Of a stretch of DNA of 64,000 nt, positions 1 through 64,000 are shown piece by piece; within the stretch, counting starts at the first letter, position 1; every line of letters begins with the position of its first letter. A program made the position numbers and the translations under genes. Source of the stretch: Candidatus Parcubacteria bacterium (lineage in GTDB: Bacteria; Patescibacteriota; Minisyncoccia; UBA6257; 2-01-FULL-56-20); NCBI GenBank assembly GCA_027324805.1, contig DAHVRZ010000001.1, forward strand, positions 136,254 through 200,253, given 5' to 3'. Below the pieces are notes generated by a model. It was not told the DNA's origin and did no database searches. It saw only the letters and a program-made list of their open reading frames with translations.

Positions 1-874
1 CTTCGTACGATATCCCTTCACCGAAGAGAATATCGAACTCCGCAGCTTTGAACGGCGGGGCCACTTTATTCTTCACTACTTTCGCTTTCACGCGATTACC
101 GACGACATTCTCGCCTTTCTTCACCTGAGCGATGCGGCGGATGTCGATGCGTACCGATGCCGCGAAGGGAAGCGCGCGGCCGCCCGGCGTCGTTTCGGGG
201 TTGCCGAACATGACGCCGATCTTCATGCGGATCTGGTTTATGAAAATGATCATCGTCTGCGTGTTCGCGGCGAGAGCGGTGAGTTTACGGAGTGCTTGGC
301 CCATCATGCGCGCCTGGCGGCCGACGTGCTGTTCTCCCATTTCGCCCTCAAGCTCGGCCTGGGGCGTGAGCGCCGCGACCGAGTCCACGACGACGACCGA
401 GATCATGCCGGAACGGACAAGGCTTTCAAGGATATTGAGCGCCTCCTCGCCGCTGTCCGGCTGGGAGATGAGAAGTTCGTTCACGTTCACGCCGAGTTTC
501 TTCGCGTATTCCGGATCCATGGCGTGCTCGGCGTCAATGAATGCGCATTTGCCGCCCTGCTTCTGTGCCTGAGCCACGACATTCAGCGCGAGCGTCGTCT
601 TGCCGCTCGATTCGGGGCCGAATATTTCGACTACCCTTCCCCGGGGAAGGCCGCCGACGCCGAGTGCGAGATCGAGCGAGAACGAACCCGTCGAGACGAC
701 AGCCACGTCCACCTTGGTCACCTCGCCGAGGCGCATGATGGACCCCTCGCCGAACTTTTCCTGGAGCGATGAAAGAAGATTGTCGAGGTCTTTGGAGGAT
801 CCGGCCGCCGGGGATTGTTTTGAATGCACGGTCTTCGAAGGTGCCGCCGTTTTCGGTTTTTTATGTGGTGTCAT
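1..874 (-). CDS. recA: Recombinase RecA; C-terminus lies beyond the window start.
   Basis: Reverse-strand translation reads MTPHKK...[36 protein letters not shown]...QPDSGEEAL. This is the Walker A motif and L1/L2 region typical of RecA. The ATG lies at 872-874. Confidence 0.9.
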
Positions 875-931
875 GGGTTCATTATACCAGAAGCGGTATA
901 AAGAAACCTTCAAGAAAATAGCCCGAAATCC

Positions 932-1711
932 TTAGGGGTGCGGCGTTCCCGACGCTGTCGACGTCGGAGTCCGGTCGGTAGAGAGTGCCGGGGGATTCGT
1001 GGTCGAATTTGTGGTGGAGGCCGTCGGGGCCGGGGATCCGACGCCCTGGACCGGCGTACTTGTAGCTCCGCCTATCGGTTCATAAAGGATGGTTTCGGTA
1101 ATGGAACTTTGCCCGCCGAGGAATTTTTTTGCCGAAATTTTGAACGGGTTCTGTCCGGTGCCAAGGAGAACGGTCTCCTGCCAGGAACCGTCGGGTGCGA
1201 TGGGGATCTGCTGGGTATCGTTCAAATAGAGGGTGTCGGCGTTCGCTACCGTCCCCGCAAGCGTGATGGTGCTCGATGTCGTCGTGTAAGGATTCGCATC
1301 CGGGAAGTTTACCGTTATGATCGGCGTACCGAGAATGTGCGGCGCTTGGAATGCGAAATAGACAACAACGAGCGCGGCGGCGGCGATCAGCCAGAGGTAT
1401 TTCGGAGGCGTTTCCCTGATGAATCGATTGCGCGGAAGCGTATCCGCCGCCCCGGAGTAGTTCCTTATGGTGCCGTCCTTGCGGAGACGCTTCCACCACT
1501 CTTCGCCATCGAAGCCGAGCTCGTCGCCGAGCCGCAGGAGATAACCGCGGAGGTAGGGCGCGGAAGGCAGGGTATCGAAATCGCCCCGAAGAAGGCTTTC
1601 GATATGCATAGGCGCAATGCCCGTGGCATCGGCCAGTTTCTTGAGCGTCACCCCGCGTTCCTTGATCCGTTCGGAGAAGAATTGTTCGAACGATACGGCA
1701 TCCGTTTCCAT
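932..1711 (-). CDS. HTH-domain membrane protein, RodZ-like topology: N-terminal XRE-type HTH, one TM helix, Ser/Thr/Pro-rich C-terminal tail.
   Basis: N-terminus VTLKKLADATGIAPMHIESLLRGDF is HTH-like. One TM segment YLWLIAAAALVVVYFAF. The C-terminus is low complexity. Confidence 0.5.
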   Translation of the reverse strand: METDAVSFEQFFSERIKERGVTLKKLADATGIAPMHIESLLRGDFDTLPSAPYLRGYLLRLGDELGFDGEEWWKRLRKDGTIRNYSGAADTLPRNRFIRETPPKYLWLIAAAALVVVYFAFQAPHILGTPIITVNFPDANPYTTTSSTITLAGTVANADTLYLNDTQQIPIAPDGSWQETVLLGTGQNPFKISAKKFLGGQSSITETILYEPIGGATSTPVQGVGSPAPTASTTNSTTNPPALSTDRTPTSTASGTPHP

Positions 1712-1750
1712 GCCCTCATTTTATGCGGGAGCGAGGAATTAGTCCACCTT

Positions 1751-3997
1751 CTACGAGAGTCGCTCTTCTATCTTTTCGATATCCACGTCGCGGGGCTTTG
1801 CACCTTCGCCGGGACCGATGTAGCCGGCGGATTCCATGAGATCGAGCAACCGCGCGGCGCGCGCATAACCGACTTTGAGCCGACGCTGGAGGAGCGAGGC
1901 GGATGCTTTCTTCGCTTCGGCAACCGTGGCGAGCGCTTCGTCAAAAAGATCATCTTCCGCCTCGTCACCCTCTCCGCCCGCGCCACCGCCTTGAAGAAAA
2001 GCGTCGAGACCTTCGGGTGCGATCGGACCTGCCTTGTCTATATTTTCCTGCTCCGCATCCACTTCGGGCTTGCCTTCGCCTTCGGCCATCTGCGGCTTGT
2101 TGTTCTCTTTGATGAAACTCACAACCGATTTCAATTCTTCCTCTGTGATATATGACCCCTGGATGCGCTTCGGCTTGGAGAGGTCGGCCGAGAGGAAGAG
2201 CAGGTCGCCGTGACCGAGCAGTTTTTCCGCTCCGGCAGTATCGAGAATGGTGCGCGAATCGATCTGCGATGCCACCTGGAGCGCAACGCGCGCCGGGATG
2301 TTCGCCTTGATGAGGCCGGTGATCACTTCGACCGACGGGCGCTGGGTGGCAAGAAGGAGATGGATGCCCGTTGCGCGGGCCATCTGCGCGAGGCGCACAA
2401 TCGCGCCTTCGACGTCGCGGCCGAACGAACTCATAAGGTCGGCCATCTCGTCGATGCCGATCAGGATGTAAGGAAGCGCCTCCTCGCCCTTGTGCGAGCC
2501 GTTGTAGCTCTTGATGTCGCGCGACCCGGCACGCTGGAGGAGTTCGTAGCGGCGTTCCATTTCGCTGATCGCCCAGCGAAGCACGCCGAGCGCTTTCTTG
2601 TTCTCGGTGATGACCGGCGTGATGAGATGGGGGATGCCGTCGTACATCGAAAGCTCCACACGCTTCGGGTCGATGAGCGCAAGGCGGAGCGTGGCCGGAG
2701 AATTCTTATAAAGGAGCGAGGTGATAAGCCCGTGGACGAGGATCGATTTTCCGGATCCCGTCGCACCGGCAACGAGCATGTGCGGCATCTTCTCGATGTT
2801 CGCGAAGATCGGTTCGCCGGATACGTCGCGGCCGAGGGCGAAGCTGAGCGGTCCCGATGTCTGGAATTCCGGATAGTTCATGAGCGAGCCGAGGCGTACC
2901 AAGGCGGCCGCCTTATTCGGCACCTCGATACCGACAAGCGACTTGCCCGGAATCGGCGCTTCGATGCGCACGGGGTGTGCGGCGAGGGCGAGCGCGAGAT
3001 CGGGATTGAGTGCCGTGATGCGTGAGAGCTTCATTCCTTCCGCGGGCTTCAGCGTATAACGCGTGACCGCAGGGCCTACATTGATCTCGCCCATCTCGAC
3101 TGCGATACCAAATGATTCGAGCGTCCTCTTTATTATGTTTGCATTCGCGAGAAGGTCGCCCGTCGTCGGCTTGCTCGAATCGGACTTGAGGAGCGAGAGC
3201 GGCGGCGGCACGTAGTTTGCAAAGACGGGCGCTTTGGGAGGATTCTTCTTTGATTTGCCGAGTTCATTGCCGTCTTTCGCGTGGACCACGGCGAGATCTC
3301 CCGCGGCGGCATCTTTCTCTTTTTTATCTTTCGCGCCCTTGCCGTTCTTTCCTTCGGCATCCGACGCCTCTTCGGCGACTCCTCCCTTTTCCGGTTCCGT
3401 TCCGGTGACGATGAGCGGCGTCTCCTCCTCTTCTTCGGCCTCATCCGTCATCTCTTCCTTCTTGGGCCACGTGATCTTCAGGGGAACATTCGCCGTAACA
3501 AGGATCGAAATTATCAATATGAAGAGGTTGATGACGAGTGAAGCAATCGTGCCGAATGGGGTCCGCAGCGAGCCGAGGGCGAGGCCAAGCCATCCGCCAT
3601 TGCCGGGGGAAAGGATCTCGATCGTGCCAAGGAACGAGAGTACCAAAAGAAGGGCGCCGAGCGTCGTCGTGCCGAGGATCCTTCGGCGGCCGGCCACGAT
3701 GAGCACGATGGCATTGAAAAAGAGGGTTGCGGGAAGGATGAAATAGCCCCAACCGAGAAGGGCGTTCAAGCCTTTATACATGAGAACTCCGGCGGGTCCG
3801 GCGAGTCCGAATCCCGCGAGCGTGAGCACGATCGCGATACAGATGAACGCCGTCGCCCATATGGAGTTTGCCGTCTCGGGATGGATGAAGGGTTCCCGTT
3901 CCTCCCGTGCGTTGCGCGGTACGCGCTCGTCGGTTTTGCCTCTCCTGCTGTCGGCGGCATTCTTTTTTCCGCCGCGTCCGCGTTTCCGTTTTGCCAT
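1751..3997 (-). CDS. ftsK: DNA translocase FtsK/SpoIIIE.
   Basis: N-terminal TM helices, a K/E-rich linker, a motor domain with VAGATGSGKS Walker A, and a C-terminal gamma winged helix (LLQRRLKVGYARAARLLDLME). Confidence 0.9.
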   Translation of the reverse strand: MAKRKRGRGGKKNAADSRRGKTDERVPRNAREEREPFIHPETANSIWATAFICIAIVLTLAGFGLAGPAGVLMYKGLNALLGWGYFILPATLFFNAIVLIVAGRRRILGTTTLGALLLVLSFLGTIEILSPGNGGWLGLALGSLRTPFGTIASLVINLFILIISILVTANVPLKITWPKKEEMTDEAEEEEETPLIVTGTEPEKGGVAEEASDAEGKNGKGAKDKKEKDAAAGDLAVVHAKDGNELGKSKKNPPKAPVFANYVPPPLSLLKSDSSKPTTGDLLANANIIKRTLESFGIAVEMGEINVGPAVTRYTLKPAEGMKLSRITALNPDLALALAAHPVRIEAPIPGKSLVGIEVPNKAAALVRLGSLMNYPEFQTSGPLSFALGRDVSGEPIFANIEKMPHMLVAGATGSGKSILVHGLITSLLYKNSPATLRLALIDPKRVELSMYDGIPHLITPVITENKKALGVLRWAISEMERRYELLQRAGSRDIKSYNGSHKGEEALPYILIGIDEMADLMSSFGRDVEGAIVRLAQMARATGIHLLLATQRPSVEVITGLIKANIPARVALQVASQIDSRTILDTAGAEKLLGHGDLLFLSADLSKPKRIQGSYITEEELKSVVSFIKENNKPQMAEGEGKPEVDAEQENIDKAGPIAPEGLDAFLQGGGAGGEGDEAEDDLFDEALATVAEAKKASASLLQRRLKVGYARAARLLDLMESAGYIGPGEGAKPRDVDIEKIEERLS

Positions 3998-4065
3998 AAT
4001 GCCATTATTTTAGCACCATTGACGGCATCGTGCATGGTGTTTTCTCGGGGAAAACCCCGGCCCGG

Positions 4066-5910
4066 CTACACGATGTCGAGCGGCGTTTCGGAAAGCACCT
4101 TCTCGAAGAGTTCCACGGCCGCCCGTTCGATGGTTTCCGCAATTCCCTCTATGGCCTCCGTAGTTCCTTTGCCATCTTTCGTTTCGCCGTGGACCGCCGT
4201 GTAATATTTCATCTTGGGCTCCGTGCCCGAAGGGCGGATATGGAGGGCGGTACGCTCGTCATCGGTGAAGAAGAAGGAGAGCATATCGCCCCGGTCCCAA
4301 TCCCTCGATTCGATGAGGGCTCCTGTCGCGCCGTCCCTCACTTCGCCCGTGAGGCGGTCCATTATTTTGACGATGCGCCTCCCGCCGAGCTCCCTCGGGA
4401 GCTCTCCGCGCAACTTCCTCATAGCGAGGTTCATCCTGTCGAGCGCCCCAAGGCCTTCGATCTGCCGGCTGTAGAGACGCTCGCCGTAATATCCGTATAT
4501 CCCATAGATCGATCCGAGGAGGTCCATGGGGGTCATTTTGTTGGCTTTGCACCATGCCGCCATCTCCGCGGCGATGATCGCGGGAGTTTCCGCGCCCTTG
4601 TCCCGGTAAGCGTCACCGAAGAGATATCCGCAGCTTTCCTCGCAGCCCATCACGAAATGCTTTTCCGGGGGAAGGTGCTCCAACCGGTCGCCGATAAACT
4701 TGAAGCCGACGAGGAGGTCGCCGATCACCGTCGCGCCGAAGCGCTCCCCGATGTCGCGCACCAGGTCCGTTGTCACCGACGTCTTGATGATCACCGGGTT
4801 TTCCGGCATCGTTCCTGCCCCGGCGCGGCTTTCCATCGCGAAATGCGCGAGGAGCGCCGCCGTCCGGTTTCCCGTAAGCACGTTCCAAACGCCATCCTTG
4901 TCCGGAACCGCAATGCCGAGGCGGTCGGCATCGGGATCGGAGACGATCACGATATCGGCGGCCTTCGCTTTTGCGAGCGCGATCGCCTGCTCGTATACCG
5001 CCGGAAACTCCGGATTGGGGAAGTGCCCTTTGACCGTCGGGAAATTCCCGTCGAGACTCATCTGTTCTTCGACGGGAAGAATATCCCCAAAACCGGCGCC
5101 TTTGAGCGCAGGAAGCACCGACTGCGATCCCACGCCGTGGAGCGGCGAATACACGATGCGCACGTCCCTCTCGGGCCTTACGGACACCTTCTTCGCCGCT
5201 TCAACGAAAGCATCGTCCGTCTCGCCGCTTATGGTGCGAACGAGGCCCTGCGCCACGGCATCATCGAAGGACATCTTCTTTATAGAGGAAGCGCTCGCAT
5301 TGAACTCCTTTTCGATCAGGAGGCCCTCTTCGGGCAATACCTGCACGCCGTGCTCGTCGTACACTTTATATCCGTTGAATTCCGGAGGATTATGGCTTGC
5401 GGTGATCACGATGCCGCCGCCGAGCGAAAGATGGCGGACGGTGAACGAAAGCTCGGGCGTTGCCCGGTAGTAAGGGAAGATATGGACGGCGATGCCGTTC
5501 GCCGTGAGCACTCTGGCGGTCTCTTTCATGAATCCGTCCGAGTTCAGCCTGCTGTCATAGGCGATGGCGACCCCCTTTGCCGCCGCATCCTTTCTATGGT
5601 TCAGGAGATATTGCGCGTACGCCTGCGAGGCCCATCGTATCGTGTGATTGTTGATGCGGTTCGTGCCGATTTCCATCGTCCCGCGGATCCCTCCCGTACC
5701 GAAGAGGACGGTCCGGTAGAAGGCATCCATCAGGAAATCCCAATCACCATCCTTTATCTTCGCCGTGAGCTCGGGCACGAACTCCGCGAATTCGTCCTCC
5801 GTGAACCATCGTGCGATCTCGTCGTGCGCGGTTTTGTTCAGCTTTTTCGCCCCGAGCGCCGCCTCAAGGGCCGCCGTCGCATCGAACGGCGTTTCCATAA
5901 CGATATCCAT
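4066..5910 (-). CDS. Phosphoglucomutase/phosphomannomutase (alpha-D-phosphohexomutase family).
   Basis: Active-site phosphoserine motif ITASHNPPEFNGYKV. Length of 614 aa fits the family. Confidence 0.85.
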   Translation of the reverse strand: MDIVMETPFDATAALEAALGAKKLNKTAHDEIARWFTEDEFAEFVPELTAKIKDGDWDFLMDAFYRTVLFGTGGIRGTMEIGTNRINNHTIRWASQAYAQYLLNHRKDAAAKGVAIAYDSRLNSDGFMKETARVLTANGIAVHIFPYYRATPELSFTVRHLSLGGGIVITASHNPPEFNGYKVYDEHGVQVLPEEGLLIEKEFNASASSIKKMSFDDAVAQGLVRTISGETDDAFVEAAKKVSVRPERDVRIVYSPLHGVGSQSVLPALKGAGFGDILPVEEQMSLDGNFPTVKGHFPNPEFPAVYEQAIALAKAKAADIVIVSDPDADRLGIAVPDKDGVWNVLTGNRTAALLAHFAMESRAGAGTMPENPVIIKTSVTTDLVRDIGERFGATVIGDLLVGFKFIGDRLEHLPPEKHFVMGCEESCGYLFGDAYRDKGAETPAIIAAEMAAWCKANKMTPMDLLGSIYGIYGYYGERLYSRQIEGLGALDRMNLAMRKLRGELPRELGGRRIVKIMDRLTGEVRDGATGALIESRDWDRGDMLSFFFTDDERTALHIRPSGTEPKMKYYTAVHGETKDGKGTTEAIEGIAETIERAAVELFEKVLSETPLDIV

Positions 5911-5991
5911 AACGAGATTATACCATCGGCGCCGCGCGGCGTTACCCCGCTTTCATTGACAGCGTCATCCGAAACTCCTATATTCCAGGTA

Positions 5992-6471
5992 ATGCCGGAA
6001 TTCCTTAACAACTCCAACGGTACGCCGCTTACCATCGACCAGGTGGTGGCGGAGATCGTCGCGTTTATGAGGGCGGAACCGGAGCGGCATTATAAGGTGA
6101 CGCTTGGGACCGACTCCGAACTGCTCGCCGACAAGGATGCCGACTTTGTGACGGCGGTCGTCGTGCACCGCATCGGCAACGGCGGGCGCTATTTTTGGCG
6201 GCGGTTCGAGCTCGGCAAGTTCCATACGCTTCGCGACCGCATGATCCGTGAGGCGCTCATCTCGCTCGATCTTGCGCGCAAAGTGCTCGAGGCGCTCAAG
6301 AAGGAGCCGCTTCCCGAATTCGAATTCGAGATCCATGCGGACATCGGCGAGCGCGGCCCGACGCGCGCGGTGATCCAGGAGATCGTCGGCATGATCCGTG
6401 CGAACAACTTCGAGGTACGCATCAAACCTTTCAGCTATGCCGCGACGAACGTTGCGGATCGGCATGTATAG
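5992..6471 (+). CDS. Hypothetical ~160 aa protein, possibly an RNase H-like fold (DUF458/YkuK-like, unverified).
   Basis: This is the 3' part of track ORF 4030..6471; the upstream part is antisense to the phosphomutase gene. In-frame ATG at 5992, preceded by TATATT 7 nt upstream. Acidic Asp/Glu residues in the KVTLGTDSE...VVVHRIGNGG...IHADIGERG pattern. Confidence 0.45.
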   Translation: MPEFLNNSNGTPLTIDQVVAEIVAFMRAEPERHYKVTLGTDSELLADKDADFVTAVVVHRIGNGGRYFWRRFELGKFHTLRDRMIREALISLDLARKVLEALKKEPLPEFEFEIHADIGERGPTRAVIQEIVGMIRANNFEVRIKPFSYAATNVADRHV

Positions 6472-6485
6472 CGCAGTCATCATTA

Positions 6486-7052
6486 ATGGCATTAGACACC
6501 ATCGTTTTCGATATCGAGACCCAGAACTTCTTTACTGACCCGGGTGTGGGCCGGGATAATTTCGGTGCGCTCAAAATCTCCGTGGTGTGCGCATATTCCT
6601 ATCTTGAGGACCGCTACCACTGCTACGAGGAGCACGAGATGGACAAACTTGCGGAGCTCTTCGCGGGGGCCAAGCGGATCGTCGGGTTCAGCATGAATCG
6701 CTATGACATTCCGGTACTTACGCATTATTTCAAGAAGCTCAAAAATGTGGCCGTGCCGGATCTTTGGGCGATGGAACGCGTTGACCTTTTGCAGGAGATC
6801 GAGTTTGCGGCGGGACATCGCATCGGACTTGCCCAGCTTGCGGAAGCGAATCTTGGAGCGACGAAGACCCATCACAGTTCCGAGGCCGGCGCCCTCTATG
6901 CCGAGGGAAAGATGGATGAGTTGAAGGAATACTGCACGAATGACGTGAAGCTTACGAAGGAGCTGTATGATCTCTATCGTACACAGCATTTCCTCCTGAT
7001 TCCGCGCCGCAGGGAAAGCGGTTATGCGAAGATCGAGTTTGCGAAACTATAA
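6486..7052 (+). CDS. DEDDy-type 3'-5' exonuclease (RNase H-like superfamily, PolB-exonuclease-related stand-alone type).
   Basis: Exo I motif VFDIET, Exo II-like NRYDIPVL, and Exo III YCTNDVKLT (a Y-x3-D pattern). Confidence 0.6.
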   Translation: MALDTIVFDIETQNFFTDPGVGRDNFGALKISVVCAYSYLEDRYHCYEEHEMDKLAELFAGAKRIVGFSMNRYDIPVLTHYFKKLKNVAVPDLWAMERVDLLQEIEFAAGHRIGLAQLAEANLGATKTHHSSEAGALYAEGKMDELKEYCTNDVKLTKELYDLYRTQHFLLIPRRRESGYAKIEFAKL

Positions 7053-7054
7053 CA

Positions 7055-8314
7055 ATGGAGAGGCGTATCTATCTCGACCATGCGGCAGGGACGCCGGTCG
7101 ACCCGCGCGTGGAGCGTGCGATGAGACCTTATTTCTTACGATCATTCGGCAATCCCGGATCGCTCCACTTATTCGGACAGGAGGCGATTGCGGCCGTTGA
7201 TGCGGCGCGCGAGGCGATTGCGCGCCTCATTGGCGCGGATTTCCGCGAGGTCGTGTTCACTGGGTCCGCAACGGAGGCGAACAATCTCGCCCTGCGCGGT
7301 GCGATACGAGCATGGAAGGACGACCCTGCCAATAAGGGACGTGCGCCGCGCGTCATCGTGAGCGCGATCGAACATGAGTCGGTGCTTGAAACGGCACGTG
7401 ATCTTGCGCGGGAAGGAGCCGAGGTTATTTGCGCGCCAGTGGATGGCAGAGGGGCGGTGGATCCCGAGTGGATCATCCATGCGATCCATGGCAATGGCAA
7501 TGACGGGAGGACCGCCATCGTTTCCGTGATGTACGTGAACAACGAGATAGGGACGGTTGAACCCGTTGCTGCGATAGCGGAAGCGGTGCGCACCGCGCGT
7601 GAAAAAAGCGGTGCGCACCGCGCGATCTCAAAGTGGCCGCTTTTCCATACCGATGCGGCCCAGGCTTTCCAATATTTCGACTGCGACGTAAAAAGGCTCG
7701 GTATTGATATGATGACGCTTTCGGCGCACAAAATCTGCGGCCCTAAAGGCATCGGGGCGCTTTTTGTCCGTGCAGGAACACCCCTCGCGCCGGTCGTGAC
7801 GGGCGGCGGCCAGGAGTTCGGCCTCCGTTCGGGGACGGAAAACGTGCCGCTCATCGTCGGATTTGCAAAAGCCGCGGAGCTCGCCGTCGCCGCACGTTCC
7901 GGAGAGACGAAGCGCGTCGCTTCCCTCAGGAATCATTGCATAAAAGGCATAAAAGAAATCTCAAGAGATGTCGAAATAAACGGGAACGGCGGAATATCTT
8001 TTTCCCCGGAGGTGGCGCCGCATATAGTGAATGTTTCTTTTCCCGGGAAGGCGGCGGAAGATATTGTCATGCGTCTGGATCTTGCCGGTATCGCCGTCTC
8101 GTCCGGATCGGCATGTCGGGCGCGTGCCATAGAGCCTTCATATGTGGTCCGTGCGCTTGGCGCAGGCTCCGGGGACGGCTCGGGGCACGATGCCGCTGCG
8201 AAGATCGACGCCGACGTTCTTGCGCGATCGAGCATCCGCGTGAGCTTCGGCCGTACGACCGGAAAAGCGGATATAGACAGGCTCCTTGCCGCCATTACGG
8301 GGATCTTCCGCTGA
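7055..8314 (+). CDS. Cysteine desulfurase (class V aminotransferase, IscS/NifS-like).
   Basis: PLP-lysine motif SAHKICGPKGIGALF. His-rich and GSATEANN regions are typical of this family. Confidence 0.85.
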   Translation: MERRIYLDHAAGTPVDPRVERAMRPYFLRSFGNPGSLHLFGQEAIAAVDAAREAIARLIGADFREVVFTGSATEANNLALRGAIRAWKDDPANKGRAPRVIVSAIEHESVLETARDLAREGAEVICAPVDGRGAVDPEWIIHAIHGNGNDGRTAIVSVMYVNNEIGTVEPVAAIAEAVRTAREKSGAHRAISKWPLFHTDAAQAFQYFDCDVKRLGIDMMTLSAHKICGPKGIGALFVRAGTPLAPVVTGGGQEFGLRSGTENVPLIVGFAKAAELAVAARSGETKRVASLRNHCIKGIKEISRDVEINGNGGISFSPEVAPHIVNVSFPGKAAEDIVMRLDLAGIAVSSGSACRARAIEPSYVVRALGAGSGDGSGHDAAAKIDADVLARSSIRVSFGRTTGKADIDRLLAAITGIFR

Positions 8315-8399
8315 AACTTTTTTTAAAATCGAAGCGTAATATCCTATAAAGGCCAGACCTCATTGTTTTGCGTAAATTAATTTGCGTCCAATAACAACT

Positions 8400-9683
8400 A
8401 TGTCTACGAAAAAGAAAACAGCGGCAATTGCGGGTATTATCGTCATTGTCGGGGCTAGTGCGTTCATATTCAGGGGTAGTATTGTTGCGCGCGCCGCAAC
8501 AAATCCATTTTCCACATTTTGGAACGATCTTACCCAACCCTTCACCGGGCGGACCGTCACTACGAGCGGAAACCTCGCGAACACCGGAACATCAACCCAG
8601 CTTTATGCTCCCGATGACCAATACGAGAGCGACGTGATGGCTGCAGTGAAGAGGGTGTCGCCTGCGGTCGTTTCTATCACCATCTCCGAGAACGTGCCGA
8701 TCATCGAGAACTGTCCGAACGGTTTTTCTGGCAACCTTCCGCTGGGATTCCAGCAGTTTCTCGGGAACATTCCGACCTCCACGCCGTGCAACAGCGGACA
8801 GACCCAGCTGCAGCAGGTGGGCGGCGGTTCCGGGTTCATCATCTCGCCCGACGGCCTCATTCTCACCAACAAGCACGTCGTCTCCGACACGACCGCGCAA
8901 TATTCGGTGCTCACGAATGACGGGAAGACCTATAAAGCGACCGTGCTCGCGCGCGATCCCAACCAGGACCTCGCAGTCCTCAAGATAAATGCGACCGGCC
9001 TGCCGACGGTCACGCTCGGCGATTCGAACGGACTCCAGCTTGGTCAGACGGCGATCGCCATCGGCAATGCCCTTGGCCAGTTTTCCAACACGGTCTCCGC
9101 GGGCGTGGTCTCCGGCCTCGAGCGTACGGTGACGGCATCGTCGCCCGATACGGGCGCAGAAGAGACGCTGAACGGCGTCATCCAGACCGATGCGGCCATC
9201 AATCCGGGCAATTCCGGCGGGCCGCTCGTGGATCTCCGCGGCGACGTAATCGGCATAGACACTGCCGTTGCATCGAATGCGCAGAGCATAGGCTTTGCTA
9301 TCCCGATTAACCAGGCGAAGTCGGCTATCAATTCCGTCGAATCCACGGGGCAGATCAAGGTGCCGTATCTCGGCGTGCGGTACGAGCCGGTGACGGCGAC
9401 ACTCGCATCATCGAAGAAACTCCCCGTTTCCTACGGCGCGCTTGTCTCGGCGGGGAATACCGGCAAGGCGGCGGTGGTGCCCAATTCGCCTGCTGCAGCC
9501 GCCGGGATCAAGGCAGGCGACATCATCGAGTCCGTGGACGGTACGCAGGTGAATTCCAATAATGATCTTGGTAATCTGATTGACCAGTATTCGGTGGGGG
9601 ATACGGTGACGCTTATCGTTGCGCGCGGCACCCAGATGCTCACGCTCAAAGCGACGCTCGCCGAACGGCCGGCAGGGTCATAG
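8400..9683 (+). CDS. htrA: HtrA/DegP-family serine protease with a C-terminal PDZ domain and an N-terminal TM anchor.
   Basis: Catalytic motif GNSGGPLVDLRGDVIGI, plus His/Asp regions (TNKHVV, DLAVLK). The track ORF begins with a TTG at 8382; the ATG at 8400 (MSTKKK) is preferred. Confidence 0.85.
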   Translation: MSTKKKTAAIAGIIVIVGASAFIFRGSIVARAATNPFSTFWNDLTQPFTGRTVTTSGNLANTGTSTQLYAPDDQYESDVMAAVKRVSPAVVSITISENVPIIENCPNGFSGNLPLGFQQFLGNIPTSTPCNSGQTQLQQVGGGSGFIISPDGLILTNKHVVSDTTAQYSVLTNDGKTYKATVLARDPNQDLAVLKINATGLPTVTLGDSNGLQLGQTAIAIGNALGQFSNTVSAGVVSGLERTVTASSPDTGAEETLNGVIQTDAAINPGNSGGPLVDLRGDVIGIDTAVASNAQSIGFAIPINQAKSAINSVESTGQIKVPYLGVRYEPVTATLASSKKLPVSYGALVSAGNTGKAAVVPNSPAAAAGIKAGDIIESVDGTQVNSNNDLGNLIDQYSVGDTVTLIVARGTQMLTLKATLAERPAGS

Positions 9684-9712
9684 CGCTTTTCCCGCATATA
9701 ACCTTGTTCATT

Positions 9713-9760
9713 AGCAATCTCAACTTGAGATTGACAATGCTCGTTTGCGGGGCGTATACT
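9713..9760 (+). promoter_or_regulatory. Putative clpB promoter: TTGACA at 9731-9736, an 18-nt spacer, then TATACT at 9755-9760. It overlaps an inverted repeat AGCAATCTC-N5-GAGATTGAC at 9713-9735.
   Basis: Read directly from the sequence. The inverted repeat resembles CIRCE (TTAGCA...TGCTAA flanks) but has a 5-nt spacer rather than 9. Confidence 0.4.
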
Positions 9761-9827
9761 TTCCTATAACACGTTATGCGTGCGATGAAACAATCGCCTT
9801 CGCGGAAAGGTATAATATAAGAAATAA

Positions 9828-12545
9828 ATGCCAAACTTCCATCGTTTCACCATAAAAGCGCAGGAGGCCCTGCAGAACGCCCAGGAGATCGCTGCAAAAA
9901 AGAATCATGGCGAGCTTAAATCGCTCCACCTGCTCGCCGCCCTTCTTGAGGATGAACAGTCGCTCGTCATTCCGGTGCTCGAACGTTCCGGCGTGGACAT
10001 TGACCGGCTCGACGAACAGATAGAGGAGGAGCTCGACCGCATTCCGCCCATTCTCTCGAATTCGGCGGTCGGCCAGCTATACCTTTCCCAGGAGCTGATG
10101 CGCGTACTCGATCAGGCGGCCAAGGTCGCCGCCCAACAGAAAGATGAATTCGTTTCGTGCGAACATCTTTTGCTCGCGCTCCTTGACGTTCCCGGTGCGG
10201 CCAAGTCCGTGCTCGAGAAGTTCGGCGTGCGCCGGGAGACCGCGTTCCGCGTGCTTGCCCAGCTTCGCGGCTCGGTCCGCGTGACGGACGAAACGCCGGA
10301 AAGCAAATTCCAGGTATTCGAGAAATACGCCATCAACCTCAGCGAGAAGGCAAAAGCCGGCCAATTGGATCCGGTGATCGGACGCGAGGAGGAACTTCGC
10401 CGCCTTATGCAGGTCCTTTCGCGCCGCACCAAGAACAATCCGTGCCTCATCGGCGAACCGGGCGTCGGCAAGACCGCCATCGTGGAGGGTCTCGCCCAGC
10501 GCATCGCGTCGGGCGATGTGCCGGAGCTTTTGAAAGGCAAGCAGGTCCTCATGCTCGACCTTGGATCGCTCATCGCGGGCACCAAGTTCCGCGGGGAGTT
10601 CGAGGATCGCCTGAAGGCGTTCGTGAAGGAGGTCAAGAACGCCGCCGGACAGATCATCCTCTTTATAGACGAGATCCATACGATCGTTGGCGCCGGCGCC
10701 GCCGAAGGCGCGATTGATGCTTCAAATCTGCTCAAGCCGGCCCTCGCGCGCGGCGAATTGCACGCGATCGGCGCCACCACCTTCCGCGAATACCAGAAAT
10801 ATATAGAGAAGGATCCTGCGCTCGAGCGTCGCTTCCAGCCGATCACGGTGGAGGAGCCGTCCATCGAAGATTCGATCTCCATTCTGCGCGGGCTCAAGGA
10901 GAAGTACGAAATCCATCATGGTATGCGCATCAGCGACGAGGCGATCATCGAGGCCGTGAACCTTTCGGCTCGCTATATCACCGACCGGTTCCTTCCGGAC
11001 AAGGCGGTGGACCTTATTGACGAGGCTGCGGCTGCCCGGCGGCTCGAGTCGGAGTCCCTTCCGAAGGAGATTGATAACATCCGCCGCAGCATCACGCGGC
11101 TCGAGGTTGAAAAACAGGCTCTTATGCAGGAAGGGGAGAACGGGCGCAGTGCCGAACGGCTCAAGGAGATCGATGTCCAGCTCGCCAAATGTAAGGATGA
11201 GAACGACGAGCTTTCGAGCAAGTGGCATTCCGAGAAGATCAAATTCGAGACTTTGCACCAGCTGCGGCAGAAGGTGGAGAATCTGAAGCGCGAAGCGGAG
11301 GTTGCCGAACGCGAAGGGAATCTTGAGCGGGTGGCGCAGATCATCTACGGCGAGCTTCCGGTGGCCGAGAAGGATTTTGCCATGTTCGAGAAGAAGAATT
11401 TCGGGACGCCTTCCGCCGCCGCGCGCCGCCGCGCCGCCGCGCATAAAACGGCCGCAGGCACCGATGCCGGCGAGACTCCGTCCGGCCGTTCCGCCGCGTC
11501 CGCTGACCGCTTCCTCAAGGAGGCGGTGGACAAGGAAGACGTTGCCGCGGTCGTGTCGGTATGGACCGGCATTCCCCTGAAGCGCATGCTCGAGACCGAG
11601 ACCGACAAGCTCATCCGCATCGAGGACGTGCTCCGCGAGCGCGTTATCGGGCAGGAGGAAGGCATTTCCGCCGTCGCCGCGGCATTGCGCCGCGCGCGGG
11701 CCGGCCTTTCCGATCTCAACCGCCCCATCGGTTCGTTCATGTTCCTCGGTCCCACGGGAGTCGGCAAGACCGAGCTTGCTCGCGCACTCGCCGAGTTCAT
11801 GTTCAACGACGAAAAAGCGCTCATCCGCGTGGATATGTCGGAATATATGGAGCGCCATGCGACCTCGCGCCTCATCGGTTCGCCGCCGGGCTACGTTGGC
11901 CATGAGGAGGGAGGCCAGCTCACCGAACTCATTCGCCATCGGCCGTACAGCGTCATCCTTTTCGATGAGATCGAGAAGGCGCATCCCGAGGTGTTCAATC
12001 TTCTCCTCCAGGTGCTCGATGACGGCCGCCTCACCGACAGCAAAGGAAAGACGGTGAACTTCAAGAATTCGATCATCATCATGACGTCGAACGTCGGCAG
12101 TCAGTATCTCCGCGCCATGTCGCGCATTGGGTTCAGTTCCGAAAGTTCCGGCTCGACCTCCGAAGAAGGGGATTATAAAGAGAAGGTTATGGATTCGCTC
12201 CGACAGAGCTTCCGGCCTGAGTTCCTGAACCGCATTGACGAGATCGTCGTCTTCAACCCGCTTCACCGGGCGGACATCGAGAAAATCGTGAATATCCAGC
12301 TTTCGCGCATCGAAAACCAGCTCAATGAGCGCAATATCCGCCTCGATATAGGCACCGATGCCCGTGCTTATCTTGCGAAGGAGGGTTTCAGCGCCGAATT
12401 CGGCGCCCGGCCTCTCAAGCGGCTCATCCAGAAAATGATCCTCGATCGTCTTGCCGATAAGATCATCCGCGGGGAAGTGAAAGAGGGGGGCAAGATAAAG
12501 GTGGGATTCAAGGCTGACGTGCTCACCTTCACTTCCGGAAGGTAA
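9828..12545 (+). CDS. clpB: ClpB disaggregase chaperone (AAA+, two nucleotide-binding domains, coiled-coil M domain).
   Basis: N-terminal domain repeats. NBD1 [21 protein letters not shown]2 [19 protein letters not shown], and a long coiled coil in between. 905 aa. Confidence 0.95.
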
Positions 12546-12560
12546 TATCCCGTGCCATAA

Positions 12561-12600
12561 ACGCAAAAATCCCAACTATTTTTTGGGATTTTTGCGTTTT
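12561..12600 (+). terminator. Rho-independent terminator after clpB: 15-bp perfect stem (ACGCAAAAATCCCAA / TTGGGATTTTTGCGT) followed by a T-run.
   Basis: Hairpin read directly from the sequence. Confidence 0.75.
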
Positions 12601-12634
12601 GGGGTAAGGAGCCGGCGGGGTTATAATTCTAGGA

Positions 12635-13384
12635 ATGCTTTCCAAGCTTAAAGAGCGTTTTTGGTCCTTGCGCGGCACCATCATCCGTGCCGCGATCTTC
12701 GCCCTGGCGTGGGGGGTTTTCCCTTTCTGGCTTTTTCTCCTTGTCGCTCTTTATCTTTTCTTTGTGCCGCCGGCACAGGCGGGGACGGTCATTGTGCCGT
12801 TCATCGTTCTTATGAGTCTCGCGTTCTTCTCTCCGACGGGTTTCCTTATGGCCGCCGTATTCGGCCTGCTCTTCTGGTATATCCTCCTCATAAAAGAGCT
12901 CTATCTCATTGACCGCAAAGTGGCCTATGAAACGCTCTTACTCGTTCTCATATTCCTTATGTTCCGGCTATTCTATGAGCTGTTGGGGGCGGGATTCGCC
13001 ATGCCGGCGTCTTTCCTGTTCGCCATCCTTATTGCAGGCGCGTCCGGATTTCTTTTTTCGAGCTTTGTAAGGCTTTTTGGGTCCGGTGAAGAGACCAATA
13101 CTGACGAAGGATCGGCGGCGAGGGTCCGCGCGAGACAGCTCCATCGGGCCGCCTCCGGTGCAATCTCCTTCCTTATATTTGAAACCCTGCTTATGGGCCT
13201 CTTCCTCCCGCTCGACTTTGTATATCAAACCATCATCACGTTTGTTTTTGCGGCGTTTACGCTCGATCTTGCCTCCCGCCATCTCGTGGAAGGTTCCCTG
13301 CCGCGCGAGCGGATTCTCGTCGTTTCGAGTACCGCCTTCGCCCTTCTCGTCATCATTCTGAGCTCCGCACGTTGGGGGTTGTAG
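12635..13384 (+). CDS. Hypothetical polytopic membrane protein.
   Basis: About 6 hydrophobic helices and no recognisable motif. TATAAT lies 7 nt upstream of the ATG. Confidence 0.5.
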   Translation: MLSKLKERFWSLRGTIIRAAIFALAWGVFPFWLFLLVALYLFFVPPAQAGTVIVPFIVLMSLAFFSPTGFLMAAVFGLLFWYILLIKELYLIDRKVAYETLLLVLIFLMFRLFYELLGAGFAMPASFLFAILIAGASGFLFSSFVRLFGSGEETNTDEGSAARVRARQLHRAASGAISFLIFETLLMGLFLPLDFVYQTIITFVFAAFTLDLASRHLVEGSLPRERILVVSSTAFALLVIILSSARWGL

Positions 13385-13459
13385 GGCCTTTGCGGCCAAC
13401 GCGTTGCCTGTTTCGGGCGCATAACTCCCGCGTCGACCCTTTGTTATAATTGAAAGACC

Positions 13460-14278
13460 ATGAAAAAAGTAACTACACTCGTGCTCCCCATTGCGGGACT
13501 CGGCAAGCGGCTCATGCCGCTCACGAAAAGGACCCCCAAAAACCTCGTGTGCGTGAACGGTAAACCCCTCATTGAATACGTACTCGAAGAGGCGGTCGCC
13601 GCCGGCATAAAGAAGGTAGTGCTCATCGTGAATCCGAAGCATCTCGCCGATTTCAACCGGTATGTGAAATCGGCAAAGCACCGTTTTTCGTCGCTTGCGT
13701 TCACGGTGCGGATCCAGCCGACGCCCGGCGGCAACGGCCATGCGATCGCACAGGCTCACGACATCATAAAGAACGAGCCGTTTGCGGTACGCTTCTGCGA
13801 CGACATTCTTTTCACCGAAGATGAGACGCCCGGCGCGCTCATGTCGCTCATCAACGCATTTTCCCGGATGAAAGGTTCGATGAAAAGCATGGTGCTTCTC
13901 GAACGGGTGCCGAAGGAAATGGTCTCGCGCTTCGGCGTGGTGGGGATCGAACGTTCGAGCAAGGCATCCGTGGACGGTGGTAAGGTATATCGCGTGACGA
14001 AGATCGTCGAGAAGCCGGCAGTGAAGGACGCGCCGTCGAACCTCACGATCGTCGGAGGATATGTGTTCACTCCGGACGTCGTGCGCAATCTTAAAATGGT
14101 TTCCGATACCCTGCCGGTCGTTGCCGATGATGCGTTGCCGGTCGCGGTCGCGATCCAGATGCAGATCGCAATGAAGGGCAATGTCTATGGCTGGGAATTT
14201 CCGGGAATGCGTCTTGATTGCGGCACGCTCGAGAAGCTGCAACAGTCGGAGGAATTCCTTAAAGCGGCAAACGGCTAG
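13460..14278 (+). CDS. galU: Sugar-1-phosphate nucleotidyltransferase, most likely UTP-glucose-1-phosphate uridylyltransferase.
   Basis: N-terminal LPIAGLGKRLMPLTKRTPKNLVCVNGKPLIEY matches the GalU-type G-x-G-T-R-x-L-P motif. Confidence 0.7.
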   Translation: MKKVTTLVLPIAGLGKRLMPLTKRTPKNLVCVNGKPLIEYVLEEAVAAGIKKVVLIVNPKHLADFNRYVKSAKHRFSSLAFTVRIQPTPGGNGHAIAQAHDIIKNEPFAVRFCDDILFTEDETPGALMSLINAFSRMKGSMKSMVLLERVPKEMVSRFGVVGIERSSKASVDGGKVYRVTKIVEKPAVKDAPSNLTIVGGYVFTPDVVRNLKMVSDTLPVVADDALPVAVAIQMQIAMKGNVYGWEFPGMRLDCGTLEKLQQSEEFLKAANG

Positions 14279-14318
14279 ACTTGCTTTTGCCGCATTTCCG
14301 TGTTATTCTTTGCCCATT

Positions 14319-15071
14319 ATGAGCGAGAACGGCAAGGATCGTTTCGTCTTCACAAAGTCCTATGAGATCGCCTACGCACTGTTCCGTATTGCCGGAACGT
14401 TGCAGGAACATGACTTTGCCGAAAGGCTTCGCGCTGCCGCGGGCGGCCTCCTTGAGGCGGCTGCACTTCAGGATCATCCGGCAACCCGCCGGTCCCTGCA
14501 GTCCATCGAGTGTTTCATAAAATTTGCGGGCGACGTCAATCTCCTCGCTCCGGCCAATGCCGATACCATCCTCCGGGAGGTCTATCTTCTTGATGCCGCA
14601 ACCGTCGAACGGGTGAACTCGGCACGTTCGACGGCGAACGGCATAGACCTTTCCGAAATATTTTCCCATACCGGCAGTGCGGATATGCGGTCTTCGGATC
14701 CGCAATCCTTCGAACAGCAAGCGTATCCCGTTTCACCTGGCGACGATGCGGAAATCAATGCGGCAAAAGGCAATGCGGCAACAATAATAGAGGAAGCGAA
14801 AGAGCACGGTTTTATCAAGTCCGAAATGCGGCAATCGGCAATCATTGAACGAATACGGCAATACGGCAATTGCCGATTGAAGGATATTCAGGAGATCCTG
14901 CCGGGGTGCAGCGAACGCACCATCCGTTACGATCTACAATCTCTCATCGAGCGTAACCTCATCGAACGCATGGGTGCGGGAGGTCCGGCAGTCACCTACC
15001 GGATGCGGCAAATGATGACGAACGGAGTAGGAGGGGGAGTGGATCAAAATACCCCCGAAGGGATGGGGTAA
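14319..15071 (+). CDS. Hypothetical protein with a C-terminal DeoR-like winged-helix HTH; putative regulator.
   Basis: C-terminus IIERIRQYGNCRLKDIQEILPGCSERTIRYDLQSLIERNLIE resembles a DeoR-type HTH. The ATG at 14319 was chosen because the track start at 14181 overlaps galU. Confidence 0.45.
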   Translation: MSENGKDRFVFTKSYEIAYALFRIAGTLQEHDFAERLRAAAGGLLEAAALQDHPATRRSLQSIECFIKFAGDVNLLAPANADTILREVYLLDAATVERVNSARSTANGIDLSEIFSHTGSADMRSSDPQSFEQQAYPVSPGDDAEINAAKGNAATIIEEAKEHGFIKSEMRQSAIIERIRQYGNCRLKDIQEILPGCSERTIRYDLQSLIERNLIERMGAGGPAVTYRMRQMMTNGVGGGVDQNTPEGMG

Positions 15072-15223
15072 CCTTTCTCCCGGGGCGGCGTTGTATTTAG
15101 TGCGAATTCGGGAGTTTTGGAGACGGCTTGTCCACACCCTTTTTCGCGAATAGTCGGTATAATTGAACATGTAGTATCGGTTTGGTGTGAGGCCGAACCG
15201 GAATGAGGATTGAGAGTTTTGTG

Positions 15224-15275
15224 AGTAGTGAAGATTGCGGACGCAACTATGAGCGCGTCCATAATCTCCACTACT
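15224..15275 (+). other. Long imperfect hairpin: 13-bp outer arms AGTAGTGAAGATT / AATCTCCACTACT with one A·C mismatch, an 8-bp inner stem GCGGACGC / GCGCGTCC, and an 8-nt loop. It sits in the 470-nt leader upstream of the giant surface-protein gene.
   Basis: Read directly from the sequence. No T-run follows, so it is not a classical terminator. Confidence 0.4.
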
Positions 15276-15545
15276 TACTTCTGTCATTCATTATTCCCTT
15301 GTGCCTCGCCCGACCGGCGAGGTTCTTCTTTATTTTGTAATAACCCCGTAGCCGTCATACTCTCTCCTCTATTTTGTCCCGCGGGTCCTCACCCCGCCCG
15401 ACACCTTATCAGAGAGCGATATGCCGGAGACGGCGACCAGAAACAAAAATGAAATCATACAAAAGGTCGACGTCCAGGGCTCCGTACGACAGCAAGACGG
15501 ATCCCAGGTCGATAACTCAAATCAAAGTTCGAAATTAAATACACA

Positions 15546-18500
15546 ATGAGCATAAACAAAAAGTTGGTTTCAGCCGCACTTACGGCCACCACGATTCTGT
15601 GGGCGGTCGGCGCGGCCGCGCTTCCTGTTGTGAATGCCCAGACGACGACCACGGCCAATCTTACGGCTTTGATCGCGTCTTTGCAGCAACAGATCGCAGC
15701 CCTCACTGCACAGCTGAATGCCAAGACGGGGACCTCCACTGCGTCCACCGGTTCGTCCTATGCCTTCGGTACCACTGACCTCACCATTGGTTCCCGCGGC
15801 GCTGGCGTGACGGTGCTCCAGCAGTTCCTCATCGATCAGGGCGACCTGACCGTGGTCTCGGCTCCGACGGGCTACTTTGGTACTGCTACCCAAGCCGCTC
15901 TCGCGAAGTTCCAGGCCGCGAATGGCATTAAGCCTGCATCGGGTTTCTATGGTCCGATCACTCGCGCTTTCCTCGCGAAGTATCAGACCTCTTCCTCGAC
16001 TGGCACCTCGACTGGCACCGGCACCGGTACCGGCACGGGTTCCACGACGGGCACAACGGCTCCGGCAACGGGCCTTCAGGTGAGCTTGGCTTCCGATAAC
16101 CCGGCGGCCGGTTCCTTGGTTTCTTCCGCTAATGGTAGCGGCGGCGGTTCGGCTGCCCGCATTCCGGTTCTCGCCTTCAACTTGTCGGCGGGTAACTCGG
16201 GTGCAGCGACCGTTTCGCAGTTGGTCTTCCAGAAGACGGGTGTCGTTTCTGACGCGGCGATCTCGAATGCCTACTTGGTCCAGAACGGCCAGGTGGTCGC
16301 TCAGTACGCTTCGCTCTCGAGCGGCGTTCTTACCTTCTCCGGCTTGAATCTTTCGATCCCGGCCGGTCAGACGCAGGAATTCCAGCTCGCAGTTGGTCTC
16401 TCGAGCGGCTCGGCTTCGGCTGGTAACACCGTGGGCTTCTCGCTCCCGGCTGCCACCAGCGTGACCGCGTTCGGCTCGAATAACTCGGCGATCACTGCGA
16501 CGGGCAACTTCCCGATGAACGGCAACATGTTCACGGTGACGACCGTCAACAATCCTCCGCTCGCAACCCTCACTGTCCAATCGTCCTCGATCGGCACGAC
16601 GGTGACTGCGGGTACGCAGGGTAACATTGTTGGTGCTTATAATTTCTCTGTCGGCATCAATCCGGTATACCTTCAGAACGTCAACTTCCATGTTATCGGT
16701 TCTGCGAATGACGCGAACATCCAGAACGTGAAGCTGATGGTCAATGGTACGCAGTTCGGCCAGACGCTTTCCGCGGTTCCCGCGAACGGCATGGCTGATT
16801 TCTCCGGCAGCGTTAAGCTCAATAGCGGCGCCAACAATGTGCAGGTTGTGGCTGACGTGATGGGTTCCCCGAACATGAACTTCCAGTTCGAGGTCCTCAA
16901 CAGCTACGATGTGCTCGCGGTTGACAGCCAGTACAACGTTCCGATCTCGGTGACCAACACCGGTGGTACGGATCCGTCTGAACTGGTGAGCATCCAGGCC
17001 GGTCAGATCACGATGAGCCAGGATTCGGGTACCCCGACGGGCAATATCTCGAAGGGTATGTCGAATGTGACTCTCGCGAAATACGACCTCTATGCGGCGG
17101 GTGAGCCGGTCAAGGTCCAGTACCTCGACTTCAACATTGCGCTTGGTACTCCTGGTGCTAATACGACGTTGAGCAACGAAATCCAGAGCGTTTCGCTCGT
17201 GGATGACGCCGGCAATCAGGTTGGTACGACGATCACGACGCCTCCTTCCAGCAACAGCTGTCAGGCGGGCACCGCGGCGTATAGCTATAACAGTACGACC
17301 ACGGTCGGTACCTACAACGATTGCTTCGGTTCGCCTTCTTCGCCGATCAATTATATTGTTCCGGCGAACACGACCCGTGTGTTGAGCCTCAAGGCCAACA
17401 TCCAGTCAACGGCGGACTTCTCGACGATCACTGCCAACTTGACGGGTAACACCAACAACCTCCAGGGTCAGATCTCCAGCAAGACCGCCAGCACCGGCGC
17501 CGTAAGCGGCGTCTCGCTGACGCTCGTGAGCTCGAGTCTCACTCCGGCGGTGAACAATGCTCTCGGCAATCAGAGCGTGTCGGCGGGTACCACGAACCTC
17601 AAAGTCGGTTCGTACTCGCTCAGCGCTTCGTCGGCTGAGGGTGTCAACGTGAACACGGTGAGCGTCAAGCTCACACCGGGTACCACCACGTGGAATGGTA
17701 ATGCCGCTGCGTTCCAGAACCTCAAACTGTTCGTCAATGGCGCACAGTTCGGTACGACGCAGGGCGTTCTTAGCCCGGGTGCGACCTACGTGTTCTCGGG
17801 TTCCCCGATCAACATTCCGGCGGGTCAGACGGTGAACGTCGATGTGTATGCGGATACCTTGTCGAATGCGACGGGTACCTATGCACACGCGACGGGTCTC
17901 ACCGGCTACACAGGCACCGGCCAGGTCTCGTATGACTCGGTCACGTATTCCAACGAGCTTGATGGACAGCAGATCAGCTTCAGCGGCCAGCCGGCGCTGT
18001 CGGTTGCTGCTGACTCCAGCAATCCTCCTTCTGGTGTGATCGCGCAGAACACGACCGGCAATTCGCTCGCGGTATTCCGCTTCTCGGAAACCTCGAACGT
18101 CGAGGCAGTAAAGGTGACGCAGATGAACATCACGGAAGCGGTGTCGTCCTCGTCCGCGAACTTCAGCAACCTCCAGCTCTACAATGGCTCGACGTTGCTT
18201 GGTACCGCGAATGCGCCTACCTTGACCGCCACGAACACCTGGACCTACGTGTTCAGCAGCTTCTCCAACGCGTTGATCGTCCCGCAGGGCGGTTCGGTCT
18301 CGCTTACCCTCAAGGGTGATGCGGGCTCGTACACCGGCGGTTCGATCGCTGACAACTCGACCTCGACCTTCTCGATCGCCACTTCTTCGATCATTGCGCG
18401 CGGCGCTACGTCGAACAAGACGGCCACGGTGAGCGGTTCGGCTTCGGGTAACGTCATGACGGTGTTGAGGAGCACTGAGACGGTTGCGGGCAGCCTTGTG

Positions 18501-18938
18501 ACCAGCTTGCCTCCGGCGAGCTTCCAGCAGATCGGTGGTTTCACGATCACCTCGAATGCTGCCGGTGACACGGTTCCGTCCTCGACCACACTGACCTTCA
18601 ACAGCACTGCCTCTACGACATTCTTGAACACGGTCGTCTTGCACGACGTGAACGGGAATGCGCTCACTGGCACTGCTTCCGGCACGGCGATCACGTTCCA
18701 CATTCCGTCCTCGTACGTAGTGACGGCGGGTAGCTCTTACACCTTCACGATTTGGGGTGATTTGAGCCAGATCCCGTCTGCAGCCAATGCGGCCCAGTCG
18801 CTCACGGCGCAGATCAAGGCCAACACTGACTACACGTACCTCGATGGTTCAACGAACGGTTCTACGGTCAATCTCCCGACGGTCGTGGTTCCGATCACGG
18901 TCGTCAGCTTGACCAGCCCGGTCGGCGGTCAGTTCTAG
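15546..18938 (+). CDS. Giant secreted cell-surface protein: signal peptide, short coiled coil, peptidoglycan-binding domain (PG_binding_1), then at least six degenerate ~150-aa beta-rich repeats.
   Basis: PG-binding motif GAGVTVLQQFLIDQGDL...GYFGTATQAALAKFQAANGI. A TG-repeat linker STGTSTGTGTGTGTGS. Recurring VKLMVNGTQFG / LKLFVNGAQFG / LQLYNGSTLLG modules. The protein is Thr/Ser/Asn/Gly-rich. Confidence 0.7.
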   Translation: MSINKKLVSAALTATTILWAVGAAALPVVNAQTTTTANLTALIASLQQQIAALTAQLNAKTGTSTASTGSSYAFGTTDLTIGSRGAGVTVLQQFLIDQGDLTVVSAPTGYFGTATQAALAKFQAANGIKPASGFYGPITRAFLAKYQTSSSTGTSTGTGTGTGTGSTTGTTAPATGLQVSLASDNPAAGSLVSSANGSGGGSAARIPVLAFNLSAGNSGAATVSQLVFQKTGVVSDAAISNAYLVQNGQVVAQYASLSSGVLTFSGLNLSIPAGQTQEFQLAVGLSSGSASAGNTVGFSLPAATSVTAFGSNNSAITATGNFPMNGNMFTVTTVNNPPLATLTVQSSSIGTTVTAGTQGNIVGAYNFSVGINPVYLQNVNFHVIGSANDANIQNVKLMVNGTQFGQTLSAVPANGMADFSGSVKLNSGANNVQVVADVMGSPNMNFQFEVLNSYDVLAVDSQYNVPISVTNTGGTDPSELVSIQAGQITMSQDSGTPTGNISKGMSNVTLAKYDLYAAGEPVKVQYLDFNIALGTPGANTTLSNEIQSVSLVDDAGNQVGTTITTPPSSNSCQAGTAAYSYNSTTTVGTYNDCFGSPSSPINYIVPANTTRVLSLKANIQSTADFSTITANLTGNTNNLQGQISSKTASTGAVSGVSLTLVSSSLTPAVNNALGNQSVSAGTTNLKVGSYSLSASSAEGVNVNTVSVKLTPGTTTWNGNAAAFQNLKLFVNGAQFGTTQGVLSPGATYVFSGSPINIPAGQTVNVDVYADTLSNATGTYAHATGLTGYTGTGQVSYDSVTYSNELDGQQISFSGQPALSVAADSSNPPSGVIAQNTTGNSLAVFRFSETSNVEAVKVTQMNITEAVSSSSANFSNLQLYNGSTLLGTANAPTLTATNTWTYVFSSFSNALIVPQGGSVSLTLKGDAGSYTGGSIADNSTSTFSIATSSIIARGATSNKTATVSGSASGNVMTVLRSTETVAGSLVTSLPPASFQQIGGFTITSNAAGDTVPSSTTLTFNSTASTTFLNTVVLHDVNGNALTGTASGTAITFHIPSSYVVTAGSSYTFTIWGDLSQIPSAANAAQSLTAQIKANTDYTYLDGSTNGSTVNLPTVVVPITVVSLTSPVGGQF

Positions 18939-18984
18939 CCTAACGGCATCCTCGCGCTTCGCTTGTGACGTTGCGCAGGACGAA

Positions 18985-19019
18985 AACCCCCTCCCTTCGG
19001 GAGGGGGTTTTCATTTTCT
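18985..19019 (+). terminator. Rho-independent terminator AAAACCCCCTCCC-TTCG-GGAGGGGGTTTTCATTTTC.
   Basis: Hairpin followed by a T-run. Confidence 0.8.
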
Positions 19020-19049
19020 TTGACGGAGAGGAACGGTCCCTTTTCGGCA

Positions 19050-20351
19050 ATGCGCTATAATAAATCCATGACATATCCAAAGGCTTGGCTTGGCGGACTC
19101 GCGATCATCGCAGGCATCGGTTTTTTGGGTTTTGTTCCCGGAAACTTCGCCGCCGCTCAATCGGTGTCGCCGCTTGCGCCCTCGGGTGTTTCAGTATCCC
19201 TCACGCCTCCATTTTCGGTTGCAATCTCGTGGTCTGCGCCGGTGGCCAGCACAACGCCGATTACCGGATATTACGTCTATCGAAACGGCGCCACGGTGGC
19301 GAATGTCGCCGGGACTTCCTTTAACGACACCGTGCCTTCCGCAGGTTTTTATTCTTATGCGATTGCCGCACATGATGCGAACGGCAATGCTTTTTCGCGA
19401 TCCGCATCCGTTTCGGTCTCGGTGGTCGCCGACACCACTCCGCCTACGGCACCGACAGGCTTAACAGTTTCTTCCCTTACGTCATCATCCATTGCGCTTT
19501 CATGGAACGCCGCAACCGATAATGTCGGTGTCGTGGGTTATAATGTGGTTCGCAGAAATAATCTGGGCGCCGCGGTCACGATACCCGTCACGGCGACGAG
19601 CTATACGGACAGCGGTCTTTCGCCGAATACTGCATATTCCTATCACGTTGTTGCCTATGACGCCGCCGGAAATGATTCGGGGGCTTCAAATGTGATCACC
19701 GTGACCACCCTGCCGCTTTCATTTGTCGTCTCGACGCCGTACAATCTTACGGCAACCGCGGTTTCGACGAGCGGGATCAATGTTTCATGGAATGCATCCA
19801 TGGATGTTTCGGGGACCCCGGAATATTATCTTTTCCGCAATGGGGCACTTGTCGTAACGACGACCGCGACATCGTACAATGACGGCGGCCTCAATCCCGG
19901 AACGGTGTATTGGTACTATGCAATCGCGGTCGACCCATCATCTCAGAATAGTTCCGGGGAAAGCAATATGTCTCAGACGAGCACCTTGCCATTGCCTGTA
20001 GCCATCATTTCTTCTGCCGTCACCGCCACAACCACTACTTCGGTCGCTACATCGTCTCCTGTTGTCACTGCCCCTTCCTCGGTATCGACTGCGCCCGCCG
20101 TTCCTGCGGCGGCGCTTTCCGCGACCCTTTTCTACGGCATCAAGAATGCTCAAGTGACCGCCCTACAGGCAATGCTCATACAAAAAGGATTTTTGGGCTC
20201 CCAGTATGCGACCGGATTCTTCGGTTTGCTTACGGAAAAGGCTGTCCGTGATTTTCAGTGCGCGCAAAGTATCGTCTGTTCCGGTACTCCTGCGACCACC
20301 GGTTGGGGGGTCGTCGGTCCGAAGACACGCAAGGCTCTTGCGGCAGGATAA
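19050..20351 (+). CDS. Secreted protein with fibronectin type III repeats and a C-terminal peptidoglycan-binding domain.
   Basis: Signal peptide. Repeated PTAPTGLTVSSLTSSSIALSWNA...GYNVVR Fn3 signatures. C-terminal PG_binding_1 LQAMLIQKGFL...GFFGLLTEKAVRDFQ. The track start at 19020 is a TTG; ATG 19050 or 19068 is preferred. Confidence 0.7.
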   Translation: MRYNKSMTYPKAWLGGLAIIAGIGFLGFVPGNFAAAQSVSPLAPSGVSVSLTPPFSVAISWSAPVASTTPITGYYVYRNGATVANVAGTSFNDTVPSAGFYSYAIAAHDANGNAFSRSASVSVSVVADTTPPTAPTGLTVSSLTSSSIALSWNAATDNVGVVGYNVVRRNNLGAAVTIPVTATSYTDSGLSPNTAYSYHVVAYDAAGNDSGASNVITVTTLPLSFVVSTPYNLTATAVSTSGINVSWNASMDVSGTPEYYLFRNGALVVTTTATSYNDGGLNPGTVYWYYAIAVDPSSQNSSGESNMSQTSTLPLPVAIISSAVTATTTTSVATSSPVVTAPSSVSTAPAVPAAALSATLFYGIKNAQVTALQAMLIQKGFLGSQYATGFFGLLTEKAVRDFQCAQSIVCSGTPATTGWGVVGPKTRKALAAG

Positions 20352-20492
20352 CGGCGAATAGGGAGGATCTTTTGGTCCGCGAAGAACCCCATTCTCCGCT
20401 TGTATTTGATTTTCCTATGTTTTTGCTATAATGGAATGGCATAGCACTTCGCAAAGGTCGGAAAAATCAGCGTTTTTAAGCGATATACTTTT

Positions 20493-20768
20493 ATGAACAA
20501 GAAAGGATTGGTGGAGGCCGTCATGAAGGCGACCGGCATGGAGACCAAGGCCGCTGCAGAGCGTGCCGTGGAAGCCGTGTTCGACACCATTGTAAAAACC
20601 ATGAGTCGCGGCGAAGAGGTCGCGATCGCGGGTTTCGGCACGTTCCGTGTTGCGAAGCGCGCGGCGCGCGAGGGCCGCAACCCCAAGACCGGCGAGAAGA
20701 TCCAGATCAAGGCTTCGGTCAAGCCGAAGTTCCGCGCCGGCAAGCTCCTCAAGGAGGCCGTTCTCTAG
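20493..20768 (+). CDS. hup: DNA-binding protein HU (HU/IHF family).
   Basis: 90 aa, with GFGTFRVAKRAAREGRNPKTGEKIQI (the HU arm with conserved R-N-P-x-T-G). Confidence 0.9.
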   Translation: MNKKGLVEAVMKATGMETKAAAERAVEAVFDTIVKTMSRGEEVAIAGFGTFRVAKRAAREGRNPKTGEKIQIKASVKPKFRAGKLLKEAVL

Positions 20769-20827
20769 TTCCTGTGTTGTATTTCTAGGATCGTGCGATG
20801 CTGTGAGGGCATCGCGCCGTCCGCGTA

Positions 20828-20862
20828 AAGCCCGCCTGCAAGGCGGGTTTTTGCGTTTTTTG
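20828..20862 (+). terminator. Rho-independent terminator AAAGCCCGCCTGCAAGGCGGGTTTTTGCGTTTTTT.
   Basis: Hairpin followed by a T-run. Confidence 0.8.
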
Positions 20863-20881
20863 GATGTGCTATAATCGATGT

Positions 20882-21349
20882 ATGGCGAAGTTCGAATTGG
20901 AATGGGAGGCACCGGAGTTCGAGTTCCGCGAAAAGAGCATTTCGTGGTATTGGATATCGATCATTCTCGCCGCATTTCTCATTGCGTTTGCGGTCTGGCA
21001 AAAAGACTTCCTTTTCGGGTTCTTTATTGTTGTCGCCGAAATGCTTGTCATCATCTGGGGCGATCGCGAGCCGCGCACTCTCTCGTTCCTTCTTTCGGAC
21101 GAGCACCTGCGGATCGGCGAACGGAAGTTCCATCTTATCCGCGAATTCACGAGCTGGTCCACCGACCGTAACGATGAAGATTGGGCCGACATCCATTTTT
21201 ATTTCAATTCCCGCTGGCGCGCTCCGCTCCGCATGATCGTTCCGCACGTTCGCATCGAGGAAGTACGCAAGAATCTCGCACCCGTGCTCAAGGAAGTTCA
21301 GCACGACATGACACTCGTGGATGCCATTGAAAAACTCATTGGTTTCTAG
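20882..21349 (+). CDS. Hypothetical membrane protein with two TM helices.
   Basis: A TATAAT at 20869-20874 lies 6 nt upstream of the ATG at 20882, suggesting a leaderless transcript. No motif recognised. Confidence 0.5.
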   Translation: MAKFELEWEAPEFEFREKSISWYWISIILAAFLIAFAVWQKDFLFGFFIVVAEMLVIIWGDREPRTLSFLLSDEHLRIGERKFHLIREFTSWSTDRNDEDWADIHFYFNSRWRAPLRMIVPHVRIEEVRKNLAPVLKEVQHDMTLVDAIEKLIGF

Positions 21350-21399
21350 TATTGTATGACGGTGCGCGGGCGCTCATCGGGAGGCTGCGCGGACGGCGC

Positions 21400-21471
21400 G
21401 CCCTCGTCGTTCAACGGATAGGACGCAAGATTGCGGATCTTGCAATTGAGGTTCGATTCCTCACGAGGGCA
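21400..21471 (+). tRNA. tRNA-Arg, anticodon GCG.
   Basis: Cloverleaf folded by eye: acceptor GCCCTCG/CGAGGGC, anticodon stem CAAGA/TCTTG with loop TTGCGGA, T-arm TGAGG-TTCGATT-CCTCA, discriminator A. CCA is not encoded. Confidence 0.7.
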
Positions 21472-21480
21472 CCGAGAGCA

Positions 21481-21508
21481 AAAACACGCGGGAAGCCGCG
21501 TGTTTTTG
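21481..21508 (+). terminator. Hairpin terminator CACGCGG-GAAG-CCGCGTG followed by TTTTT, downstream of tRNA-Arg.
   Basis: Read directly from the sequence. Confidence 0.55.
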
Positions 21509-21600
21509 CTGTTTAATAAAAAGAACGGATTAAAAGAAAGCACAAACAAAAATCCCCTTCCAAAAAACGGAGGGGGATGGCGATAGAAACGCGGCCGGCG

Positions 21601-22173
21601 TCAGAGCGATGTCCGTGCCGCGCATGGTGCGGAATGCCGCGCTGTCCATGAGGCGGCCGCGGTCAACCCGAAGAATATTCCTGCGCCTGCAAGGTTTCCC
21701 GCGAGCGCGTTGCGGAAAAACGGGATTCCCGCCGCCATGCATGCGATGAATCCCTGCACGGTCTTCGGATACCAGCCGGCGAACGTCCATACGGCCGCAT
21801 TCGTGATGAGATAGAATGCGACGGATCCGAGTATGGTTCCGTCCGCGATGGCCGTAAGCCGTCCCTTGTTTCCGTCGGCACCCTTCGCATACCGTGCGAT
21901 GGCAACGCCGATGAGGATGAAGAGGAATGTTGATGCGTATACCGCGAGCATCGTGGCGAGATCGTAGCGGCCGTGAGCGATATCCATTAGATCGAGGGGA
22001 AGCATCGCTCCCAGGACGACCGCTGCTGTTCCGGGGTTTGTGCAGTAGACGCCCGCCCAGAGCGCGAGCGCCCCGATGGGAGCTGCGCCGGGGGGAAGGA
22101 TGTGGAAAATGCGGAGTGCGGCGACGAGAATAGTCAAACAAACGGCGATCAGGAAGAGCCGGTTACGTGTCAT
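21601..22173 (-). CDS. Hypothetical integral membrane protein, possibly a small transporter-like protein.
   Basis: Five to six TM helices. A terminator hairpin lies downstream at about 21552-21592 on the minus strand. Confidence 0.5.
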   Translation of the reverse strand: MTRNRLFLIAVCLTILVAALRIFHILPPGAAPIGALALWAGVYCTNPGTAAVVLGAMLPLDLMDIAHGRYDLATMLAVYASTFLFILIGVAIARYAKGADGNKGRLTAIADGTILGSVAFYLITNAAVWTFAGWYPKTVQGFIACMAAGIPFFRNALAGNLAGAGIFFGLTAAASWTARHSAPCAARTSL

Positions 22174-22247
22174 GCGGAGTGCTCCTTATGGGAAAAAACT
22201 GGCTACAGTATATGCCGTTTCGAGAGCACTGTAAAACTGCAAAATTG

Positions 22248-22319
22248 TGGGCGGCATAGGAATCGAACCTATGACCTCTGTCTTATCAGGACAGCGTTCT
22301 ACCACTGAACTAGCCGCCC
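22248..22319 (-). tRNA. tRNA-Ile, anticodon GAT.
   Basis: Reverse complement GGGCGGCTAGTTCAGTGGTAGAACGCTGTCCTGATAAGACAG...GGTTCGATTCCTATGCCGCCCA, with anticodon loop CTGATAA. Confidence 0.85.
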
Positions 22320-22347
22320 AAGTGCCGCACCCGCGCACGGCGACCGG

Positions 22348-22419
22348 TGCGTCCTGGAGGGATCGGACCTCCGGCCTTCACAATGTCAATGTGACGCTCT
22401 ACCACTGAGCTAAGGACGC
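22348..22419 (-). tRNA. tRNA-Val, anticodon GAC.
   Basis: Reverse complement GCGTCCTTAGCTCAGTGGTAGAGCGTCACATTGACATTGTGA...GGTCCGATCCCTCCAGGACGCA, with anticodon loop TTGACAT. Confidence 0.85.
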
Positions 22420-22505
22420 GCATTCACGGCCTATTGACCTATGTCATGATAAGGAATTTTGGGAATTTTGCAACCTCCCAGCCGATCTTTTTTGAATCAT
22501 TTATA

Positions 22506-23294
22506 ATGATGTCATCCATGGATGAACCGAAGATCATTTTTGAAAGCCGTGATTTTGTGGCGGTCGTGAAGCCCGCGGGGCTTTTGGTGCATCGCGTGCG
22601 CGTGAGCGCCGCCAAGATGCGCTCCGGCAGGATGGACGAGGCGAGGCGCACGGAAGCGACGCTTGCGGACCTGCTCGTTGCCCGCTATCCGGAGATGGCG
22701 CGCGTGGGAGACGATCCGGAATACCGGCCGGGCATCGTACACCGGCTCGATAAGGAGACATCGGGCGTGATGGTCGCTGTGCGTACGCAGGAGGCGTTCG
22801 AGCGGTTGAAGGCGCTGTTCCGGTCGCACGCAATGAAGAAAACCTACCTTGCGCTTGTCGTCGGCGTTCCGGACCCCGCAAAAGGGACGATCGATCGTCC
22901 GATCGGGATACGGAACGGGACGCTCAAACGGAGCGTCCATGTGAAGCAGATGGCGAAAGAGGCGGTGACGGATTACGAAGTGAGGGAAAAATCCGGCATT
23001 CCGAATGCCGGACCGGAGGAGGAGGACGGGTATGCGCTCGTCGAAGCGCGACCCAGGACGGGGCGGACGCATCAGATCCGCGTCCATCTTGCAAGCATCG
23101 GCCATCCGATCGTCGGTGATCGGCTGTACGGGGGGAAGCGCGCGGTGGAGCCCGGCGCCTTCGGGAACGCGCCGCGGCTCATGCTCCACGCGGCGTCGCT
23201 CGAGTGGGATGACGGTGCGGGGAACGGATTCGCATTCGAGGCACCCCCGCCGGATGATTTCAATCAAGTTATCCACAGCGTTTTTCATGGGTAA
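22506..23294 (+). CDS. RluA-family pseudouridine synthase (RluD-like).
   Basis: Catalytic motif HRLDKETSGVMVAV, plus GRTHQIRVHLASIGHPIVGD. A start at MMSSMDEPK is preferred because the track start at 22434 is only 15 nt from tRNA-Val. Confidence 0.85.
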   Translation: MMSSMDEPKIIFESRDFVAVVKPAGLLVHRVRVSAAKMRSGRMDEARRTEATLADLLVARYPEMARVGDDPEYRPGIVHRLDKETSGVMVAVRTQEAFERLKALFRSHAMKKTYLALVVGVPDPAKGTIDRPIGIRNGTLKRSVHVKQMAKEAVTDYEVREKSGIPNAGPEEEDGYALVEARPRTGRTHQIRVHLASIGHPIVGDRLYGGKRAVEPGAFGNAPRLMLHAASLEWDDGAGNGFAFEAPPPDDFNQVIHSVFHG

Positions 23295-23364
23295 AATGAC
23301 GGTATGGTAAGATTAAAGCACGTTAAAGGTCGGTTTTTCCCTAAAATTTTGCGCGCAAATAAAA

Positions 23365-24009
23365 ATGAAGAACAATAAGAACAGGAAAGGTTTTACGCTC
23401 ATCGAACTTCTCGTCGTTATCGCCATCATCGCGATCCTTGCGGTCGTCGTGGTGCTCACGCTGAACCCCGCACAGCTTCTCGCCCAATCGCGCGACTCGA
23501 ACCGGGTTTCCGACTTTGCGACACTTAAGAGCTCCATTGCACTCTATCAGGTGGACGTTTCGACCACGTGGATGGGCGCGCCTAATGTTGCTTATGTCGC
23601 CAATGCATATGCTCCGACCAGTACGACGGGAATGAACAGCACTACTACTGCATCAGGGTGGGGAGTCTCAACGACCATTAACAGTTTCGCTACGAGCACG
23701 TCTCGCGGAGTCTATGGAACCAGCACGTCGGGAGGCGGTTGGCTGCCGATCAACTTCGGCGTCATCAGCTCCGGATCCCCGTTCGGCTCCATGCCGATCG
23801 ATCCGTTGGGCAATACCTCGGCCAACACGAGCTGTCAGGGTGGCGCTGCCGAATGCGCCTACGTCTATGTGACGAACGGAACGCAGTATAAGCTCATGTC
23901 CAAGATGGAGAGCTCCAAGTACATGAACGGCGGTTCCGGCGACGTTGAGACCGGTGACGGCGGTAACAGCACGACCACATTCGAACAGGGGACGCTTGTC
24001 ACTCTCTAA
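23365..24009 (+). CDS. Type IV pilin (prepilin with class III signal peptide).
   Basis: N-terminus MKNNKNRKGFTLIELLVVIAIIAILA is the G-F-T-L-I-E prepilin cleavage/methylation motif. Confidence 0.8.
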   Translation: MKNNKNRKGFTLIELLVVIAIIAILAVVVVLTLNPAQLLAQSRDSNRVSDFATLKSSIALYQVDVSTTWMGAPNVAYVANAYAPTSTTGMNSTTTASGWGVSTTINSFATSTSRGVYGTSTSGGGWLPINFGVISSGSPFGSMPIDPLGNTSANTSCQGGAAECAYVYVTNGTQYKLMSKMESSKYMNGGSGDVETGDGGNSTTTFEQGTLVTL

Positions 24010-24033
24010 AAGATCCTGCGTTGTCTCTTTCAT

Positions 24034-24066
24034 AAAACCCCGGGTGTCCGGGGTTTTATGTTTTTT
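24034..24066 (+). terminator. Rho-independent terminator AAAACCCCGG-GTGT-CCGGGGTTTT.
   Basis: 10-bp stem followed by a T-run. Confidence 0.75.
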
Positions 24067-24095
24067 ACGGGCAATTTCCTATATAATGGAATGGT

Positions 24096-25814
24096 ATGGC
24101 GCTTCCTATCCCCATAGACCAACTGAAGCAGCTTCTCATCGGCGATGGCGTGATTGATCTCGACCGGTTCAATGAGATCGCCGCGGAGGCGGCGCGCAAG
24201 AACCAGGACCTCCTCGATGTCCTCGTCGCCGAACGGATCGTCGATCCCGATTATCTCGATAATATCATAGCGAAGGCGCTCGGCGTCGCCCGGGTGAACT
24301 TTGCGACGAGCAATATCGATCGCGAGGTCGTAAAGTCGCTTCCGGAGGATGTCGCGCGTTCGCGGCAGGTGATTCTTTTTGCACGCGAGCCGGACGGCAC
24401 CTTCGATGCGGCAATGACGGACCCGTCCGACCTTGCCACGCGTGAGTTCCTCGAAGAGCGTCTCAAAGCGAAGATCAAACCGTTTTTCGCCACGCATGAG
24501 GATCTGAACCGCGGATTCTCGGTATACGGCTATGAGCTCGGCCAGGATTTCAAGAAACTCATTGACGACAACATCCGACAGTCGCTTCTTGCGGGGGCGC
24601 AGGATGCGAAGACCGCCGCGGACGACCTTCCGATCATCGCGATCGTTGATAACGTCCTTTCCTACGCGCTTGCGTCGCGCGCATCCGACGTGCATATCGA
24701 GATCCTCGATGATGCGACCTATATCCGCTATCGCATCGACGGCATCCTTTACGAGATCATGAGCATTCCCAAGGATATCCATTCGGCCATCGTCGCGCGC
24801 ATCAAACTTCTTGCAGGACTCAAGCTTGACGAGCATTATGCGCCGCAGGACGGCCGCTTCCGCTACGAGCTTGGCACGCAGTCCATCGATGTCCGCGTAT
24901 CCGTGATGCCGACGTTCTATGGCGAGAAGGTGGAGATGCGCCTCCTCGAATCATCCGAGAAGCCGCTTTCGCTCGAGGAGCTCGGCCTTTCGTCCGAGGA
25001 CGATGCGATCGTAACGGAGAATCTCAAGAAGGCGTACGGCATGATCATCTCCTCCGGTCCTACGGGATCCGGTAAGACGACGACGCTCTATGCGCTCATG
25101 AACATCCTGAACAAGCCGCAGGTCAACGTGACGACGATCGAGGACCCGATCGAATACAACATGCGCTACGTGAATCAGACGCAGATCAACCCGCAGGCGG
25201 GGATCACGTTCGCCTCCGGCCTCCGCGCGCTTCTCCGCCAGGATCCGAACATCATCATGGTCGGTGAGATCCGCGACGCCGAGACGGCCGACATCTCCGT
25301 GCAGGCCGCGCTTACGGGCCACCTGCTCCTTTCTTCGCTCCACACGAACGATGCGCCGTCGGCGGTGCCGCGCCTTTTCGACCTCGGCGTGCCGCCGTTC
25401 CTCGTGAGCTCGGTGCTCAACATGATCGTCGCCCAGCGTCTCGTGCGCCGGATCTGCCAGACCTGCATCTATTCCTACGACGCCGACGACGGTGCCATAG
25501 CGACGATGACGGAGCAGTTGAGGCGCACGGCTGCCGGCGGGACGCCGAAGGTGAGTCCTCCGACGGTGCTCTATCGCGGCAAAGGATGCACGTCATGCGG
25601 CGGCACGGGATATCGCGGACGCATCGGCATTTTCGAAATCATGCAGATCGAAGAGAAGATCAAAGAGATCATCACGAAGCCCGAATTCAACCTCGAGGAG
25701 CTCCGCGCCCAGGCGAGCGCGAACGGCATGGCCACGATGTTCGAGGACGGTCTCCGCAAGATCCAGCTTGCGCAAACGACGCTCGAAGAAGTGCTCCGCG
25801 TGATCCGCGAGTAG
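24096..25814 (+). CDS. pilB: Type IV pilus assembly ATPase PilB (GspE family).
   Basis: Walker A GPTGSGKTTTLYA, GEIRD, His box LLSSLHTND, and a C-terminal zinc-binding CxxC...CxxC (CQTC...CTSCGG). Confidence 0.9.
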   Translation: MALPIPIDQLKQLLIGDGVIDLDRFNEIAAEAARKNQDLLDVLVAERIVDPDYLDNIIAKALGVARVNFATSNIDREVVKSLPEDVARSRQVILFAREPDGTFDAAMTDPSDLATREFLEERLKAKIKPFFATHEDLNRGFSVYGYELGQDFKKLIDDNIRQSLLAGAQDAKTAADDLPIIAIVDNVLSYALASRASDVHIEILDDATYIRYRIDGILYEIMSIPKDIHSAIVARIKLLAGLKLDEHYAPQDGRFRYELGTQSIDVRVSVMPTFYGEKVEMRLLESSEKPLSLEELGLSSEDDAIVTENLKKAYGMIISSGPTGSGKTTTLYALMNILNKPQVNVTTIEDPIEYNMRYVNQTQINPQAGITFASGLRALLRQDPNIIMVGEIRDAETADISVQAALTGHLLLSSLHTNDAPSAVPRLFDLGVPPFLVSSVLNMIVAQRLVRRICQTCIYSYDADDGAIATMTEQLRRTAAGGTPKVSPPTVLYRGKGCTSCGGTGYRGRIGIFEIMQIEEKIKEIITKPEFNLEELRAQASANGMATMFEDGLRKIQLAQTTLEEVLRVIRE

Positions 25815-25839
25815 CGTTCGCGTGTGGTATCATTGATAT

Positions 25840-27045
25840 ATGCTGTTCCATTACGTTGCGGCCGACGAGACCGGTCAAATGACCGAAGGGAATCTTGAGG
25901 GGAACGACCTTCAGGATGCCCTCCATTGGCTCGCGGGGAGGGAACTCCGTCCGATATCGGTAAAGCCCGTCGAAGAGAAAAAGAAGGGCATATCGTTCGG
26001 CGGCGGGCGGATCACGACGTCCGACAAGGTGTTCCTCACGAAATACCTCGCGCTCATGCTCCGCGTGGGCACCGACCTCATGTCCGCCATCAACATCCTT
26101 ATCGAGGATTTCGATAAGCCGGCGGTGCGTACGTTCCTTCTCGAGGTTCGCGAGAACCTGAGCAAGGGGAGGCCTTTCTATGAGACGTTTGCGGCTTATC
26201 CGAAGACCTTCTCGCCGACATTTGTGAGTCTGGTGCGCGCCGCCGAGAAATCCGGCAAGCTCCAGAAGACGTTCGAGGACCTTTCCGCGTCGCTTGAAAA
26301 AGACGCGGAATTGCAGAGTCACGTCCGTTCGGCGCTCATTTATCCGGCGGTGCTCGTCGTGATCGCCTCCGCCATTCTTACATTCCTCGTGACTTACGCC
26401 TTGCCGAAAGTCGCCGGCGTATTCACCTCGAGCGGCATCCAGCCGCCTACGTTCTCAAGGATCGTTTTCGGCGTCGGACTTTTCATCGGCGGCAACATTT
26501 TGATCATTGCGCCGACGATAATCGTGGTCGGCGCAGCGCTTGTGTGGTTCGTGTGGAAGACGGAGCGGGGGCGGCGGCTGTTCGATGAAACGATGACGCG
26601 CACGCCGTTCATCAAGACCATCTACGAGGAACTTGCGATGCAGCGCATGGCTTCCACCATGAGCTCCCTTCTTTCCGCCGGCCTTCCGATCAATGAGGCA
26701 ATCACGATCGCCGCCGATACGGTCGGGGTGAAGAGCTATCGTGACGCGCTCATGCGTGTTTCGGTCGAAGGACTCGAGAAAGGGCTTACGATCGGCGATG
26801 CGTTCAAGCGCGAGACGGTATTCCCGAAAGTGGTGACGAATCTGGTCGCTATTTCCGAACGGGCAGGACACCTTGAGGAGGTGCTTGATACGCTTGCACA
26901 GTTTTATGCGGCGAATGTTGATTCGAACATCACGGCCCTTGTCTCCCTCCTCGAGCCGGTGATGCTGCTCGCTATGGGCGTGATGGTGGCCGTTATCGCG
27001 CTTTCCATCATTGTTCCGATCTACCAGCTTACGACGTCGTTCTAG
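25840..27045 (+). CDS. pilC: Type IV pilus / type II secretion platform protein PilC (GspF family).
   Basis: Two GspF repeats, three TM segments, 401 aa, immediately downstream of pilB. Confidence 0.9.
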   Translation: MLFHYVAADETGQMTEGNLEGNDLQDALHWLAGRELRPISVKPVEEKKKGISFGGGRITTSDKVFLTKYLALMLRVGTDLMSAINILIEDFDKPAVRTFLLEVRENLSKGRPFYETFAAYPKTFSPTFVSLVRAAEKSGKLQKTFEDLSASLEKDAELQSHVRSALIYPAVLVVIASAILTFLVTYALPKVAGVFTSSGIQPPTFSRIVFGVGLFIGGNILIIAPTIIVVGAALVWFVWKTERGRRLFDETMTRTPFIKTIYEELAMQRMASTMSSLLSAGLPINEAITIAADTVGVKSYRDALMRVSVEGLEKGLTIGDAFKRETVFPKVVTNLVAISERAGHLEEVLDTLAQFYAANVDSNITALVSLLEPVMLLAMGVMVAVIALSIIVPIYQLTTSF

Positions 27046-27060
27046 TATTTATAAAAATCC

Positions 27061-27618
27061 ATGAAACGTTCAGGGTTCACCTTGGCGGAGATGCTTGTCG
27101 TCGTCGGGATCGTGATGGTGCTGGGCGTCATTCTCATGCTCAGTTCGCCGGGCAAACGGGCGTCCGTGGGGGCGGTGTCGGCAACCCAGCAGATTGCCAC
27201 CCTTCTCCGCGAAGCGCAGAGCAGGACGCTCACGGGCGATCTGAACGGCCAAACGGCGAGCGGATTCTGGGGCGTGGAAATCGTGAATGCCACGAATACA
27301 ACCCCGTTTTATTCGCTGTTCTTTGCAACCTCCACAGCGAATGTCGCGTCATCGTCCGTGACGGCCGTGAACGGCAGAAATCCTCTCCCGTCCTTCGTCG
27401 TTTTTGCCACCTCTTCGGTGCCCGCCGGCGGAACGCTTTACGTTTATTATTCCTCGGGGACGTTCCCGCCCGGACAGGCGATAGGGGCCTATGGGGTGTG
27501 CGCCGGGTTTACGTGTCCCTCGACCACCACGATCACTCTCAGCCTCTACGAATTTCGCAGCATCCCACCCGTTTCGACCACGATCACCATTGCACCCACG
27601 GGAGGGGTAAACTATTGA
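27061..27618 (+). CDS. Pseudopilin / minor pilin with a prepilin N-terminal methylation domain.
   Basis: N-terminus MKRSGFTLAEMLVVVGIVMVLGVIL. Confidence 0.7.
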   Translation: MKRSGFTLAEMLVVVGIVMVLGVILMLSSPGKRASVGAVSATQQIATLLREAQSRTLTGDLNGQTASGFWGVEIVNATNTTPFYSLFFATSTANVASSSVTAVNGRNPLPSFVVFATSSVPAGGTLYVYYSSGTFPPGQAIGAYGVCAGFTCPSTTTITLSLYEFRSIPPVSTTITIAPTGGVNY

Positions 27619-27620
27619 TC

Positions 27621-28043
27621 ATGCAACGCAATAACATGACCATCGACCAACGCGACAGAGGCGGACAGATGTTCGTCGGTATGGTACTTCTTATAGGATC
27701 GGTCATAGCGATCATCACTCTTTTTCTGCTTTTCATCTCGGGATCGCTCATTGACACGGGCTACGGCATCAAGTACAACGCCGCCGCGCAGGCTGCAGCC
27801 ACTGCAGGCGCCGAGGACGCCCTCCTCAGGATCGACAGGAACTCTCTTACTTCCTTGCCCGCTTCGTATTCCGTCCCGGTGAACGGCGCGACGGCGCAGG
27901 TGAGCGTGGGAGGCGTCATTCCCGGGTCCGTGACGGTGACCTCGACCGCCACCGTCATGAATCACACGAAGGTCGTCCGTCTCGTCGTATCCATCGGGGC
28001 CGATACGCAGGTGAGCGTGGTTTCATGGACGGAGGTGCAGTGA
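27621..28043 (+). CDS. Small pilus-associated protein with a TadE/PilX-like N-terminal hydrophobic segment.
   Basis: RDRGGQMFVGMVLLIGSVIAIITLFLL. A GGAGGGG ribosome-binding site precedes ATG 27621. The track start at 27498 would overlap the previous gene. Confidence 0.45.
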   Translation: MQRNNMTIDQRDRGGQMFVGMVLLIGSVIAIITLFLLFISGSLIDTGYGIKYNAAAQAAATAGAEDALLRIDRNSLTSLPASYSVPVNGATAQVSVGGVIPGSVTVTSTATVMNHTKVVRLVVSIGADTQVSVVSWTEVQ

Positions 28044-28068
28044 CCTTTAATTTGGTAGAATATTCTTA

Positions 28069-29595
28069 ATGGACGCAAAGAAGATAGATCTCCGGAATCT
28101 CAAATCCGCCAAACTGCTTTCGTTCCTCCATGTGCGCAATGATGTGGGCGGGCTTGAGATCAGCGACCAGGCGCTGCGTCTTACGTATATCGAAAAGGAG
28201 TCGTGGCATTTTGTTGCCGTTGCGCTTCCTCCCGGTGCTATGGAGCGGGGGATCGTGAAGGATGCTGCCGCGCTTTCGAAGGCACTCGCCGAGCTTCGCG
28301 CGAAGATACCTTCCCTTAAAAGCCGAGCGAAAAAGATGAACGTCGTCGTCTCGCTCGGTTCGGCAAGCGTCTATACCCAGTCATTCACTTTGCCGATTGT
28401 CGAAGGGGCGCAGCTCACAAAGGCGATCAACCTCAATATCCAAATGTCGTCGCCCGACGACCTTGCAACGTCGTATTTCGGTTCGCGCGTGCTCGCGCGC
28501 GACGACGCCGCGATGCGCTTCGAGATCGCGACGGCGTTTATCCAACGGAAGATCGTTGACGACCTCCTCCCCGTCCTTTTTGCCGCGGGATTCGTTGCGA
28601 CCGACGTCGAATCCCGGGCCATCTCGCTCGCGCGGAGCATGCGGATACGCGCCCTTGCTCCGGACCCGTCGAGAGCGTATCTCCTCCTCGACATAGACGA
28701 CACAGGAATCGATTTTCTCGTCATTCGGAAAGGCGAACTGTATTTCGAATATGCGACATCTTGGACGGATATCGCCGATCCGAAAGGACAGGTGACCATG
28801 GAACACTTCAGCGAGGCGGTCGTCGCCAATCTCCGCCAGGTTTCCAACTTCTATAACCAGCATTGGCACGATCCGCTTGCGGGTATCGTCATCATCGCCG
28901 CCGCATTCGCAAAAGAAGCCGAGGCCGCGATCGTCGCGTCGGCGGCGCTTCCCATCATCCCGCCTTCGTTCAGCGACGGGCCGGAGGTGAGGAGCGAGTG
29001 GCTGGCGGCCTACGGCGCCGCGCTCCGCGACGGCGGGAAGGGAGAGATCAGCCTTTCGGGGGACGTCGCTTCAGGGACGTATCAGCGGGAACAAATCCTC
29101 GCCTTCCTCGACTTCTGGCGCGTGCTCGTGCCGGTGACGCTCGGTATTCTCGTTGCCACGCTCGTGGTTGCTTACAATTTTCTCGGTGGGATGGCGGCTC
29201 AGGTGATCGCGAATACGGCCGGCGGGAACCAGAACCAGCTTGAACTGCAGATATCCGCCCTCGATGCATCATCCACTGCGTTCAATCAGGATGTTCAGAT
29301 CGCGCTTGCGGCGGAGGCCGACCAGGACAAAAGCCATACTATTTTCGATGCGATCCAATCGGCTGCCAAGGCGAGCTCGGTGACGCTGAGCCGCGTGACA
29401 TTCCAGGGTCCTTCATCGCCGATAACCATTTCCGGGGTCGCTTCTACGGCGAGCGATATTCAGGAATTCAAAAACCTTCTCAGTTCGAATCAGAAATTCA
29501 GCAGCGTGAATCTTCCGCTCTCCGGCATCCAGCCTTCGGGAAGCATGTACTCGTTCTCAATGACGTTCTCGATCGCAGGAGGCGTGTATCAGTAG
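28069..29595 (+). CDS. pilM: Type IV pilus assembly protein PilM (actin-like ATPase fold) fused to a C-terminal TM plus PilN/PilO-like domain.
   Basis: N-terminal ALPPGAMERGIVKDAAALSKALAEL resembles the PilM N-terminus. TM segment VPVTLGILVATLVVAY near residue 360, followed by a coiled coil. 508 aa is roughly the combined size of separate PilM and PilN. Confidence 0.65.
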   Translation: MDAKKIDLRNLKSAKLLSFLHVRNDVGGLEISDQALRLTYIEKESWHFVAVALPPGAMERGIVKDAAALSKALAELRAKIPSLKSRAKKMNVVVSLGSASVYTQSFTLPIVEGAQLTKAINLNIQMSSPDDLATSYFGSRVLARDDAAMRFEIATAFIQRKIVDDLLPVLFAAGFVATDVESRAISLARSMRIRALAPDPSRAYLLLDIDDTGIDFLVIRKGELYFEYATSWTDIADPKGQVTMEHFSEAVVANLRQVSNFYNQHWHDPLAGIVIIAAAFAKEAEAAIVASAALPIIPPSFSDGPEVRSEWLAAYGAALRDGGKGEISLSGDVASGTYQREQILAFLDFWRVLVPVTLGILVATLVVAYNFLGGMAAQVIANTAGGNQNQLELQISALDASSTAFNQDVQIALAAEADQDKSHTIFDAIQSAAKASSVTLSRVTFQGPSSPITISGVASTASDIQEFKNLLSSNQKFSSVNLPLSGIQPSGSMYSFSMTFSIAGGVYQ

Positions 29596-29618
29596 TGGCG
29601 CTCTTGCGGCCGATATAA

Positions 29619-30167
29619 TCATTTTTCGATACCGAGCCTTTTCGATATTTTTCCGAAGGCCGTTTCGAGCATTTTCATATCGGAAGGGGTGATGGTCGAA
29701 AGTACGAAATCACCCGCCTTTTTTCGGCGCGCTTCGTTCGTGGCGCGGATACCGATGCGGATGCGCAGAAAATCCTCCGTGCCAATATGGGCGACGATCG
29801 AGAGGATGCCTTTGTGCCCCGCCGCCCCGCCGCCCTTCGCGATCCTGAAATCACCGATCGTCAGGTCGCTATCGTCGTGCGCCACTGCAATATCCTCCGG
29901 CGACACCTTGAGCACTTTAAGGACATCCCTTGCCGCCAGTCCGGATTCATTCATGTAGGTTAAGGGCCTTACGAGGGTGACATTTCCTGCGGAGGCGTAT
30001 TCGAAGCTGTCTTTATAGCCCTTGAAATCGAGCGGCCCCGCTCCGGGCGCGAGATCTGCGGCAATGAAGGGGAGCGAAAGCACCCCTGCATTATGGTAGG
30101 TATGTTCATACTCACGGCCCGGGTTGCCGAGGCCGATGATCACTTTGACTTGCGCAGTGCGTATCAT
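29619..30167 (-). CDS. pth: Peptidyl-tRNA hydrolase.
   Basis: N-terminal VKVIIGLGNPGREYEHTYHNAG. Confidence 0.9.
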   Translation of the reverse strand: MIRTAQVKVIIGLGNPGREYEHTYHNAGVLSLPFIAADLAPGAGPLDFKGYKDSFEYASAGNVTLVRPLTYMNESGLAARDVLKVLKVSPEDIAVAHDDSDLTIGDFRIAKGGGAAGHKGILSIVAHIGTEDFLRIRIGIRATNEARRKKAGDFVLSTITPSDMKMLETAFGKISKRLGIEK

Positions 30168-30191
30168 CTTCTTTATAATGGTACTACTTAT

Positions 30192-30764
30192 ATGAGGAAA
30201 TTTTTAGCGTCGCTCCTTGAGGTGGTAGAGATCGCAGTCATTGCCGTAGGAGCGGTCTTCGTTATACGGGCGTTCCTCGTCCAGCCGTTCCTCGTGAGCG
30301 GAACGAGCATGTACCCGATGCTTCATGACGGCAACTACCTCCTTATCGACGAACTCACCTACCGCATCCGCCCGCCCGCCCGCGGCGAAATCATCGTTTT
30401 CCATGATCCCCAGGATTATTCCACCTATTTCGTAAAGCGGATCATCGGGCTCCCTGGCGACCGTGTGGTGATCAATAACGGAACGATCACCATTTACGAC
30501 AGCCAGCATCCGAATGGTTTCGTCCTTGATGAAACCTACCTCCCTCCCGGAACGGATACGTCCGGCCATTATGACGTAACCGTGCCTCAAGGCGATTATT
30601 ACGTATTGGGCGACAACCGTCCATTGAGTTACGACTCGAGGAGTTGGGGCTTCATGCCGGCGGCGAACATCGTCGGTCTCGTACGATTCCGCCTTTGGCC
30701 GCTCAATCAGATGTCGGTGTTCTCCGCGCCGACCTATCCGAGTTCCACCGTCGGAGGCTCGTAA
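30192..30764 (+). CDS. lepB: Signal peptidase I (S26 family).
   Basis: Catalytic Ser box GTSMYPML, plus a GDNR box (GDNRPLSYDSRSWGFMP). ATG 30192 is preceded by TATAAT. Confidence 0.85.
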   Translation: MRKFLASLLEVVEIAVIAVGAVFVIRAFLVQPFLVSGTSMYPMLHDGNYLLIDELTYRIRPPARGEIIVFHDPQDYSTYFVKRIIGLPGDRVVINNGTITIYDSQHPNGFVLDETYLPPGTDTSGHYDVTVPQGDYYVLGDNRPLSYDSRSWGFMPAANIVGLVRFRLWPLNQMSVFSAPTYPSSTVGGS

Positions 30765-30793
30765 AATCCATATCACTAATTTTATCCCGCGCT

Positions 30794-32146
30794 ATGTCTC
30801 CCAACAACGACGCCAAAAAAGAAAAAGAGAAGGATCAGGCGGCAGCGCGCTCATTCCAGGCAGTGAAGGGGATGCACGATGTGCTCCCTGTGGATGAGCC
30901 GTATTGGGAAAAGATCGAAGGCGCCGCCCGCGGGCTTGCCAGGAGATACGGCTTTTCCCGTATTGAACCTCCGGTCCTCGAATTTGCCGAGCTTTATAAC
31001 AAGACCTCCGGCGAAGCGACCGATGTGGTCCAAAAAGAGATGTACACTCTTAAAACGAAGGGCGGCGATTTCCTTGCGCTTCGGCCTGAATATACGCCGG
31101 GGATCGCCCGGGCTTATATGGAGCATGGAATGTCGCGCCTTCCCCAGCCTCAACGCCTTATCGCAATGGGACCGATCTTCCGCCACGAGCGGCCCCAGCT
31201 CGGTCGCGCGCGCCAGTTCACCCAGATCGACCTTGAGACGCTTGGCGGAGTGAGCGACCCGATGTACGACGCGGAGACCATCTCGTTCTTCAGCGATCTC
31301 CTCGCCGAACTCAAGATCAAAGCTCCGATCCTCAGACTGAATTCGATCGGCTGCCGCGTCTGCCGCCCTATCTACAAAAAGCAGCTCATCACCTATTATA
31401 AATCCCATGAGGCCGAGCTTTGCGATGACTGCCGCTCGCGCCTCGAATCGAATCCCTTGCGCCTCCTCGACTGCAAAGAACCCGAGTGCGAGAAGCTCAA
31501 GGCCGATGCGCCGAGCATCCTCGATAAGCTGTGCATCACGTGCAGCAACCACTTCAAAGAAGTGCTCGAATACCTTGATGAAGTGAAGATCCCGTATGAG
31601 CTTGATCCGCGGCTTGTGCGCGGACTCGATTACTATAGCCGTACCGTTTTCGAATTCTATGCTTCCGGTCCGGAGGAGGAAATCGGTGCCGTCGCGGCGG
31701 GCGGACGGTATGATTACCTCATGGAAACGATCGGCGGACACATCACGCCTGCAATAGGCGGCGCATCCGGCGTTGAACGGCTCATTGCCGTCATGCGCGC
31801 GAAAGAGATCGCACCGAACGGGAACGGTTCTTCCAATGGTGCCGGCATTGCGTCCAAACGGGTGTTCTTCGCTCATGCCGGCGATCTTTCCAGGAAGCGT
31901 TCCTTCGCGCTTGTGAAAATGCTCCGCGAAAAAGGCTTTATGGTCTCTGAATCGCTTGCCAAGGATTCGCTCGGCAACCAGCTTAAGGTAGCCGACAAGG
32001 AAGGTATCGGCCTCGCGCTCATCCTCGGTCAGAAGGAAATGTACGAGAATACGGTGATCCTGCGCGATCTTACGAGCGGCATCCAGGAGGAGCTGTCCGT
32101 TGATCGCTTGGTTGACGAGCTTAAAAGGCGGCTTTCGATGAAATAG
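30794..32146 (+). CDS. hisS: Histidyl-tRNA synthetase (class II). Its insertion domain carries four CxxC pairs.
   Basis: Motif 1/2 region AVKGMHDVLP...FRHERPQLGRARQFTQIDLETLG. C-terminal anticodon-binding domain. ATG 30794 chosen to avoid overlap with lepB. Confidence 0.9.
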   Translation: MSPNNDAKKEKEKDQAAARSFQAVKGMHDVLPVDEPYWEKIEGAARGLARRYGFSRIEPPVLEFAELYNKTSGEATDVVQKEMYTLKTKGGDFLALRPEYTPGIARAYMEHGMSRLPQPQRLIAMGPIFRHERPQLGRARQFTQIDLETLGGVSDPMYDAETISFFSDLLAELKIKAPILRLNSIGCRVCRPIYKKQLITYYKSHEAELCDDCRSRLESNPLRLLDCKEPECEKLKADAPSILDKLCITCSNHFKEVLEYLDEVKIPYELDPRLVRGLDYYSRTVFEFYASGPEEEIGAVAAGGRYDYLMETIGGHITPAIGGASGVERLIAVMRAKEIAPNGNGSSNGAGIASKRVFFAHAGDLSRKRSFALVKMLREKGFMVSESLAKDSLGNQLKVADKEGIGLALILGQKEMYENTVILRDLTSGIQEELSVDRLVDELKRRLSMK

Positions 32147-32187
32147 CGTCCTTGCCAAATGCGGCCGGCTCGTATATACTCCTCCTC

Positions 32188-32403
32188 ATGGCTATAGAAG
32201 TACGGAAAAAGGACGGCGATTCGCCGAATGCGATCCTCTACAACTTCACCCGGCGGGTGAAGCGCAGCGGCATCCTCAAAGAGGTCCGCAGCAGAAAGTA
32301 TCATGACCGCCCTATGAGCCGCATCAAGCGGCGCGCTTCAGCGATCCATCGCGAAGAGAAGAGGGCGGATATCGAGCGGCAGAAAAAGCTCGGACTTATC
32401 TAA
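32188..32403 (+). CDS. rpsU: Ribosomal protein S21.
   Basis: 71 aa, basic, with ...KRSGILKEVRSRKYHDRPMSRIKRRASAIHR. TATATACT -10 lies 7 nt upstream. Confidence 0.8.
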   Translation: MAIEVRKKDGDSPNAILYNFTRRVKRSGILKEVRSRKYHDRPMSRIKRRASAIHREEKRADIERQKKLGLI

Positions 32404-32463
32404 TATCTCCAAGATCGCCCATTGGGCGGTGCGGGTTCGGCGGTCATTCCACCATAAGAACCT

Positions 32464-32913
32464 ATGTCTCTCATCCAGAAACTTACCGATGATATGAAGG
32501 CCGCCATGAAGAGCGGTGATCATGGACGCCTCGAAACGGTACGTTTTGCTCTTTCGGGATTGAGGTCTGCGGAAAAGGAGAAGCAGGCGAAAGATCCCAC
32601 GGCCGAGCTTACCGATGACGAAGCAGTTTCCGTGCTTCAGAAGGAGGCGAAGCGTCGCAAGGAATCCATTGAACTTTTCAGGCAAGGAGGCCGCACCGAT
32701 CTCGCTTCCAAAGAGGAGGCAGATCTCGCGATCATCGCGGAATATCTGCCGAAGGAACTTTCGCGCCAGGAGATCGCTGCGATTGTGGAGAAGGCCCATG
32801 TGGCCGGTGCCAATGATTTCTCCTCGCTCATGCGTGAAACAATGAAAGAGGTGAAGGGCCGTGCCGACGGCAAGCTCGTGGGGGAGGTTATCAAGGAGAA
32901 ATTGGGAGCATAA
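32464..32913 (+). CDS. yqeY: GatB/YqeY domain protein.
   Basis: MSLIQKLTDDMKAAMKSGD...LSGLRSAEKEK. Classic rpsU-yqeY neighbourhood. Confidence 0.85.
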   Translation: MSLIQKLTDDMKAAMKSGDHGRLETVRFALSGLRSAEKEKQAKDPTAELTDDEAVSVLQKEAKRRKESIELFRQGGRTDLASKEEADLAIIAEYLPKELSRQEIAAIVEKAHVAGANDFSSLMRETMKEVKGRADGKLVGEVIKEKLGA

Positions 32914-32933
32914 AGGCTCGAACGCGAACGACC

Positions 32934-33320
32934 ATGCCTGTCTGGACGGAAGCGAAACTTCACATACTTGCCAAATCGCTCCTGAAGCGGCTTAAGGTGA
33001 ACGGCGGCGTCCTCGATATTTTTCTCCTGAAGGACGCCGACATCGCCGCCCTTAAGGCGCGATTCATAAAGAAGAAAACCGAGCCCAATGTACTTTCCTT
33101 CAAAGAGCCTCTCGCATTCCCGCATCCGGAGCTCAAGAAGGGCAAGTATCTCGGCGAGGTATATCTCAACAAAGACATCCTGAGACGCGAACCTGAACGC
33201 GCGGCGCCATTGCTCCTGCACGGTATTCTTCATCTTCTCGGCCACGATCACGAGAAAAAGACGGACGCCAAAAAGATGGAAGAGGTTGAAAAGAAAATTT
33301 TGGAGGGGTTGGAGAGGTAA
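32934..33320 (+). CDS. ybeY: rRNA maturation endoribonuclease YbeY.
   Basis: Zinc-binding H-x3-H-x5-H motif HGILHLLGHDHE. Confidence 0.85.
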   Translation: MPVWTEAKLHILAKSLLKRLKVNGGVLDIFLLKDADIAALKARFIKKKTEPNVLSFKEPLAFPHPELKKGKYLGEVYLNKDILRREPERAAPLLLHGILHLLGHDHEKKTDAKKMEEVEKKILEGLER

Positions 33321-33383
33321 GGGCCGCCGCAAGGCGGCTTTTGCACAGTTCCTTTTGGCCGTCTTTCCTGATAAAATAGTGGT

Positions 33384-34634
33384 ATGAAATTCAAGGGATT
33401 CGGCGGCGGGAGCGATCTCATTACGGGGCTCGATATCGGCACCTCATCCCTTAAGCTCGTTGTCGCCGAATGCCGCGGCCGCAGGCCGACGGTTCTGCAT
33501 GTCTATGAAGAGCCGGCGCTCGGTTTGCGCAAGGGCGCAGTGATCGATCTTGGCGAGGCATCGCAGGCGATCAACCGCGCGATCGCCGAGGCGAGGAAGG
33601 TTTCCAAACAGGCGACGAAGAACATTTATGTGAGCATCGGGACGCCTCAGGCGAAGATGCAGATCTCGCGCGGCATCGTCGCCGTCTCCCGTGCGGATGC
33701 CGAAATTTATCAGGACGACATCGACCGCGCCGTGCGCGCGTCGCAGGCAGTGAACCTTCCGCAGAACCGGACGATCATCCATACGCTGACCAAGGAGTTC
33801 ATGGTGGACGGCGTCGGCGACATTGTGGATCCGCTCGGCCTTTCCGGTTCGCGGCTCGAGGTGCAGTCGCTTATCATTGACGCGTTCTCGCCGCATATCA
33901 AATCGCTCATCCGCGCGGTCGAACTTGCCGGGGGCGATGTGAGCGGACTCGTCTTCGGACCGCTCGTTGCTGCGCGCGCGGCGCTTTCGAAGCGACAGCG
34001 CGACCTTGGCACCGCGCTCATAGACCTCGGCTTCGGCACGACCGGCCTCGTTGCCTACGAAGAGAACCGCCTGCTCGGCGTCGCGAAGTTTCCGGTCGGC
34101 GCCGGCAATATTTCAAATGACCTTGCCGTCGGACTCAAGATCCCGGTGGATGCCGCCGAGGAAGTGAAGCTTCACTACGGTTACGCGCTTTCGCGGGAAG
34201 TGGGCGCGAAGGAATCCGTCGAGCTTGCGAAATTCGTTCCCGAAGCGAAGGCTGCCGTTTCCCGCCGGTTCATCTCCGAGATCATCGAATCGCGCCTCGA
34301 AGAGGTGTTCGACCTCGTGAACAACGAGCTCAAGCTCCTGCAGAAGTTCGGCCAGCTGCCCGGCGGCGTTGTGCTTGTGGGCGGCGGCGCGAAACTTCCG
34401 GGCGTCACCGATCTCGTAAAGCAGGAGATGAAGCTTGCGGCACAGATCGGATTCACGCTTTCCGAAGAATGGGAAGCGGAGGGAGGAGCGTTCAAAGAGT
34501 ATCTCGAAGATCCCTCCTTTGCCGCGGCGTTCGGGCTTGTGCTTTGGGGTATGGATTCCGAAGGGCGGACGGGCAACGACACCAATAATACGCGTGCAGG
34601 GCTTAAGAATTTCTTCAACTATTTCACTCCATAG
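33384..34634 (+). CDS. ftsA: Cell division protein FtsA.
   Basis: Actin-like fold, GLDIGTSSLKLVVAE, immediately upstream of ftsZ. Confidence 0.9.
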   Translation: MKFKGFGGGSDLITGLDIGTSSLKLVVAECRGRRPTVLHVYEEPALGLRKGAVIDLGEASQAINRAIAEARKVSKQATKNIYVSIGTPQAKMQISRGIVAVSRADAEIYQDDIDRAVRASQAVNLPQNRTIIHTLTKEFMVDGVGDIVDPLGLSGSRLEVQSLIIDAFSPHIKSLIRAVELAGGDVSGLVFGPLVAARAALSKRQRDLGTALIDLGFGTTGLVAYEENRLLGVAKFPVGAGNISNDLAVGLKIPVDAAEEVKLHYGYALSREVGAKESVELAKFVPEAKAAVSRRFISEIIESRLEEVFDLVNNELKLLQKFGQLPGGVVLVGGGAKLPGVTDLVKQEMKLAAQIGFTLSEEWEAEGGAFKEYLEDPSFAAAFGLVLWGMDSEGRTGNDTNNTRAGLKNFFNYFTP

Positions 34635-34668
34635 TGTTTTTGTGCTAGCATCATAGAAACAAGCGACC

Positions 34669-36051
34669 ATGGCCAAGGGGAAATCACGTCACAAGAACTC
34701 ACATCGCGCAAGTTCGTATCGTGCGAAGCCGGAGAAGAAATTCTTCCAGCCGCTTTCGGCAAACGTGAAGGTGATCGGCATCGGCGGGGGAGGCGGCAAT
34801 GCCGTCGCCCGCATGGCGAAGGATTTCTACCGCGGCGTCGATTTTGTCGCCATCAACACCGACCATCAGGATCTCGACCACTGCGAGGTCAAAACGAAGC
34901 TGTATATAGGAAAAGGCCTGACGAAAGGTCTTGGTACGGGTATGAACCCCGACCTCGGCCGCCAGGCGGCGGAGGAGAACCGTTCGGAGATCAGCGAGGT
35001 GGTGCAGGGCGTGGACCTCGTGTTCCTCGCGGCGGGACTCGGCGGCGGGACCGGAACGGGTGCGACGCCGGTCATTGCGGAAACCGCGAAACAGGCGGGC
35101 GCGCTCACTATTGCCGTCGTCACAAAGCCATTCGCCTTCGAGGGTTCGCAGCGAGAACGTCTCGCGAACGAGGGACTTCTTAAGTTGCGCGACAAGGTTG
35201 ATGCGCTGATTGTCGTCCCGAATGACCGCATTTTCACCGTTATCAGCAAGGACACTCCTATCGTGAAGGCATTCGAGGCGATCGACGAGATCCTCCGCAA
35301 CGCATTGAAGGGTCTTGTGGAAATGATCGCCATGCCGGGCATCATCAATGTGGACTTTGCCGACGTGAAGAACATCATGCAGGACGCAGGCATCGCCATC
35401 ATCGGCGTTGGCCGTGCGACCGGCGCGGACCGTGCCGTGAAGGCCGTCACTGCCGCGCTCCATTCCCCGCTTCTCGAAACGAGCCCCGATGGCGCGAAGG
35501 CGGTCCTTCTTGGCATAACGGGAGGGCGAGACCTCAAGATGGCCGAAGTGAACGATGCGGCGAAGATCGTTGCGCAAACCGCCGATCCCGGCGCACGCAT
35601 CATCTTTGGGGCTTATTATGATCGCACCATGCCTGCGGGCCAGCTCAAGGTTACGGTGATTGCGGCGGGTTTCAATGGATCGCAGAACGGCTCGCTTTTC
35701 GGCAATAACCCTTACGAATCGCGTCAGAGCGTCTTTGGCCGTCCCGGTTTCGAAACTTCCGCGCTTGGCATAAAGAAGCAATCCACTCCGGTGACCATGT
35801 CCGAACGGAGCGGTTTCGGCGGCGGTTCTTCCAATAAGGAGACCACCGTTCATGCACGCGGCGAAGAGTCCGCCGACGAGCTTGTCGCCCAACAGAGGGT
35901 CAGTTCCACGCCCACCCCGATGGCATCATCGAACGGGCAGAAAGGCGACACCTCATCAAAGAACGGCGGGGTTCCTTCAATGAATTCCAATAAGGAAAAA
36001 GAGAGCGATGCGTGGGACATTCCCGCATTTCTAAGAAGGAGAAAGCGATAA
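34669..36051 (+). CDS. ftsZ: Cell division GTPase FtsZ.
   Basis: Tubulin signature GIGGGGGNAVARM, plus a GTGATPVIAE loop. Confidence 0.95.
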   Translation: MAKGKSRHKNSHRASSYRAKPEKKFFQPLSANVKVIGIGGGGGNAVARMAKDFYRGVDFVAINTDHQDLDHCEVKTKLYIGKGLTKGLGTGMNPDLGRQAAEENRSEISEVVQGVDLVFLAAGLGGGTGTGATPVIAETAKQAGALTIAVVTKPFAFEGSQRERLANEGLLKLRDKVDALIVVPNDRIFTVISKDTPIVKAFEAIDEILRNALKGLVEMIAMPGIINVDFADVKNIMQDAGIAIIGVGRATGADRAVKAVTAALHSPLLETSPDGAKAVLLGITGGRDLKMAEVNDAAKIVAQTADPGARIIFGAYYDRTMPAGQLKVTVIAAGFNGSQNGSLFGNNPYESRQSVFGRPGFETSALGIKKQSTPVTMSERSGFGGGSSNKETTVHARGEESADELVAQQRVSSTPTPMASSNGQKGDTSSKNGGVPSMNSNKEKESDAWDIPAFLRRRKR

Positions 36052-36081
36052 AAAATACCCGCAAGTAGCGGGTATTTTTTA
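36051..36081. terminator. Bidirectional terminator AAAAATACCCGC-AAGTA-GCGGGTATTTTTT, shared by ftsZ (+) and rmuC (-).
   Basis: Hairpin flanked by an A-tract and a T-tract. Confidence 0.75.
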
Positions 36082-37140
36082 TTCGACCTCTTTCTCCTTC
36101 AAGCCCTCGGCGATCTCTTTTGTCTCTTCCGTTTCGATGGTTCCGATCTTCGTAACGTCCTTCTCTATCTTCGCAAATTCCTTTGAAGCCGTCTGATACG
36201 CATTGGTCGTCGTTGCGAGATGCGTGCCGATTTTTTCGAGATATTCCTCATATTTCACAAGGTGCCGCTGGAGTTCGCCCACTCCCTTGATGATCTGCTG
36301 TGCCGATTTGTTTATCTGCATCTGCCGAAGGCCCTGATATACCATCTGGAGGTATGCATAGAATGTGGTGGGAGAGACGGGATAGACGCGTTTCTCCGCA
36401 GCGTACTGTATAAGGTCGCGCTCGCCGGCCATGCCGATCTTATTGATAAGGAGGTCGTAGTAGAGCGCCTCGGAAGGGATGAACATGAATGCGAAGTCCA
36501 CCGTATCCTCGCCCGGCTTGATGTATTTCGATGTTTCGTCTATCCGCATTTTAAGATCGGCGCGGAGCGCATCGTTGTAACGCTTGCGCTCTTCGTCCGT
36601 CGCCGCAGAGGCAAGGCGATTATAGTTTTCGAGCGAGAATTTTGAATCGATGGGGATCACCTTGTCCTGGTAGAAAATGACCGCATCCACTTTGGAATTA
36701 TCCTTGAATGGATATTGGAGTTGGTAAGCGCCCGGTGCGAGGACGTTCTTGAGGACGTTCTCCAGAAAATATTCGCCGAGGATGCCGCGTTGCTTTGTGT
36801 TTTTTAATATGTCATTCAGATTGCGAAGCTGGTCGTTCAGCGCACCGATCTGCTTTTGCCCTTCGGCGACTTTCGTGAGTTCCGTTGTCACCTCGCGAAC
36901 GATCCGCGCACTTTCGCCCGCCTGTGCGATCGTTGTCCTTGTGGCGTCGCTCACGCGTGCGTCAAGGGTGCGCGTCAGCTCATGCATCTGCAGTTCCAAC
37001 CGCTTTTGCTGGTCCTGAATCTGATTTTGTATAAGTAGGAGGGAATTGTCCTCGTGCTTTTCGGGTTTTGCCGGTCTCCAAAGCCGCCACGTTATGAATG
37101 CAAAGAAGGCGGCGATCACAATAAGGAGCGTGAGTTCCAT
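36079..37140 (-). CDS. rmuC: DNA recombination protein RmuC.
   Basis: N-terminal TM helix, long coiled coil, C-terminal RmuC-like region (KNTKQRGILGEYFLENVL). Confidence 0.75.
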   Translation of the reverse strand: MELTLLIVIAAFFAFITWRLWRPAKPEKHEDNSLLLIQNQIQDQQKRLELQMHELTRTLDARVSDATRTTIAQAGESARIVREVTTELTKVAEGQKQIGALNDQLRNLNDILKNTKQRGILGEYFLENVLKNVLAPGAYQLQYPFKDNSKVDAVIFYQDKVIPIDSKFSLENYNRLASAATDEERKRYNDALRADLKMRIDETSKYIKPGEDTVDFAFMFIPSEALYYDLLINKIGMAGERDLIQYAAEKRVYPVSPTTFYAYLQMVYQGLRQMQINKSAQQIIKGVGELQRHLVKYEEYLEKIGTHLATTTNAYQTASKEFAKIEKDVTKIGTIETEETKEIAEGLKEKEVE

Positions 37141-37213
37141 ATATGGCTATTTTATCATGTTTGCAAAACAAAAACGCCCCGAGGGGGCGTTTTTGGCACC
37201 GTCACACCGGCAA

Positions 37214-37516
37214 TTACTGCCAGTTGCGACCGCCACCGAAGCCGCCTTCGCGGCGCGGGGGACGGGCCTCGAGGGGTTTGGCCTCGTTCACGGTGAGCTT
37301 GCGCCCGCCGAAATCGTTGCCATTCCACATCTCGATGGCCTTCTGCGCATCATCATCGGACGCCATTTCGACGAAACCGAAGCCGCGCGAGCGACCAGTC
37401 ATCTTGTCCGTGATAATACTCGAGGACACGACAGAACCGGCCTTCGCAAACGCCTCCTGGAGTTCATCCTGGGTGGTCGAGTAGGGAAGTCCTCCGACGT
37501 AAAGTTTTGTAGCCAT
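37214..37516 (-). CDS. RRM-domain RNA-binding protein.
   Basis: RNP-2 KLYVGGLPY and RNP-1 RGFGFVEM, with a Gly/Arg-rich tail. Confidence 0.85.
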   Translation of the reverse strand: MATKLYVGGLPYSTTQDELQEAFAKAGSVVSSSIITDKMTGRSRGFGFVEMASDDDAQKAIEMWNGNDFGGRKLTVNEAKPLEARPPRREGGFGGGRNWQ

Positions 37517-37722
37517 TCAAATGCTGTCTCTTTGTGTAAGGCGACCTTACTTCTCTTCTGCTGCTCTACCGAAGGCAGGCCGCGGAACACGCGAACGCCT
37601 GGCGAATGCAAACCTCTAAGAACACTTACAACGTTTTCTATTATACCATAAGCACTTTGGACAATGCAAGTGGCATTGCGTCAATCGTCCATTTGCGTCG
37701 TATTATCTATATAATCAATCCT

Positions 37723-38601
37723 ATGGACACCTCAAAGAAAGCCGCTGCTTTTAAAAGCGCCGTCAGACACCATTACCGCCTGCAGGGACGGCACGATCTT
37801 CCGTGGCGCAAAACGCGCGACCCTTACGCCATCCTCGTTTCGGAGGTGATGCTTCAGCAGACCCAGGTATCCCGCGTGGAGGGGTTCTATGGCCGTTTCC
37901 TTGAGAAATTTCCCGATTTTCGAACGCTGGCGGATGCCCGTGCAAGCGATGTTCTTGCCGCATGGCAGGGCCTCGGGTACAACCGCCGCGCACTTTCGCT
38001 CAAACGTCTTGCGGAGACCGTTATGGGCGAATATGGAGGGAACCTGCCGAGCGACCGCGCCGCACTCGAACGCCTTCCGGGTATCGGCAAGGGCACTTCC
38101 GGATCGCTCATGGCGTTCGTATTCAACAAACCCGAACTGTTCATTGAAACGAACATACGCCGCGTCTTCATCCATCATTTTTTTCCGCGGATGCGGCGCG
38201 GGGTAACCGATGAGGAGATCGAACGTTATATCCAACGTACCATGGACCACGCGCATCCACGCGAGTGGTATTGGGCGCTTATGGATTATGGTGCTACGCT
38301 CGGGAGGTCCGCCCAGGGTATCGGGTCGAACCCAAACCGCAGGAGTGCACACTATAAAAAACAGGGAACATTCAGGGGTTCGGACCGCGAATTGCGCGGC
38401 AGGATCCTGCGTTATCTCCTTTCCCAAAAGAACGCGAAGGGGGAGAGCGCTAAAAAAGGAGTGAACAAAGGACAGCTTGCGGCTTTTGCCGGTATCTCCG
38501 GGTCCGTGGAATCCGGAAGGATCGAACGGGTGGTATCCCGTCTACTAGAGGAAGGATTCATCATCAAAAGACGCAATTCCATTTATATAAACGATCGGTA
38601 A
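37723..38601 (+). CDS. HhH-GPD superfamily DNA glycosylase, MutY/EndoIII-like, lacking the [4Fe-4S] cysteine cluster.
   Basis: N-terminus YRLQGRHDLPWRKTRDPYAILVSEVMLQQTQV resembles MutY. HhH motif LPGIGKGTSGSLMAF. No cysteines in the C-terminal half. ATG 37723 is preceded by TATAAT. Confidence 0.7.
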   Translation: MDTSKKAAAFKSAVRHHYRLQGRHDLPWRKTRDPYAILVSEVMLQQTQVSRVEGFYGRFLEKFPDFRTLADARASDVLAAWQGLGYNRRALSLKRLAETVMGEYGGNLPSDRAALERLPGIGKGTSGSLMAFVFNKPELFIETNIRRVFIHHFFPRMRRGVTDEEIERYIQRTMDHAHPREWYWALMDYGATLGRSAQGIGSNPNRRSAHYKKQGTFRGSDRELRGRILRYLLSQKNAKGESAKKGVNKGQLAAFAGISGSVESGRIERVVSRLLEEGFIIKRRNSIYINDR

Positions 38602-38622
38602 TCTTCATACAACACACAATCA

Positions 38623-39843
38623 ATGTCACGAACTATTTTCGGTGTGGCCCTCGCTTCGGCTTTAGGCCTTGCCGGTATGGCGGTAATAACCATCCATACG
38701 CCCGTCGCATCAGCCGCTTCGGCGGGTACGGCAAGCACCGTAAGTACCGCGAAGCTTCAGGTCGGCGCATGGCTTCCGTACTGGCAAGGGCAGGCCGGTG
38801 CCGAGGATATCGCCATCCATCTCGCGTCTTATAACGAAATAAGCCCATTTTCATACGAGATCAATTCTCAGGGACTCATCACCGATGATCTCCAGATCGG
38901 CAACGGCAGTTGGGATTTCTATTTCAGTGCTTTGCGCGATATGCACGTTAAGATCATCCCAACCATCGCTTATTTTGATGCGCAGGGGATCTACAAGCTT
39001 CTTTCGAATACGAAGAGACGGCAGAATGCCGAAGACACGATCGCCCAGCTTGCGAGAGGAGAGAATTTTGACGGTATCGACATTGATTTTGAAGGCATGT
39101 CGCCGGCAACAAGGCCTTATTACTCGCTTTTTATCCAGGGCCTCGCCATGCGTCTTCATCCGCATGGCGAATTGCTTACTTGTACCGTCGTGCCGCGCAC
39201 GCCGCCATCTTCCCTTTATGTGAATCCTCCCGCGAACATCATCTATCCCGAGAATTACCCGGTTCTCAATAAATATTGCGACGAGGTGCGCATTATGGCC
39301 TACGACCAGGAGGGCGTGGACCTTAAACTCGATGCTTCGAAAGGTGGCAACGGCACACTCTACGGTCCGGTCGCCGATCCCGATTGGGTCAAAAAACTCA
39401 TCCAGTACGCAGTCCAATATATCAATCCCAAAAAGATCATGCTGGGCATCCCGACTTACGGTTATGAGTACGAGGTTTCATGGGCCGGCGGAGTGACAAC
39501 CTACCAGCGCGTACGTGCGTTCGATTACTTCAGCGCAATGGATCGCGCGGCCTCGATGGGAATCAATCCGACGCGCAACAATGCCGGAGAGCTATCCTTC
39601 ACATTCCAGTCGAGCACTTATATCCAAGAGCCGGCAATCCTCACATATACGATTTCATCGACCCAGCCCGAGGTATTGATGAATCCAAGTTCGACTGCGC
39701 CGACGACATTCTTCGTTTCATTCCCCGATGCAACGTCGGAGATGCAGAAAGTGGCGCTCGCCAGGCAGTATGGTCTCCGCGGAATAATGTTCTTTAAGGC
39801 AGACGGACAGATGGATCCGGCGATCTGGAATCAGCTGCCGTAG
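38623..39843 (+). CDS. Secreted glycoside hydrolase family 18 protein (chitinase / peptidoglycan hydrolase-like).
   Basis: Signal peptide. GH18 catalytic motif DGIDIDFEGM (DxxDxDxE). Confidence 0.7.
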   Translation: MSRTIFGVALASALGLAGMAVITIHTPVASAASAGTASTVSTAKLQVGAWLPYWQGQAGAEDIAIHLASYNEISPFSYEINSQGLITDDLQIGNGSWDFYFSALRDMHVKIIPTIAYFDAQGIYKLLSNTKRRQNAEDTIAQLARGENFDGIDIDFEGMSPATRPYYSLFIQGLAMRLHPHGELLTCTVVPRTPPSSLYVNPPANIIYPENYPVLNKYCDEVRIMAYDQEGVDLKLDASKGGNGTLYGPVADPDWVKKLIQYAVQYINPKKIMLGIPTYGYEYEVSWAGGVTTYQRVRAFDYFSAMDRAASMGINPTRNNAGELSFTFQSSTYIQEPAILTYTISSTQPEVLMNPSSTAPTTFFVSFPDATSEMQKVALARQYGLRGIMFFKADGQMDPAIWNQLP

Positions 39844-39857
39844 CTTCGCGCTGCGAG

Positions 39858-40439
39858 TCAGATCGCGCGAGGGGTGCCGCGGGTGTATACCGTTGAGAGC
39901 GTCGCGTTCGCGAGAGCGACGGAATCCGCTTTTGCGGCAGCGGTCATGCCGATATCGGCTCCCGGGCCAAGGACGACTACGTCCGCGAAGTGTACACCAA
40001 AAACGATTGCTTTGCCGTCGCTGTTCATCCAAATGTCCATACTATGCATGAATTTGCGGTTCATGCGGTCGTCCACAGTGAAGACCTTATCGCCGAAGAG
40101 CGATGGGATCATGACTTTCGTGCCGAACGGCAATAGGTTGGTGGCGACGACGCCATCATGGACATACGAACCATCCGCCGTAATAAACGGGGTGTTATCG
40201 GTCTGATCCGCAAGACTTGTATATGCGGTTATCCTAAGGGCAAGGATCTCTTTTACCGCCGCGGCCGGGATGGCTGTTGCGGAGTTTGTGAGGGTTTCCG
40301 CAGGGGAAACTGTCGTCGGAACGGCTGTTGCCGACTTATCCTGTGCCTGCGTAGCGAGTTGGGGAACCGAGAAGGCTGCCATAAGGCCGATCGCGATACC
40401 CCACCGTCGTAAGTGAATACTCATAATGGTTCTTTCCAA
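39858..40439 (-). CDS. Secreted 3D-domain protein (MltA/YuiC-like double-psi beta-barrel; cell-wall binding or lytic).
   Basis: Signal peptide. RITAYTSLADQTDNTPFITADG...LPFGTKVMIP matches the 3D-domain pattern. Confidence 0.65.
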   Translation of the reverse strand: MERTIMSIHLRRWGIAIGLMAAFSVPQLATQAQDKSATAVPTTVSPAETLTNSATAIPAAAVKEILALRITAYTSLADQTDNTPFITADGSYVHDGVVATNLLPFGTKVMIPSLFGDKVFTVDDRMNRKFMHSMDIWMNSDGKAIVFGVHFADVVVLGPGADIGMTAAAKADSVALANATLSTVYTRGTPRAI

Positions 40440-40636
40440 TAAAAAATCCCCTCGCGGGGTTATACAACTTCTATTGGATTGTAGGCTTATCCTACCACGA
40501 GATGGGTGGAAAAGTCAATGGGATCTTTTCTTTTCCATATCCCCGATATCCCCATGCCCTATAAGCCGCATAAAATATAGCTTTTTACGTGATTATGAAA
40601 AGGCCTGACCTTCATAACGGGCCGGGCGAATATGCC

Positions 40637-40939
40637 TTATGCGGCATACCCCTCGTACTCTTTAGGGAGGGGTATTCGTCGCGCCCGAGCGAAATTTTGC
40701 AGACGCGCAATCGCATCCCCCCGTACCTCTTCGAGTTTATTCATATCCAAATTGGAACCGACCGAAGGAATCCCATCGCGGAGGTCTCTTTCGGCCTCTT
40801 GGAGCACCAATATCGCGTCCATAACCCGTTTTTCGGGGGAATCCTGCGATGGAATAATGAATAATCCGCGCACCTCCTTTATTCTTTTTTCAAGGCTTCC
40901 CGGCGTGAGCGACCGGGTTTGTTTTTCGCTTGTTTCCAC
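40637..40939 (-). CDS. Hypothetical 100-aa protein; coding status uncertain.
   Basis: Non-repetitive composition. On the minus strand a GGGGATTTTTT terminator lies about 170 nt downstream at 40447-40470. Overlapping plus-strand ORFs look less protein-like. Confidence 0.3.
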   Translation of the reverse strand: METSEKQTRSLTPGSLEKRIKEVRGLFIIPSQDSPEKRVMDAILVLQEAERDLRDGIPSVGSNLDMNKLEEVRGDAIARLQNFARARRIPLPKEYEGYAA

Positions 40940-41058
40940 GGCAAATCACTCCCTTCCGCCCTTTAATAAAGGCCTTCTCCCCTCAGTCTAAAGCCGACTT
41001 TCGAAATGTGCCAGACCTTTTAAAAAGCCCAGAAAAGGGTCGTGAGCCGTATAATATT

Positions 41059-41511
41059 ATGAAAAAAAGAGTGGAGATTATGCAAAAAACCGAAAAAACC
41101 AACAATAATCGACATCAGGAAGATGTCTCTTTACGTTCGCTTAAGATCGTGATCGCGGTATTCATTATATTTCTCGTCATTCTGTGCGGCTTGTTGGTGA
41201 GGACGTACTTCGCCCTAAAGAAGGAGCGTCTTGTGAATATAAGAGAGCTTTCGCTCTCGATGTTCATTATAAAACATGGCCCGCTTACAGCGGCCGATGT
41301 GGGCATGATCCGGTCATGGATGACATTTGATTATGTAAATCGCGCTTTTGGGCTTCCTCCCGATTTTCTGAAGACCACGTTCGGCATTGCCGACCCCGGT
41401 TACCCGAAACTCACTCTTTCCCGCTATGCAACAGAGGGGGGATTCAATCAGGCCGAGTTTATGAATTTGATCCAGGCTGCAGTGGCGCATTATCTTGCCG
41501 CGCCGCACTAA
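41059..41511 (+). CDS. Hypothetical membrane-anchored protein.
   Basis: ATG 41059 is immediately preceded by TATAAT. One TM helix (IVIAVFIIFLVILCGLLV). Confidence 0.45.
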   Translation: MKKRVEIMQKTEKTNNNRHQEDVSLRSLKIVIAVFIIFLVILCGLLVRTYFALKKERLVNIRELSLSMFIIKHGPLTAADVGMIRSWMTFDYVNRAFGLPPDFLKTTFGIADPGYPKLTLSRYATEGGFNQAEFMNLIQAAVAHYLAAPH

Positions 41512-41534
41512 CCTTGCCGACGATCATACAGCCC

Positions 41535-42134
41535 ATGGACCCATTTCTCAGCTCGCTGCTCTCCTATATCCTTCTTTACCGCTATATGGCGCTTGCGGTC
41601 GCCGTCTATCTTGGCGCAATGGGTGTGCCACTTCCCGTCAACATCGCCCTTCTTGCACTTGGTGCGTTCGCGAGCCAGGGATATTTCAGCTTCTGGGCGT
41701 CTTTCGCAATCGCGATTGCGGGAAACGTGCTTGGCGATCTCACGGTTTATGGGGTCACGTGGCACTACGGTGATGCTATTGTGAGCTTTCTGCGACTGAG
41801 AAAGGTAAGATTTTTCGTGAATTTGGAAAAGGAGCTCCGATCCGATGCGGCGATCACGGTCTTTATCACACGCTTTGGAAGTGCCATGAGTCCGCTCACC
41901 AATGTTCTTGCCGGAGTTTCCAGGGTGCCATTCTTCACTTTCTTACCCGCCGACATTGCCGGTAACGTGATCGAGCCGTTCGGATGTCTCGCTGTCGGGT
42001 ATACCGTGGGAAGCTATTGGAGCGATTTTTCGGGTGCGGCTGATCTCGTGGGCGCCATCGTCGCCGTAATATCGGTGATTTTCATTCTTGTTCGTATGCA
42101 AAGACGTTTTGTGCGGAAATACGGGAACTCCTGA
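41535..42134 (+). CDS. DedA/VTT-family membrane protein.
   Basis: Multi-TM with the conserved G-x-x-R-F-G-S motif (ITRFGSAMSPL). The track start at 41514 is a TTG; ATG 41535 is preferred. Confidence 0.6.
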   Translation: MDPFLSSLLSYILLYRYMALAVAVYLGAMGVPLPVNIALLALGAFASQGYFSFWASFAIAIAGNVLGDLTVYGVTWHYGDAIVSFLRLRKVRFFVNLEKELRSDAAITVFITRFGSAMSPLTNVLAGVSRVPFFTFLPADIAGNVIEPFGCLAVGYTVGSYWSDFSGAADLVGAIVAVISVIFILVRMQRRFVRKYGNS

Positions 42135-42154
42135 TGGGGCGGCGGGGCCCGCAA

Positions 42155-43075
42155 TCAGTGCAGAATGAATGACGCAATAATACCGATCAACAGACAGTAG
42201 ACGGCAAAAGGAAGGAGGGTGCGCGTACGGAACCACCTGACCAGGATCTTTACCGAGAAGTATGCTCCTACGGCCGCTGCGATCGCTCCGGCAAGGGAAA
42301 GTCCGATGAGCGTACCGCCGGTGTGCAGGAGCTTCGGGAGCTCGAGGAGCGCCGCCGCGCCAATAATGGGCGTTGCAAGAAGGAACGAGAACCGCAGGGA
42401 ATCCTCATGGGATAACCCTTCCCAAAGACTCCCTGCGAAGGTCGAACCGGTGCGAGAGATGCCGGGAATGAGCGCGAGCACTTGGATAAGACCCACTTTT
42501 ATTGCCTGCCACCATGAGAGCTTTGCGATGCGCGCGTCGCCGCCATGTACGGTCTCCTGTGGTGCGACTTCTGTTATCTCGATGCCGCGACGCTTCTCGC
42601 GCCGTTTTCGCGTTATTTCTGCAGCGAGGAGGAGTACGCCGTTCGCAACGAGTACGACGGCCACCGCGCGCGGGTCTATGAAGAGCGCCTCGAGTTTTTT
42701 CTTGAAGAGAAGCCCTACGAGCCCTGCCGGAATCGTTGCGATGACGATGAGCCATGCAAGTTTCGCATATACATCTCCTCCTCCCGCCCCTCCGGCCCCG
42801 CCCTTGATCGGCGCCGATACGAGTTTCCAGTTATCGAGTGAACGGAAAAACGCCCCGATGATCTTCATCCAGTCATTCCAATAGAAGACGAAGAGCACGA
42901 GAGCGGTCGCAAAGTGCGTTGCGACGAGGAACTCGAGCATAGATTCCGCCTTCATATTGAGGTTCCAGCCGAACAGTCCCGGGATGAGAATGCTATGACC
43001 GAGACTCGAGACAGGGAACAATTCCGACACCCCTTGCAAAAGTCCCAAAACGACCGCTTGAAAGTAGGTTATCAT
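42155..43075 (-). CDS. uppP: Undecaprenyl-diphosphate phosphatase.
   Basis: N-terminus MITYFQAVVLGLLQGVSELFPVSSLGHSIL. Eight TM segments. Confidence 0.9.
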   Translation of the reverse strand: MITYFQAVVLGLLQGVSELFPVSSLGHSILIPGLFGWNLNMKAESMLEFLVATHFATALVLFVFYWNDWMKIIGAFFRSLDNWKLVSAPIKGGAGGAGGGDVYAKLAWLIVIATIPAGLVGLLFKKKLEALFIDPRAVAVVLVANGVLLLAAEITRKRREKRRGIEITEVAPQETVHGGDARIAKLSWWQAIKVGLIQVLALIPGISRTGSTFAGSLWEGLSHEDSLRFSFLLATPIIGAAALLELPKLLHTGGTLIGLSLAGAIAAAVGAYFSVKILVRWFRTRTLLPFAVYCLLIGIIASFILH

Positions 43076-43139
43076 AAAAAAATTATATCATAGGAGCATT
43101 CCGGCGTTTTGGAATCGCTTCAAGGTATGATATGATTCC

Positions 43140-43826
43140 TTGGTGATTGTCTTTCAGGGAGTTTCGAAACATTACAGCGACCGCGGGGTTGCGCTCGAAG
43201 ATGTAAGCTTTCAAATAGACCAGGGGGAGTTCGTTTCGCTCGCGGGCCGATCGGGTGCGGGCAAATCAACTATTATAAAACTTCTCATTGGCGAGGAGCG
43301 GCCATCAAAAGGCCGCGTGTTCTTCGGTCAGTATGAAGTGAATAAATTGCAGGACAGCGAACTTCCCGCGTTCAGGCGCCATATCGGCGTCGTTTTCCAG
43401 GATTTTCGTCTTCTTCCGGCAAAAACGGCGTATGAGAACGTAGCGTTCGCGCTTGAAGCGGCGGGCAGGCCGCAACGCGAGATCGCCGACCTTGTGCCGC
43501 AGGTGCTCGATATGGTGGGCCTCGGCGATAAAATGAAAAACTTTCCGAACGAGCTCTCGGGCGGCGAACGGCAGCGCGTTGCGATCGCCCGCGCCATGAT
43601 CCATCGTCCGGAGGTCGTGATTGCCGACGAACCCACGGGGAACCTCGATCCCTTCCATACCTACGAGATCATCAAACTTCTCGAGAAGATAAATGAACTC
43701 GGCACGACGGTGCTTCTTGCCACGCACGATCGCGAAGTTATCAATTCGCTTGAACGACGCGTGGTCACGCTCGATAAAGGCAGGGTCATCCGCGACGAAA
43801 AGAAAGGGAAATATATACTCGTTTAA
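43140..43826 (+). CDS. ftsE: Cell-division ABC ATPase FtsE.
   Basis: Walker A GRSGAGKST, signature LSGGERQRVAIARAM, directly upstream of ftsX. TTG or GTG start. Confidence 0.9.
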   Translation: MVIVFQGVSKHYSDRGVALEDVSFQIDQGEFVSLAGRSGAGKSTIIKLLIGEERPSKGRVFFGQYEVNKLQDSELPAFRRHIGVVFQDFRLLPAKTAYENVAFALEAAGRPQREIADLVPQVLDMVGLGDKMKNFPNELSGGERQRVAIARAMIHRPEVVIADEPTGNLDPFHTYEIIKLLEKINELGTTVLLATHDREVINSLERRVVTLDKGRVIRDEKKGKYILV

Positions 43827-44735
43827 ATGTTCACCATCATTTCGCGTATTTTCCATTTTGGAGCGAAGAACTTTTGGCGGAACGGCTGGCTTTCGACGGC
43901 GACGGTCGCCATTATGACACTCGCCGCCCTGGTTTTCGTGGGATTACTCCTTTTTGGCGTCATCGCGCATGCCGCGGCCAGCGCGATCCAAGATAAGATC
44001 GACATCAGCGTCTATTTCAACACGACGACGAGCGAGGACGAAATATTGAACATTCAGCAGTCGCTCGAAGGTCTTTCGCAGGTGGCGAGTGTTGACTATA
44101 TTTCGCGCGATCAGGCACTCGCAACGTTCCAGCAGAATCATGCGAATGATCAGACGATCAGCCAGGCGATCAACCAGCTCGATACGAATCCGCTCGAGGC
44201 ATCGCTCAATGTGAAAGCAAAGGATCCGAGCCAGTACGCCGCAATCGACCAATATCTTCAGTCCCCCAACCTGTCGCAGTATATCGATTCGATCAGCTAT
44301 TCCCAGAACCAGGACGTCATCAACCGGCTTGCGACGATCATACGTGACGTTAACGTCGGCGGATGGGCGATTATTGTGTTCCTTGCGCTCATTGCCGGAC
44401 TCGTAGTTTTCAATACCATCCGCTTGGCCATTTACTCGAACCGCGACGAGATCGGCATCATGCGTCTCGTGGGCGCGTCAAACAGTCTGGTGCGCGGACC
44501 GTATATTGTCGAAGGCGTGCTGTGGGGCGGGATTGCTGCGGTGTCCTCCCTTATTCTTGTCGCCCCAATCGTTTATTTCGTCTCTCCCTATCTGTCCGCC
44601 TTCATACCGGGACTCGATCTTTTCCAATATTTCCTGACCCATCTTCCGCAATTGTTCCTTTATCAAATCCTTTTTGCCGTAGTGATCGGGGTGTTCTCCA
44701 GCTCGTGGGCAGTGCAAAGGTATCTCAGGAATTAA
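43827..44735 (+). CDS. ftsX: Cell-division permease-like protein FtsX.
   Basis: Four TM segments and a large first periplasmic loop. The start abuts the ftsE stop. Confidence 0.85.
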   Translation: MFTIISRIFHFGAKNFWRNGWLSTATVAIMTLAALVFVGLLLFGVIAHAAASAIQDKIDISVYFNTTTSEDEILNIQQSLEGLSQVASVDYISRDQALATFQQNHANDQTISQAINQLDTNPLEASLNVKAKDPSQYAAIDQYLQSPNLSQYIDSISYSQNQDVINRLATIIRDVNVGGWAIIVFLALIAGLVVFNTIRLAIYSNRDEIGIMRLVGASNSLVRGPYIVEGVLWGGIAAVSSLILVAPIVYFVSPYLSAFIPGLDLFQYFLTHLPQLFLYQILFAVVIGVFSSSWAVQRYLRN

Positions 44736-44791
44736 TTTCCAAACGCCTGCATTCGGGACCCGACCATCGGGACCCGTCATTTTAAAAGAGT

Positions 44792-45772
44792 ATGGATGCC
44801 CCCCTTCCCGAACCTCCCCCGCTTCCGCCGACTCCCGAAGGAACGGGGACCGTGGAACAACCGCAAAAAGCAGTCATCATCCCGAATCTTCAGGCGGCGA
44901 TCGAACGTAAGCGACGCGCGCGGCGCAATCTGATAGTTATCGTTGCGGGCATCATCGTTGTCGCCGTCGCCGCGTGGGGGATCGAGGAATTTTCCTCCAT
45001 CCCGTTCCAAAAGATCGCCGCATTCGAGACGCAAGTGACGAGCGAGGTCCAACAAGCGGCGACAAAGCTTCCGGCGCCGCTCAAATCCACCGATCGTGTG
45101 CCGTCGAAAAGCGCCACCCTCACCGTTGAGGGTGTCATTGCCGACACGAACGCCTCCCGTGCCGCATCGAGCGAGCCGCCGCTCGCGGAGAACGGTACGC
45201 TTGACGACATTGCGACGCTCCGGCTCGACGACATGTTCACCCATCAATATTTTGCGCATGTTTCGCCTTCGGGGGAGAGCGCGATCACGGTCGCCTCGAG
45301 CGTCGGATACAATCATCTTGCACTCGGTGAGAATCTCGCCGAGGGAATGTTTGCCGGGGATCAGGGTCTTGTGGATGCATGGATGGCCTCGCCGGGCCAT
45401 CGGGCGAACATACTCGATACACATTACACTCAGATCGGCGTGGCGGTCCGCAAGGGGATGTTCGCCGGCCAGGAAACGTGGATCGCGGTTCAGGTATTCG
45501 GCAAGCCGACATCCGCATGTCCTCCGGCGCCGGACCCCTCCCTGCAGGCTGCGATCGCGAACGCCGAAACCGCGCTTGCGACGATGAACACGGAGCTCGC
45601 GCTGATGAAAGCGCAGACCGATGCGATGCAACCGCAATCGGGCGTCGCCTACAATGCGCAGGTTTCGCAGTACAATACGCTCGTTGGTCAGTATAATTCC
45701 CTTGCATCACAGACAAAGACAGAAGTTGCCCAATACGACGCCGCTGTCACGGCTTATAACGCCTGTCTTTGA
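44792..45772 (+). CDS. Membrane-anchored CAP/SCP-domain protein (PR-1-like) with a Gln/Tyr-rich C-terminal coiled coil.
   Basis: HYTQIGVAV plus a GENLAEG region typical of the CAP domain. N-terminal TM helix. Confidence 0.7.
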   Translation: MDAPLPEPPPLPPTPEGTGTVEQPQKAVIIPNLQAAIERKRRARRNLIVIVAGIIVVAVAAWGIEEFSSIPFQKIAAFETQVTSEVQQAATKLPAPLKSTDRVPSKSATLTVEGVIADTNASRAASSEPPLAENGTLDDIATLRLDDMFTHQYFAHVSPSGESAITVASSVGYNHLALGENLAEGMFAGDQGLVDAWMASPGHRANILDTHYTQIGVAVRKGMFAGQETWIAVQVFGKPTSACPPAPDPSLQAAIANAETALATMNTELALMKAQTDAMQPQSGVAYNAQVSQYNTLVGQYNSLASQTKTEVAQYDAAVTAYNACL

Positions 45773-45830
45773 TGCGTTGCGGCCGTTTTGCACCGTAGCG
45801 TCTTTCCTTGGAATCGGGTATAACGAATCT

Positions 45831-46568
45831 ATGCATCTCCGCACGGTCATCGAACAGCTTGGATATTCTTCCCATGAAACGACGGTTTATCTTGCCGCGC
45901 TCGAGCTCGGCGGCAGTTCCGCGACCGAGATCGCCGAAAAAGCGAAGATGCCTCGCACGACGGTAAACCTCATTATCCGGCAGCTTCAGAAGAAGGGGCT
46001 TATGAACGCTTTTCTCAAGCGCCGCCGCCGTATCTGGACTGCGGAGAATCCCGAACGGCTCATGATCCTCCTCAAAGAGCGCGAAGCCGCGCTCAAGCTC
46101 GTCCTTCCGGAACTCCAGACGCTTCGGCATGATACCGGAGTGAAGCCGACGGTGCGTACTTACAGCGGCGTCGAGGAGATCAAGCAGATCATGGTGGACA
46201 TCCTCGAGACAAAACATCACATCTCCGCGATCCTCTCCTGGGATCCATGGCTGGAAACGCTCGGCAAACAATGGCTCGATAACTTCACCGAGATGCGCTA
46301 TCGGCGTTTCCTCAAGATCCGCCTCCTTACGCCGCGCACCAAACTTTCCGTGGCGCTCAAACAGCACGATGGCAGCGAGCTTCGCGACACGCAGTTCCTT
46401 CCCGCATCGGTGGAGATCCGCAATTCGAATTATATCTACGGCAATAAGGTGGCGATCATTTCCATGAATACCAAGCGCCCTGTGGGGATACTCATCGAGG
46501 ACGAGGATATCCATCATACGATGGAAGTGCTCTTTGAAGGTCTTTGGCGCGAGAGCGGCGGAGCATAA
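45831..46568 (+). CDS. TrmB-family transcriptional regulator.
   Basis: N-terminal HTH LGYSSHETTVYLAALELGGSSATEIAEKAKMPRTTVNLIIRQLQKKGL. ATG 45831 is preceded by TATAAC; the track start at 45621 overlaps the previous gene. Confidence 0.7.
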   Translation: MHLRTVIEQLGYSSHETTVYLAALELGGSSATEIAEKAKMPRTTVNLIIRQLQKKGLMNAFLKRRRRIWTAENPERLMILLKEREAALKLVLPELQTLRHDTGVKPTVRTYSGVEEIKQIMVDILETKHHISAILSWDPWLETLGKQWLDNFTEMRYRRFLKIRLLTPRTKLSVALKQHDGSELRDTQFLPASVEIRNSNYIYGNKVAIISMNTKRPVGILIEDEDIHHTMEVLFEGLWRESGGA

Positions 46569-46631
46569 CGGGCGGATCTATTCGCGACACATTCGCCGTG
46601 CATCATCCTCCGGATATCGAACGTTCACTAT

Positions 46632-46913
46632 ATGGAATATATCAAACATCATAAGTGGATATGGTTTGCGCTCGCGGCGATCATCGCGCTCGCCTTGCTT
46701 ATGGGCCAGCAATTCCTCATCCTTCGCAAGGCGCACAGCTCGTTCGACGATTACGCCACATTCCGCGGGTGTGAAACGGTCACCGGTCGCACGGCAACAT
46801 CCGGCATCTGCACACTGGCTTCCGGGCAATCAATCACAATCGTAGAAGTAAACGGTCGTTGGTATCTCGAAGGCGATACCCCTCTCCGATGTCCATGGGG
46901 TCTATGCCTCTAA
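46632..46913 (+). CDS. Small membrane-anchored or secreted protein with four cysteines.
   Basis: N-terminal hydrophobic helix, then a Cys-rich portion (CETVTG...C...C..C). Immediately upstream of an ECF sigma gene. Confidence 0.4.
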   Translation: MEYIKHHKWIWFALAAIIALALLMGQQFLILRKAHSSFDDYATFRGCETVTGRTATSGICTLASGQSITIVEVNGRWYLEGDTPLRCPWGLCL

Positions 46914-46976
46914 TATACGTTTTCCGTTGGGCCTTTTAGCGAGCGTTACTTCCGTTGTGTGTCGGCGTAGAGCATA

Positions 46977-47516
46977 ATGAGAGTCAGGATTCTCATGAAC
47001 GACGCAGAGATCATCGCCGCAATACAGGTCGGTGATACCGAACAATTCGGTCTGCTTTATGACGCCTATTTTCAGCGTATATTCGCGTACATTTTTTATC
47101 GTACACGGAACCGCGCTGTGGCGGAGGACCTTGTAAGCACGACGTTCTTCAAGGCCGTGAACGGCATCGGGAAGTTCGATAGCCGGAAAGGGACATTTTC
47201 GGCATGGCTTTATCGGATCGCGCGCAATACGCTCTACGATCATGGCAGGCGGAAGGCGAATGTCGTTCCTATCGAATATGCCGAGAATGTTTCTTCCGGG
47301 GATAATCCCGATAAGACGGTTGCCGACAGGAGGCTCGTTGAAGAAGTGCGGGCCATACTTGCCGACCTTCCCTCGGGACAGCGCGAGATCGTTTCGATGC
47401 GCGCATGGGACGGGCTTTCATATACAGAGATCGCCGAGATCCTCGGAAAGAGCGAAGGGAGCTGCAAAATGGCATTCCATCGCGCGTCTATAAAATTCAG
47501 AACATTGCTTCCATGA
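46977..47516 (+). CDS. ECF (RpoE-like) sigma-70 family sigma factor.
   Basis: Region 2 FAYIFYRTRNRAVAEDLVSTTFFKA and region 4 LPSGQREIVSMRAWDGLSYTEIAEILG. Confidence 0.85.
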   Translation: MRVRILMNDAEIIAAIQVGDTEQFGLLYDAYFQRIFAYIFYRTRNRAVAEDLVSTTFFKAVNGIGKFDSRKGTFSAWLYRIARNTLYDHGRRKANVVPIEYAENVSSGDNPDKTVADRRLVEEVRAILADLPSGQREIVSMRAWDGLSYTEIAEILGKSEGSCKMAFHRASIKFRTLLP

Positions 47517-49042
47517 ACGAACACGATTTGGAAAAAATAATCATGCGATCAAAGCCGGACGCGGAAAGCAGGCCGGAATTCGAAACGGACCTCCGCCGCC
47601 GCCTGCTTCTCGAACTTTCTTCCGTGAAGATACGCAAATCACAACCCATATTTTCAATGACACGCACTTTTCGAATCGTTCTTGGCGGACTTGCCGTTGC
47701 GGCGGTCGCCGCTGCGGTCATAGTTCCGTTCTTTATGCATCGTCAGGGTTCCGGCACGATCGCGCTCCTTGGCACCAGTACTTCCGTTACCCAGGTGGGG
47801 GATGATGCGTTCGGGCCTTTGAACGGACTCGGTACCATCGACACCGGTGGCAATGCCGGCGGTTCCGCCAAGGAAACCGCAACTTCACCGGCATCTTCGG
47901 CGCTGGCACCCGTGGCGGCGAGCCCCATGATGTCCGTGATGGCATCAGGTGCCGAGACTTCAGGATCCGCGGTGTCCGGTTCCGGAACTGCATCGCCCGC
48001 CATTATCGTCAGGCCCATGCCTCCTCTCCGGTTTCCCGCCGTGACATACGTATATAAAGGCGATCCGATCCACCAAGACCAGAGGAAACTCAATGTACTA
48101 AAGTCCATCCCTGTTGCCCTTTCCGCCGATCAGATCACTTCCGTGCTCGCGGGGCTCGGGGGGAACGCCATGAGCATCCCATCTTTCGACGGTGCCCTGG
48201 TCACCAATGTGACACTCTCGGAGAACTCGCATTTCGGGTATACGATCAATGCCGACCTTACGGCGGGAACCTTCTCAATTTATGAAAACTATTCCGAATG
48301 GCCCCAGGATAATGGCTCGCCGCTTACCGCAACAGAAGTGCCTGCGACGGACACCATCATTGGAATAGCCGACGCCTTCCTTGCGGATCACGGCATTTCC
48401 ACAAGCACATACGCCATACCCGAGCTGACGAGACAGATAGGAATCGTCGTTCCGATCGTACGCCCGATGGCCGGTGCGGCAGCGGCAACGAGCGGCAGTT
48501 CCGCCATCGCTTCGATGCCGATGATTCCTTACCGCCCTGACTCGGTCGAAGTACTGTATCCTCTTACCGTGAACGGCATGCGCGTGTATTCATCCTCCGG
48601 CGCCCAGATCGGTCTGCAGGTGACGGTCAATCTGCGGTATGGCAAGGTGTCCGCCGTTTCCGGCCTCGCCGTCACGCAGTACCAATCGTCTGCATATGAT
48701 GCGATCACGGATTCTTCCACGATCATTTCGCTCGCCGAACATCCGTCGGTCTATCCGATCATCTATAACGGAATCATGGGAGTTTCATCCGGCGCAACCG
48801 GCGCAACCGATATCAATCTCGGCACTCCGGCGCTCGCATACGAGGAGGTGTACCAGTCGGATGGGAAAGGAGGGAGCAGCGAGTTCTTTGTTCCAGCGTA
48901 CGTTTTTCCGGAAACCACCGGTCCCAATGCCGGTACCGGCAGCGTGATCGTGCCGCTCGTCGCGTCATTCGAGCAGAACAGCAATGGCGGGGGAGTGATG
49001 AAACCCATGCCCGTACCGCTCGAAGCGCCCGCAGTGAAATAG
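47513..49042 (+). CDS. Membrane protein with a large extracytoplasmic domain; candidate anti-sigma factor partner of the ECF sigma.
   Basis: ATGA start/stop overlap with the sigma gene. A single TM helix near residue 75, then a Ser/Thr/Ala-rich region followed by a non-repetitive 300-aa domain. Confidence 0.5.
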   Translation: MNEHDLEKIIMRSKPDAESRPEFETDLRRRLLLELSSVKIRKSQPIFSMTRTFRIVLGGLAVAAVAAAVIVPFFMHRQGSGTIALLGTSTSVTQVGDDAFGPLNGLGTIDTGGNAGGSAKETATSPASSALAPVAASPMMSVMASGAETSGSAVSGSGTASPAIIVRPMPPLRFPAVTYVYKGDPIHQDQRKLNVLKSIPVALSADQITSVLAGLGGNAMSIPSFDGALVTNVTLSENSHFGYTINADLTAGTFSIYENYSEWPQDNGSPLTATEVPATDTIIGIADAFLADHGISTSTYAIPELTRQIGIVVPIVRPMAGAAAATSGSSAIASMPMIPYRPDSVEVLYPLTVNGMRVYSSSGAQIGLQVTVNLRYGKVSAVSGLAVTQYQSSAYDAITDSSTIISLAEHPSVYPIIYNGIMGVSSGATGATDINLGTPALAYEEVYQSDGKGGSSEFFVPAYVFPETTGPNAGTGSVIVPLVASFEQNSNGGGVMKPMPVPLEAPAVK

Positions 49043-49045
49043 GAG

Positions 49046-49162
49046 ACGAGAGGATGGGCGAAATCGGAATTTCGCCGGAATCGGTTCGCTCGCCGAAAAT
49101 GAAAATATGTTTTCATTTTCTCCTCACTGCCGATTCCCGAACCTTCGGTTCGATCCTCTCGT
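49046..49162 (+). other. Candidate structured RNA (tRNA-like cloverleaf).
   Basis: Folded by eye. Outer stem GACGAGAGGAT/ATCCTCTCGT (49046-55 / 49153-62). Hairpin GGCGAAAT-CGGA-ATTTCGCC (49057-76). AT-rich hairpin GAAAATGAAAA-TATG-TTTTCATTTTC (49095-120). Hairpin CGAACC-TTC-GGTTCG (49138-52). Confidence 0.3.
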
Positions 49163-49170
49163 TCCAACAG

Positions 49171-49210
49171 CTGCTAAAAAGGACACCCGAGGGTGTCCTT
49201 TTTAGCAGTA
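49171..49210. terminator. 40-bp palindrome CTGCTAAAAAGGACACCCGAGGGTGTCCTTTTTAGCAG; bidirectional terminator for the anti-sigma-like gene (+) and tRNA-Ser (-).
   Basis: Perfect inverted repeat, with the hairpin flanked by A5 and T5. Confidence 0.7.
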
Positions 49211-49211
49211 G

Positions 49212-49298
49212 CGGAGACGAGAGGATTCGAACCTCTGAGGGGATTGCTCCCCTAACTCCTTAGCACGGAGCCGCTTTCGACCGCTCAGCCACGTCTCC
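49212..49298 (-). tRNA. tRNA-Ser, anticodon GCT, with a long variable arm.
   Basis: Reverse complement GGAGACGTGGCTGAGCGGTCGAAAGCGGCTCCGTGCTAAGGAGTTAGGGGAGCAATCCCCTCAGAGGTTCGAATCCTCTCGTCTCCG. Anticodon loop GTGCTAA. Confidence 0.85.
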
Positions 49299-49418
49299 AA
49301 TTCTCACGGGTTTGAGTGTACCGCATCCGTGCGATAAATCAAATCGGCATGACCGCAATTGATATTGTTTTTTCTCTGATTTTCTGTTATAATGCGTTGG
49401 AGTTGTGAAAATCTCCTT

Positions 49419-50912
49419 ATGCATATGACAAAAGCAACCCCGAAGAAAATTTCAGGAAAAATCGAGTCTGCACAGCGCCCTCCGATCGTCGTCGTGATGG
49501 GGCACGTCGACCACGGCAAGACGACGCTCCTCGACTATATCCGCAAGGCCAATATCGCCGCGCGGGAAGCGGGCGGCATTACCCAGGCGACGGCGGCGTA
49601 CGAGATCGTGCATGGCGGGAGGAAGATAACATTCATTGATACGCCCGGACACGAGGCGTTCACGGCGATGCGTTCGCGCGGGGCGCAAGCCGCCGACCTT
49701 GCGATCCTTGTCGTTGCGGCGGATGAGGGCGTAAAGCCGCAGACAAAGGAAGCGATCAAGATCATAGAGGAATCGAAGACGCCGTTTATCGTGGCGCTCA
49801 ACAAGATCGACAAGACGGGTGGCAACATCGACAAAGCCCGTAATGATCTTATGGCCGCGGGCGTTCTTCTTGAGGGCTATGGCGGCAATGTCAGCTATCA
49901 CGGCATTTCCGCAAAGACCGGCGAAGGTGTGGGTGAGCTGCTCGACCTCATACTCCTTGCGGCCGATCTCGAAAATCTCCGGTATGATCCTGCCGCGGGA
50001 GCGACGGGATTCGTACTCGAGGCGAAGCGCGATCCGAAGCGCGGCATTGAAGCGAGCGTGATCGTGAAGGATGGCATCCTTCACCGCGGCGATCTCATTG
50101 CGACAAAAACCGCTCACGGCAAAGTGAAGATATTGGAGAATTTCCTTGGCAGAATAGCACAAGATCTCGAGCCTTCGTCCCCCGCCATCGTCATTGGTTT
50201 TGAGACCATCCCGAATGTGGGAGAGGAATTTACGGCAGGTGATGCCACAAAAGCGCCCGCCGTGAACGGTGAGGATTCCATCGGCGCATCGCCCGTCCGT
50301 CGTTTTGCCAAGCCAAAAGCGAACGCCCTCAATCTTATTCTCAAGGCCGGCGACGCCGGTTCCCTTGAAGCGCTTTCGACCGTGCTCCACGGCGTTGACC
50401 GGAAGGGAGGCAAAGAGCTGAATCTCATCGAGGGAAGCGTCGGCGACATCACGGACGGCGACGTTCGCCATGCGCAGGCCACCCAGGCCGCGATCATCGG
50501 CTTCAAAAATCGCGTCGAAAAGGGAGCGAAAGTGCTCGCGGATGCGCAAGAGATCACCGTGATCACGTCCGATATCGTTTATGATCTTGCGGATGCCGTC
50601 GAAGAGTTCTTTACGGGAACGCGGGGTCCCGCGGCGGCGGGCGAACTCGAGGTGCTTGCGCTTTTCAACCAGGAAAAACTGGAGAAGCAGCTTGTCGGCG
50701 GTCGCGTAGGGAACGGAACATTCCGCGGAAAGGCGTCGTTCGATATCGTGCGGGGACCGCTCGGCACCGCACCCCTCGGACAAGGGAAGGTGATCGGTTT
50801 ACGCGAGAGGAAGGATGAGATAACAAGCGCGGAAGCGGGCAGAGAGATCGGCGCGCTCATCGACGCGCCGGTTGCGGTGCAGGTCGGCGACCATCTTGTG
50901 ATCAGGAAATGA
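49419..50912 (+). CDS. infB: Translation initiation factor IF-2, short form lacking the long N-terminal region.
   Basis: G domain [15 protein letters not shown]...DTPGHEAF...NKID, followed by beta-barrel domains. An ATG at 49392 or 49425 is an alternative start. Confidence 0.9.
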
Positions 50913-51250
50913 AATTTTATCGTTCCGAGCGGGTAGAGAGCCTCATCCAGCGGGAGCTTGGCATCATTATCACGCGCGAGATCGAATTCGACGGTGCGCT
51001 TGTCACGATCATGTCGGTCGAGGCGGACCGGAAACTTGAGCATGCGGAGATTCGCGTGAGCGTGGTCCCTGCCGAAAAGGCTCCTGCCGCAATGAAGATG
51101 CTTGAGCGTGATGCGGGTAAGCTTCAGCATCTTCTCATGAAGAAGATCAATATAAAGCCCATGCCCCGTATCTCGTTCGCATTTGACCATGGCACCGAGA
51201 ATGCCTCGCGCGTCGAGAAGGCCTTCCTCGACGAAGATATGGGGAAATAG
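50909..51250 (+). CDS. rbfA: Ribosome-binding factor A.
   Basis: [21 protein letters not shown]...VTIMSVEADRKLEHAEIRVSV. ATGA overlap with infB. Confidence 0.85.
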   Translation: MKFYRSERVESLIQRELGIIITREIEFDGALVTIMSVEADRKLEHAEIRVSVVPAEKAPAAMKMLERDAGKLQHLLMKKINIKPMPRISFAFDHGTENASRVEKAFLDEDMGK

Positions 51251-51271
51251 TACACTCATAAGACAAGTTCC

Positions 51272-51343
51272 GGCCACGTGGCGAAGCAGTAACGCAGCGG
51301 TCTGCAAAACCGCGATGCACGGGTGCAAATCCCGTCGTGGCCT
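51272..51343 (+). tRNA. tRNA-Cys, anticodon GCA; atypical T-loop and D-loop.
   Basis: Acceptor GGCCACG/CGTGGCC. Discriminator U, as expected for Cys. Anticodon stem GCGGT/ACCGC with loop CTGCAAA. The T-loop reads TGCAAAT rather than TTCRANT, and the D-loop has no GG. Confidence 0.6.
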
Positions 51344-51363
51344 CAAACACGGATGACGAATAT

Positions 51364-51448
51364 GCCCGGGTGGCGAAATTGGTCAGACGCAGGGGACTTA
51401 AAATCCCCGGCCCGCAAGGGCATGTCGGTTCGACTCCGACCCTGGGCA
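51364..51448 (+). tRNA. tRNA-Leu, anticodon TAA, with a long variable arm.
   Basis: Acceptor GCCCGGG/CCTGGGC, anticodon loop CTTAAAA, T-arm TCGGT-TCGACTC-CGACC, discriminator A. Confidence 0.85.
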
Positions 51449-51471
51449 CCGCGATCGACGATAAAGGAGCT

Positions 51472-53772
51472 CTAGCGAGCCCCCTTATTTTTTCCCGTCT
51501 TCTTGCCGCCCTCCTTTTTCTTTTTATCGCCTGGCGGATTTTCGAGCCAGTTCTTGTATGCCGCCTGCAGTTCATCCTCCGATTCCGGTTTTTTGTTCAT
51601 GACGAATGTGCAATCAGGGTAGCGCGTGCAGGCATAGAACGGTTTGCCGCGCCCGCGCGATTTTTTCATGACGATATCGCCGGGTTTTTCGCGGCGATCG
51701 TCGGAAGCGAGGCATGACGGGCATTTGAAACCGGTCTTGTCCCATATCTTTGCGACGCCCTTGCATTTTGGATAGTCCACGCAGCCAAGGAAGAATCCGA
51801 AGCGGCCACGGCGGACCTTCATGGGTTTTCCGCAGACGGGGCAGCGCTCGTCTTTCGTTTTTTCCTCGAGTTCGCGAATTTGCGCCGCTTCTTCCGGCAT
51901 CGGGAGCGTCACTTTGACGCCCGGTTCCGGGCAAGCGAGGAATTTGCCCATACGTCCGAATTTTATGATCATCGGTTTTCCGCAGTGCGGGCACGGGGTA
52001 TCGGAAATCTCCACCTGCTTTTCGACCGTTGCTTCCTTCTCCTCGAGGTCTTTTTTGAAAGGTACATAGAATTCGCGGCAGACGTCGGTCCATTTCATCT
52101 TTCCCTCGGCGACCTCGTCGAATTCCTCCTCGATCTTCGATGTGAATTTTATGTCGACGATCTCCGGGAAATTTTCCACAAGAAGGTCGTTCACCAGGAT
52201 GCCTATTTCGGTCGGCTGATATTTCTTATCCGTCTTTTCCACGTACCCGCGCTCCTGGATCGTTGAAAGCGTAGGAGCATATGTGGATGGGCGGCCGACT
52301 CCTTCCGCTTCGAGCGCCTTTACGAGCGTGGCGTCCGTGTAGCGGGCCGGCGGTTCGGTGAAGTGCTGGATCGGCAGAGGATTACCGGCGGTGCCTTCTT
52401 TCGCTTCCGCAAGTTCGAGCGACAGCCCTTTTTCGATCTTCGGGAGCGTACCTTCGATCTCGCCGTTCGCATCATCATCTTTCCCTTCGGTGTATACGCG
52501 GATAAAGCCATCGAATACGACCGTCTGCCCGTTCGCACGGAATATTTCGCCGCCCGGGGTGTTTGCTGCGATGTCCGCGGACGTCTGCTCAAGCAGTGCC
52601 TCTTTCATTTGCGAAGCGATCGTCCGTTTCCAAATAAGATCGTACAGGCGCGCTTCGCCGCGGTCCTTGAGGGAGAAATTCTCCCCGACAATCGCGCCGA
52701 GATTTGTCGGACGGATCGCCTCGTGCGCCTCCTGGGCACCCTTGCTGCGGTTCGCGTAATAGCGGGGAGATTCGAGTCGATATTGCTCGCCGAATTCGGT
52801 GCCGATGACGTCGTGTGCCGCTGCAAGCGCCGCCTGTGCAAGGTTCACGCTGTCGGTACGCATATATGTTATATGACCGTTCTCATAAAGGTGTTGGGCG
52901 ACCACCATGGTCTGTTTTGCGCTGAAGCCAAGCTTGCGTGCCGCCTCCTGCTGGAGCGTGGAGGTTGTGAACGGCGGCGCCGGCGTGCGATGCACCTCTT
53001 TTGTGGAAATTTCCGCGACGGAATACGATGCGCCCTTGAGTCGTTCGAGGAGCGCGCTGGCTTCCGCCTCACTCCTAATCCCCATTTTACCGAGCGCTTT
53101 TCCATTTACGGAATGAAGATATGCAGGGAAGGCTCCCTTGGTTTTCGGGATATGGAAATCGGCTTCGATACTCCAGTATTCCTCTTTGCTGAAAGCCTGG
53201 ATCAACCGCTCGCGCTCGACGACGAGCCTTACTGCGACGCTCTGTACGCGCCCGGCGGAGAGTCCGTAGCGGATCTTGCGCCAGAGGAACGGGGAGAGCT
53301 CGTAACCTACAAGGCGGTCAAGCACGCGCCGCGCCTGCTGGGCGTCCACAAGATTCAGGTCGAGGGTGCGCGGATGCTCGAGCGCCTCGAGGATTGCGCT
53401 CTTTGTGATCTCGTGGAACGCAATACGTTCGTATGGCTTTGCCGCAACCTTCTTTTTTTTGCCCGCAACGACGCCGTCGAGCTCAAGTGCGCTCACAAGA
53501 TGCCACGCGATCGCTTCTCCTTCACGGTCCTCGTCAGTGGCGAGAATGACGCGATCCGCCTTTTGTGCGAGTTTTTTTAGATTGGCGACCACCAACTCAG
53601 CCTTTTTCGGGATCATATACTGAGGCGTGAAATCGTGCGCCACATCGATGCCGATTTTGCTTTTCGGCAGGTCGCGAATATGGCCGTATGACGATTCGAC
53701 GGCGAATTCCTTGCCGACGAATTTACCGATGGTTTTTGCTTTTGTAGGGGATTCTACGATGATGAGGTCCAT
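51472..53772 (-). CDS. topA: DNA topoisomerase I with C-terminal zinc-ribbon repeats.
   Basis: N-terminal TOPRIM MDLIIVESPTKAKTI. Active-site Tyr region. Three or four CxxC...CxxC zinc ribbons (CPHCGKPM..., CPVCGKPM..., CPSC...). Confidence 0.95.
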   Translation of the reverse strand: MDLIIVESPTKAKTIGKFVGKEFAVESSYGHIRDLPKSKIGIDVAHDFTPQYMIPKKAELVVANLKKLAQKADRVILATDEDREGEAIAWHLVSALELDGVVAGKKKKVAAKPYERIAFHEITKSAILEALEHPRTLDLNLVDAQQARRVLDRLVGYELSPFLWRKIRYGLSAGRVQSVAVRLVVERERLIQAFSKEEYWSIEADFHIPKTKGAFPAYLHSVNGKALGKMGIRSEAEASALLERLKGASYSVAEISTKEVHRTPAPPFTTSTLQQEAARKLGFSAKQTMVVAQHLYENGHITYMRTDSVNLAQAALAAAHDVIGTEFGEQYRLESPRYYANRSKGAQEAHEAIRPTNLGAIVGENFSLKDRGEARLYDLIWKRTIASQMKEALLEQTSADIAANTPGGEIFRANGQTVVFDGFIRVYTEGKDDDANGEIEGTLPKIEKGLSLELAEAKEGTAGNPLPIQHFTEPPARYTDATLVKALEAEGVGRPSTYAPTLSTIQERGYVEKTDKKYQPTEIGILVNDLLVENFPEIVDIKFTSKIEEEFDEVAEGKMKWTDVCREFYVPFKKDLEEKEATVEKQVEISDTPCPHCGKPMIIKFGRMGKFLACPEPGVKVTLPMPEEAAQIRELEEKTKDERCPVCGKPMKVRRGRFGFFLGCVDYPKCKGVAKIWDKTGFKCPSCLASDDRREKPGDIVMKKSRGRGKPFYACTRYPDCTFVMNKKPESEDELQAAYKNWLENPPGDKKKKEGGKKTGKNKGAR

Positions 53773-53778
53773 AGTCCT

Positions 53779-54927
53779 TCACTCGTTGTTCATTGCGAAA
53801 CCGTCCGCATTCTCTTTCACGATATTTTTAATAATAAGGAATGCGAGGGTCTGGTTGACGATTCGGGGTTCAAGTTTAGCCATCGCGGAAATTTTGTCAA
53901 CATCGGCCGCCGCCGCGCCGCCGCTTTCCATGCAGGCAATCGCTTCGAGAACGAGGTTTTCTTCGGGGGTAAGGGCACCGCGCACCGCCGTATGCCCTGT
54001 GTATCCATCCGATGTTCCGTGAGGGTTCTTTATTACCATACCATAAGTTTCGAAGATATCCTCGGGCGATGCCACGAGTTCTGCTCCTTGGCGTATGAGG
54101 CGGTTCGATCCGCGGTAGTTTTTCTGAGATACGTTCCCCGGAAGGACGAACACGTCACGATTCTGTTCAAAAGCGAAGCGTGCGGTCGAAAGGGCGCCCG
54201 ATCCTTCCGGGGCCTCGATGACCAATATACCGCGCGATAGTCCGCTCACCAGGCGGTTTCGTTCGATGAAGCGGCGGGCGAAGGGAGGTTCGTGGAAGGG
54301 ATATTCCGAGACAAGCACTCCGTCTGCTGCGAGGATCTTTCGGGCAAGATATTCATGATTCCGCGGATGGACCGTGGCGAGTCCTCCCGCAAGCACGGCG
54401 ATCGCGGAGCCGCCGTGCGTGGCGAGACATCCTTCATGCCCCGCACCGTCGATGCCGAACGCAAGTCCGCTCGCTATCGCAAATCCCGCCGAAGAGAGTG
54501 CGGCGCCGAAGCGACGCGCGATGACTTTTCCTTCTTGTGTTGCCTGGCGCGTGCCGACGATCGCGATCGTGCGGGCGCTTCCGTCCGCTCCTCCCGTGCG
54601 CATTGGGAAGTTTCCTTTGATATAAATGGCGTTCGGAGGATGGGGTATCTCGCGGAGCGATCTTGGGAAGAGCGGGTCCGTGGCGAGCAGAATCCGTATT
54701 CCCGCCTTCTCCAATTCACTGGCGGAGCGTTCCGGGTCTGGAATGCGAGATGGGGGAGCCCCTTTCCCATATAGGGGAAGACCCACCCCTTCATTCCGTA
54801 TCCGTTCCGCGACCATCGCATATGTCTCCGCCCAGTTTTGGGAGTCCTGTCTTGCCTTATTGATGGCGCGTCGGTCTCCCAGGAGCGTGATCGCGACCGC
54901 ATTATAGAAAAAACACTCCTCGTTCAT
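53779..54927 (-). CDS. dprA: DNA-processing protein DprA (Smf).
   Basis: Rossmann-like domain IVGTRQATQEGKVIARRFGAALSSAGFAIASGLAFGIDGAGHEG. Sits in the classical dprA-topA neighbourhood. Confidence 0.9.
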   Translation of the reverse strand: MNEECFFYNAVAITLLGDRRAINKARQDSQNWAETYAMVAERIRNEGVGLPLYGKGAPPSRIPDPERSASELEKAGIRILLATDPLFPRSLREIPHPPNAIYIKGNFPMRTGGADGSARTIAIVGTRQATQEGKVIARRFGAALSSAGFAIASGLAFGIDGAGHEGCLATHGGSAIAVLAGGLATVHPRNHEYLARKILAADGVLVSEYPFHEPPFARRFIERNRLVSGLSRGILVIEAPEGSGALSTARFAFEQNRDVFVLPGNVSQKNYRGSNRLIRQGAELVASPEDIFETYGMVIKNPHGTSDGYTGHTAVRGALTPEENLVLEAIACMESGGAAAADVDKISAMAKLEPRIVNQTLAFLIIKNIVKENADGFAMNNE

Positions 54928-55058
54928 GATGGATATAGTGCATGTTCACTATATGCTCAGCCACCGCTTTTGAAATATATTCTTCGGCTTTTCTTTATCA
55001 TCCTTCGGGACATTTGGCGTCGTTTGGAACTTTATCTTATAATAAGTAGAAGAAAGAA

Positions 55059-55595
55059 ATGACCACCCACGACGGTTATAATGGACGCCTTTGGTTGGGG
55101 GTAGCGATACTGTTCGTAAGCGTCGTTGCCGCTGTCATCGCGTTCTTCTATTTTTCCGGTGCCATCGGCGCGCAGGCCGACCAGATCGCCATCGCAAAAC
55201 TGAAAGCGAGCAACGATGCAAATGCCCTCGCCAATCTCGCGTCCCTCGAAGGTGCTGCTCCGCAGGCAGCCCAGTATGACGCGGCCATTCATCAGTTGAT
55301 TCCCGACCAATCCGGACTTATCGCCTTCAATACGTGGATGGGTCAGGTCGCGTCACAATATCAGGTAAATGCATCGGTGGCATTCACCGGTGATCCGACG
55401 CCTTCAGTAGGGAGTACGCCCGGGAGCGTCACTTTCAATATGACCGCACAGGGCCCTGCGGGGAGCATCATTCCATTTCTCGATTATCTTACGACGCGCG
55501 CGCCCGGATTCATTGTTTCATTTACATCAATCGATTTCACGAATACCCAGACGCAAGAATCCTTTACGGCCCAAGGCGTGACATATTTCAGATAA
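55059..55595 (+). CDS. Hypothetical membrane-anchored protein (N-terminal TM, coiled-coil segment, C-terminal beta-rich domain; PilN/PilO-like topology).
   Basis: Topology only. TATAAT lies upstream. Confidence 0.45.
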   Translation: MTTHDGYNGRLWLGVAILFVSVVAAVIAFFYFSGAIGAQADQIAIAKLKASNDANALANLASLEGAAPQAAQYDAAIHQLIPDQSGLIAFNTWMGQVASQYQVNASVAFTGDPTPSVGSTPGSVTFNMTAQGPAGSIIPFLDYLTTRAPGFIVSFTSIDFTNTQTQESFTAQGVTYFR

Positions 55596-55606
55596 TCTTT
55601 TTCATC

Positions 55607-55948
55607 ATGAAGACGTTCTTTAAATCCCATATGGAAACGATGCTGGTGCTGTGTGCGATCATTTTCATTATTGCGATCCTTTGGTTCCTTTTTGCAACAA
55701 TACAGACCGTAGTCAGTCAGGTGGATCGTGCGGTCATAACGCCAACCCCATCCCCCCAGCAGGGGTTCGATCTTAAGAGTGCTCAACGCATTGATTTTCG
55801 GGGCATCGTCATTTCCTCCTCATCCGCAACATCGACCCCCCCCGGAGGTGCCTCCGTCAATTCTCCGGCGATACCTCAATCGTTGATTTTGGCTTCCACA
55901 ACGCCATCCTCGTCCGTCCGGACGGTCACATCTTCCTCCACCAAATAG
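55607..55948 (+). CDS. Hypothetical membrane-anchored Ser/Thr/Pro-rich protein.
   Basis: N-terminal TM helix followed by a low-complexity extracytoplasmic tail. Confidence 0.4.
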   Translation: MKTFFKSHMETMLVLCAIIFIIAILWFLFATIQTVVSQVDRAVITPTPSPQQGFDLKSAQRIDFRGIVISSSSATSTPPGGASVNSPAIPQSLILASTTPSSSVRTVTSSSTK

Positions 55949-55979
55949 ATTCCGTCGGATATTGGTGTATCATGTCAAC

Positions 55980-56477
55980 ATGAAGCTCTCCGAGGCCAAT
56001 TATCGGACGCTGTTCAAGGCGACCGTCATCATAAAGGGATTGATCGCTATCGGCGAGGTTGCATTGGGTTTTCTTTTTGCCTTTTTGAGCTATGACGTGC
56101 TTTTCCGTTTTGCCGCAGCGCTTACGGGGGACGAGCTCATGGAACATCCGCAGGATCTTTTATGGGGAATCGTCGCTACCGCCTTCCGATCGTTCACTTC
56201 CACGCCCCGATCGGTGTGGGCGTTTATTTTCCTCTCGCACGGCGTTGTAAAGCTCATACTTATCGCGGCGCTTCTCTATAACAAAGAATGGGCATTTCCG
56301 TGGTCGGCGACGATATTCACCGGATTTATTGCGTATCAGATATGGCAGATGGTATTCACGCCGTCCTGGGCGCTCGCGTTTATCACGGTACTCGACGCTA
56401 TCGTGGTCATACTTATACTTCACGAGTACCGATTACACAAAAGACGGCGCCGTGAGGCAGCCGCCATTGTGCTCTGA
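55980..56477 (+). CDS. Hypothetical small integral membrane protein (4 TM; DUF2127-like, unverified).
   Basis: The track start at 55962 is a TTG; ATG 55980 is preferred. Four hydrophobic helices. Confidence 0.5.
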   Translation: MKLSEANYRTLFKATVIIKGLIAIGEVALGFLFAFLSYDVLFRFAAALTGDELMEHPQDLLWGIVATAFRSFTSTPRSVWAFIFLSHGVVKLILIAALLYNKEWAFPWSATIFTGFIAYQIWQMVFTPSWALAFITVLDAIVVILILHEYRLHKRRRREAAAIVL

Positions 56478-56492
56478 TACCGATTTTTTTCT

Positions 56493-58832
56493 TTATGCCG
56501 CCGCCGTGATGACCGTGCCCGATCCGGTGGAAGCGCCGCCTGCGGCAGCGGCAGCTTCGTTGGCGAGCGCGTCATCTATTTCACATACGCCGCCTGCACA
56601 CGCGAGCTCCTGCTTTGCATCGGTTTCGTCGGTCGTTTCATGGAGCAGTATCTGCGAGAAGTCTATATTCGGCATTTTTGCCGCCATTTCCTCATAGCGC
56701 TCTTTTGTTATTTCTTCGTACGGCGCGAGAAGATAGGCGTGGTCTTCGCGCGGAAGGAATGAAAGGCCGCCCGTGATATCCCAATGTTCGTAGACCCAGT
56801 TCGCCACGGCGATCCACTCATCGGAACCCACTGAGATCGTAATTGATGGATTGTGCTCGGTGAAATTCTCCTTCACTTTTTTCCAATGTTCGAGCTGGTC
56901 GATCGCCGTAAGATCGTCTTTTACCACTGCACCTTCAGGAGCCTTTACGGGGAATTCGAGCACATACGTGGTGGCCGCAGAGAGCGATTGACCGACCTCC
57001 GGGAAATAGGTGATCTTCTGGTCCTTCATCATCTGAAAGAGGGCATCGGTTGCGCTGATGCGTACGCGACGGATATAGAACTTTGCGTGGCGCGGATGGA
57101 GGCCCGATGCAGCGTCCACGGTCTGTGAAACGGTTCCCGAAGGCTTTACGCATGTGACGGCCATTGAAGGTGCAATACCGAAGCGTTTTGCGTATTCCTT
57201 ATTTACCTCGATCGCGCGATCGCGGAGTTTGCGGAGCATTGCTTCGTCGCGCACGGCGGGGCAATCCCATTGTCCGGTTACTGAAACCCCAAGAAGACGT
57301 TCCGCCTCAACGTTTTCCTGCCATTCTTTCGAAAGATACGGGAAGTGGGTGAGCGTTGACTGATACGTGCCGAGAATGGCAGCGATGCGAACTTTTCTGA
57401 GGAGTGTCTCCTCGGTATCTTCGGCACGGGCCACCACCTCGGAAAGGTTGCAGAATTCCTTCGGCTGGAGAATAATCTCGCCACAAGGGTTCGTACCCAT
57501 GCTGTTGATCGTATCGCCAAGGAATTTCCTGCGTCGTTCAGGGAGCTGGAATGCGAGGCCGCCGCGATTGAAGATGCCGCGTTCGCCCGTATGGCTTTCG
57601 ACGAGAGACATCCATTCCTTCAAAAACTCTTCCGTGGTCGGTTTTTGGGTATAGACGGCGGAATTGTTCGCCATAGTGCGCTGGGGCTCGGTGAAGTAAA
57701 ACTGGCCCTGCTTTGCGGTGCGCATTTCCTGGTCGTCGAGGTCGGAGAGCGAGATCATCGCCGAGCGGCGCACGCCTCCCGCCACTACGATCTCGCCTAT
57801 CTTGCAACAAATATCGTGAACATCAATATTCGAAAGGCGGCGCCCCTGCCTTTCGAGGATCTTTGTGCGGGTGAAGGCGAGGAGTGAGCGGAGCGGATCG
57901 GGGCCGGAACTCTTTCCGCCCATCGTCTTGAGGCGCGCGCCCGCGGGACGGACCTCGGAATAATCAAATTCGACATCTTTGCCTTCAAACCACGTTTTGA
58001 GGCCGAGGGTCAGTGCATCGCACCAGCCTTCCTTGCTGTCGGCAATTACGTGCGCAGCGATCTTCTTTCCGGTCTGTTTTTTTATCTGAGGGAGATTCTG
58101 CACATTCTGACTTTCTACGGAAAAGCCGACACCCGTGCCGCACATGGAGATGTACATGATCTCCGCGAAATCCTCGAGCTTCTGTGGCGCGGTGAAAGAG
58201 CAGTTGTATGCCGCGACGTTCGTTGCGCGCGCTGCCGTGCCTGCGAACTGGAGGAGCCGCATTGAGGGCATCGCTTCCTGCTTCAAAATAGTCTCGCGGA
58301 TCTCTTCGTATTCCTTCTCGGTCAGCTTTGCCCCGAGGTTTTCTTTCATGAAGTCGATATAGCGACCTACGGTCTCGATCCATGTCTCCCGGCGTCCTTC
58401 CTCCGGGATCCATTTCGAATAGGTACGATAGTAGACGAATTCGGCAAGCTGGTTCCTGAAATATGTCTTGCTCTTTTCGGTGAGCTCGCGCACGTGTGCG
58501 GGAATTTCTTTCTTCTTCTCGCGCACCTGGGCACGCTCATTCCGATAGAGGATATAAGCTTTTGCCGTCTTCGCATAATCCATAAGGATCAATTCGGTCT
58601 CGACGACATCCTGGATCTCCTCGATCGTCGGGATATGGTCCTTCGGATAGCGCTTGGCAAGCGATGCAATAACCTGCTCCGCCACCTTTTCCGCATCCTG
58701 CCTCAGGGCCGTCTCGCCCGTTGCCTGCATGGCTTTCGCAATGGCACTCGTGATTTTGTTTTCGTCGAATGACACGATCCTTCCGTCCCTCTTTTTAACC
58801 TGCGAGAAATGCTGCTTGCCGGCTGTAGCCAT
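56493..58832 (-). CDS. nrdJ: Ribonucleotide reductase, class II (adenosylcobalamin-dependent, NrdJ-type) with an N-terminal ATP-cone.
   Basis: ATP-cone VKKRDGRIVSFDENKITSAIAKA. Active-site NPCGEI with nearby EFCNLSE. C-terminal redox tail CAGGVCEIDD. 779 aa with no separate small-subunit gene in the window. Confidence 0.8.
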   Translation of the reverse strand: MATAGKQHFSQVKKRDGRIVSFDENKITSAIAKAMQATGETALRQDAEKVAEQVIASLAKRYPKDHIPTIEEIQDVVETELILMDYAKTAKAYILYRNERAQVREKKKEIPAHVRELTEKSKTYFRNQLAEFVYYRTYSKWIPEEGRRETWIETVGRYIDFMKENLGAKLTEKEYEEIRETILKQEAMPSMRLLQFAGTAARATNVAAYNCSFTAPQKLEDFAEIMYISMCGTGVGFSVESQNVQNLPQIKKQTGKKIAAHVIADSKEGWCDALTLGLKTWFEGKDVEFDYSEVRPAGARLKTMGGKSSGPDPLRSLLAFTRTKILERQGRRLSNIDVHDICCKIGEIVVAGGVRRSAMISLSDLDDQEMRTAKQGQFYFTEPQRTMANNSAVYTQKPTTEEFLKEWMSLVESHTGERGIFNRGGLAFQLPERRRKFLGDTINSMGTNPCGEIILQPKEFCNLSEVVARAEDTEETLLRKVRIAAILGTYQSTLTHFPYLSKEWQENVEAERLLGVSVTGQWDCPAVRDEAMLRKLRDRAIEVNKEYAKRFGIAPSMAVTCVKPSGTVSQTVDAASGLHPRHAKFYIRRVRISATDALFQMMKDQKITYFPEVGQSLSAATTYVLEFPVKAPEGAVVKDDLTAIDQLEHWKKVKENFTEHNPSITISVGSDEWIAVANWVYEHWDITGGLSFLPREDHAYLLAPYEEITKERYEEMAAKMPNIDFSQILLHETTDETDAKQELACAGGVCEIDDALANEAAAAAGGASTGSGTVITAAA

Positions 58833-59268
58833 ATCTTTGGGATTTTTTTATGTGGTTTATGATAGGGTGACCTTGTGAGCGTCCTCGGCGCGTGTCGCCA
58901 GAGGCTCCTCACTATTGAATCACCGCACGTGCGGGGAGAGAATTCGGCTGCCATTGCGAAGAAATAATTTTGTGTGCATGGCAACTTCCTTCCCGCAGTG
59001 CGGTCGTTTTTCACCCCGAAAACATTGACCGTCTTCGATCTTCCTGTGTGTTACGACGGCCGTCTTATATGATGACATAAATGTCGTCGTATTCTGCTTT
59101 TGCGCGTTCACAATATTGGATTGCTTCCTTTCCCTTTATTTTTGGGCCTTTTTAAGGCATCACGCACTAACATGATCCATAATGACATGTGTGTATTGCT
59201 TCAAATCCGTTCTCAATCAATCATTCCCGTTGAATAATCCCGTATTGGCGCGAAAATGTAAGAACGTC

Positions 59269-59802
59269 ATGCTTATGGTATTTACCGGCAATGGGAAAGG
59301 GAAGACGACGGCTGCCATAGGCCAAGCCATCCGCGCCCTCGGGCAGGGGAAGCGCGTGTTCATGATCCAGTTCATCAAAGGCCTCGGATATCCAAGCGGG
59401 GAGGACGGCGTCCTTCCCGGTATGGTTTCTACCACGGGCGGAAAGCTCCATTTTGAGAAGGGAGGACGTGGTTTTGTCGGTATTCTCGGCGACAAGCTTC
59501 CTTTCGAGGAACACCGTGCTGCCGCATTGCAAACGCTTGGGAGGGCTGCCGTGGCCGCAGGATCGGGAGAATACGATCTTGTCATTCTCGACGAGGTGAA
59601 TGTTGCCCTCGATCTGAGACTTCTTACGCTTACCGAGGTCACCGATTTCCTTGATTCGATACCCTCATCCGTAGATGTTATTTTTACCGGGCGATATGCC
59701 CATTCCGAGGTGCTTTATCGCGCCGATCTTGCTACACGGTGCGACGAATTGTGTCATCCTTACCAACAGCGGGTCACCGCAAAGAAGGGTGTCGAATATT
59801 GA
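59269..59802 (+). CDS. cobA: ATP:cob(I)alamin adenosyltransferase, CobA/CobO/BtuR type.
   Basis: P-loop MVFTGNGKGKTTAAIGQAIRALGQGKRVFMIQFIKG, plus DLVILDE...FTGR. The longer reading frame from 59182 is an alternative start. Confidence 0.8.
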   Translation: MLMVFTGNGKGKTTAAIGQAIRALGQGKRVFMIQFIKGLGYPSGEDGVLPGMVSTTGGKLHFEKGGRGFVGILGDKLPFEEHRAAALQTLGRAAVAAGSGEYDLVILDEVNVALDLRLLTLTEVTDFLDSIPSSVDVIFTGRYAHSEVLYRADLATRCDELCHPYQQRVTAKKGVEY

Positions 59803-59811
59803 CCATCCAGA

Positions 59812-60912
59812 ATGTACGAGTATCTTTTGAGACCCATTTTGTTTCTTTTTGACCCGGAACGCGTACACGATTTTTTCGTCTGGTTCGGTGAAAGGCTTGG
59901 AAACTGCGCACCCGGACGCTCGATCGTGCGGATGTTTTGTTCCTATAACCACCCCTCGCTCCGCACCCGTGTTGCGGGGATCGATTTTGAAAATCCGGTC
60001 GGCCTTGGGGCGGGATTCGACAAGGATATGAGGCTTACGCGCATCATGCCGACTGTCGGGTTTGGTTTTATGGAAGTAGGCGCCGTCACCCGTTGGCTTT
60101 ATGCCGGGAACGACGGCCTGCGTCTTGCACGATTACCCGAGGATCGCTCACTTATTGTTTACTATGGCCTTAAGAATATCGGTGCCGAAGCGGTGCTTGC
60201 GAAGCTCCCCGAACTCCAAAAGAACGGGAAGTTCGATATTCCGATAGGGGTGAACATAGCGAAGACGAACCGTGCGGACATCAAAGGCGCCGCATCAATA
60301 GAGGATTATGCGGCCACATATCGAATGCTCTCCCCGCACTTTTCCTACATAACCCTCAATGTCTCATGTCCCAATGCTCAAGACGGATGCATGTTTCAGG
60401 AACCGCATATGCTGGACAGCCTTCTTGCCGTACTTGCACGGGAGCGGAAGCATTGCCCCGTGTTCCTCAAGATATCCAGTCATCTTTCAAAAGAGGAAAC
60501 CGATGCAATCCTCGACGTTGTCGGCAAGTATCCTTTTGTCGATGGTTTCGTGGTGGGAAACCTTTCAAAGAGGCGGGAGGACCTTCTTCTCCGTTCTTCG
60601 CGCGAGAAATTGGATGCTATTCCCAATGGGGGCATCTCCGGAGGTCCCATTCGTGAGATATCAACCAAACTTATAGAACATATTCATAAGCGGAGCGGCG
60701 GGCGGTATACCATCATCGGTCTTGGGGGCGTCTTTACCGCCGAGGATGCGTATAAAAAGATCCTCGCCGGCGCCTCGCTCGTCCAAATGGTCACCGGGCT
60801 TATTTACGGCGGTCCGATGGCGGTCAGGCGGATCAATAAAGGACTCGTGAAGCTCCTCGCGCGCGACGGTTATTCCCATGTTGCCGATGCGGTCGGGAAA
60901 GGTGCCCGCTGA
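59812..60912 (+). CDS. pyrD: Dihydroorotate dehydrogenase, class 2 (quinone-dependent).
   Basis: N-terminal membrane-association helix MYEYLLRPILFLFDPERVHDF. FMN-binding GFDKD and GLGGV regions. Confidence 0.9.
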   Translation: MYEYLLRPILFLFDPERVHDFFVWFGERLGNCAPGRSIVRMFCSYNHPSLRTRVAGIDFENPVGLGAGFDKDMRLTRIMPTVGFGFMEVGAVTRWLYAGNDGLRLARLPEDRSLIVYYGLKNIGAEAVLAKLPELQKNGKFDIPIGVNIAKTNRADIKGAASIEDYAATYRMLSPHFSYITLNVSCPNAQDGCMFQEPHMLDSLLAVLARERKHCPVFLKISSHLSKEETDAILDVVGKYPFVDGFVVGNLSKRREDLLLRSSREKLDAIPNGGISGGPIREISTKLIEHIHKRSGGRYTIIGLGGVFTAEDAYKKILAGASLVQMVTGLIYGGPMAVRRINKGLVKLLARDGYSHVADAVGKGAR

Positions 60913-60914
60913 TA

Positions 60915-61910
60915 TCACGCCTTCACTGTATTGATGGGCGCGCCTTTCGTGAACGCGATGATATTGCCGATCGTCGTGTCGAGAATGCGGAAATACGCCT
61001 CGGTGGTGTTGAATGCGTTATGGGGTGTCGCGATCACGTTCGGCATGGCGATTATGTCCGCACTGGCCGAAATGTCGCCGGCTTTCATTTGCGCCTCTTC
61101 TTCGAATACGTCGAGGCCCGCGCCGCCGAGTCGTCCGCTCTTGAGTGCCGTTGCGAGCGCTGCCGTCTCAACGATCGCCCCCCGCGCGGTATTCACGAGA
61201 TACGCACCCTGTTTGATATTGTTCACATTGCCGCTGTTTATGAGATGGTGCGTACCCGGAAGATAGGGTGCGTGGATGGTTATCACGTCGCTTTGTGCAA
61301 GGAGGTCGTTGAGTTCGAGGTAAGCGAAGCCCGTTTCTTTGGCGAAAGCGTCGTCGTGATAGACATCATAGGCGACGACGTTCATATCGAACCCTTTCGC
61401 TATTTTGATCGCATGCTTCCCGATGCGTCCGGTGCCGATCACGCCGAGCGTCTTGCCTTTAAGGTCGAAGCCGCACAGACCGTCGGTCACAAATCGATGT
61501 TCTATCTGTACCCGCGTGCTTGCTTCGCGTATTTTGCGCGAGAGGGCGAGGATGAGCGCAAAAGCGAACTCGGCGACGGTATTCTCTCCATACGCCGGGA
61601 CGGATGATACCGGTATCCCGCGAGCGGCGGCCGCAGCGAGATCGATATGATCGAATCCGGTGGACATTGTCGTCAGAAATTTCAGATTCGGCAGTCCTGC
61701 GATCGTTGCGGCATCGACGGGGGAGTCCATGAAGATCGCCGCAATATCAAAATCCCCATTCGACGGGATATGGTCCTTGTCGAGCGCGTTGTCCACGATC
61801 TCGATATCGACGCCCGCATCGCGGAGCGCGGCGCTTTGCGACACGTATCGTTTTCCTGCATCTCCCCATTTCTCAAAATTGAAAAATGCCGCCTTATGGT
61901 TTGTGCTCAT
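60915..61910 (-). CDS. D-isomer-specific 2-hydroxyacid dehydrogenase (D-lactate / phosphoglycerate dehydrogenase family).
   Basis: NAD-binding GVIGTGRIGKHAIKIAKGFDMNVVAYD, plus a catalytic His region. Confidence 0.85.
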   Translation of the reverse strand: MSTNHKAAFFNFEKWGDAGKRYVSQSAALRDAGVDIEIVDNALDKDHIPSNGDFDIAAIFMDSPVDAATIAGLPNLKFLTTMSTGFDHIDLAAAAARGIPVSSVPAYGENTVAEFAFALILALSRKIREASTRVQIEHRFVTDGLCGFDLKGKTLGVIGTGRIGKHAIKIAKGFDMNVVAYDVYHDDAFAKETGFAYLELNDLLAQSDVITIHAPYLPGTHHLINSGNVNNIKQGAYLVNTARGAIVETAALATALKSGRLGGAGLDVFEEEAQMKAGDISASADIIAMPNVIATPHNAFNTTEAYFRILDTTIGNIIAFTKGAPINTVKA

Positions 61911-61933
61911 ATTTTCATTATAGCAATTTTCTT

Positions 61934-62305
61934 TTATACGCCGTTCCCGCCATACATCCGTTTTTTTGCGGATGCGAGTTCGGCGATGATCTCGGGATTC
62001 GCTATTTTATGGAATCGCGGTACGGGTGGCGCTCCGTCCTTGCCCGGGACGTCGCCTATGAACATGGCGGCGGGGCGCAGAAACCACAGCCTACCCGCCT
62101 GATACGCCGCCGATTCTTCGTAAAGAGGTCGATAGATGACCATATACGCGTCCGGCTTGGACCAGTCGGCTTCGGTATCGCAGCCTACGCCGAATACCTC
62201 ATAGGCGTAATTATTGAGCGGTTTCGCCGGATCGTGTTTGTAGTGATAATAGAACCCCGGCTCCGGAAGCCCGTCCGGCGGGGTCATGGTCTCGTTCTTC
62301 GGCAT
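61934..62305 (-). CDS. DUF1653-like protein.
   Basis: Core GFYYHYKHDPAKPLNNYAYEVFGV matches the DUF1653 signature (YRHYKG...YEV). A start at MPKNETM is preferred over the track start. Confidence 0.5.
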   Translation of the reverse strand: MPKNETMTPPDGLPEPGFYYHYKHDPAKPLNNYAYEVFGVGCDTEADWSKPDAYMVIYRPLYEESAAYQAGRLWFLRPAAMFIGDVPGKDGAPPVPRFHKIANPEIIAELASAKKRMYGGNGV

Positions 62306-62329
62306 GCCTTCATTATATACTATGGATAT

Positions 62330-62887
62330 ATGCAGAAGCTGGTGCTTTTTATGATGGTGAGCACGGACGGTTATTTCGAAGGGCCGGACCACGATCTTTC
62401 ATGGCATAACGTCGATGGGGAGTTCAATGAGTTTGCCGATGCTCAGTTGCGCGAGTTCGGAGCGCTCCTTTTCGGACATAAGACATACGACTTTATGGCT
62501 GATTTCTGGCCGACGGCGAAAGGGCAGGAGACGCCCGGCACGGCACAGATCATGAATGCGATGCCAAAATTCGTCGCGGCACATGAACCTTTCGAGGCGA
62601 AGTGGTTGGGCACGACCATGATCGCGGGCCCGGACATCGCCACACCAATCGCCGCATTAAAAGAAGGATCCGGGAAAGGGATCCTTCTTTTAGGGAGCAA
62701 TATGCTTTGCGTGAGCCTGATGAATGCGCGGCTTGTTGACGAATTCCGGCTGATGATGAATCCTGTGGCGCTCGGTGCCGGTACATCGCTTTTCACAGGC
62801 CTATCAAAGCGCACGCCTTTGAAGCTCGAATCCGTGCAAAGGTTCAAGTCCGGGAATGTTCTTGAACGCTACCTTCCTGCGGCGTAA
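62330..62887 (+). CDS. Dihydrofolate reductase-family protein (RibD C-terminal domain type).
   Basis: MQKLVLFMMVSTDGYFEGPDHDLSWH...LLFGHKTYDFMADFWPTA...ILLLGSNMLCVSLMNARLVDEFRLMMNPVALGAG. The ATG at 62330 lies inside the spurious track ORF 61886..62887. Confidence 0.7.
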   Translation: MQKLVLFMMVSTDGYFEGPDHDLSWHNVDGEFNEFADAQLREFGALLFGHKTYDFMADFWPTAKGQETPGTAQIMNAMPKFVAAHEPFEAKWLGTTMIAGPDIATPIAALKEGSGKGILLLGSNMLCVSLMNARLVDEFRLMMNPVALGAGTSLFTGLSKRTPLKLESVQRFKSGNVLERYLPAA

Positions 62888-62906
62888 TTCCCCGAATATC
62901 CCGAGC

Positions 62907-64000
62907 TTACTTTTTCCGGCGGAGCTTTTCCTCTTCTTTCGCCACCGCGACCGTGGTGCGGACGACGGTGTCCGGGTTGAGCGACATGCTTTCGATTCCG
63001 AGAGTAACGAGGAATTGCGCGAAGTCGGGATAATCGGACGGGGCCTGGCCGCAGATGCCGATGTACTTCTTGCGCTTGAGGCACGCAGGGACGATCTCCG
63101 CGATGAGCTTCTTCACCGCTTCATTCTTCTCGTTCGCCACGTGGCTCACAATGCCGGAGTCCCGATCGAGTCCGAGCGTGAGCTGGGTGAGATCGTTCGA
63201 GCCGATGGACATGCCGTCGAAGACGTCGAGGAAGCTGTCGGCGAGGAGCACGTTCGCCGGAATCTCGCACATAACGTAGATCGGCGTTGTCGCTTTGGAT
63301 TTCTTTTTGCCGTGCCGGGACATGTAGTTCGTGATGAGTCCGGCCTCCGCCATAGCCTCCTGCGTCTTTATCCCTTCTTCGACGGTGCGGCAGAACGGGA
63401 CCATCGGGATCACATTCGTAAGGCCGAGCTCTTCGCGCACTTTCTTGATCGCCCGCGCCTCCATCATGAATGCCGGTTTGAACTTGGGGTCATAATACCG
63501 CGAGGCGCCGCGCCAGCCGATCATCGGATTCTCCTCGTGCGGTTCATATGCTTCGCCCCCGAGAAGCGTGCGGTATTCGTTGGATTTGAAATCGCTGAAG
63601 CGTACGATCACATGGTTCGGCCAGAACGCTGCGCCGATCTTCGCAATGCCGAACGCGAGATTGTCCACATAATATTGCTTGGGATCGGTCCAGCCGCGCA
63701 TCTTTTCCTCGATCGCTTTGCGGACGGCCGGTTTCAGATCCTTCATATTGAGAAGCGCGAGGGGATGGAGTCCCATCTTTGAAGCGATGATGAATTCCTC
63801 GCGCGCGAGGCCCACGCCCGACTGCGGCAGAAAGGAGTCGGCGAAGGCATTCTCCGGCACCGCCACATTCACCATGATCTTCGTCTTTGGCCGGGCGATC
63901 TTTTTAAGGTCGTGTTCGGTCACTTTGAACTTAAGCGCTCCTTTATAGAGCGATCCGGTGCTGCCCGTAGTGTCCACTGTCACGATATCGCCGGTCTTTA
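62907..64000 (-). CDS. ppsA: Phosphoenolpyruvate synthase / PEP-utilising enzyme, C-terminal TIM-barrel domain; N-terminus lies beyond the window end.
   Basis: GMSIGSNDLTQLTLGLDRDSGIV...YIGICGQAPSDYPDF. The reading frame stays open to the window end. Confidence 0.8.
   Translation of the reverse strand, partial: KTGDIVTVDTTGSTGSLYKGALKFKVTEHDLKKIARPKTKIMVNVAVPENAFADSFLPQSGVGLAREEFIIASKMGLHPLALLNMKDLKPAVRKAIEEKMRGWTDPKQYYVDNLAFGIAKIGAAFWPNHVIVRFSDFKSNEYRTLLGGEAYEPHEENPMIGWRGASRYYDPKFKPAFMMEARAIKKVREELGLTNVIPMVPFCRTVEEGIKTQEAMAEAGLITNYMSRHGKKKSKATTPIYVMCEIPANVLLADSFLDVFDGMSIGSNDLTQLTLGLDRDSGIVSHVANEKNEAVKKLIAEIVPACLKRKKYIGICGQAPSDYPDFAQFLVTLGIESMSLNPDTVVRTTVAVAKEEEKLRRKK

Follow-up and report, generated by a model that had tools for sequence, protein, structure and literature searches.

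The window, by which we mean the whole 64-kb stretch of Candidatus Parcubacteria DNA that was analysed, contains a short structured element set between a protein gene and a tRNA gene. The local gene order is ECF sigma factor, 509-aa protein, element, palindromic terminator, tRNA-Ser(GCT), infB, and rbfA. The element spans ~124 nt (49042-49165) within a non-coding insert of 171 bp, and its first G doubles as the final base of the TAG stop codon of the upstream gene. No integrase or recombinase gene lies in or beside it, the neighbouring genes being those for the ECF sigma factor, the 509-aa protein, IF-2, and RbfA. The loci closest to the window all come from metagenome-assembled genomes (MAGs) of Parcubacteria/Paceibacteria (CPR). 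The features are as follows.

46977-47516, + strand: ECF sigma factor gene
47513-49042, + strand: gene for a 509-aa protein of unknown kind (anti-sigma-like gene)
49042-49055, + strand: L, GGAGACGAGAGGAT, matching the tRNA-Ser 3' end exactly over 14 nt in direct orientation; 5' side of the closing stem
49045-49055 with 49153-49163: closing stem, 11 bp, outermost pair G.U
49057-64 with 49069-76: hp1, 8-bp hairpin, GGCGAAAT CGGA ATTTCGCC
49076..49138: hp2, the conserved core module, made up of P1, an internal loop, P2, and the loop TATG
49077-85 with 49129-37: P1, lower stem of hp2, GGAATCGG(T)/(G)CCGATTCC
Between P1 and P2: internal loop of hp2, in the window copy TTCGCTC(GCC) / (TCC)TCACTG
49095-105 with 49110-120: P2, upper stem of hp2, 11 bp, AT-rich, GAAAATGAAAA/TTTTCATTTTC
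49138-49152: hp3, CGAACC TTC GGTTCG
49153-49165, + strand: R, ATCCTCTCGT-TCC, inverted copy of the tRNA end (13/14, one base missing); 3' strand of the closing stem
49171-49208: palindrome resembling a bidirectional intrinsic terminator, CTGCTAAAAAGGACACCC GA GGGTGTCCTTTTTAGCAG, 18 + 2 + 18 nt
49211/12-49298, - strand: tRNA-Ser(GCT) gene (ARAGORN and Rfam), CCA not encoded; the apparent insertion target
49213-49226: G, the gene copy of GGAGACGAGAGGAT, last 14 nt before the discriminator
49392-50912, + strand: infB, encoding a short IF-2 of 506 aa

Fold of the element and its tRNA-derived ends

Folded as + strand RNA, positions 49043-49165 form a four-way junction with a minimum free energy of -58.3 kcal/mol. 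Dinucleotide shuffles average -34.8 ± 3.7 kcal/mol (z = -6.4), and 0 of the 200 folded as well. The - strand folds comparably (-59.4 kcal/mol, z = -6.3). The tRNA-like junction enclosing three hairpins that had been proposed by a sequence-only reading is therefore present, as are the three hairpins that it listed, with an 8-bp GC-rich stem, an 11-bp AT-rich stem, and a 6-bp stem bearing a TTC loop. Its dimensions require correction, from 117 nt and a 10-bp closing stem to ~124 nt and 11 bp, and the AT-rich hairpin, correctly recognized, stands on a lower stem (GGAATCGG/CCGATTCC) that had been overlooked.

The element is not a tRNA gene, as the same reading had held: ARAGORN and Rfam, the latter at gathering score and at E ≤ 10, find no tRNA or tmRNA in 49042-49165, and at the locus only tRNA-Ser(GCT) is called, with the element itself uncalled. 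A search of 48950-49350 against Rfam 15 families gave no meaningful match at E ≤ 10. For the internal loop of hp2, we considered K-turn, loop E, and T-loop identities, none of which fits by inspection.

The resemblance to tRNA resides in the ends of the element. GGAGACGAGAGGAT corresponds, in reverse complement, to T-loop positions 59-60 and the 3' strands of T-stem and acceptor, and it occurs at L and at G as an exact 14-mer 171 nt apart in direct orientation. R has two possible partners: pairing with L gives the cloverleaf, and pairing with G across the terminator gives a palindrome, I1, with 36-nt arms. Read along the + strand, the insert begins with a reverse complement of the last ~24 nt of the tRNA 3' end, split at the T-loop (GGAT^TC..CGAACC) by hp1 and hp2. 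Next come a TTC turn and then the T-loop and the 3' strands of T-stem and acceptor, copied in sense, after which lie the terminator and the real gene. The 5' strand of hp3, CGAACC, is thus what remains of the pseudo T-loop in reverse complement, and the 3' strand of hp3 folds back on it as a copy. The echo of the tRNA-Ser acceptor and T-arm described from the sequence alone is consequently stronger than had been noted, amounting to an exact 14-nt repeat plus a 13/14 inverted copy. A degenerate tRNA duplication, as had been suggested, describes the closing stem and hp3, since both are copies of the tRNA-Ser 3' end, but not hp1 and hp2, which do not derive from tRNA-Ser.

Between R and the tRNA gene lies the palindrome, in which an inner GC stem (GGACACCC GA GGGTGTCC) is followed by TTTTT on both strands, as judged by eye. 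It had been described as a perfect 40-bp palindrome serving as a bidirectional terminator; the palindrome is there, at 18 + 2 + 18 nt. A simple consensus terminator scanner does not report it because the T-run falls inside the extended stem.

Related loci and the hairpin family

The synteny of tRNA-Ser (on the - strand), infB, rbfA, tRNA-Cys, and tRNA-Leu is kept in ~20 related genomes, and the element is present only in L007, plus L177 and, from the metagenome set, L087. The closest relatives, L001 and L002, whose IF-2 is 82-84% identical and whose tRNA-Ser is identical, have no element. L007 (71%) has a homologue of the element in which the repeat, GCGGAGGCGGAAGGAT, corresponds to the tRNA of that locus, and in which hp1, the hp2 tip, and hp3 are altered in compensatory fashion; the gene to its left is divergent and lies on the - strand. 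In L177, the left gene is 78% identical to that of the window, the element follows the same gene, and hp1 is fully compensated (GGGCACAT AAGA ATGTGCC). L008 and L017 display the same architecture with different interiors. Two closely related strains, L129 and L097, differ by one module, a module Y lying in the hp3 loop.

These loci also allow the empty and filled states to be compared. A native flank, ..GTGCATCGGTT(C/T)(A/G)AGAGACC-TT(T/C)C-GGCCTCGGGTTTT (also written ..GCATCGGTT.AGAGACC TT.C GGCCTCGGGTTTT), adjoins tRNA-Ser directly in L001 in a diverged form, whereas it sits after the distal repeat both in L087, which contains an hp1/hp2 cassette, and in L017, which contains another module. 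The empty L001 locus set against the filled L087 and L017 loci therefore shows that the cassette is an insertion, its own terminator included, with the final 15-16 nt of the tRNA present on either side of it. For the left flank of the window itself, no empty allele appeared among homologues of the 509-aa protein, L177 being filled and the others lying in different neighbourhoods. A bounding direct repeat of the tRNA 3' end and, at the family level, an empty site in relatives are both present, as for att-type insertions. A similar terminator lies between element and tRNA in all relatives of this kind (type A, below), and the spacers that flank it are asymmetric. When the cassettes at Ser(GCT) and Ser(GGA) and the one in L166 are compared, spacer plus terminator, CACGAGG.AT.AAAAAAGA.GGCAGAAGCC.., shows 73-82% identity. 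A GACACC/GGTGTC stem common to the window and L002 had suggested a terminator native to the tRNA, with the insert beyond it; this idea was dropped in favour of a cassette-borne terminator given the L001, L087, and L017 flanks and the terminator alignment. In L174, the interval between tRNA and cassette extends to 1.45 kb and includes two cargo genes and a decayed tRNA-end copy, which looks, from its sequence, like serial accretion.

We scanned metagenome contigs for the ends of hp2 as an exact pattern (AATCGGTTCGCTC N20-50 CTGCCGATT). The scan returned 96 stretches, with ~80 unique genuine hairpins, on Paceibacteria-like metagenome contigs. Typical of the family are P1 with AATCGG/CCGATT and a P2 that co-varies, the two being separated by a conserved internal loop (TTCGCTC / TCGCTG). 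This loop is retained in diverged copies as P1 co-varies, to GTCTGG/CCAGAC in L150 and GAGGGC/GCCCTC in L060, and in L156 P1 reads AAATTTGG/CCAAATTT. A covariance model of hp2 (R1, 23 bp) scores the window copy at 79.8 bits and finds no other in the 64-kb window; in 514 kb of loci not selected by the motif, it recovers L007 (60.8 bits), L060 (33.4 bits), and a truncated copy in L177 (20.5 bits). With one copy in 64 kb and two full copies plus one truncated in 514 kb, copy number is low. Since a second copy lies within ~10 kb in 10 of ~75 motif-selected loci, copies cluster; one contig carries paralogous copies that are ~90% alike (L098/L116), and L134 has two inverted copies.

Copies occur in three contexts. 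Those of type A adjoin a tRNA as in the window, type B consists of hp1 and hp2 followed by GTAG/GTAA, and type C is hp2 alone with P1 lengthened to TATAATCGG/CCGATTATA. The flanking genes are unrelated housekeeping genes, judged from their translations to include those for bL25, a Mur ligase, a PilB-like ATPase, and an S41 peptidase, and hp2 is found in all four orientation combinations with respect to them, without bias. At gathering score, Rfam reports only tRNAs and one 16S fragment in 26 related loci. By these comparisons, the hp1/hp2 module is a lineage-wide CPR family without a counterpart among Rfam RNA families. Because AT-rich boxes precede type-B and type-C copies, hp2 had been considered as a 5' leader that carries a -10 box; this was ruled out, as copies lie equally often at gene starts and gene ends and the consensus scan described below yields no promoters.

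In 12 of the 96 stretches, the module sits at the pseudo T-loop point, 64-87 nt from a tRNA 3' end (144 nt in L156). The tRNA genes behind these loci, on the opposite strand, are Ser(GCT), Ser(CGA), Ser(GGA), Tyr(GTA), Leu(GAG), Gly(CCC), Ile(GAT), and Lys(TTT); a "Stop(tta)" call in L127 proved to be an offset artefact, the anticodon arm being the same as that of the Lys gene in L156. The module site is always between GGAT and TCGAACC of the pseudo T-loop, or its local variants TTGAACC and CGGACC, and the 5' strand of hp3 tracks the local T-loop, as TGAACC in L170 and as CGGACC in L117 and L173. Of the nine type-A relatives having a repeat, seven have an L identical to the local gene end over 14-17 nt. 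R is always an imperfect match to the local tRNA end, with 11-15 of 16 positions and single-base bulges. The repeat boundary falls after position 58, and A58 is recurrently changed to C in the pseudo T-loops, which would agree with a reverse-transcription step only if these lineages make the m1A58 modification (TrmI). L127, L156, and L173 are without the inverted copy, and there the split pseudo-copy remains colinear with the tRNA up to the anticodon loop, from which it follows that hp1 and hp2 entered pre-existing tRNA-derived DNA. Beyond this family, 20 of the 244 tRNA genes in the fetched loci (8%) lie within 450 nt of a 12-nt sequence that repeats their 3' end exactly, and these repeat-bearing genes are accompanied by at least three kinds of structured interior.

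The fold is conserved in its parts to different degrees. RNAalifold applied to 11 type-A elements recovers the four-way junction with 45 pairs, 19 of which are changed on both sides. In a count of pairing over the type-A elements, 94.1% of cells are paired, compared with 35-54% for slid partners, and 0 of 500 shuffles did as well. One pair of hp1 shows compensatory double changes (AU 5, GC 4, CG 2), and P1 and P2 of hp2 co-vary in the family; compensatory change and homologues in other genomes, which the sequence-only reading had singled out as informative, are thus both present. Unlike the closing helix, hp1 and hp2 are maintained throughout the type-A members. The closing helix is weak in some (12/16 in L087, 11/16 in L139) and absent in L127, L156, and L173, where the T-stem only or nothing closes the structure.

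We also considered whether mispairs reveal the strand on which the structure is selected. A first count gave 29 A.C against 7 G.U, and a model-based alignment of P2 in the window-(+) orientation gave 50 against 21, of which 18 of the 50 A.C cases fall at one pair, leaving 32 against 20. An invariant U.G stands beside P1 in the + orientation. The first count had looked decisive for the tRNA strand, but we assign the structure to neither strand, because much of the A.C excess falls at one pair and the + strand U.G is invariant. A free-energy difference between the strands reflects the purine-rich loop.

Origin and possible function

Comparison of the loci demonstrates the anatomy of the cassette, its membership in a family, its insertion at a tRNA end, its compensatory structure, and the same placement behind eight tRNA species, each with local tRNA repeats. 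Our preferred reading, to which we assign a probability of roughly 0.55, is that the element is a non-autonomous insertion cassette on the end of the tRNA-Ser gene and that its cloverleaf is a by-product. Outward from the tRNA, the cassette comprises the terminator, R, the hairpin module (hp3, hp2, hp1), and, at the far end, L, with the module placed exactly at the T-loop position of the displaced tRNA-end copy. The cloverleaf would then form because L and R pair around three hairpins, and would not be tRNA mimicry selected as such. Such a unit would be mobile or integrative and would depend on machinery acting in trans. Site-specific recombination somewhere between T-loop and 3' end is the likeliest route, the cassette supplying a replacement 3' end and terminator and the original end being shifted to the far side. 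The feature recognized may be the hairpins with their bulged imperfect arms, possibly as folded single-stranded DNA; by analogy, a folded single-strand recombination site is attractive in view of the hp2 layout and the bulged arms.

The search for a partner of such a cassette was largely negative. All-against-all clustering of 248 neighbouring ORFs revealed no recurrent neighbour gene family, and no integrase, transposase, or reverse transcriptase adjoins any copy. Searches by tblastn with IS608 TnpA and RAYT queries gave one weak match, a genuine Y1_Tnp ORF in L124 that is 3.3 kb away, unlinked, unique, and not flanked by copies. IMG/VR, INPHARED, and PLSDB contained no phage or plasmid carriers; three viral matches to a relaxed pattern were dismissed as chance, since they reach only 16-19 bits in GC-rich DNA. 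The lack of a nearby recombinase and of a phage or plasmid carrier argues against a simple integrase, as does an inverted target copy, R, that matches each local tRNA, and one recombinase would not be expected to serve eight different tRNA ends. A more elaborate scheme is also conceivable: in a new kind of target-templated mobile element, the hairpin module would carry copies of the last ~16 nt of the tRNA in both orientations, the folded strand would re-create the target duplex, and a trans-acting enzyme would insert it between T-loop and 3' end, so that it could be re-programmed to any tRNA. We think this scheme rather unlikely. In a variant, the elements may be expressed RNAs mounted on the acceptor/T-stem minihelix of the cognate tRNA.

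The main rival to the insertion cassette is a structured small RNA gene, trans-acting or protein-binding, in which an hp1/hp2 domain would sit on an acceptor/T-stem scaffold and the closing helix would serve processing or stability, for example as a minihelix of the RNase P, RNase Z, or CCA type. We hold this to be a possible but tentative explanation. Low copy number, which counts against a mobile cassette, would suit an RNA gene with few copies per genome, and the upkeep of compensatory stems across distant genomes is explained no less well by long-term selection for a functional RNA than by selfish DNA. The strong conservation of the hp2 internal loop while P1, P2, and hp1 co-vary points the same way, as do the terminator downstream on the + strand, the stacking of acceptor stem on T-stem in the closing helix, and the retention of the element in L177, with its compensatory hp1, at what is apparently the same site as in the window. 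Against an RNA gene, consensus scanning of the window, L007, and L100 finds no sigma-70-like promoter upstream, although CPR promoters may differ from the consensus, and the helix that would cap the RNA is poor in L087 and L139 and missing from L127, L156, and L173. L also spans the discriminator, one further base, and the last two T-loop bases, as a DNA repeat of a gene end would, and both the free orientation of hp2 relative to its neighbours and the absence of a match in Rfam tell against this explanation.

Explanations confined to the locus fare less well. That the element is a local scar of replication or repair, in which template switching at the T-arm and terminator hairpins (of the tandem-inversion-duplication type) captured the module via GATTC/GAATC microhomology, strikes us as improbable. 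It would account for the alternation of the three tRNA-end copies (L in reverse complement, R in sense, and the gene in reverse complement) with junctions at hairpins, for the resemblance of P1 (GGAATCGG/CCGATTCC) to T-loop sequence, which offers microhomology, and for the general proneness of tRNA 3' ends here to repeats (20/244). Yet the hp3 loop, the TCAT/GCAT pseudo-T-loop, the ACGAGG spacer, and the terminator are common to cassettes at different tRNAs, and these shared non-tRNA parts imply a transferred unit rather than independent scars. The asymmetry of the spacers on either side of the terminator and the native terminator beyond the distal repeat in L087 and L017 likewise disagree with a scar.

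The sequence-only reading had also entertained a cis-regulatory 3'-UTR element of the anti-sigma-like gene. A regulatory or stabilizing role in the 3' UTR of the gene at 47513-49042 would agree with an element that begins at the stop codon and ends at a + strand terminator, and with the same order of gene and element in L177, but the element tracks the tRNA and not the gene, as the divergent left neighbour in L007 illustrates. Homologues of the gene at 38-60% identity are followed by other genes and no element, and family members adjoin unrelated genes in every orientation; a role of this kind is thus very improbable. For incidental terminator-proximal structure or a chance repeat there is the position beside a terminator and nothing more, to be set against the fold (z = -6.4), the exact 14-mer recurring after 171 nt, ~80 homologous versions, and the covariation, which together make chance practically negligible.

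CPR/Patescibacteria genomes are small, and to our knowledge almost nothing is known about their non-coding and mobile DNA. If the cassettes are mobile, they would colonize many tRNA genes without a linked integrase, and tRNA ends would be hot spots of genome change in these organisms, as judged by the 8% of tRNA genes sampled. If the module is expressed, hp2 with its conserved internal loop would be a candidate protein-binding RNA motif specific to CPR. In either case, such elements can mislead tRNA annotation and the calling of island boundaries in metagenome-assembled genomes.

Comparison with known systems

Integrative elements that use tRNA genes leave att repeats that run from the T-loop or anticodon loop to the tRNA 3' end, and their integrase-less remnants are CIME-like. 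Sublocation classes of such elements within tRNA genes were reportedly defined by Williams in 2002. The cassette resembles these elements in its direct repeat of the tRNA 3' end, which starts in the T-loop (in the anticodon loop in L127, L156, and L173) and reaches 1-2 nt past the discriminator, in the displacement of the native flank past the distal repeat, and in the serial accretion suggested by L174. Unlike them, it is only ~170 bp long, has no integrase nearby, carries an extra inverted copy of the target, and employs one module behind at least eight tRNA species, interrupting the repeat at the T-loop. An archaeal analogue is an integrating element that scatters tRNA fragments (PMC3293823).

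With REP/BIME elements (RAYT) and the PATEs derived from IS200/IS605, the family shares small, imperfect, intergenic palindromes that are neutral in orientation and clustered, and, as in REP and PATE, structure is kept more than sequence, with no terminal inverted repeats of its own and no short target duplication at the module junctions. It differs from REP/RAYT in being low-copy and in having no GTAG 5' of the hairpin, GTAG/GTAA being found 3' in type-B copies only; it also has no linked Y1 transposase, the one ORF in L124 being unlinked, and is conserved across very divergent genomes. MITEs are marked by their own terminal inverted repeats, a short duplication of the target, and large numbers of near-identical copies in each genome. 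The inverted arms of the cassette copy the local target and not the element, and the window has one copy in 64 kb; the paralogous copies ~90% alike on one contig (L098/L116) and the inverted pair in L134 bear on the same comparison.

Integron attC sites and the attP of CTX phage are similar in form only, in having paired ends, an unpaired central spacer with conserved bases, an oddly paired second stem, and a variable tip; the single-base bulges of the R/L arms are a further attC-like detail. Integron features that the cassette lacks are RYYYAAC/GTTRRRY boxes, an IntI or Xer context, and organization into cassette arrays. The four-way junction, with a closing helix equivalent to the acceptor stem on the T-stem of a real tRNA, recalls the tRNA-like domain of tmRNA, viral TLS, and mascRNA. 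In contrast to these structures, the element has no T-loop, D-arm, or anticodon arm, is negative by ARAGORN and by the Rfam tRNA and tmRNA models, and has an acceptor-like helix that is bulged and, in relatives, dispensable.

The literature searched and Rfam yielded nothing relevant as a described equivalent of the cassette. Its parts are of known kinds, namely the tRNA-end repeats of integrated elements and small palindromic intergenic repeats. What appears to be new, as judged from the sequences compared, is their combination: a hairpin module placed at the T-loop, flanked by direct and inverted copies of the local tRNA end, with no linked enzyme and a spread across the CPR lineage.

Repeats of tRNA 3' ends and the modules between them

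In all fetched loci (L numbers; related genomes and metagenome contigs) and the window together, the flanking sequence was long enough for 244 distinct tRNA genes to be considered. An exact 12-nt direct repeat of the gene's own 3' end, comprising the 3' strand of the T-stem and the 3' strand of the acceptor stem, lies no more than 450 nt downstream of 20 of them (8%), and tRNA-Leu(TAA) carries such a repeat in six different genomes. The 3' ends of tRNA genes look like insertion hot spots in these bacteria generally.

The tRNA-end cassettes of the kind seen in the window can hold a second conserved module, Y, which fills either the loop of hp3 (the TTC-loop hairpin) or the centre of the palindrome. 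A third type of interior lies downstream of tRNA-Arg(GCG) in L053 and of tRNA-Cys in L036, with the tRNA-end repeat as its boundary.

Interior modules of the tRNA-end cassettes
Module Y, sequence: ..CTGGGCACCGCCTC(G/A)C.., then an AT-rich hairpin, AATTTTCT..GAAAATT, then ..GGCGTTCGA(A/T)TCC
Module Y, sites: L008, 2519-2717; L097, L099 and L093, right of the core hairpin hp2; L002, 5117-5370, downstream of tRNA-Leu(TAA)
Third interior type, sequence (L053, L036): ..GGGAAAGGGGTCGGGAAAACGG.., ..GTGGCGGAAA..CTAAAACCGC..GGGTTTTAG..

Loci L129 and L097 differ in the presence of module Y despite having an identical left flank, direct tRNA-end copy (L) and 8-bp hairpin hp1, and because of this difference the module looks like a recent gain or loss. 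For the third type, the pseudo T-loop reads GTTCGCTTCC in both L053 and L036, corresponding to a change of A58 to C, which also occurs in the inverted pseudo T-loops (TTCGCAT/TTCTCAT) of type-A elements, those with the module beside a tRNA as in the window.

The tRNA-Ser locus

Between tRNA-Ser and the cassette of L174 (1216-2401, locus coordinates) are genes for a 186-aa P-loop (GxxGxGKT) protein and a 197-aa protein of unknown function, along with a decayed piece resembling a tRNA 3' end (GCGGTGTGGGGAGGTTTAGAAC) that is found in L166 too. The interval has the appearance of a small islet of cargo genes.

The native flank of tRNA-Ser(GCT), left of the tRNA region, contains a conserved hairpin, GAGGCC-G(A/G)(A/G)A-GGTCTC (L001, L017, L087 and L174). 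On the strand opposite the tRNA, its loop is of the GNRA type and one of its pairs is G.T; on the tRNA strand, a T-run comes directly after the hairpin. The tRNA-Ser of the window (49211-49298, ..CGTCTCCG CTACTG) does not encode CCA; that of several relatives does (L007, ..CCTCCGCCA).

Copies of hp2 beside protein genes and other tRNA parts

Two inverted copies of hp2, ≈89% alike, lie on either side of a 216-aa gene in L134 (2775-3600). From its sequence, this gene reads as ribosomal protein bL25/Ctc, and its homologue in L111 also has an hp2 copy, 24 nt away. In L124, a 245-aa ORF (9592-10329) located 3.3 kb from an hp2 copy matches Pfam Y1_Tnp (IS200-like HUH transposase; 34.6 bits); it has no flanking hp2 copies and no homologue among the other fetched loci. 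In type-B copies, where hp1 and hp2 precede GTAG or GTAA, a short repeat, (G/A)ATTTAGA(A/G)AT(T), recurs in direct orientation on both sides of the two hairpins.

Examples of type-B copies with the short direct repeats
L110, L113, L134, L154, L158, L168

Immediately 5' of tRNA-Arg(GCG) in L060 (2150-2310) are two tandem hp2-like hairpins, the outer stems of which consist of acceptor-stem sequences of the adjoining tRNA (GTGAGGGC ... GCCCTCAT); the 3' strand of the second hairpin is the 5' end of the tRNA itself. An hp2 copy in L094 abuts a tRNA 5' half that ends in the anticodon loop, and one in L082 abuts a tRNA 3' fragment that starts at the variable region and has a complementary acceptor strand. 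Because the copies in L082 and L094 adjoin these other fragments, the module is also associated with tRNA pieces other than the T-loop.

Follow-up and report, generated by a model that had tools for sequence, protein, structure and literature searches.

The two GC palindromes in the spacer between the divergent genes nrdJ and cobA are, as judged from related loci, the 3′ and 5′ arms of a single inverted repeat over the predicted nrdJ promoter and not a pair of protein-binding sites. We give the proposed anatomy as a whole a probability of about 0.5; the part of it made up of the module, the separate promoters, and the reading of the palindromes as the arms of a single covarying inverted repeat is, taken alone, very probable. 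All positions refer to the window, that is, the whole 64,000-nt stretch of Parcubacteria DNA that was analysed.

Genes of the locus and their cobalamin link

The following genes make up the locus:
56493 to 58832, − strand: nrdJ, an RTPR-like class II (AdoCbl-dependent) ribonucleotide reductase (RNR) core with an N-terminal ATP-cone
59269 to 59802, + strand: cobA, a CobA/BtuR/CobO-type ATP:corrinoid adenosyltransferase of 177 aa
59812 to 60912, + strand: pyrD, a quinone-type dihydroorotate dehydrogenase, co-oriented and 10 nt 3′ of cobA

The nrdJ product matched the Pfam families ATP-cone (3.6e-23), RNR_Alpha (8.7e-13), RNR-II_ins_dom (6.1e-07), and barrel (1.5e-06), and its NPCGE loop and C-terminal CAGGVC could be read from the sequence. 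Its best solved relative is the RTPR of Lactobacillus leichmannii (PDB 1L1L; 1.2e-50), with which it shares the RNR_Alpha and RNR-II insertion domains, the NPCGE loop, and the C-terminal cysteine pair. It differs from this enzyme in the N-terminal ATP-cone, to which no stretch of 1L1L aligns, and which instead matched class I and class III RNR chains in the PDB search. The CobA product, with the P-loop motif GNGKGKTT, covers the full PF02572 profile (5.7e-48). Its alignment to PDB 1G5R/4HUT (4e-21) begins at residue 26-31 of those chains; compared with Salmonella CobA, it is without the N-terminal 25-30 residues. The identities proposed in the initial annotation, a class II RNR with NPCGE site and ATP cone and a divergent CobA/BtuR with GNGKGKTT, are therefore correct at the domain level. 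Neither protein reached its NCBIfam equivalog cutoff (NrdJ 311 bits against 340 for RTPR, CobA 146.6 against 167.75 for TIGR00708). PyrD matched Pfam DHO_dh (3.1e-64), NF003652 (329.5, cutoff 267), and TIGR01036 (260, cutoff 200). A Pfam scan of about 50 ORFs of the window found no other RNR, so that nrdJ is, as had been stated, the only one among them.

The divergent nrdJ/cobA pair occurs in 17 distinct loci (the window and 16 relatives with NrdJ identities of 78-94%), in most of which pyrD lies 3′ of cobA. In three more distant loci (L035, L038, L129), cobA directly follows nrdJ on the same strand. The recurrence of the adjacency in both forms speaks for a functional link between the two genes and backs the earlier suggestion of a compact unit for AdoCbl supply and use. 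According to the protein families, corrinoid adenosylated by CobA would yield the AdoCbl that the RTPR-like NrdJ would use to make dNTPs. By sequence comparison, nrdJ and cobA-pyrD form a conserved neighbourhood of one Paceibacteria (Parcubacteria) clade.

Adenosyltransferase genes are known to cluster with the AdoCbl enzyme they serve, as in the case of PduO and diol dehydratase, EutT and ethanolamine ammonia-lyase, or ATR/MMAB and methylmalonyl-CoA mutase. Here, too, such a gene adjoins that of an AdoCbl-dependent enzyme, and the linkage recurs in differing arrangements. In contrast to those clusters, the partner is a class II RNR, the transferase is of the CobA/BtuR type, and pyrD is predicted to be co-transcribed with cobA. 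The placement of nrdJ beside cobA is a sensible but ordinary pairing in a tiny-genome Patescibacteria bacterium; the literature searched yielded no description of it in Patescibacteria.

Probable separate promoters and an inverted repeat over the predicted nrdJ promoter

The start codon of cobA, ATG 59269, is conserved in the alignment of related loci, and the intergenic region is consequently 58833-59268 (436 bp). Its main elements are:
59230 to 59257, + strand: cobA promoter, TTGAAT (59230-59235), 16-nt spacer, GAAAAT (59252-59257)
58914 to 58922, − strand: P1, TGATTCAAT, a non-canonical extended -10-like nrdJ box with T for A at -11
58833 to 58907, − strand: nrdJ 5′ leader of about 75 nt with an A-rich 3′ part and a predicted start
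58922 to 59004, no strand assigned: hairpin 1, an 83-nt imperfect inverted repeat whose arms contain both GC palindromes

The predicted cobA promoter ends about 12 nt before the ATG, with the transcription start expected about 5 nt before it, and the pattern TTGnnn-16-nAnAAT is conserved at that position in the aligned loci. An automated promoter scan near cobA chose a neighbouring, weaker match. Since cobA would be transcribed from this promoter of its own, which lies no more than 40 bp from the ATG, nrdJ and cobA do not share the 436-bp spacer as an operator region, and nearly all of it outside this promoter would belong to nrdJ.

In the window, boxes of the type TGnTAnnnT lie 3-12 nt 5′ of 15 ORF starts. 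No such box adjoins the nrdJ ATG, and the closest box-like element is found 81 nt upstream. nrdJ would be read from P1, with a predicted start near 58907. The initial annotation was right in describing a leaderless-dominated genome and an unusually long spacer; judged by its boxes, nrdJ is a leadered exception in this genome, whose promoters lie 6-9 nt 5′ of the start codons, and it is generally leadered in the clade. P1 is homologous by position to the TGnTAnAAT box (GGTGGTACAATGG and others) found 5′ of nrdJ in relatives, where a DnaA box and the canonical TGnTAnAAT occupy the place of the window's TGATTCAAT. Of the 22 locus entries with divergent cobA, 20 share the variant TGnTTyAmT with the window; L014 and L093, which are one locus, have TGAAATACT. 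In E. coli, a sigma-70 -10 element with T at -11 would be severely impaired. P1 is therefore probably weak and factor-dependent, and may itself not be the active promoter.

The first GC palindrome, CCGCACGTGCGG, lies at 58923-58934, as had been reported. The second, CCGCAGTGCGG, was placed at 58983-58993 but is located at 58993-59003, so that the start-to-start spacing is 70 bp and not 60 bp. Both fall within hairpin 1, which begins at the TG of the nrdJ box and spans the -35 and spacer region, with two conserved elements at its centre, TTGCCA (58979-58984, − strand) and the A/T box (58962-58971). The minimum free energy is -38.7 kcal/mol on the − strand (z -5.5 against shuffles) and -42.3 kcal/mol on the + strand (z -5.7). 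Hairpin 1 is carried by only six related sequences, the window and five relatives, and is absent from the AT-rich relatives. In these six, 27 consensus pairs were found with 87% of cells paired, compared to 34-52% in slid controls. Compensatory change affects seven pairs, with ten cells changed on both sides; 8/500 and 0/500 shuffles reach these values.

Both palindromes have lost their sequence and their palindromy in L161 (94% NrdJ identity), L001, L081, and L004, in all of which complementarity between the two sites is retained via compensatory changes. The arms of L161, for example, show C-G to U-A and U-A to C-G swaps. In AT-rich relatives, the palindromes are wholly absent while the gene arrangement is kept. 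This pattern points to selection on arm-to-arm pairing and not on palindromy. The proposed 430-bp shared control region with paired palindromes is thus not borne out: it is the pairing of the arms that is conserved, the cobA promoter is separate, and the palindromes are missing from orthologous loci as close as L161 and L001. The motif count itself is only marginal. CCGCA-N0-3-TGCGG occurs three times in the window, the third copy lying inside topA (51980), whereas shuffles contain 0.79 on average and 5/100 reach three. The two intergenic copies are non-random because they are mutually complementary and form the arms of the 83-nt hairpin.

Known regulators and a conserved palindrome

Near cobalamin and RNR genes, the B12-responsive cis element usually encountered is the cobalamin riboswitch (RF00174). 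It is not present here: an Rfam scan of 58300-59700 detected neither this nor any other family at E<=10, confirming the impression that there is no convincing riboswitch, and ten related loci gave no gathering-level match. NrdR is the default regulator expected for a bacterial nrd gene. No 16-bp NrdR-box-like site was found in the whole window at <=3 mismatches, again in agreement with the first inspection, and no nrdR gene in the window or the other loci except the more distant L109, where it lies directly upstream of nrdJ. In relatives, the A/T box forms a palindrome whose half-sites are too far apart for an NrdR box (CAC-N11-GTG instead of CAC-N8-GTG).

The E. coli nrdAB promoter region contains DnaA boxes, Fis and IciA sites, and an upstream AT-rich element (PMC8203912). 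The loci studied here resemble it in that many elements are spread over a long region 5′ of an RNR gene; in relatives, a DnaA box immediately precedes the nrdJ promoter, and the window has kept an upstream A/T box. No DnaA box was found in the window or its closest clade. What sets this group apart is the -11 T box, a far-upstream 18-bp palindrome, and the inverted repeat across the promoter, none of which is described for E. coli nrdAB.

Two palindromes had been assigned to the cobA side:
59071 to 59088, no strand assigned: GATGACAT-AA-ATGTCGTC, a conserved palindrome and probable protein operator, with the core TGACATAAATGTC at 59073-59085
59055 to 59064, no strand assigned: GACGGCCGTC, a palindrome that is not conserved

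Both exist. The former is the best-conserved element of the spacer, present in 17/17 distinct divergent loci and unique within the window. Both the sequence of its stem and the GACGAC/GTCATC asymmetry are retained, with no covariation. The distance to P1 is exactly 157 bp in five of the GC-rich genomes, the window included, and 158 bp in the sixth, L081; L084 keeps the distance to nrdJ, and that to cobA is 70 bp shorter. Because of this spacing, we assign the TGACATAAATGTC palindrome to nrdJ and not to cobA. It is probably a protein operator, and it would bind a regulator that sets the balance. The corresponding position in L161, L001, L002, L081, and L004 lacks GACGGCCGTC; this palindrome is probably due to chance.

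A possible antisense RNA and competing readings

Three further elements could give the inverted repeat a role in a + strand RNA:
58860 to 58868, + strand: Pas, TGATAGGGT, a promoter-like canonical extended -10 (TGnTAnnnT) antisense to the nrdJ leader
58875 to 58912, no strand assigned: hairpin 2, GUGAG..CCUCGGCG..CGCCAGAGG..CUCAC, predicted folds
59006 to 59023, + strand: GTTTTTCACCCCGAAAAC, a U5 run (59007-59011) directly 3′ of hairpin 1 plus a small stem, a possible terminator tail

From this convergent promoter, an RNA of about 135-140 nt would start at ~58875, open with hairpin 2, and end at hairpin 1 and the U5 run (~59011). Lying antisense to the nrdJ promoter and to some 33 nt at the start of the nrdJ leader, in which the inner stem of hairpin 2 would also lie, it would reduce nrdJ expression through occlusion of the promoter, collision of polymerases, or antisense pairing. 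Of the mechanisms considered, this is the one we prefer, although the antisense step taken alone is doubtful. In each of the six GC-rich genomes, the spacer contains no canonical extended -10 other than Pas, which occupies a homologous position and stands, without exception, 6 nt ahead of the GUG with which hairpin 2 opens. It co-occurs with hairpin 1, in GC-rich genomes only. With 52 TGnTAnnnT matches in the window, ~0.45 are expected per spacer, and the single box alone is not significant; the case for an antisense promoter hence rests mostly on L081 (TGGTAGGGT) and L004 (TGCTAGTAT), in which variation is restricted to the 'n' positions and both the five fixed bases and the spacing of 6 nt are retained. 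The stems of hairpin 2 differ in L161, L001, L081, and L004, yet they pair. The + strand region 58875-59016 folds into two hairpins (-62.8 kcal/mol, z -5.15), with 34 consensus pairs, 10 of them compensatory. The U-rich tract after hairpin 1 is present in the window, L161, L002, and L003, weak in L001, and missing in L081 and L004; intrinsic terminators do not typically have the geometry of hairpin 1 (~30 bp stem, 18-nt loop).

Convergent promoters and cis-antisense RNAs act by transcriptional interference, as exemplified by pR/pL of coliphage 186. Here, too, two predicted starts face each other; they are about 32 bp apart (58875 on the + strand, 58907 on the − strand), and the stronger, canonical box is the antisense one. 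The present arrangement, however, is wholly predicted, and its antisense product would end in an unusually long hairpin that covers the sense promoter as well.

Alternatively, hairpin 1 might act in the nrdJ-sense RNA, as a riboswitch-like, protein-binding, or stability element with conserved sequences in its loop and junction, if a promoter near the conserved palindrome produced a ~215-nt leader. The nrdJ-sense fold of 58833-59020 (z -5.3) and the general presence of nrdJ leaders in the clade are consistent with this. So is the excess of G.U over A.C cells (13 vs 7) on that strand. Structure statistics cannot pick the strand because an inverted repeat folds on either. AT-rich relatives have ACGACA-18-TATAAT facing nrdJ right after the palindrome, and the 157 bp from palindrome to box are fixed in length without sequence conservation. 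However, the hairpin-bearing GC-rich genomes have no conserved -10 after the palindrome, and those AT-rich genomes that have the TATAAT are without the hairpin. Since, in addition, the box at 58914-58922 is the homologue of the relatives' promoter and lies downstream of the hairpin, and no Rfam family matched in the window or in the ten related loci, we regard a sense-strand role as unlikely.

The repeat could also matter as DNA, either as a cruciform or slipped structure over the nrdJ -35/spacer region that couples expression to supercoiling or as a functionless quasi-palindrome whose arms template-switch repair keeps complementary. In both cases, the functional elements would be the sequence blocks, namely TTGCCA, the A/T box, and the -10 box. 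All 12 distinct genomes of the closest clade have kept these blocks, and only half of them have the pairing. The A/T box is separated from the -10 box by either 41-42 or 50-53 nt, two spacings that differ by one helical turn, and both strands fold equally well. Template switching at quasi-palindromes yields paired changes without selection. An upstream AT-rich element is reportedly also required at the E. coli nrd promoter (Sun et al. 1994, cited in PMC8203912). On the other hand, bulges, internal loops, and the 18-nt centre disfavour cruciform extrusion, and the arms of the window, L081, and L004 have strongly diverged and still pair, which selection on a transcript explains more easily. We see only a small chance that the repeat acts, or simply persists, at the DNA level.

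The model of the initial annotation, twin operators for a dimeric transcription factor co-regulating nrdJ and cobA from a shared region, now appears very unlikely. The palindromes do exist, the first occupies a classic repressor position within the -35/-10 spacer of nrdJ, and L002 (CGTGCGCACG), L081 (GCGCCGGCGC), and L020 (GCACATGTGC) have GC palindromes of other sequence at the same spot. A sequence-specific protein site, however, should show the opposite of what is seen in L161, L001, L081, and L004, where pairing is kept and sequence lost. The marginal motif count, the lack of the sites in AT-rich relatives with the same gene order, and a proximal promoter belonging to cobA alone also argue against this model.

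Finally, a small leaderless protein gene (GTG 58875 on the + strand, or the 63-aa ORF 58920-59111 on the − strand) is highly improbable, even though TGATAGGGT-6 nt-GTG matches exactly the way in which leaderless genes start in this genome, several relatives have open frames of 60-97 codons, and the spacer region is without indels among the GC-rich genomes: the + strand ORFs vary in length (30, 68, 69, 60, 13, and 26 aa), with frame shifts in L081 and L004 and a stop in the window where L161 continues, the start and stop codons of the − strand ORF are not conserved, the peptides resemble one another only within the conserved DNA blocks, and substitutions between the window and L161 are distributed 6:3:4 over codon positions 3:1:2.

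The class II ribonucleotide reductase and its neighbors

The ORF at 56493-58832 on the minus strand (nrdJ) matches, in Pfam, an ATP-cone, the RNR_Alpha domain (PF17975, 49.1 bits, cutoff 26.4), the B12-RNR insertion domain (PF21995, 30.1 bits, cutoff 27), and the RNR barrel (PF02867, 27.6 bits, cutoff 23.9). Its translation contains GTNPCGEI, the NPCGE-type finger loop of the thiyl-radical cysteine, and the closest solved structure is the L. leichmannii enzyme RTPR (PDB 1L1L, 1.2e-50). At the domain level, these features confirm the class II identity assigned in the initial annotation. In NCBIfam, the protein stays under the RTPR equivalog cutoff (TIGR02505, 311.1 vs 340.05) and far under the NrdJ_Z cutoff (TIGR02504, 60.4 vs 399.95), and an exact-protein look-up returned no record. 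The ATP-cone has no aligning stretch in 1L1L. As judged from its sequence, NrdJ resembles RTPR but has diverged from it and bears an additional N-terminal ATP-cone; its use of AdoCbl is predicted. A Pfam search of about 50 further ORFs in the window revealed no nrdB, nrdF or nrdG, no other RNR class, and no gene for B12 transport or biosynthesis; among the ORFs scanned, NrdJ is, as had been stated, the only RNR in the window.

The divergent neighbor cobA encodes a protein of 177 aa that covers positions 4-172 of the 172 in PF02572 (163.8 bits, 5.7e-48), carries the modified P-loop GNGKGKTT at residues 6-13, and matches the solved chains 1G5R and 4HUT at 4e-21. The proposed CobA-type adenosyltransferase is borne out by these matches. 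The score lies under the TIGR00708 cobA equivalog cutoff (146.6 vs 167.75), and the N-terminal 25-30 residues of Salmonella CobA are missing, the solved chains aligning from residue 26-31 onward. The start was set by alignment with relatives to the ATG at 59269 (MLMVFTGNGKGKTT), and the gene runs to 59802. A quinone-type pyrD (59812-60912) begins 10 nt past cobA.

Protein-guided scans of genomes and metagenomes, together with exact-protein look-ups, yielded 171 loci (numbered with the prefix L), and the related contigs are Paceibacterota/Parcubacteria MAGs within Patescibacteria. Divergent nrdJ and cobA, usually with pyrD, were found in 22 locus entries, which represent 16 distinct loci, or 17 including the window. 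All relatives with at least 80% NrdJ identity and a recovered upstream flank have the divergent cobA, except L171 (80.1%), which has no cobA neighbor. A second clade with divergent cobA occurs at 78-79.5% identity. Three more distant loci (L035, L038 and L129) have cobA in tandem with nrdJ, as the next gene downstream, and the existence of two independent arrangements supports a functional link. Adenosyltransferase genes commonly adjoin the genes of their client enzymes, and the nrdJ/cobA pairing fits this pattern. The pairing is real, conserved and biologically sensible, and constitutes a new instance of a known theme. If the two genes indeed work as a module, DNA synthesis would need salvaged corrinoid, activated by CobA, for a single class II RNR, and this would be a concrete dependence of reduced-genome bacteria on neighboring B12 producers. 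In the literature searched, we found no papers on class II RNR, B12 or leaderless promoters in Patescibacteria. It should be noted that pyrD adjoins nrdJ without cobA in L019, L087, L103 and L132, indicating a link between nrdJ and pyrD in nucleotide metabolism that is independent of cobA.

Predicted promoters of nrdJ and cobA

The spacer between the two genes contains the following features:

58860-58868, plus strand, canonical extended -10 box (Pas)
58875-58912, hairpin 2
58914-58922, minus strand, nrdJ extended -10-like box (P1)
58922-59004, hairpin 1
58923-58934, GC palindrome 1, CCGCACGTGCGG
58962-58971, A/T box, AAAATATTTT
58979-58984, TTGCCA
58993-59003, GC palindrome 2, CCGCAGTGCGG
59071-59088, conserved far-upstream palindrome
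59230-59257, cobA promoter, TTGAAT-16-GAAAAT

The whole spacer had been regarded as a control region shared by both genes. This does not hold for cobA, which has its own conserved promoter with a predicted start approximately 5 nt before the ATG. According to this motif, cobA is predicted to use only about 40 bp of the spacer, with a short promoter separate from that of nrdJ.

Elsewhere in the window, 15 ORFs have the extended -10 motif TGnTAnnnT at 3-12 nt (mostly 6-9 nt) ahead of the start, a closeness to the start codons that implies leaderless mRNAs. Examples are the boxes at 889(-), 4015(-), 25825(+), 28053(+), 33369(+), 61925(-), and the pair 43090(-)/43128(+), which face apart in the 65 bp that separate bacA from an ftsE-like ABC gene. 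The motif is under-represented in the window (52 observed vs approximately 83 expected).

There is no TGnTAnnnT box at the ATG of nrdJ. Relatives without a cobA neighbor have, upstream of nrdJ, a DnaA box (TTATNCACA), a canonical box (GGTGGTACAATGG and similar) 14-27 nt further on, and a leader. The positional homologue of this canonical box in the window is GGTGATTCAATAG (box TGATTCAAT), in which T replaces A at -11 (TGnTTyAmT). The same replacement was found in 20 of the 22 entries with divergent cobA; the remaining two, L014 and L093, are one locus and carry TGAAATACT. The -11 T is confined to divergent-cobA loci, plus L162, a truncated copy of L161. It was seen in none of the relatives without divergent cobA, most of which keep TGnTAnAAT where a box is recognizable. 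In the AT-rich members of the clade, a TTG-type -35 element is located 16-18 nt upstream of the nrdJ box. Based on the homologous position and this -35 element, we assign the nrdJ promoter P1 to the box; transcription is predicted to begin near 58907, which would give a leader of about 75 nt. Since -11A is critical in sigma-70 promoters, P1 is probably weak.

Upstream of P1, the block GTTGCCA-12 nt-TATTTT keeps an invariant spacing throughout the clade closest to the window (12 distinct genomes), and its distance to the -10 box takes one of two values, 41-42 or 50-53 nt, which differ by one helical turn. In L167, the A/T box is a near-perfect palindrome (CACAAAA-ATA-TTTTGTG). We rejected the idea that TTGCCA is the -35 element of the A/T box, because sigma-70 requires a longer spacing than the fixed 12 nt. 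TGGCAA-N5-TTCC as a sigma-54 site does not hold up in L001, and the A/T-box palindrome of the relatives has the wrong spacing for an NrdR box. Small ORFs in the spacer were discarded on both strands, as their frames, starts and stops are not conserved. Taken by its sequence, the nrdJ control region is multi-part: the candidate elements are the -11 T box, a covarying inverted repeat that spans the promoter, TTGCCA with the conserved A/T box, and, at a fixed distance far upstream, an operator.

The inverted repeat over the predicted nrdJ promoter and a putative antisense RNA

The initial annotation described two near-identical GC palindromes, 60 bp apart, as paired regulatory sites. Both are present; the second lies ten bases further to the right than described, giving a spacing of 70 bp. 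The motif matches three times in the window against 0.79 expected, and 5 of 100 shuffles reach three, so that the enrichment is marginal. The third match is a copy of CCGCAGTGCGG at 51980-51990, inside topA (51472-53772). Palindrome 1 falls exactly into the -35/-10 spacer of P1, abutting the TG of the box.

When the spacer was folded in the nrdJ orientation, a long hairpin was obtained, with palindrome 2 in its 5' arm and palindrome 1 in its 3' arm. The minimum free energy of this hairpin 1 is -38.7 kcal/mol (z -5.5) on the minus strand and -42.3 kcal/mol (z -5.7) on the plus strand. In L161 (94% NrdJ identity), the arms are ACTGCACCGCGGGG and CCCCGCGCGTGCAGT: neither palindrome is left, and the arms stay paired through C-G to U-A and U-A to C-G swaps. 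This speaks against paired operators. The arms also still pair in L001, L002, L081 and L004, with sequences quite different from those in the window.

Covariation was quantified in an alignment of six related sequences, i.e., the window and its five GC-rich relatives, with controls in which the partners were slid by 1-3 columns. In the consensus of 27 pairs, 87% of the cells are paired, compared to 34-52% in the slid controls. Changes on both sides were found in 7 of the 27 pairs (ten cells), and these values were reached in 8 of 500 and 0 of 500 shuffles. Judged by this alignment, the base pairs of hairpin 1 are maintained by compensatory change across the six sequences. The two GC palindromes are one real, non-random inverted repeat and not two operators. 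The lesson here is more one of method than of biology: paired palindromes read from one sequence can be the arms of one hairpin. In the AT-rich genomes of the window's clade (L163, L165, L167, L082 and L170), the sequence blocks are retained and the hairpin is absent (z +1.4 to -2.9). For collecting more GC-rich orthologous spacers, we propose the DNA pattern GGTGRTTCAATRGTGAGGA.

The sole canonical TGnTAnnnT within the spacer and 60 nt to either side is on the plus strand, in the window as well as in all five GC-rich relatives. This box, Pas, reads TGATAGGGT in the window, TGGTAGGGT in L081, and TGCTAGTAT in L004; it varies at free positions only, and a constant 6 nt separate it from the first G of hairpin 2 on the plus strand. 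From approximately 58875, the plus strand comprises hairpin 2, the linker CUAUUGAAUC, hairpin 1, and then UCGUUUUUC. Folding of 58875-59016 gave two hairpins (-62.8 kcal/mol, z -5.15), with 34 consensus pairs, of which 10 are compensatory. A run of five U follows hairpin 1 at 59007-59011; U-rich tails are also found in L161, L002 and L003, weakly in L001, and are absent in L081 and L004. Hairpin 1 was not flagged by a terminator scan, which can be explained by a stem and loop far longer than the consensus. Pas and hairpin 1 occur together, and only in GC-rich genomes.

These features tentatively suggest an antisense transcript through the nrdJ control region. A plus-strand RNA starting near 58875 would be convergent with P1, the predicted starts being about 32 bp apart. 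It would run antisense to the promoter of nrdJ and the first part of its leader, and would be expected to act by transcriptional interference or antisense repression. The frequency of Pas-like boxes is near chance, at about 0.45 expected per spacer given the 52 boxes in the window, and apart from near-identical sequences, the support for Pas stems from L081 and L004. The cues for the strand of hairpin 1 conflict: the promoter motifs favor the plus strand, whereas the counts of G.U versus A.C (13 vs 7 cells) favor the minus strand and argue against a plus-strand RNA.

These elements could be combined into a joint switch of an undescribed kind in this Patescibacteria clade, in which a weakened P1 would face a convergent canonical antisense promoter and its RNA of about 135 nt, which would end at hairpin 1, and a regulator would bind at the palindrome 157 bp away. 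The 83-nt covarying hairpin would then both end the antisense RNA and overlie the sense promoter. We consider this combination doubtful, with a chance of roughly one in five. If true, it would replace the DnaA-box control of the sister lineages, set the expression of the window's only RNR, and coincide with the recruitment of cobA-pyrD beside nrdJ.

The far-upstream palindrome and candidate regulators

Two palindromes had also been reported on the cobA side, GACGGCCGTC (59055-59064) and TGACATAAATGTC (59073-59085). Both are present, but GACGGCCGTC is not conserved. The palindrome at 59071-59088, GATGACAT-AA-ATGTCGTC, was found in 17 of 17 distinct divergent loci. Its stem and its asymmetry (GACGAC vs GTCATC in the nrdJ orientation) are conserved without covariation, which argues for protein binding more than for pairing in an RNA; a candidate protein site is therefore the more likely reading. 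An intrinsic terminator would fit the U-run that follows on the plus strand in every locus, but was rejected because the stem is conserved without covariation.

The center of this palindrome is separated from the nrdJ box by 157 bp in five GC-rich genomes, 158 bp in L081, and 164-167 bp in the AT-rich members. Approximately 50 nt between the two show near-total sequence turnover despite their fixed length, and we found no ORF or structure that explains this length constraint. In the second clade, which includes L084, the distance is about 120 bp. L084 keeps its distance to nrdJ, whereas that to cobA is 70 bp shorter, indicating that the palindrome is tied to nrdJ. A search for a regulon gave no second good copy in the 64 kb, and no regulator gene linked to the palindrome was found.

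We also looked for known regulators. Neither the cobalamin riboswitch (RF00174) nor any other Rfam family matched 58300-59700 on either strand at E<=10, in agreement with the initial annotation, and ten related loci had no Rfam riboswitch at gathering level. The reported lack of NrdR boxes was likewise confirmed, as the 16-bp pattern acaCwAtATaTwGtgt has no match with up to 3 mismatches in the 64 kb. Tblastn with the E. coli and B. subtilis NrdR sequences gave no real match to nrdR in the window; L109 served as positive control (1e-34). In this more distant locus, an NrdR 54% identical to that of E. coli is encoded directly upstream of nrdJ (L109:2424-2825). NrdR control is thus present in some members of the NrdJ family, but nothing of it was found around the clade of the window.

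RNR genes are known to be controlled by DnaA in E. coli, and such control has been suggested for B. subtilis and C. crescentus (PMC8203912). In many Paceibacteria relatives, a consensus DnaA box (TTATCCACA, TTATGCACA) is located 14-38 nt upstream of the nrdJ -10 box, and in L005-L011, L015-L023, L084-L101 and others the DnaA box region lies 40-220 nt upstream of nrdJ. Overall, a DnaA-like box was found within 250 nt in 71 of 163 loci; in 23 of the 163 it precedes a canonical box by no more than 60 nt. A DnaA box 27-38 nt upstream of the -10 box is present in the more distant of the divergent-cobA clades (L012, L013, L014, L084 and L092) and in many other relatives. The window's spacer has none at up to one mismatch, and neither does its closest clade. 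From these motifs, the sister lineages appear to use DnaA control of nrdJ, and the window's clade appears to have replaced it.

The comparison offers a first view of how RNR promoters are built in Paceibacteria. In most lineages, a DnaA box is combined with a canonical extended -10; the cobA-linked clade has the -11 T box and the putative far-upstream operator, to which the GC-rich members add the inverted repeat and possibly an antisense RNA. Another short motif, UACGUCGA(A/C), stands just after the nrdJ -10 box, at the predicted start, in the sister lineages L005-L011, L016 and L171, and in the apical loop of the leader hairpin (hairpin 2) in L004, L081, L163 and L165; at this loop position the window has GCGACACGCGCC. 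The window also contains an ECF-type sigma factor gene at 46977-47516, whose 3' end is partly overlapped by a large ORF with no Pfam match.
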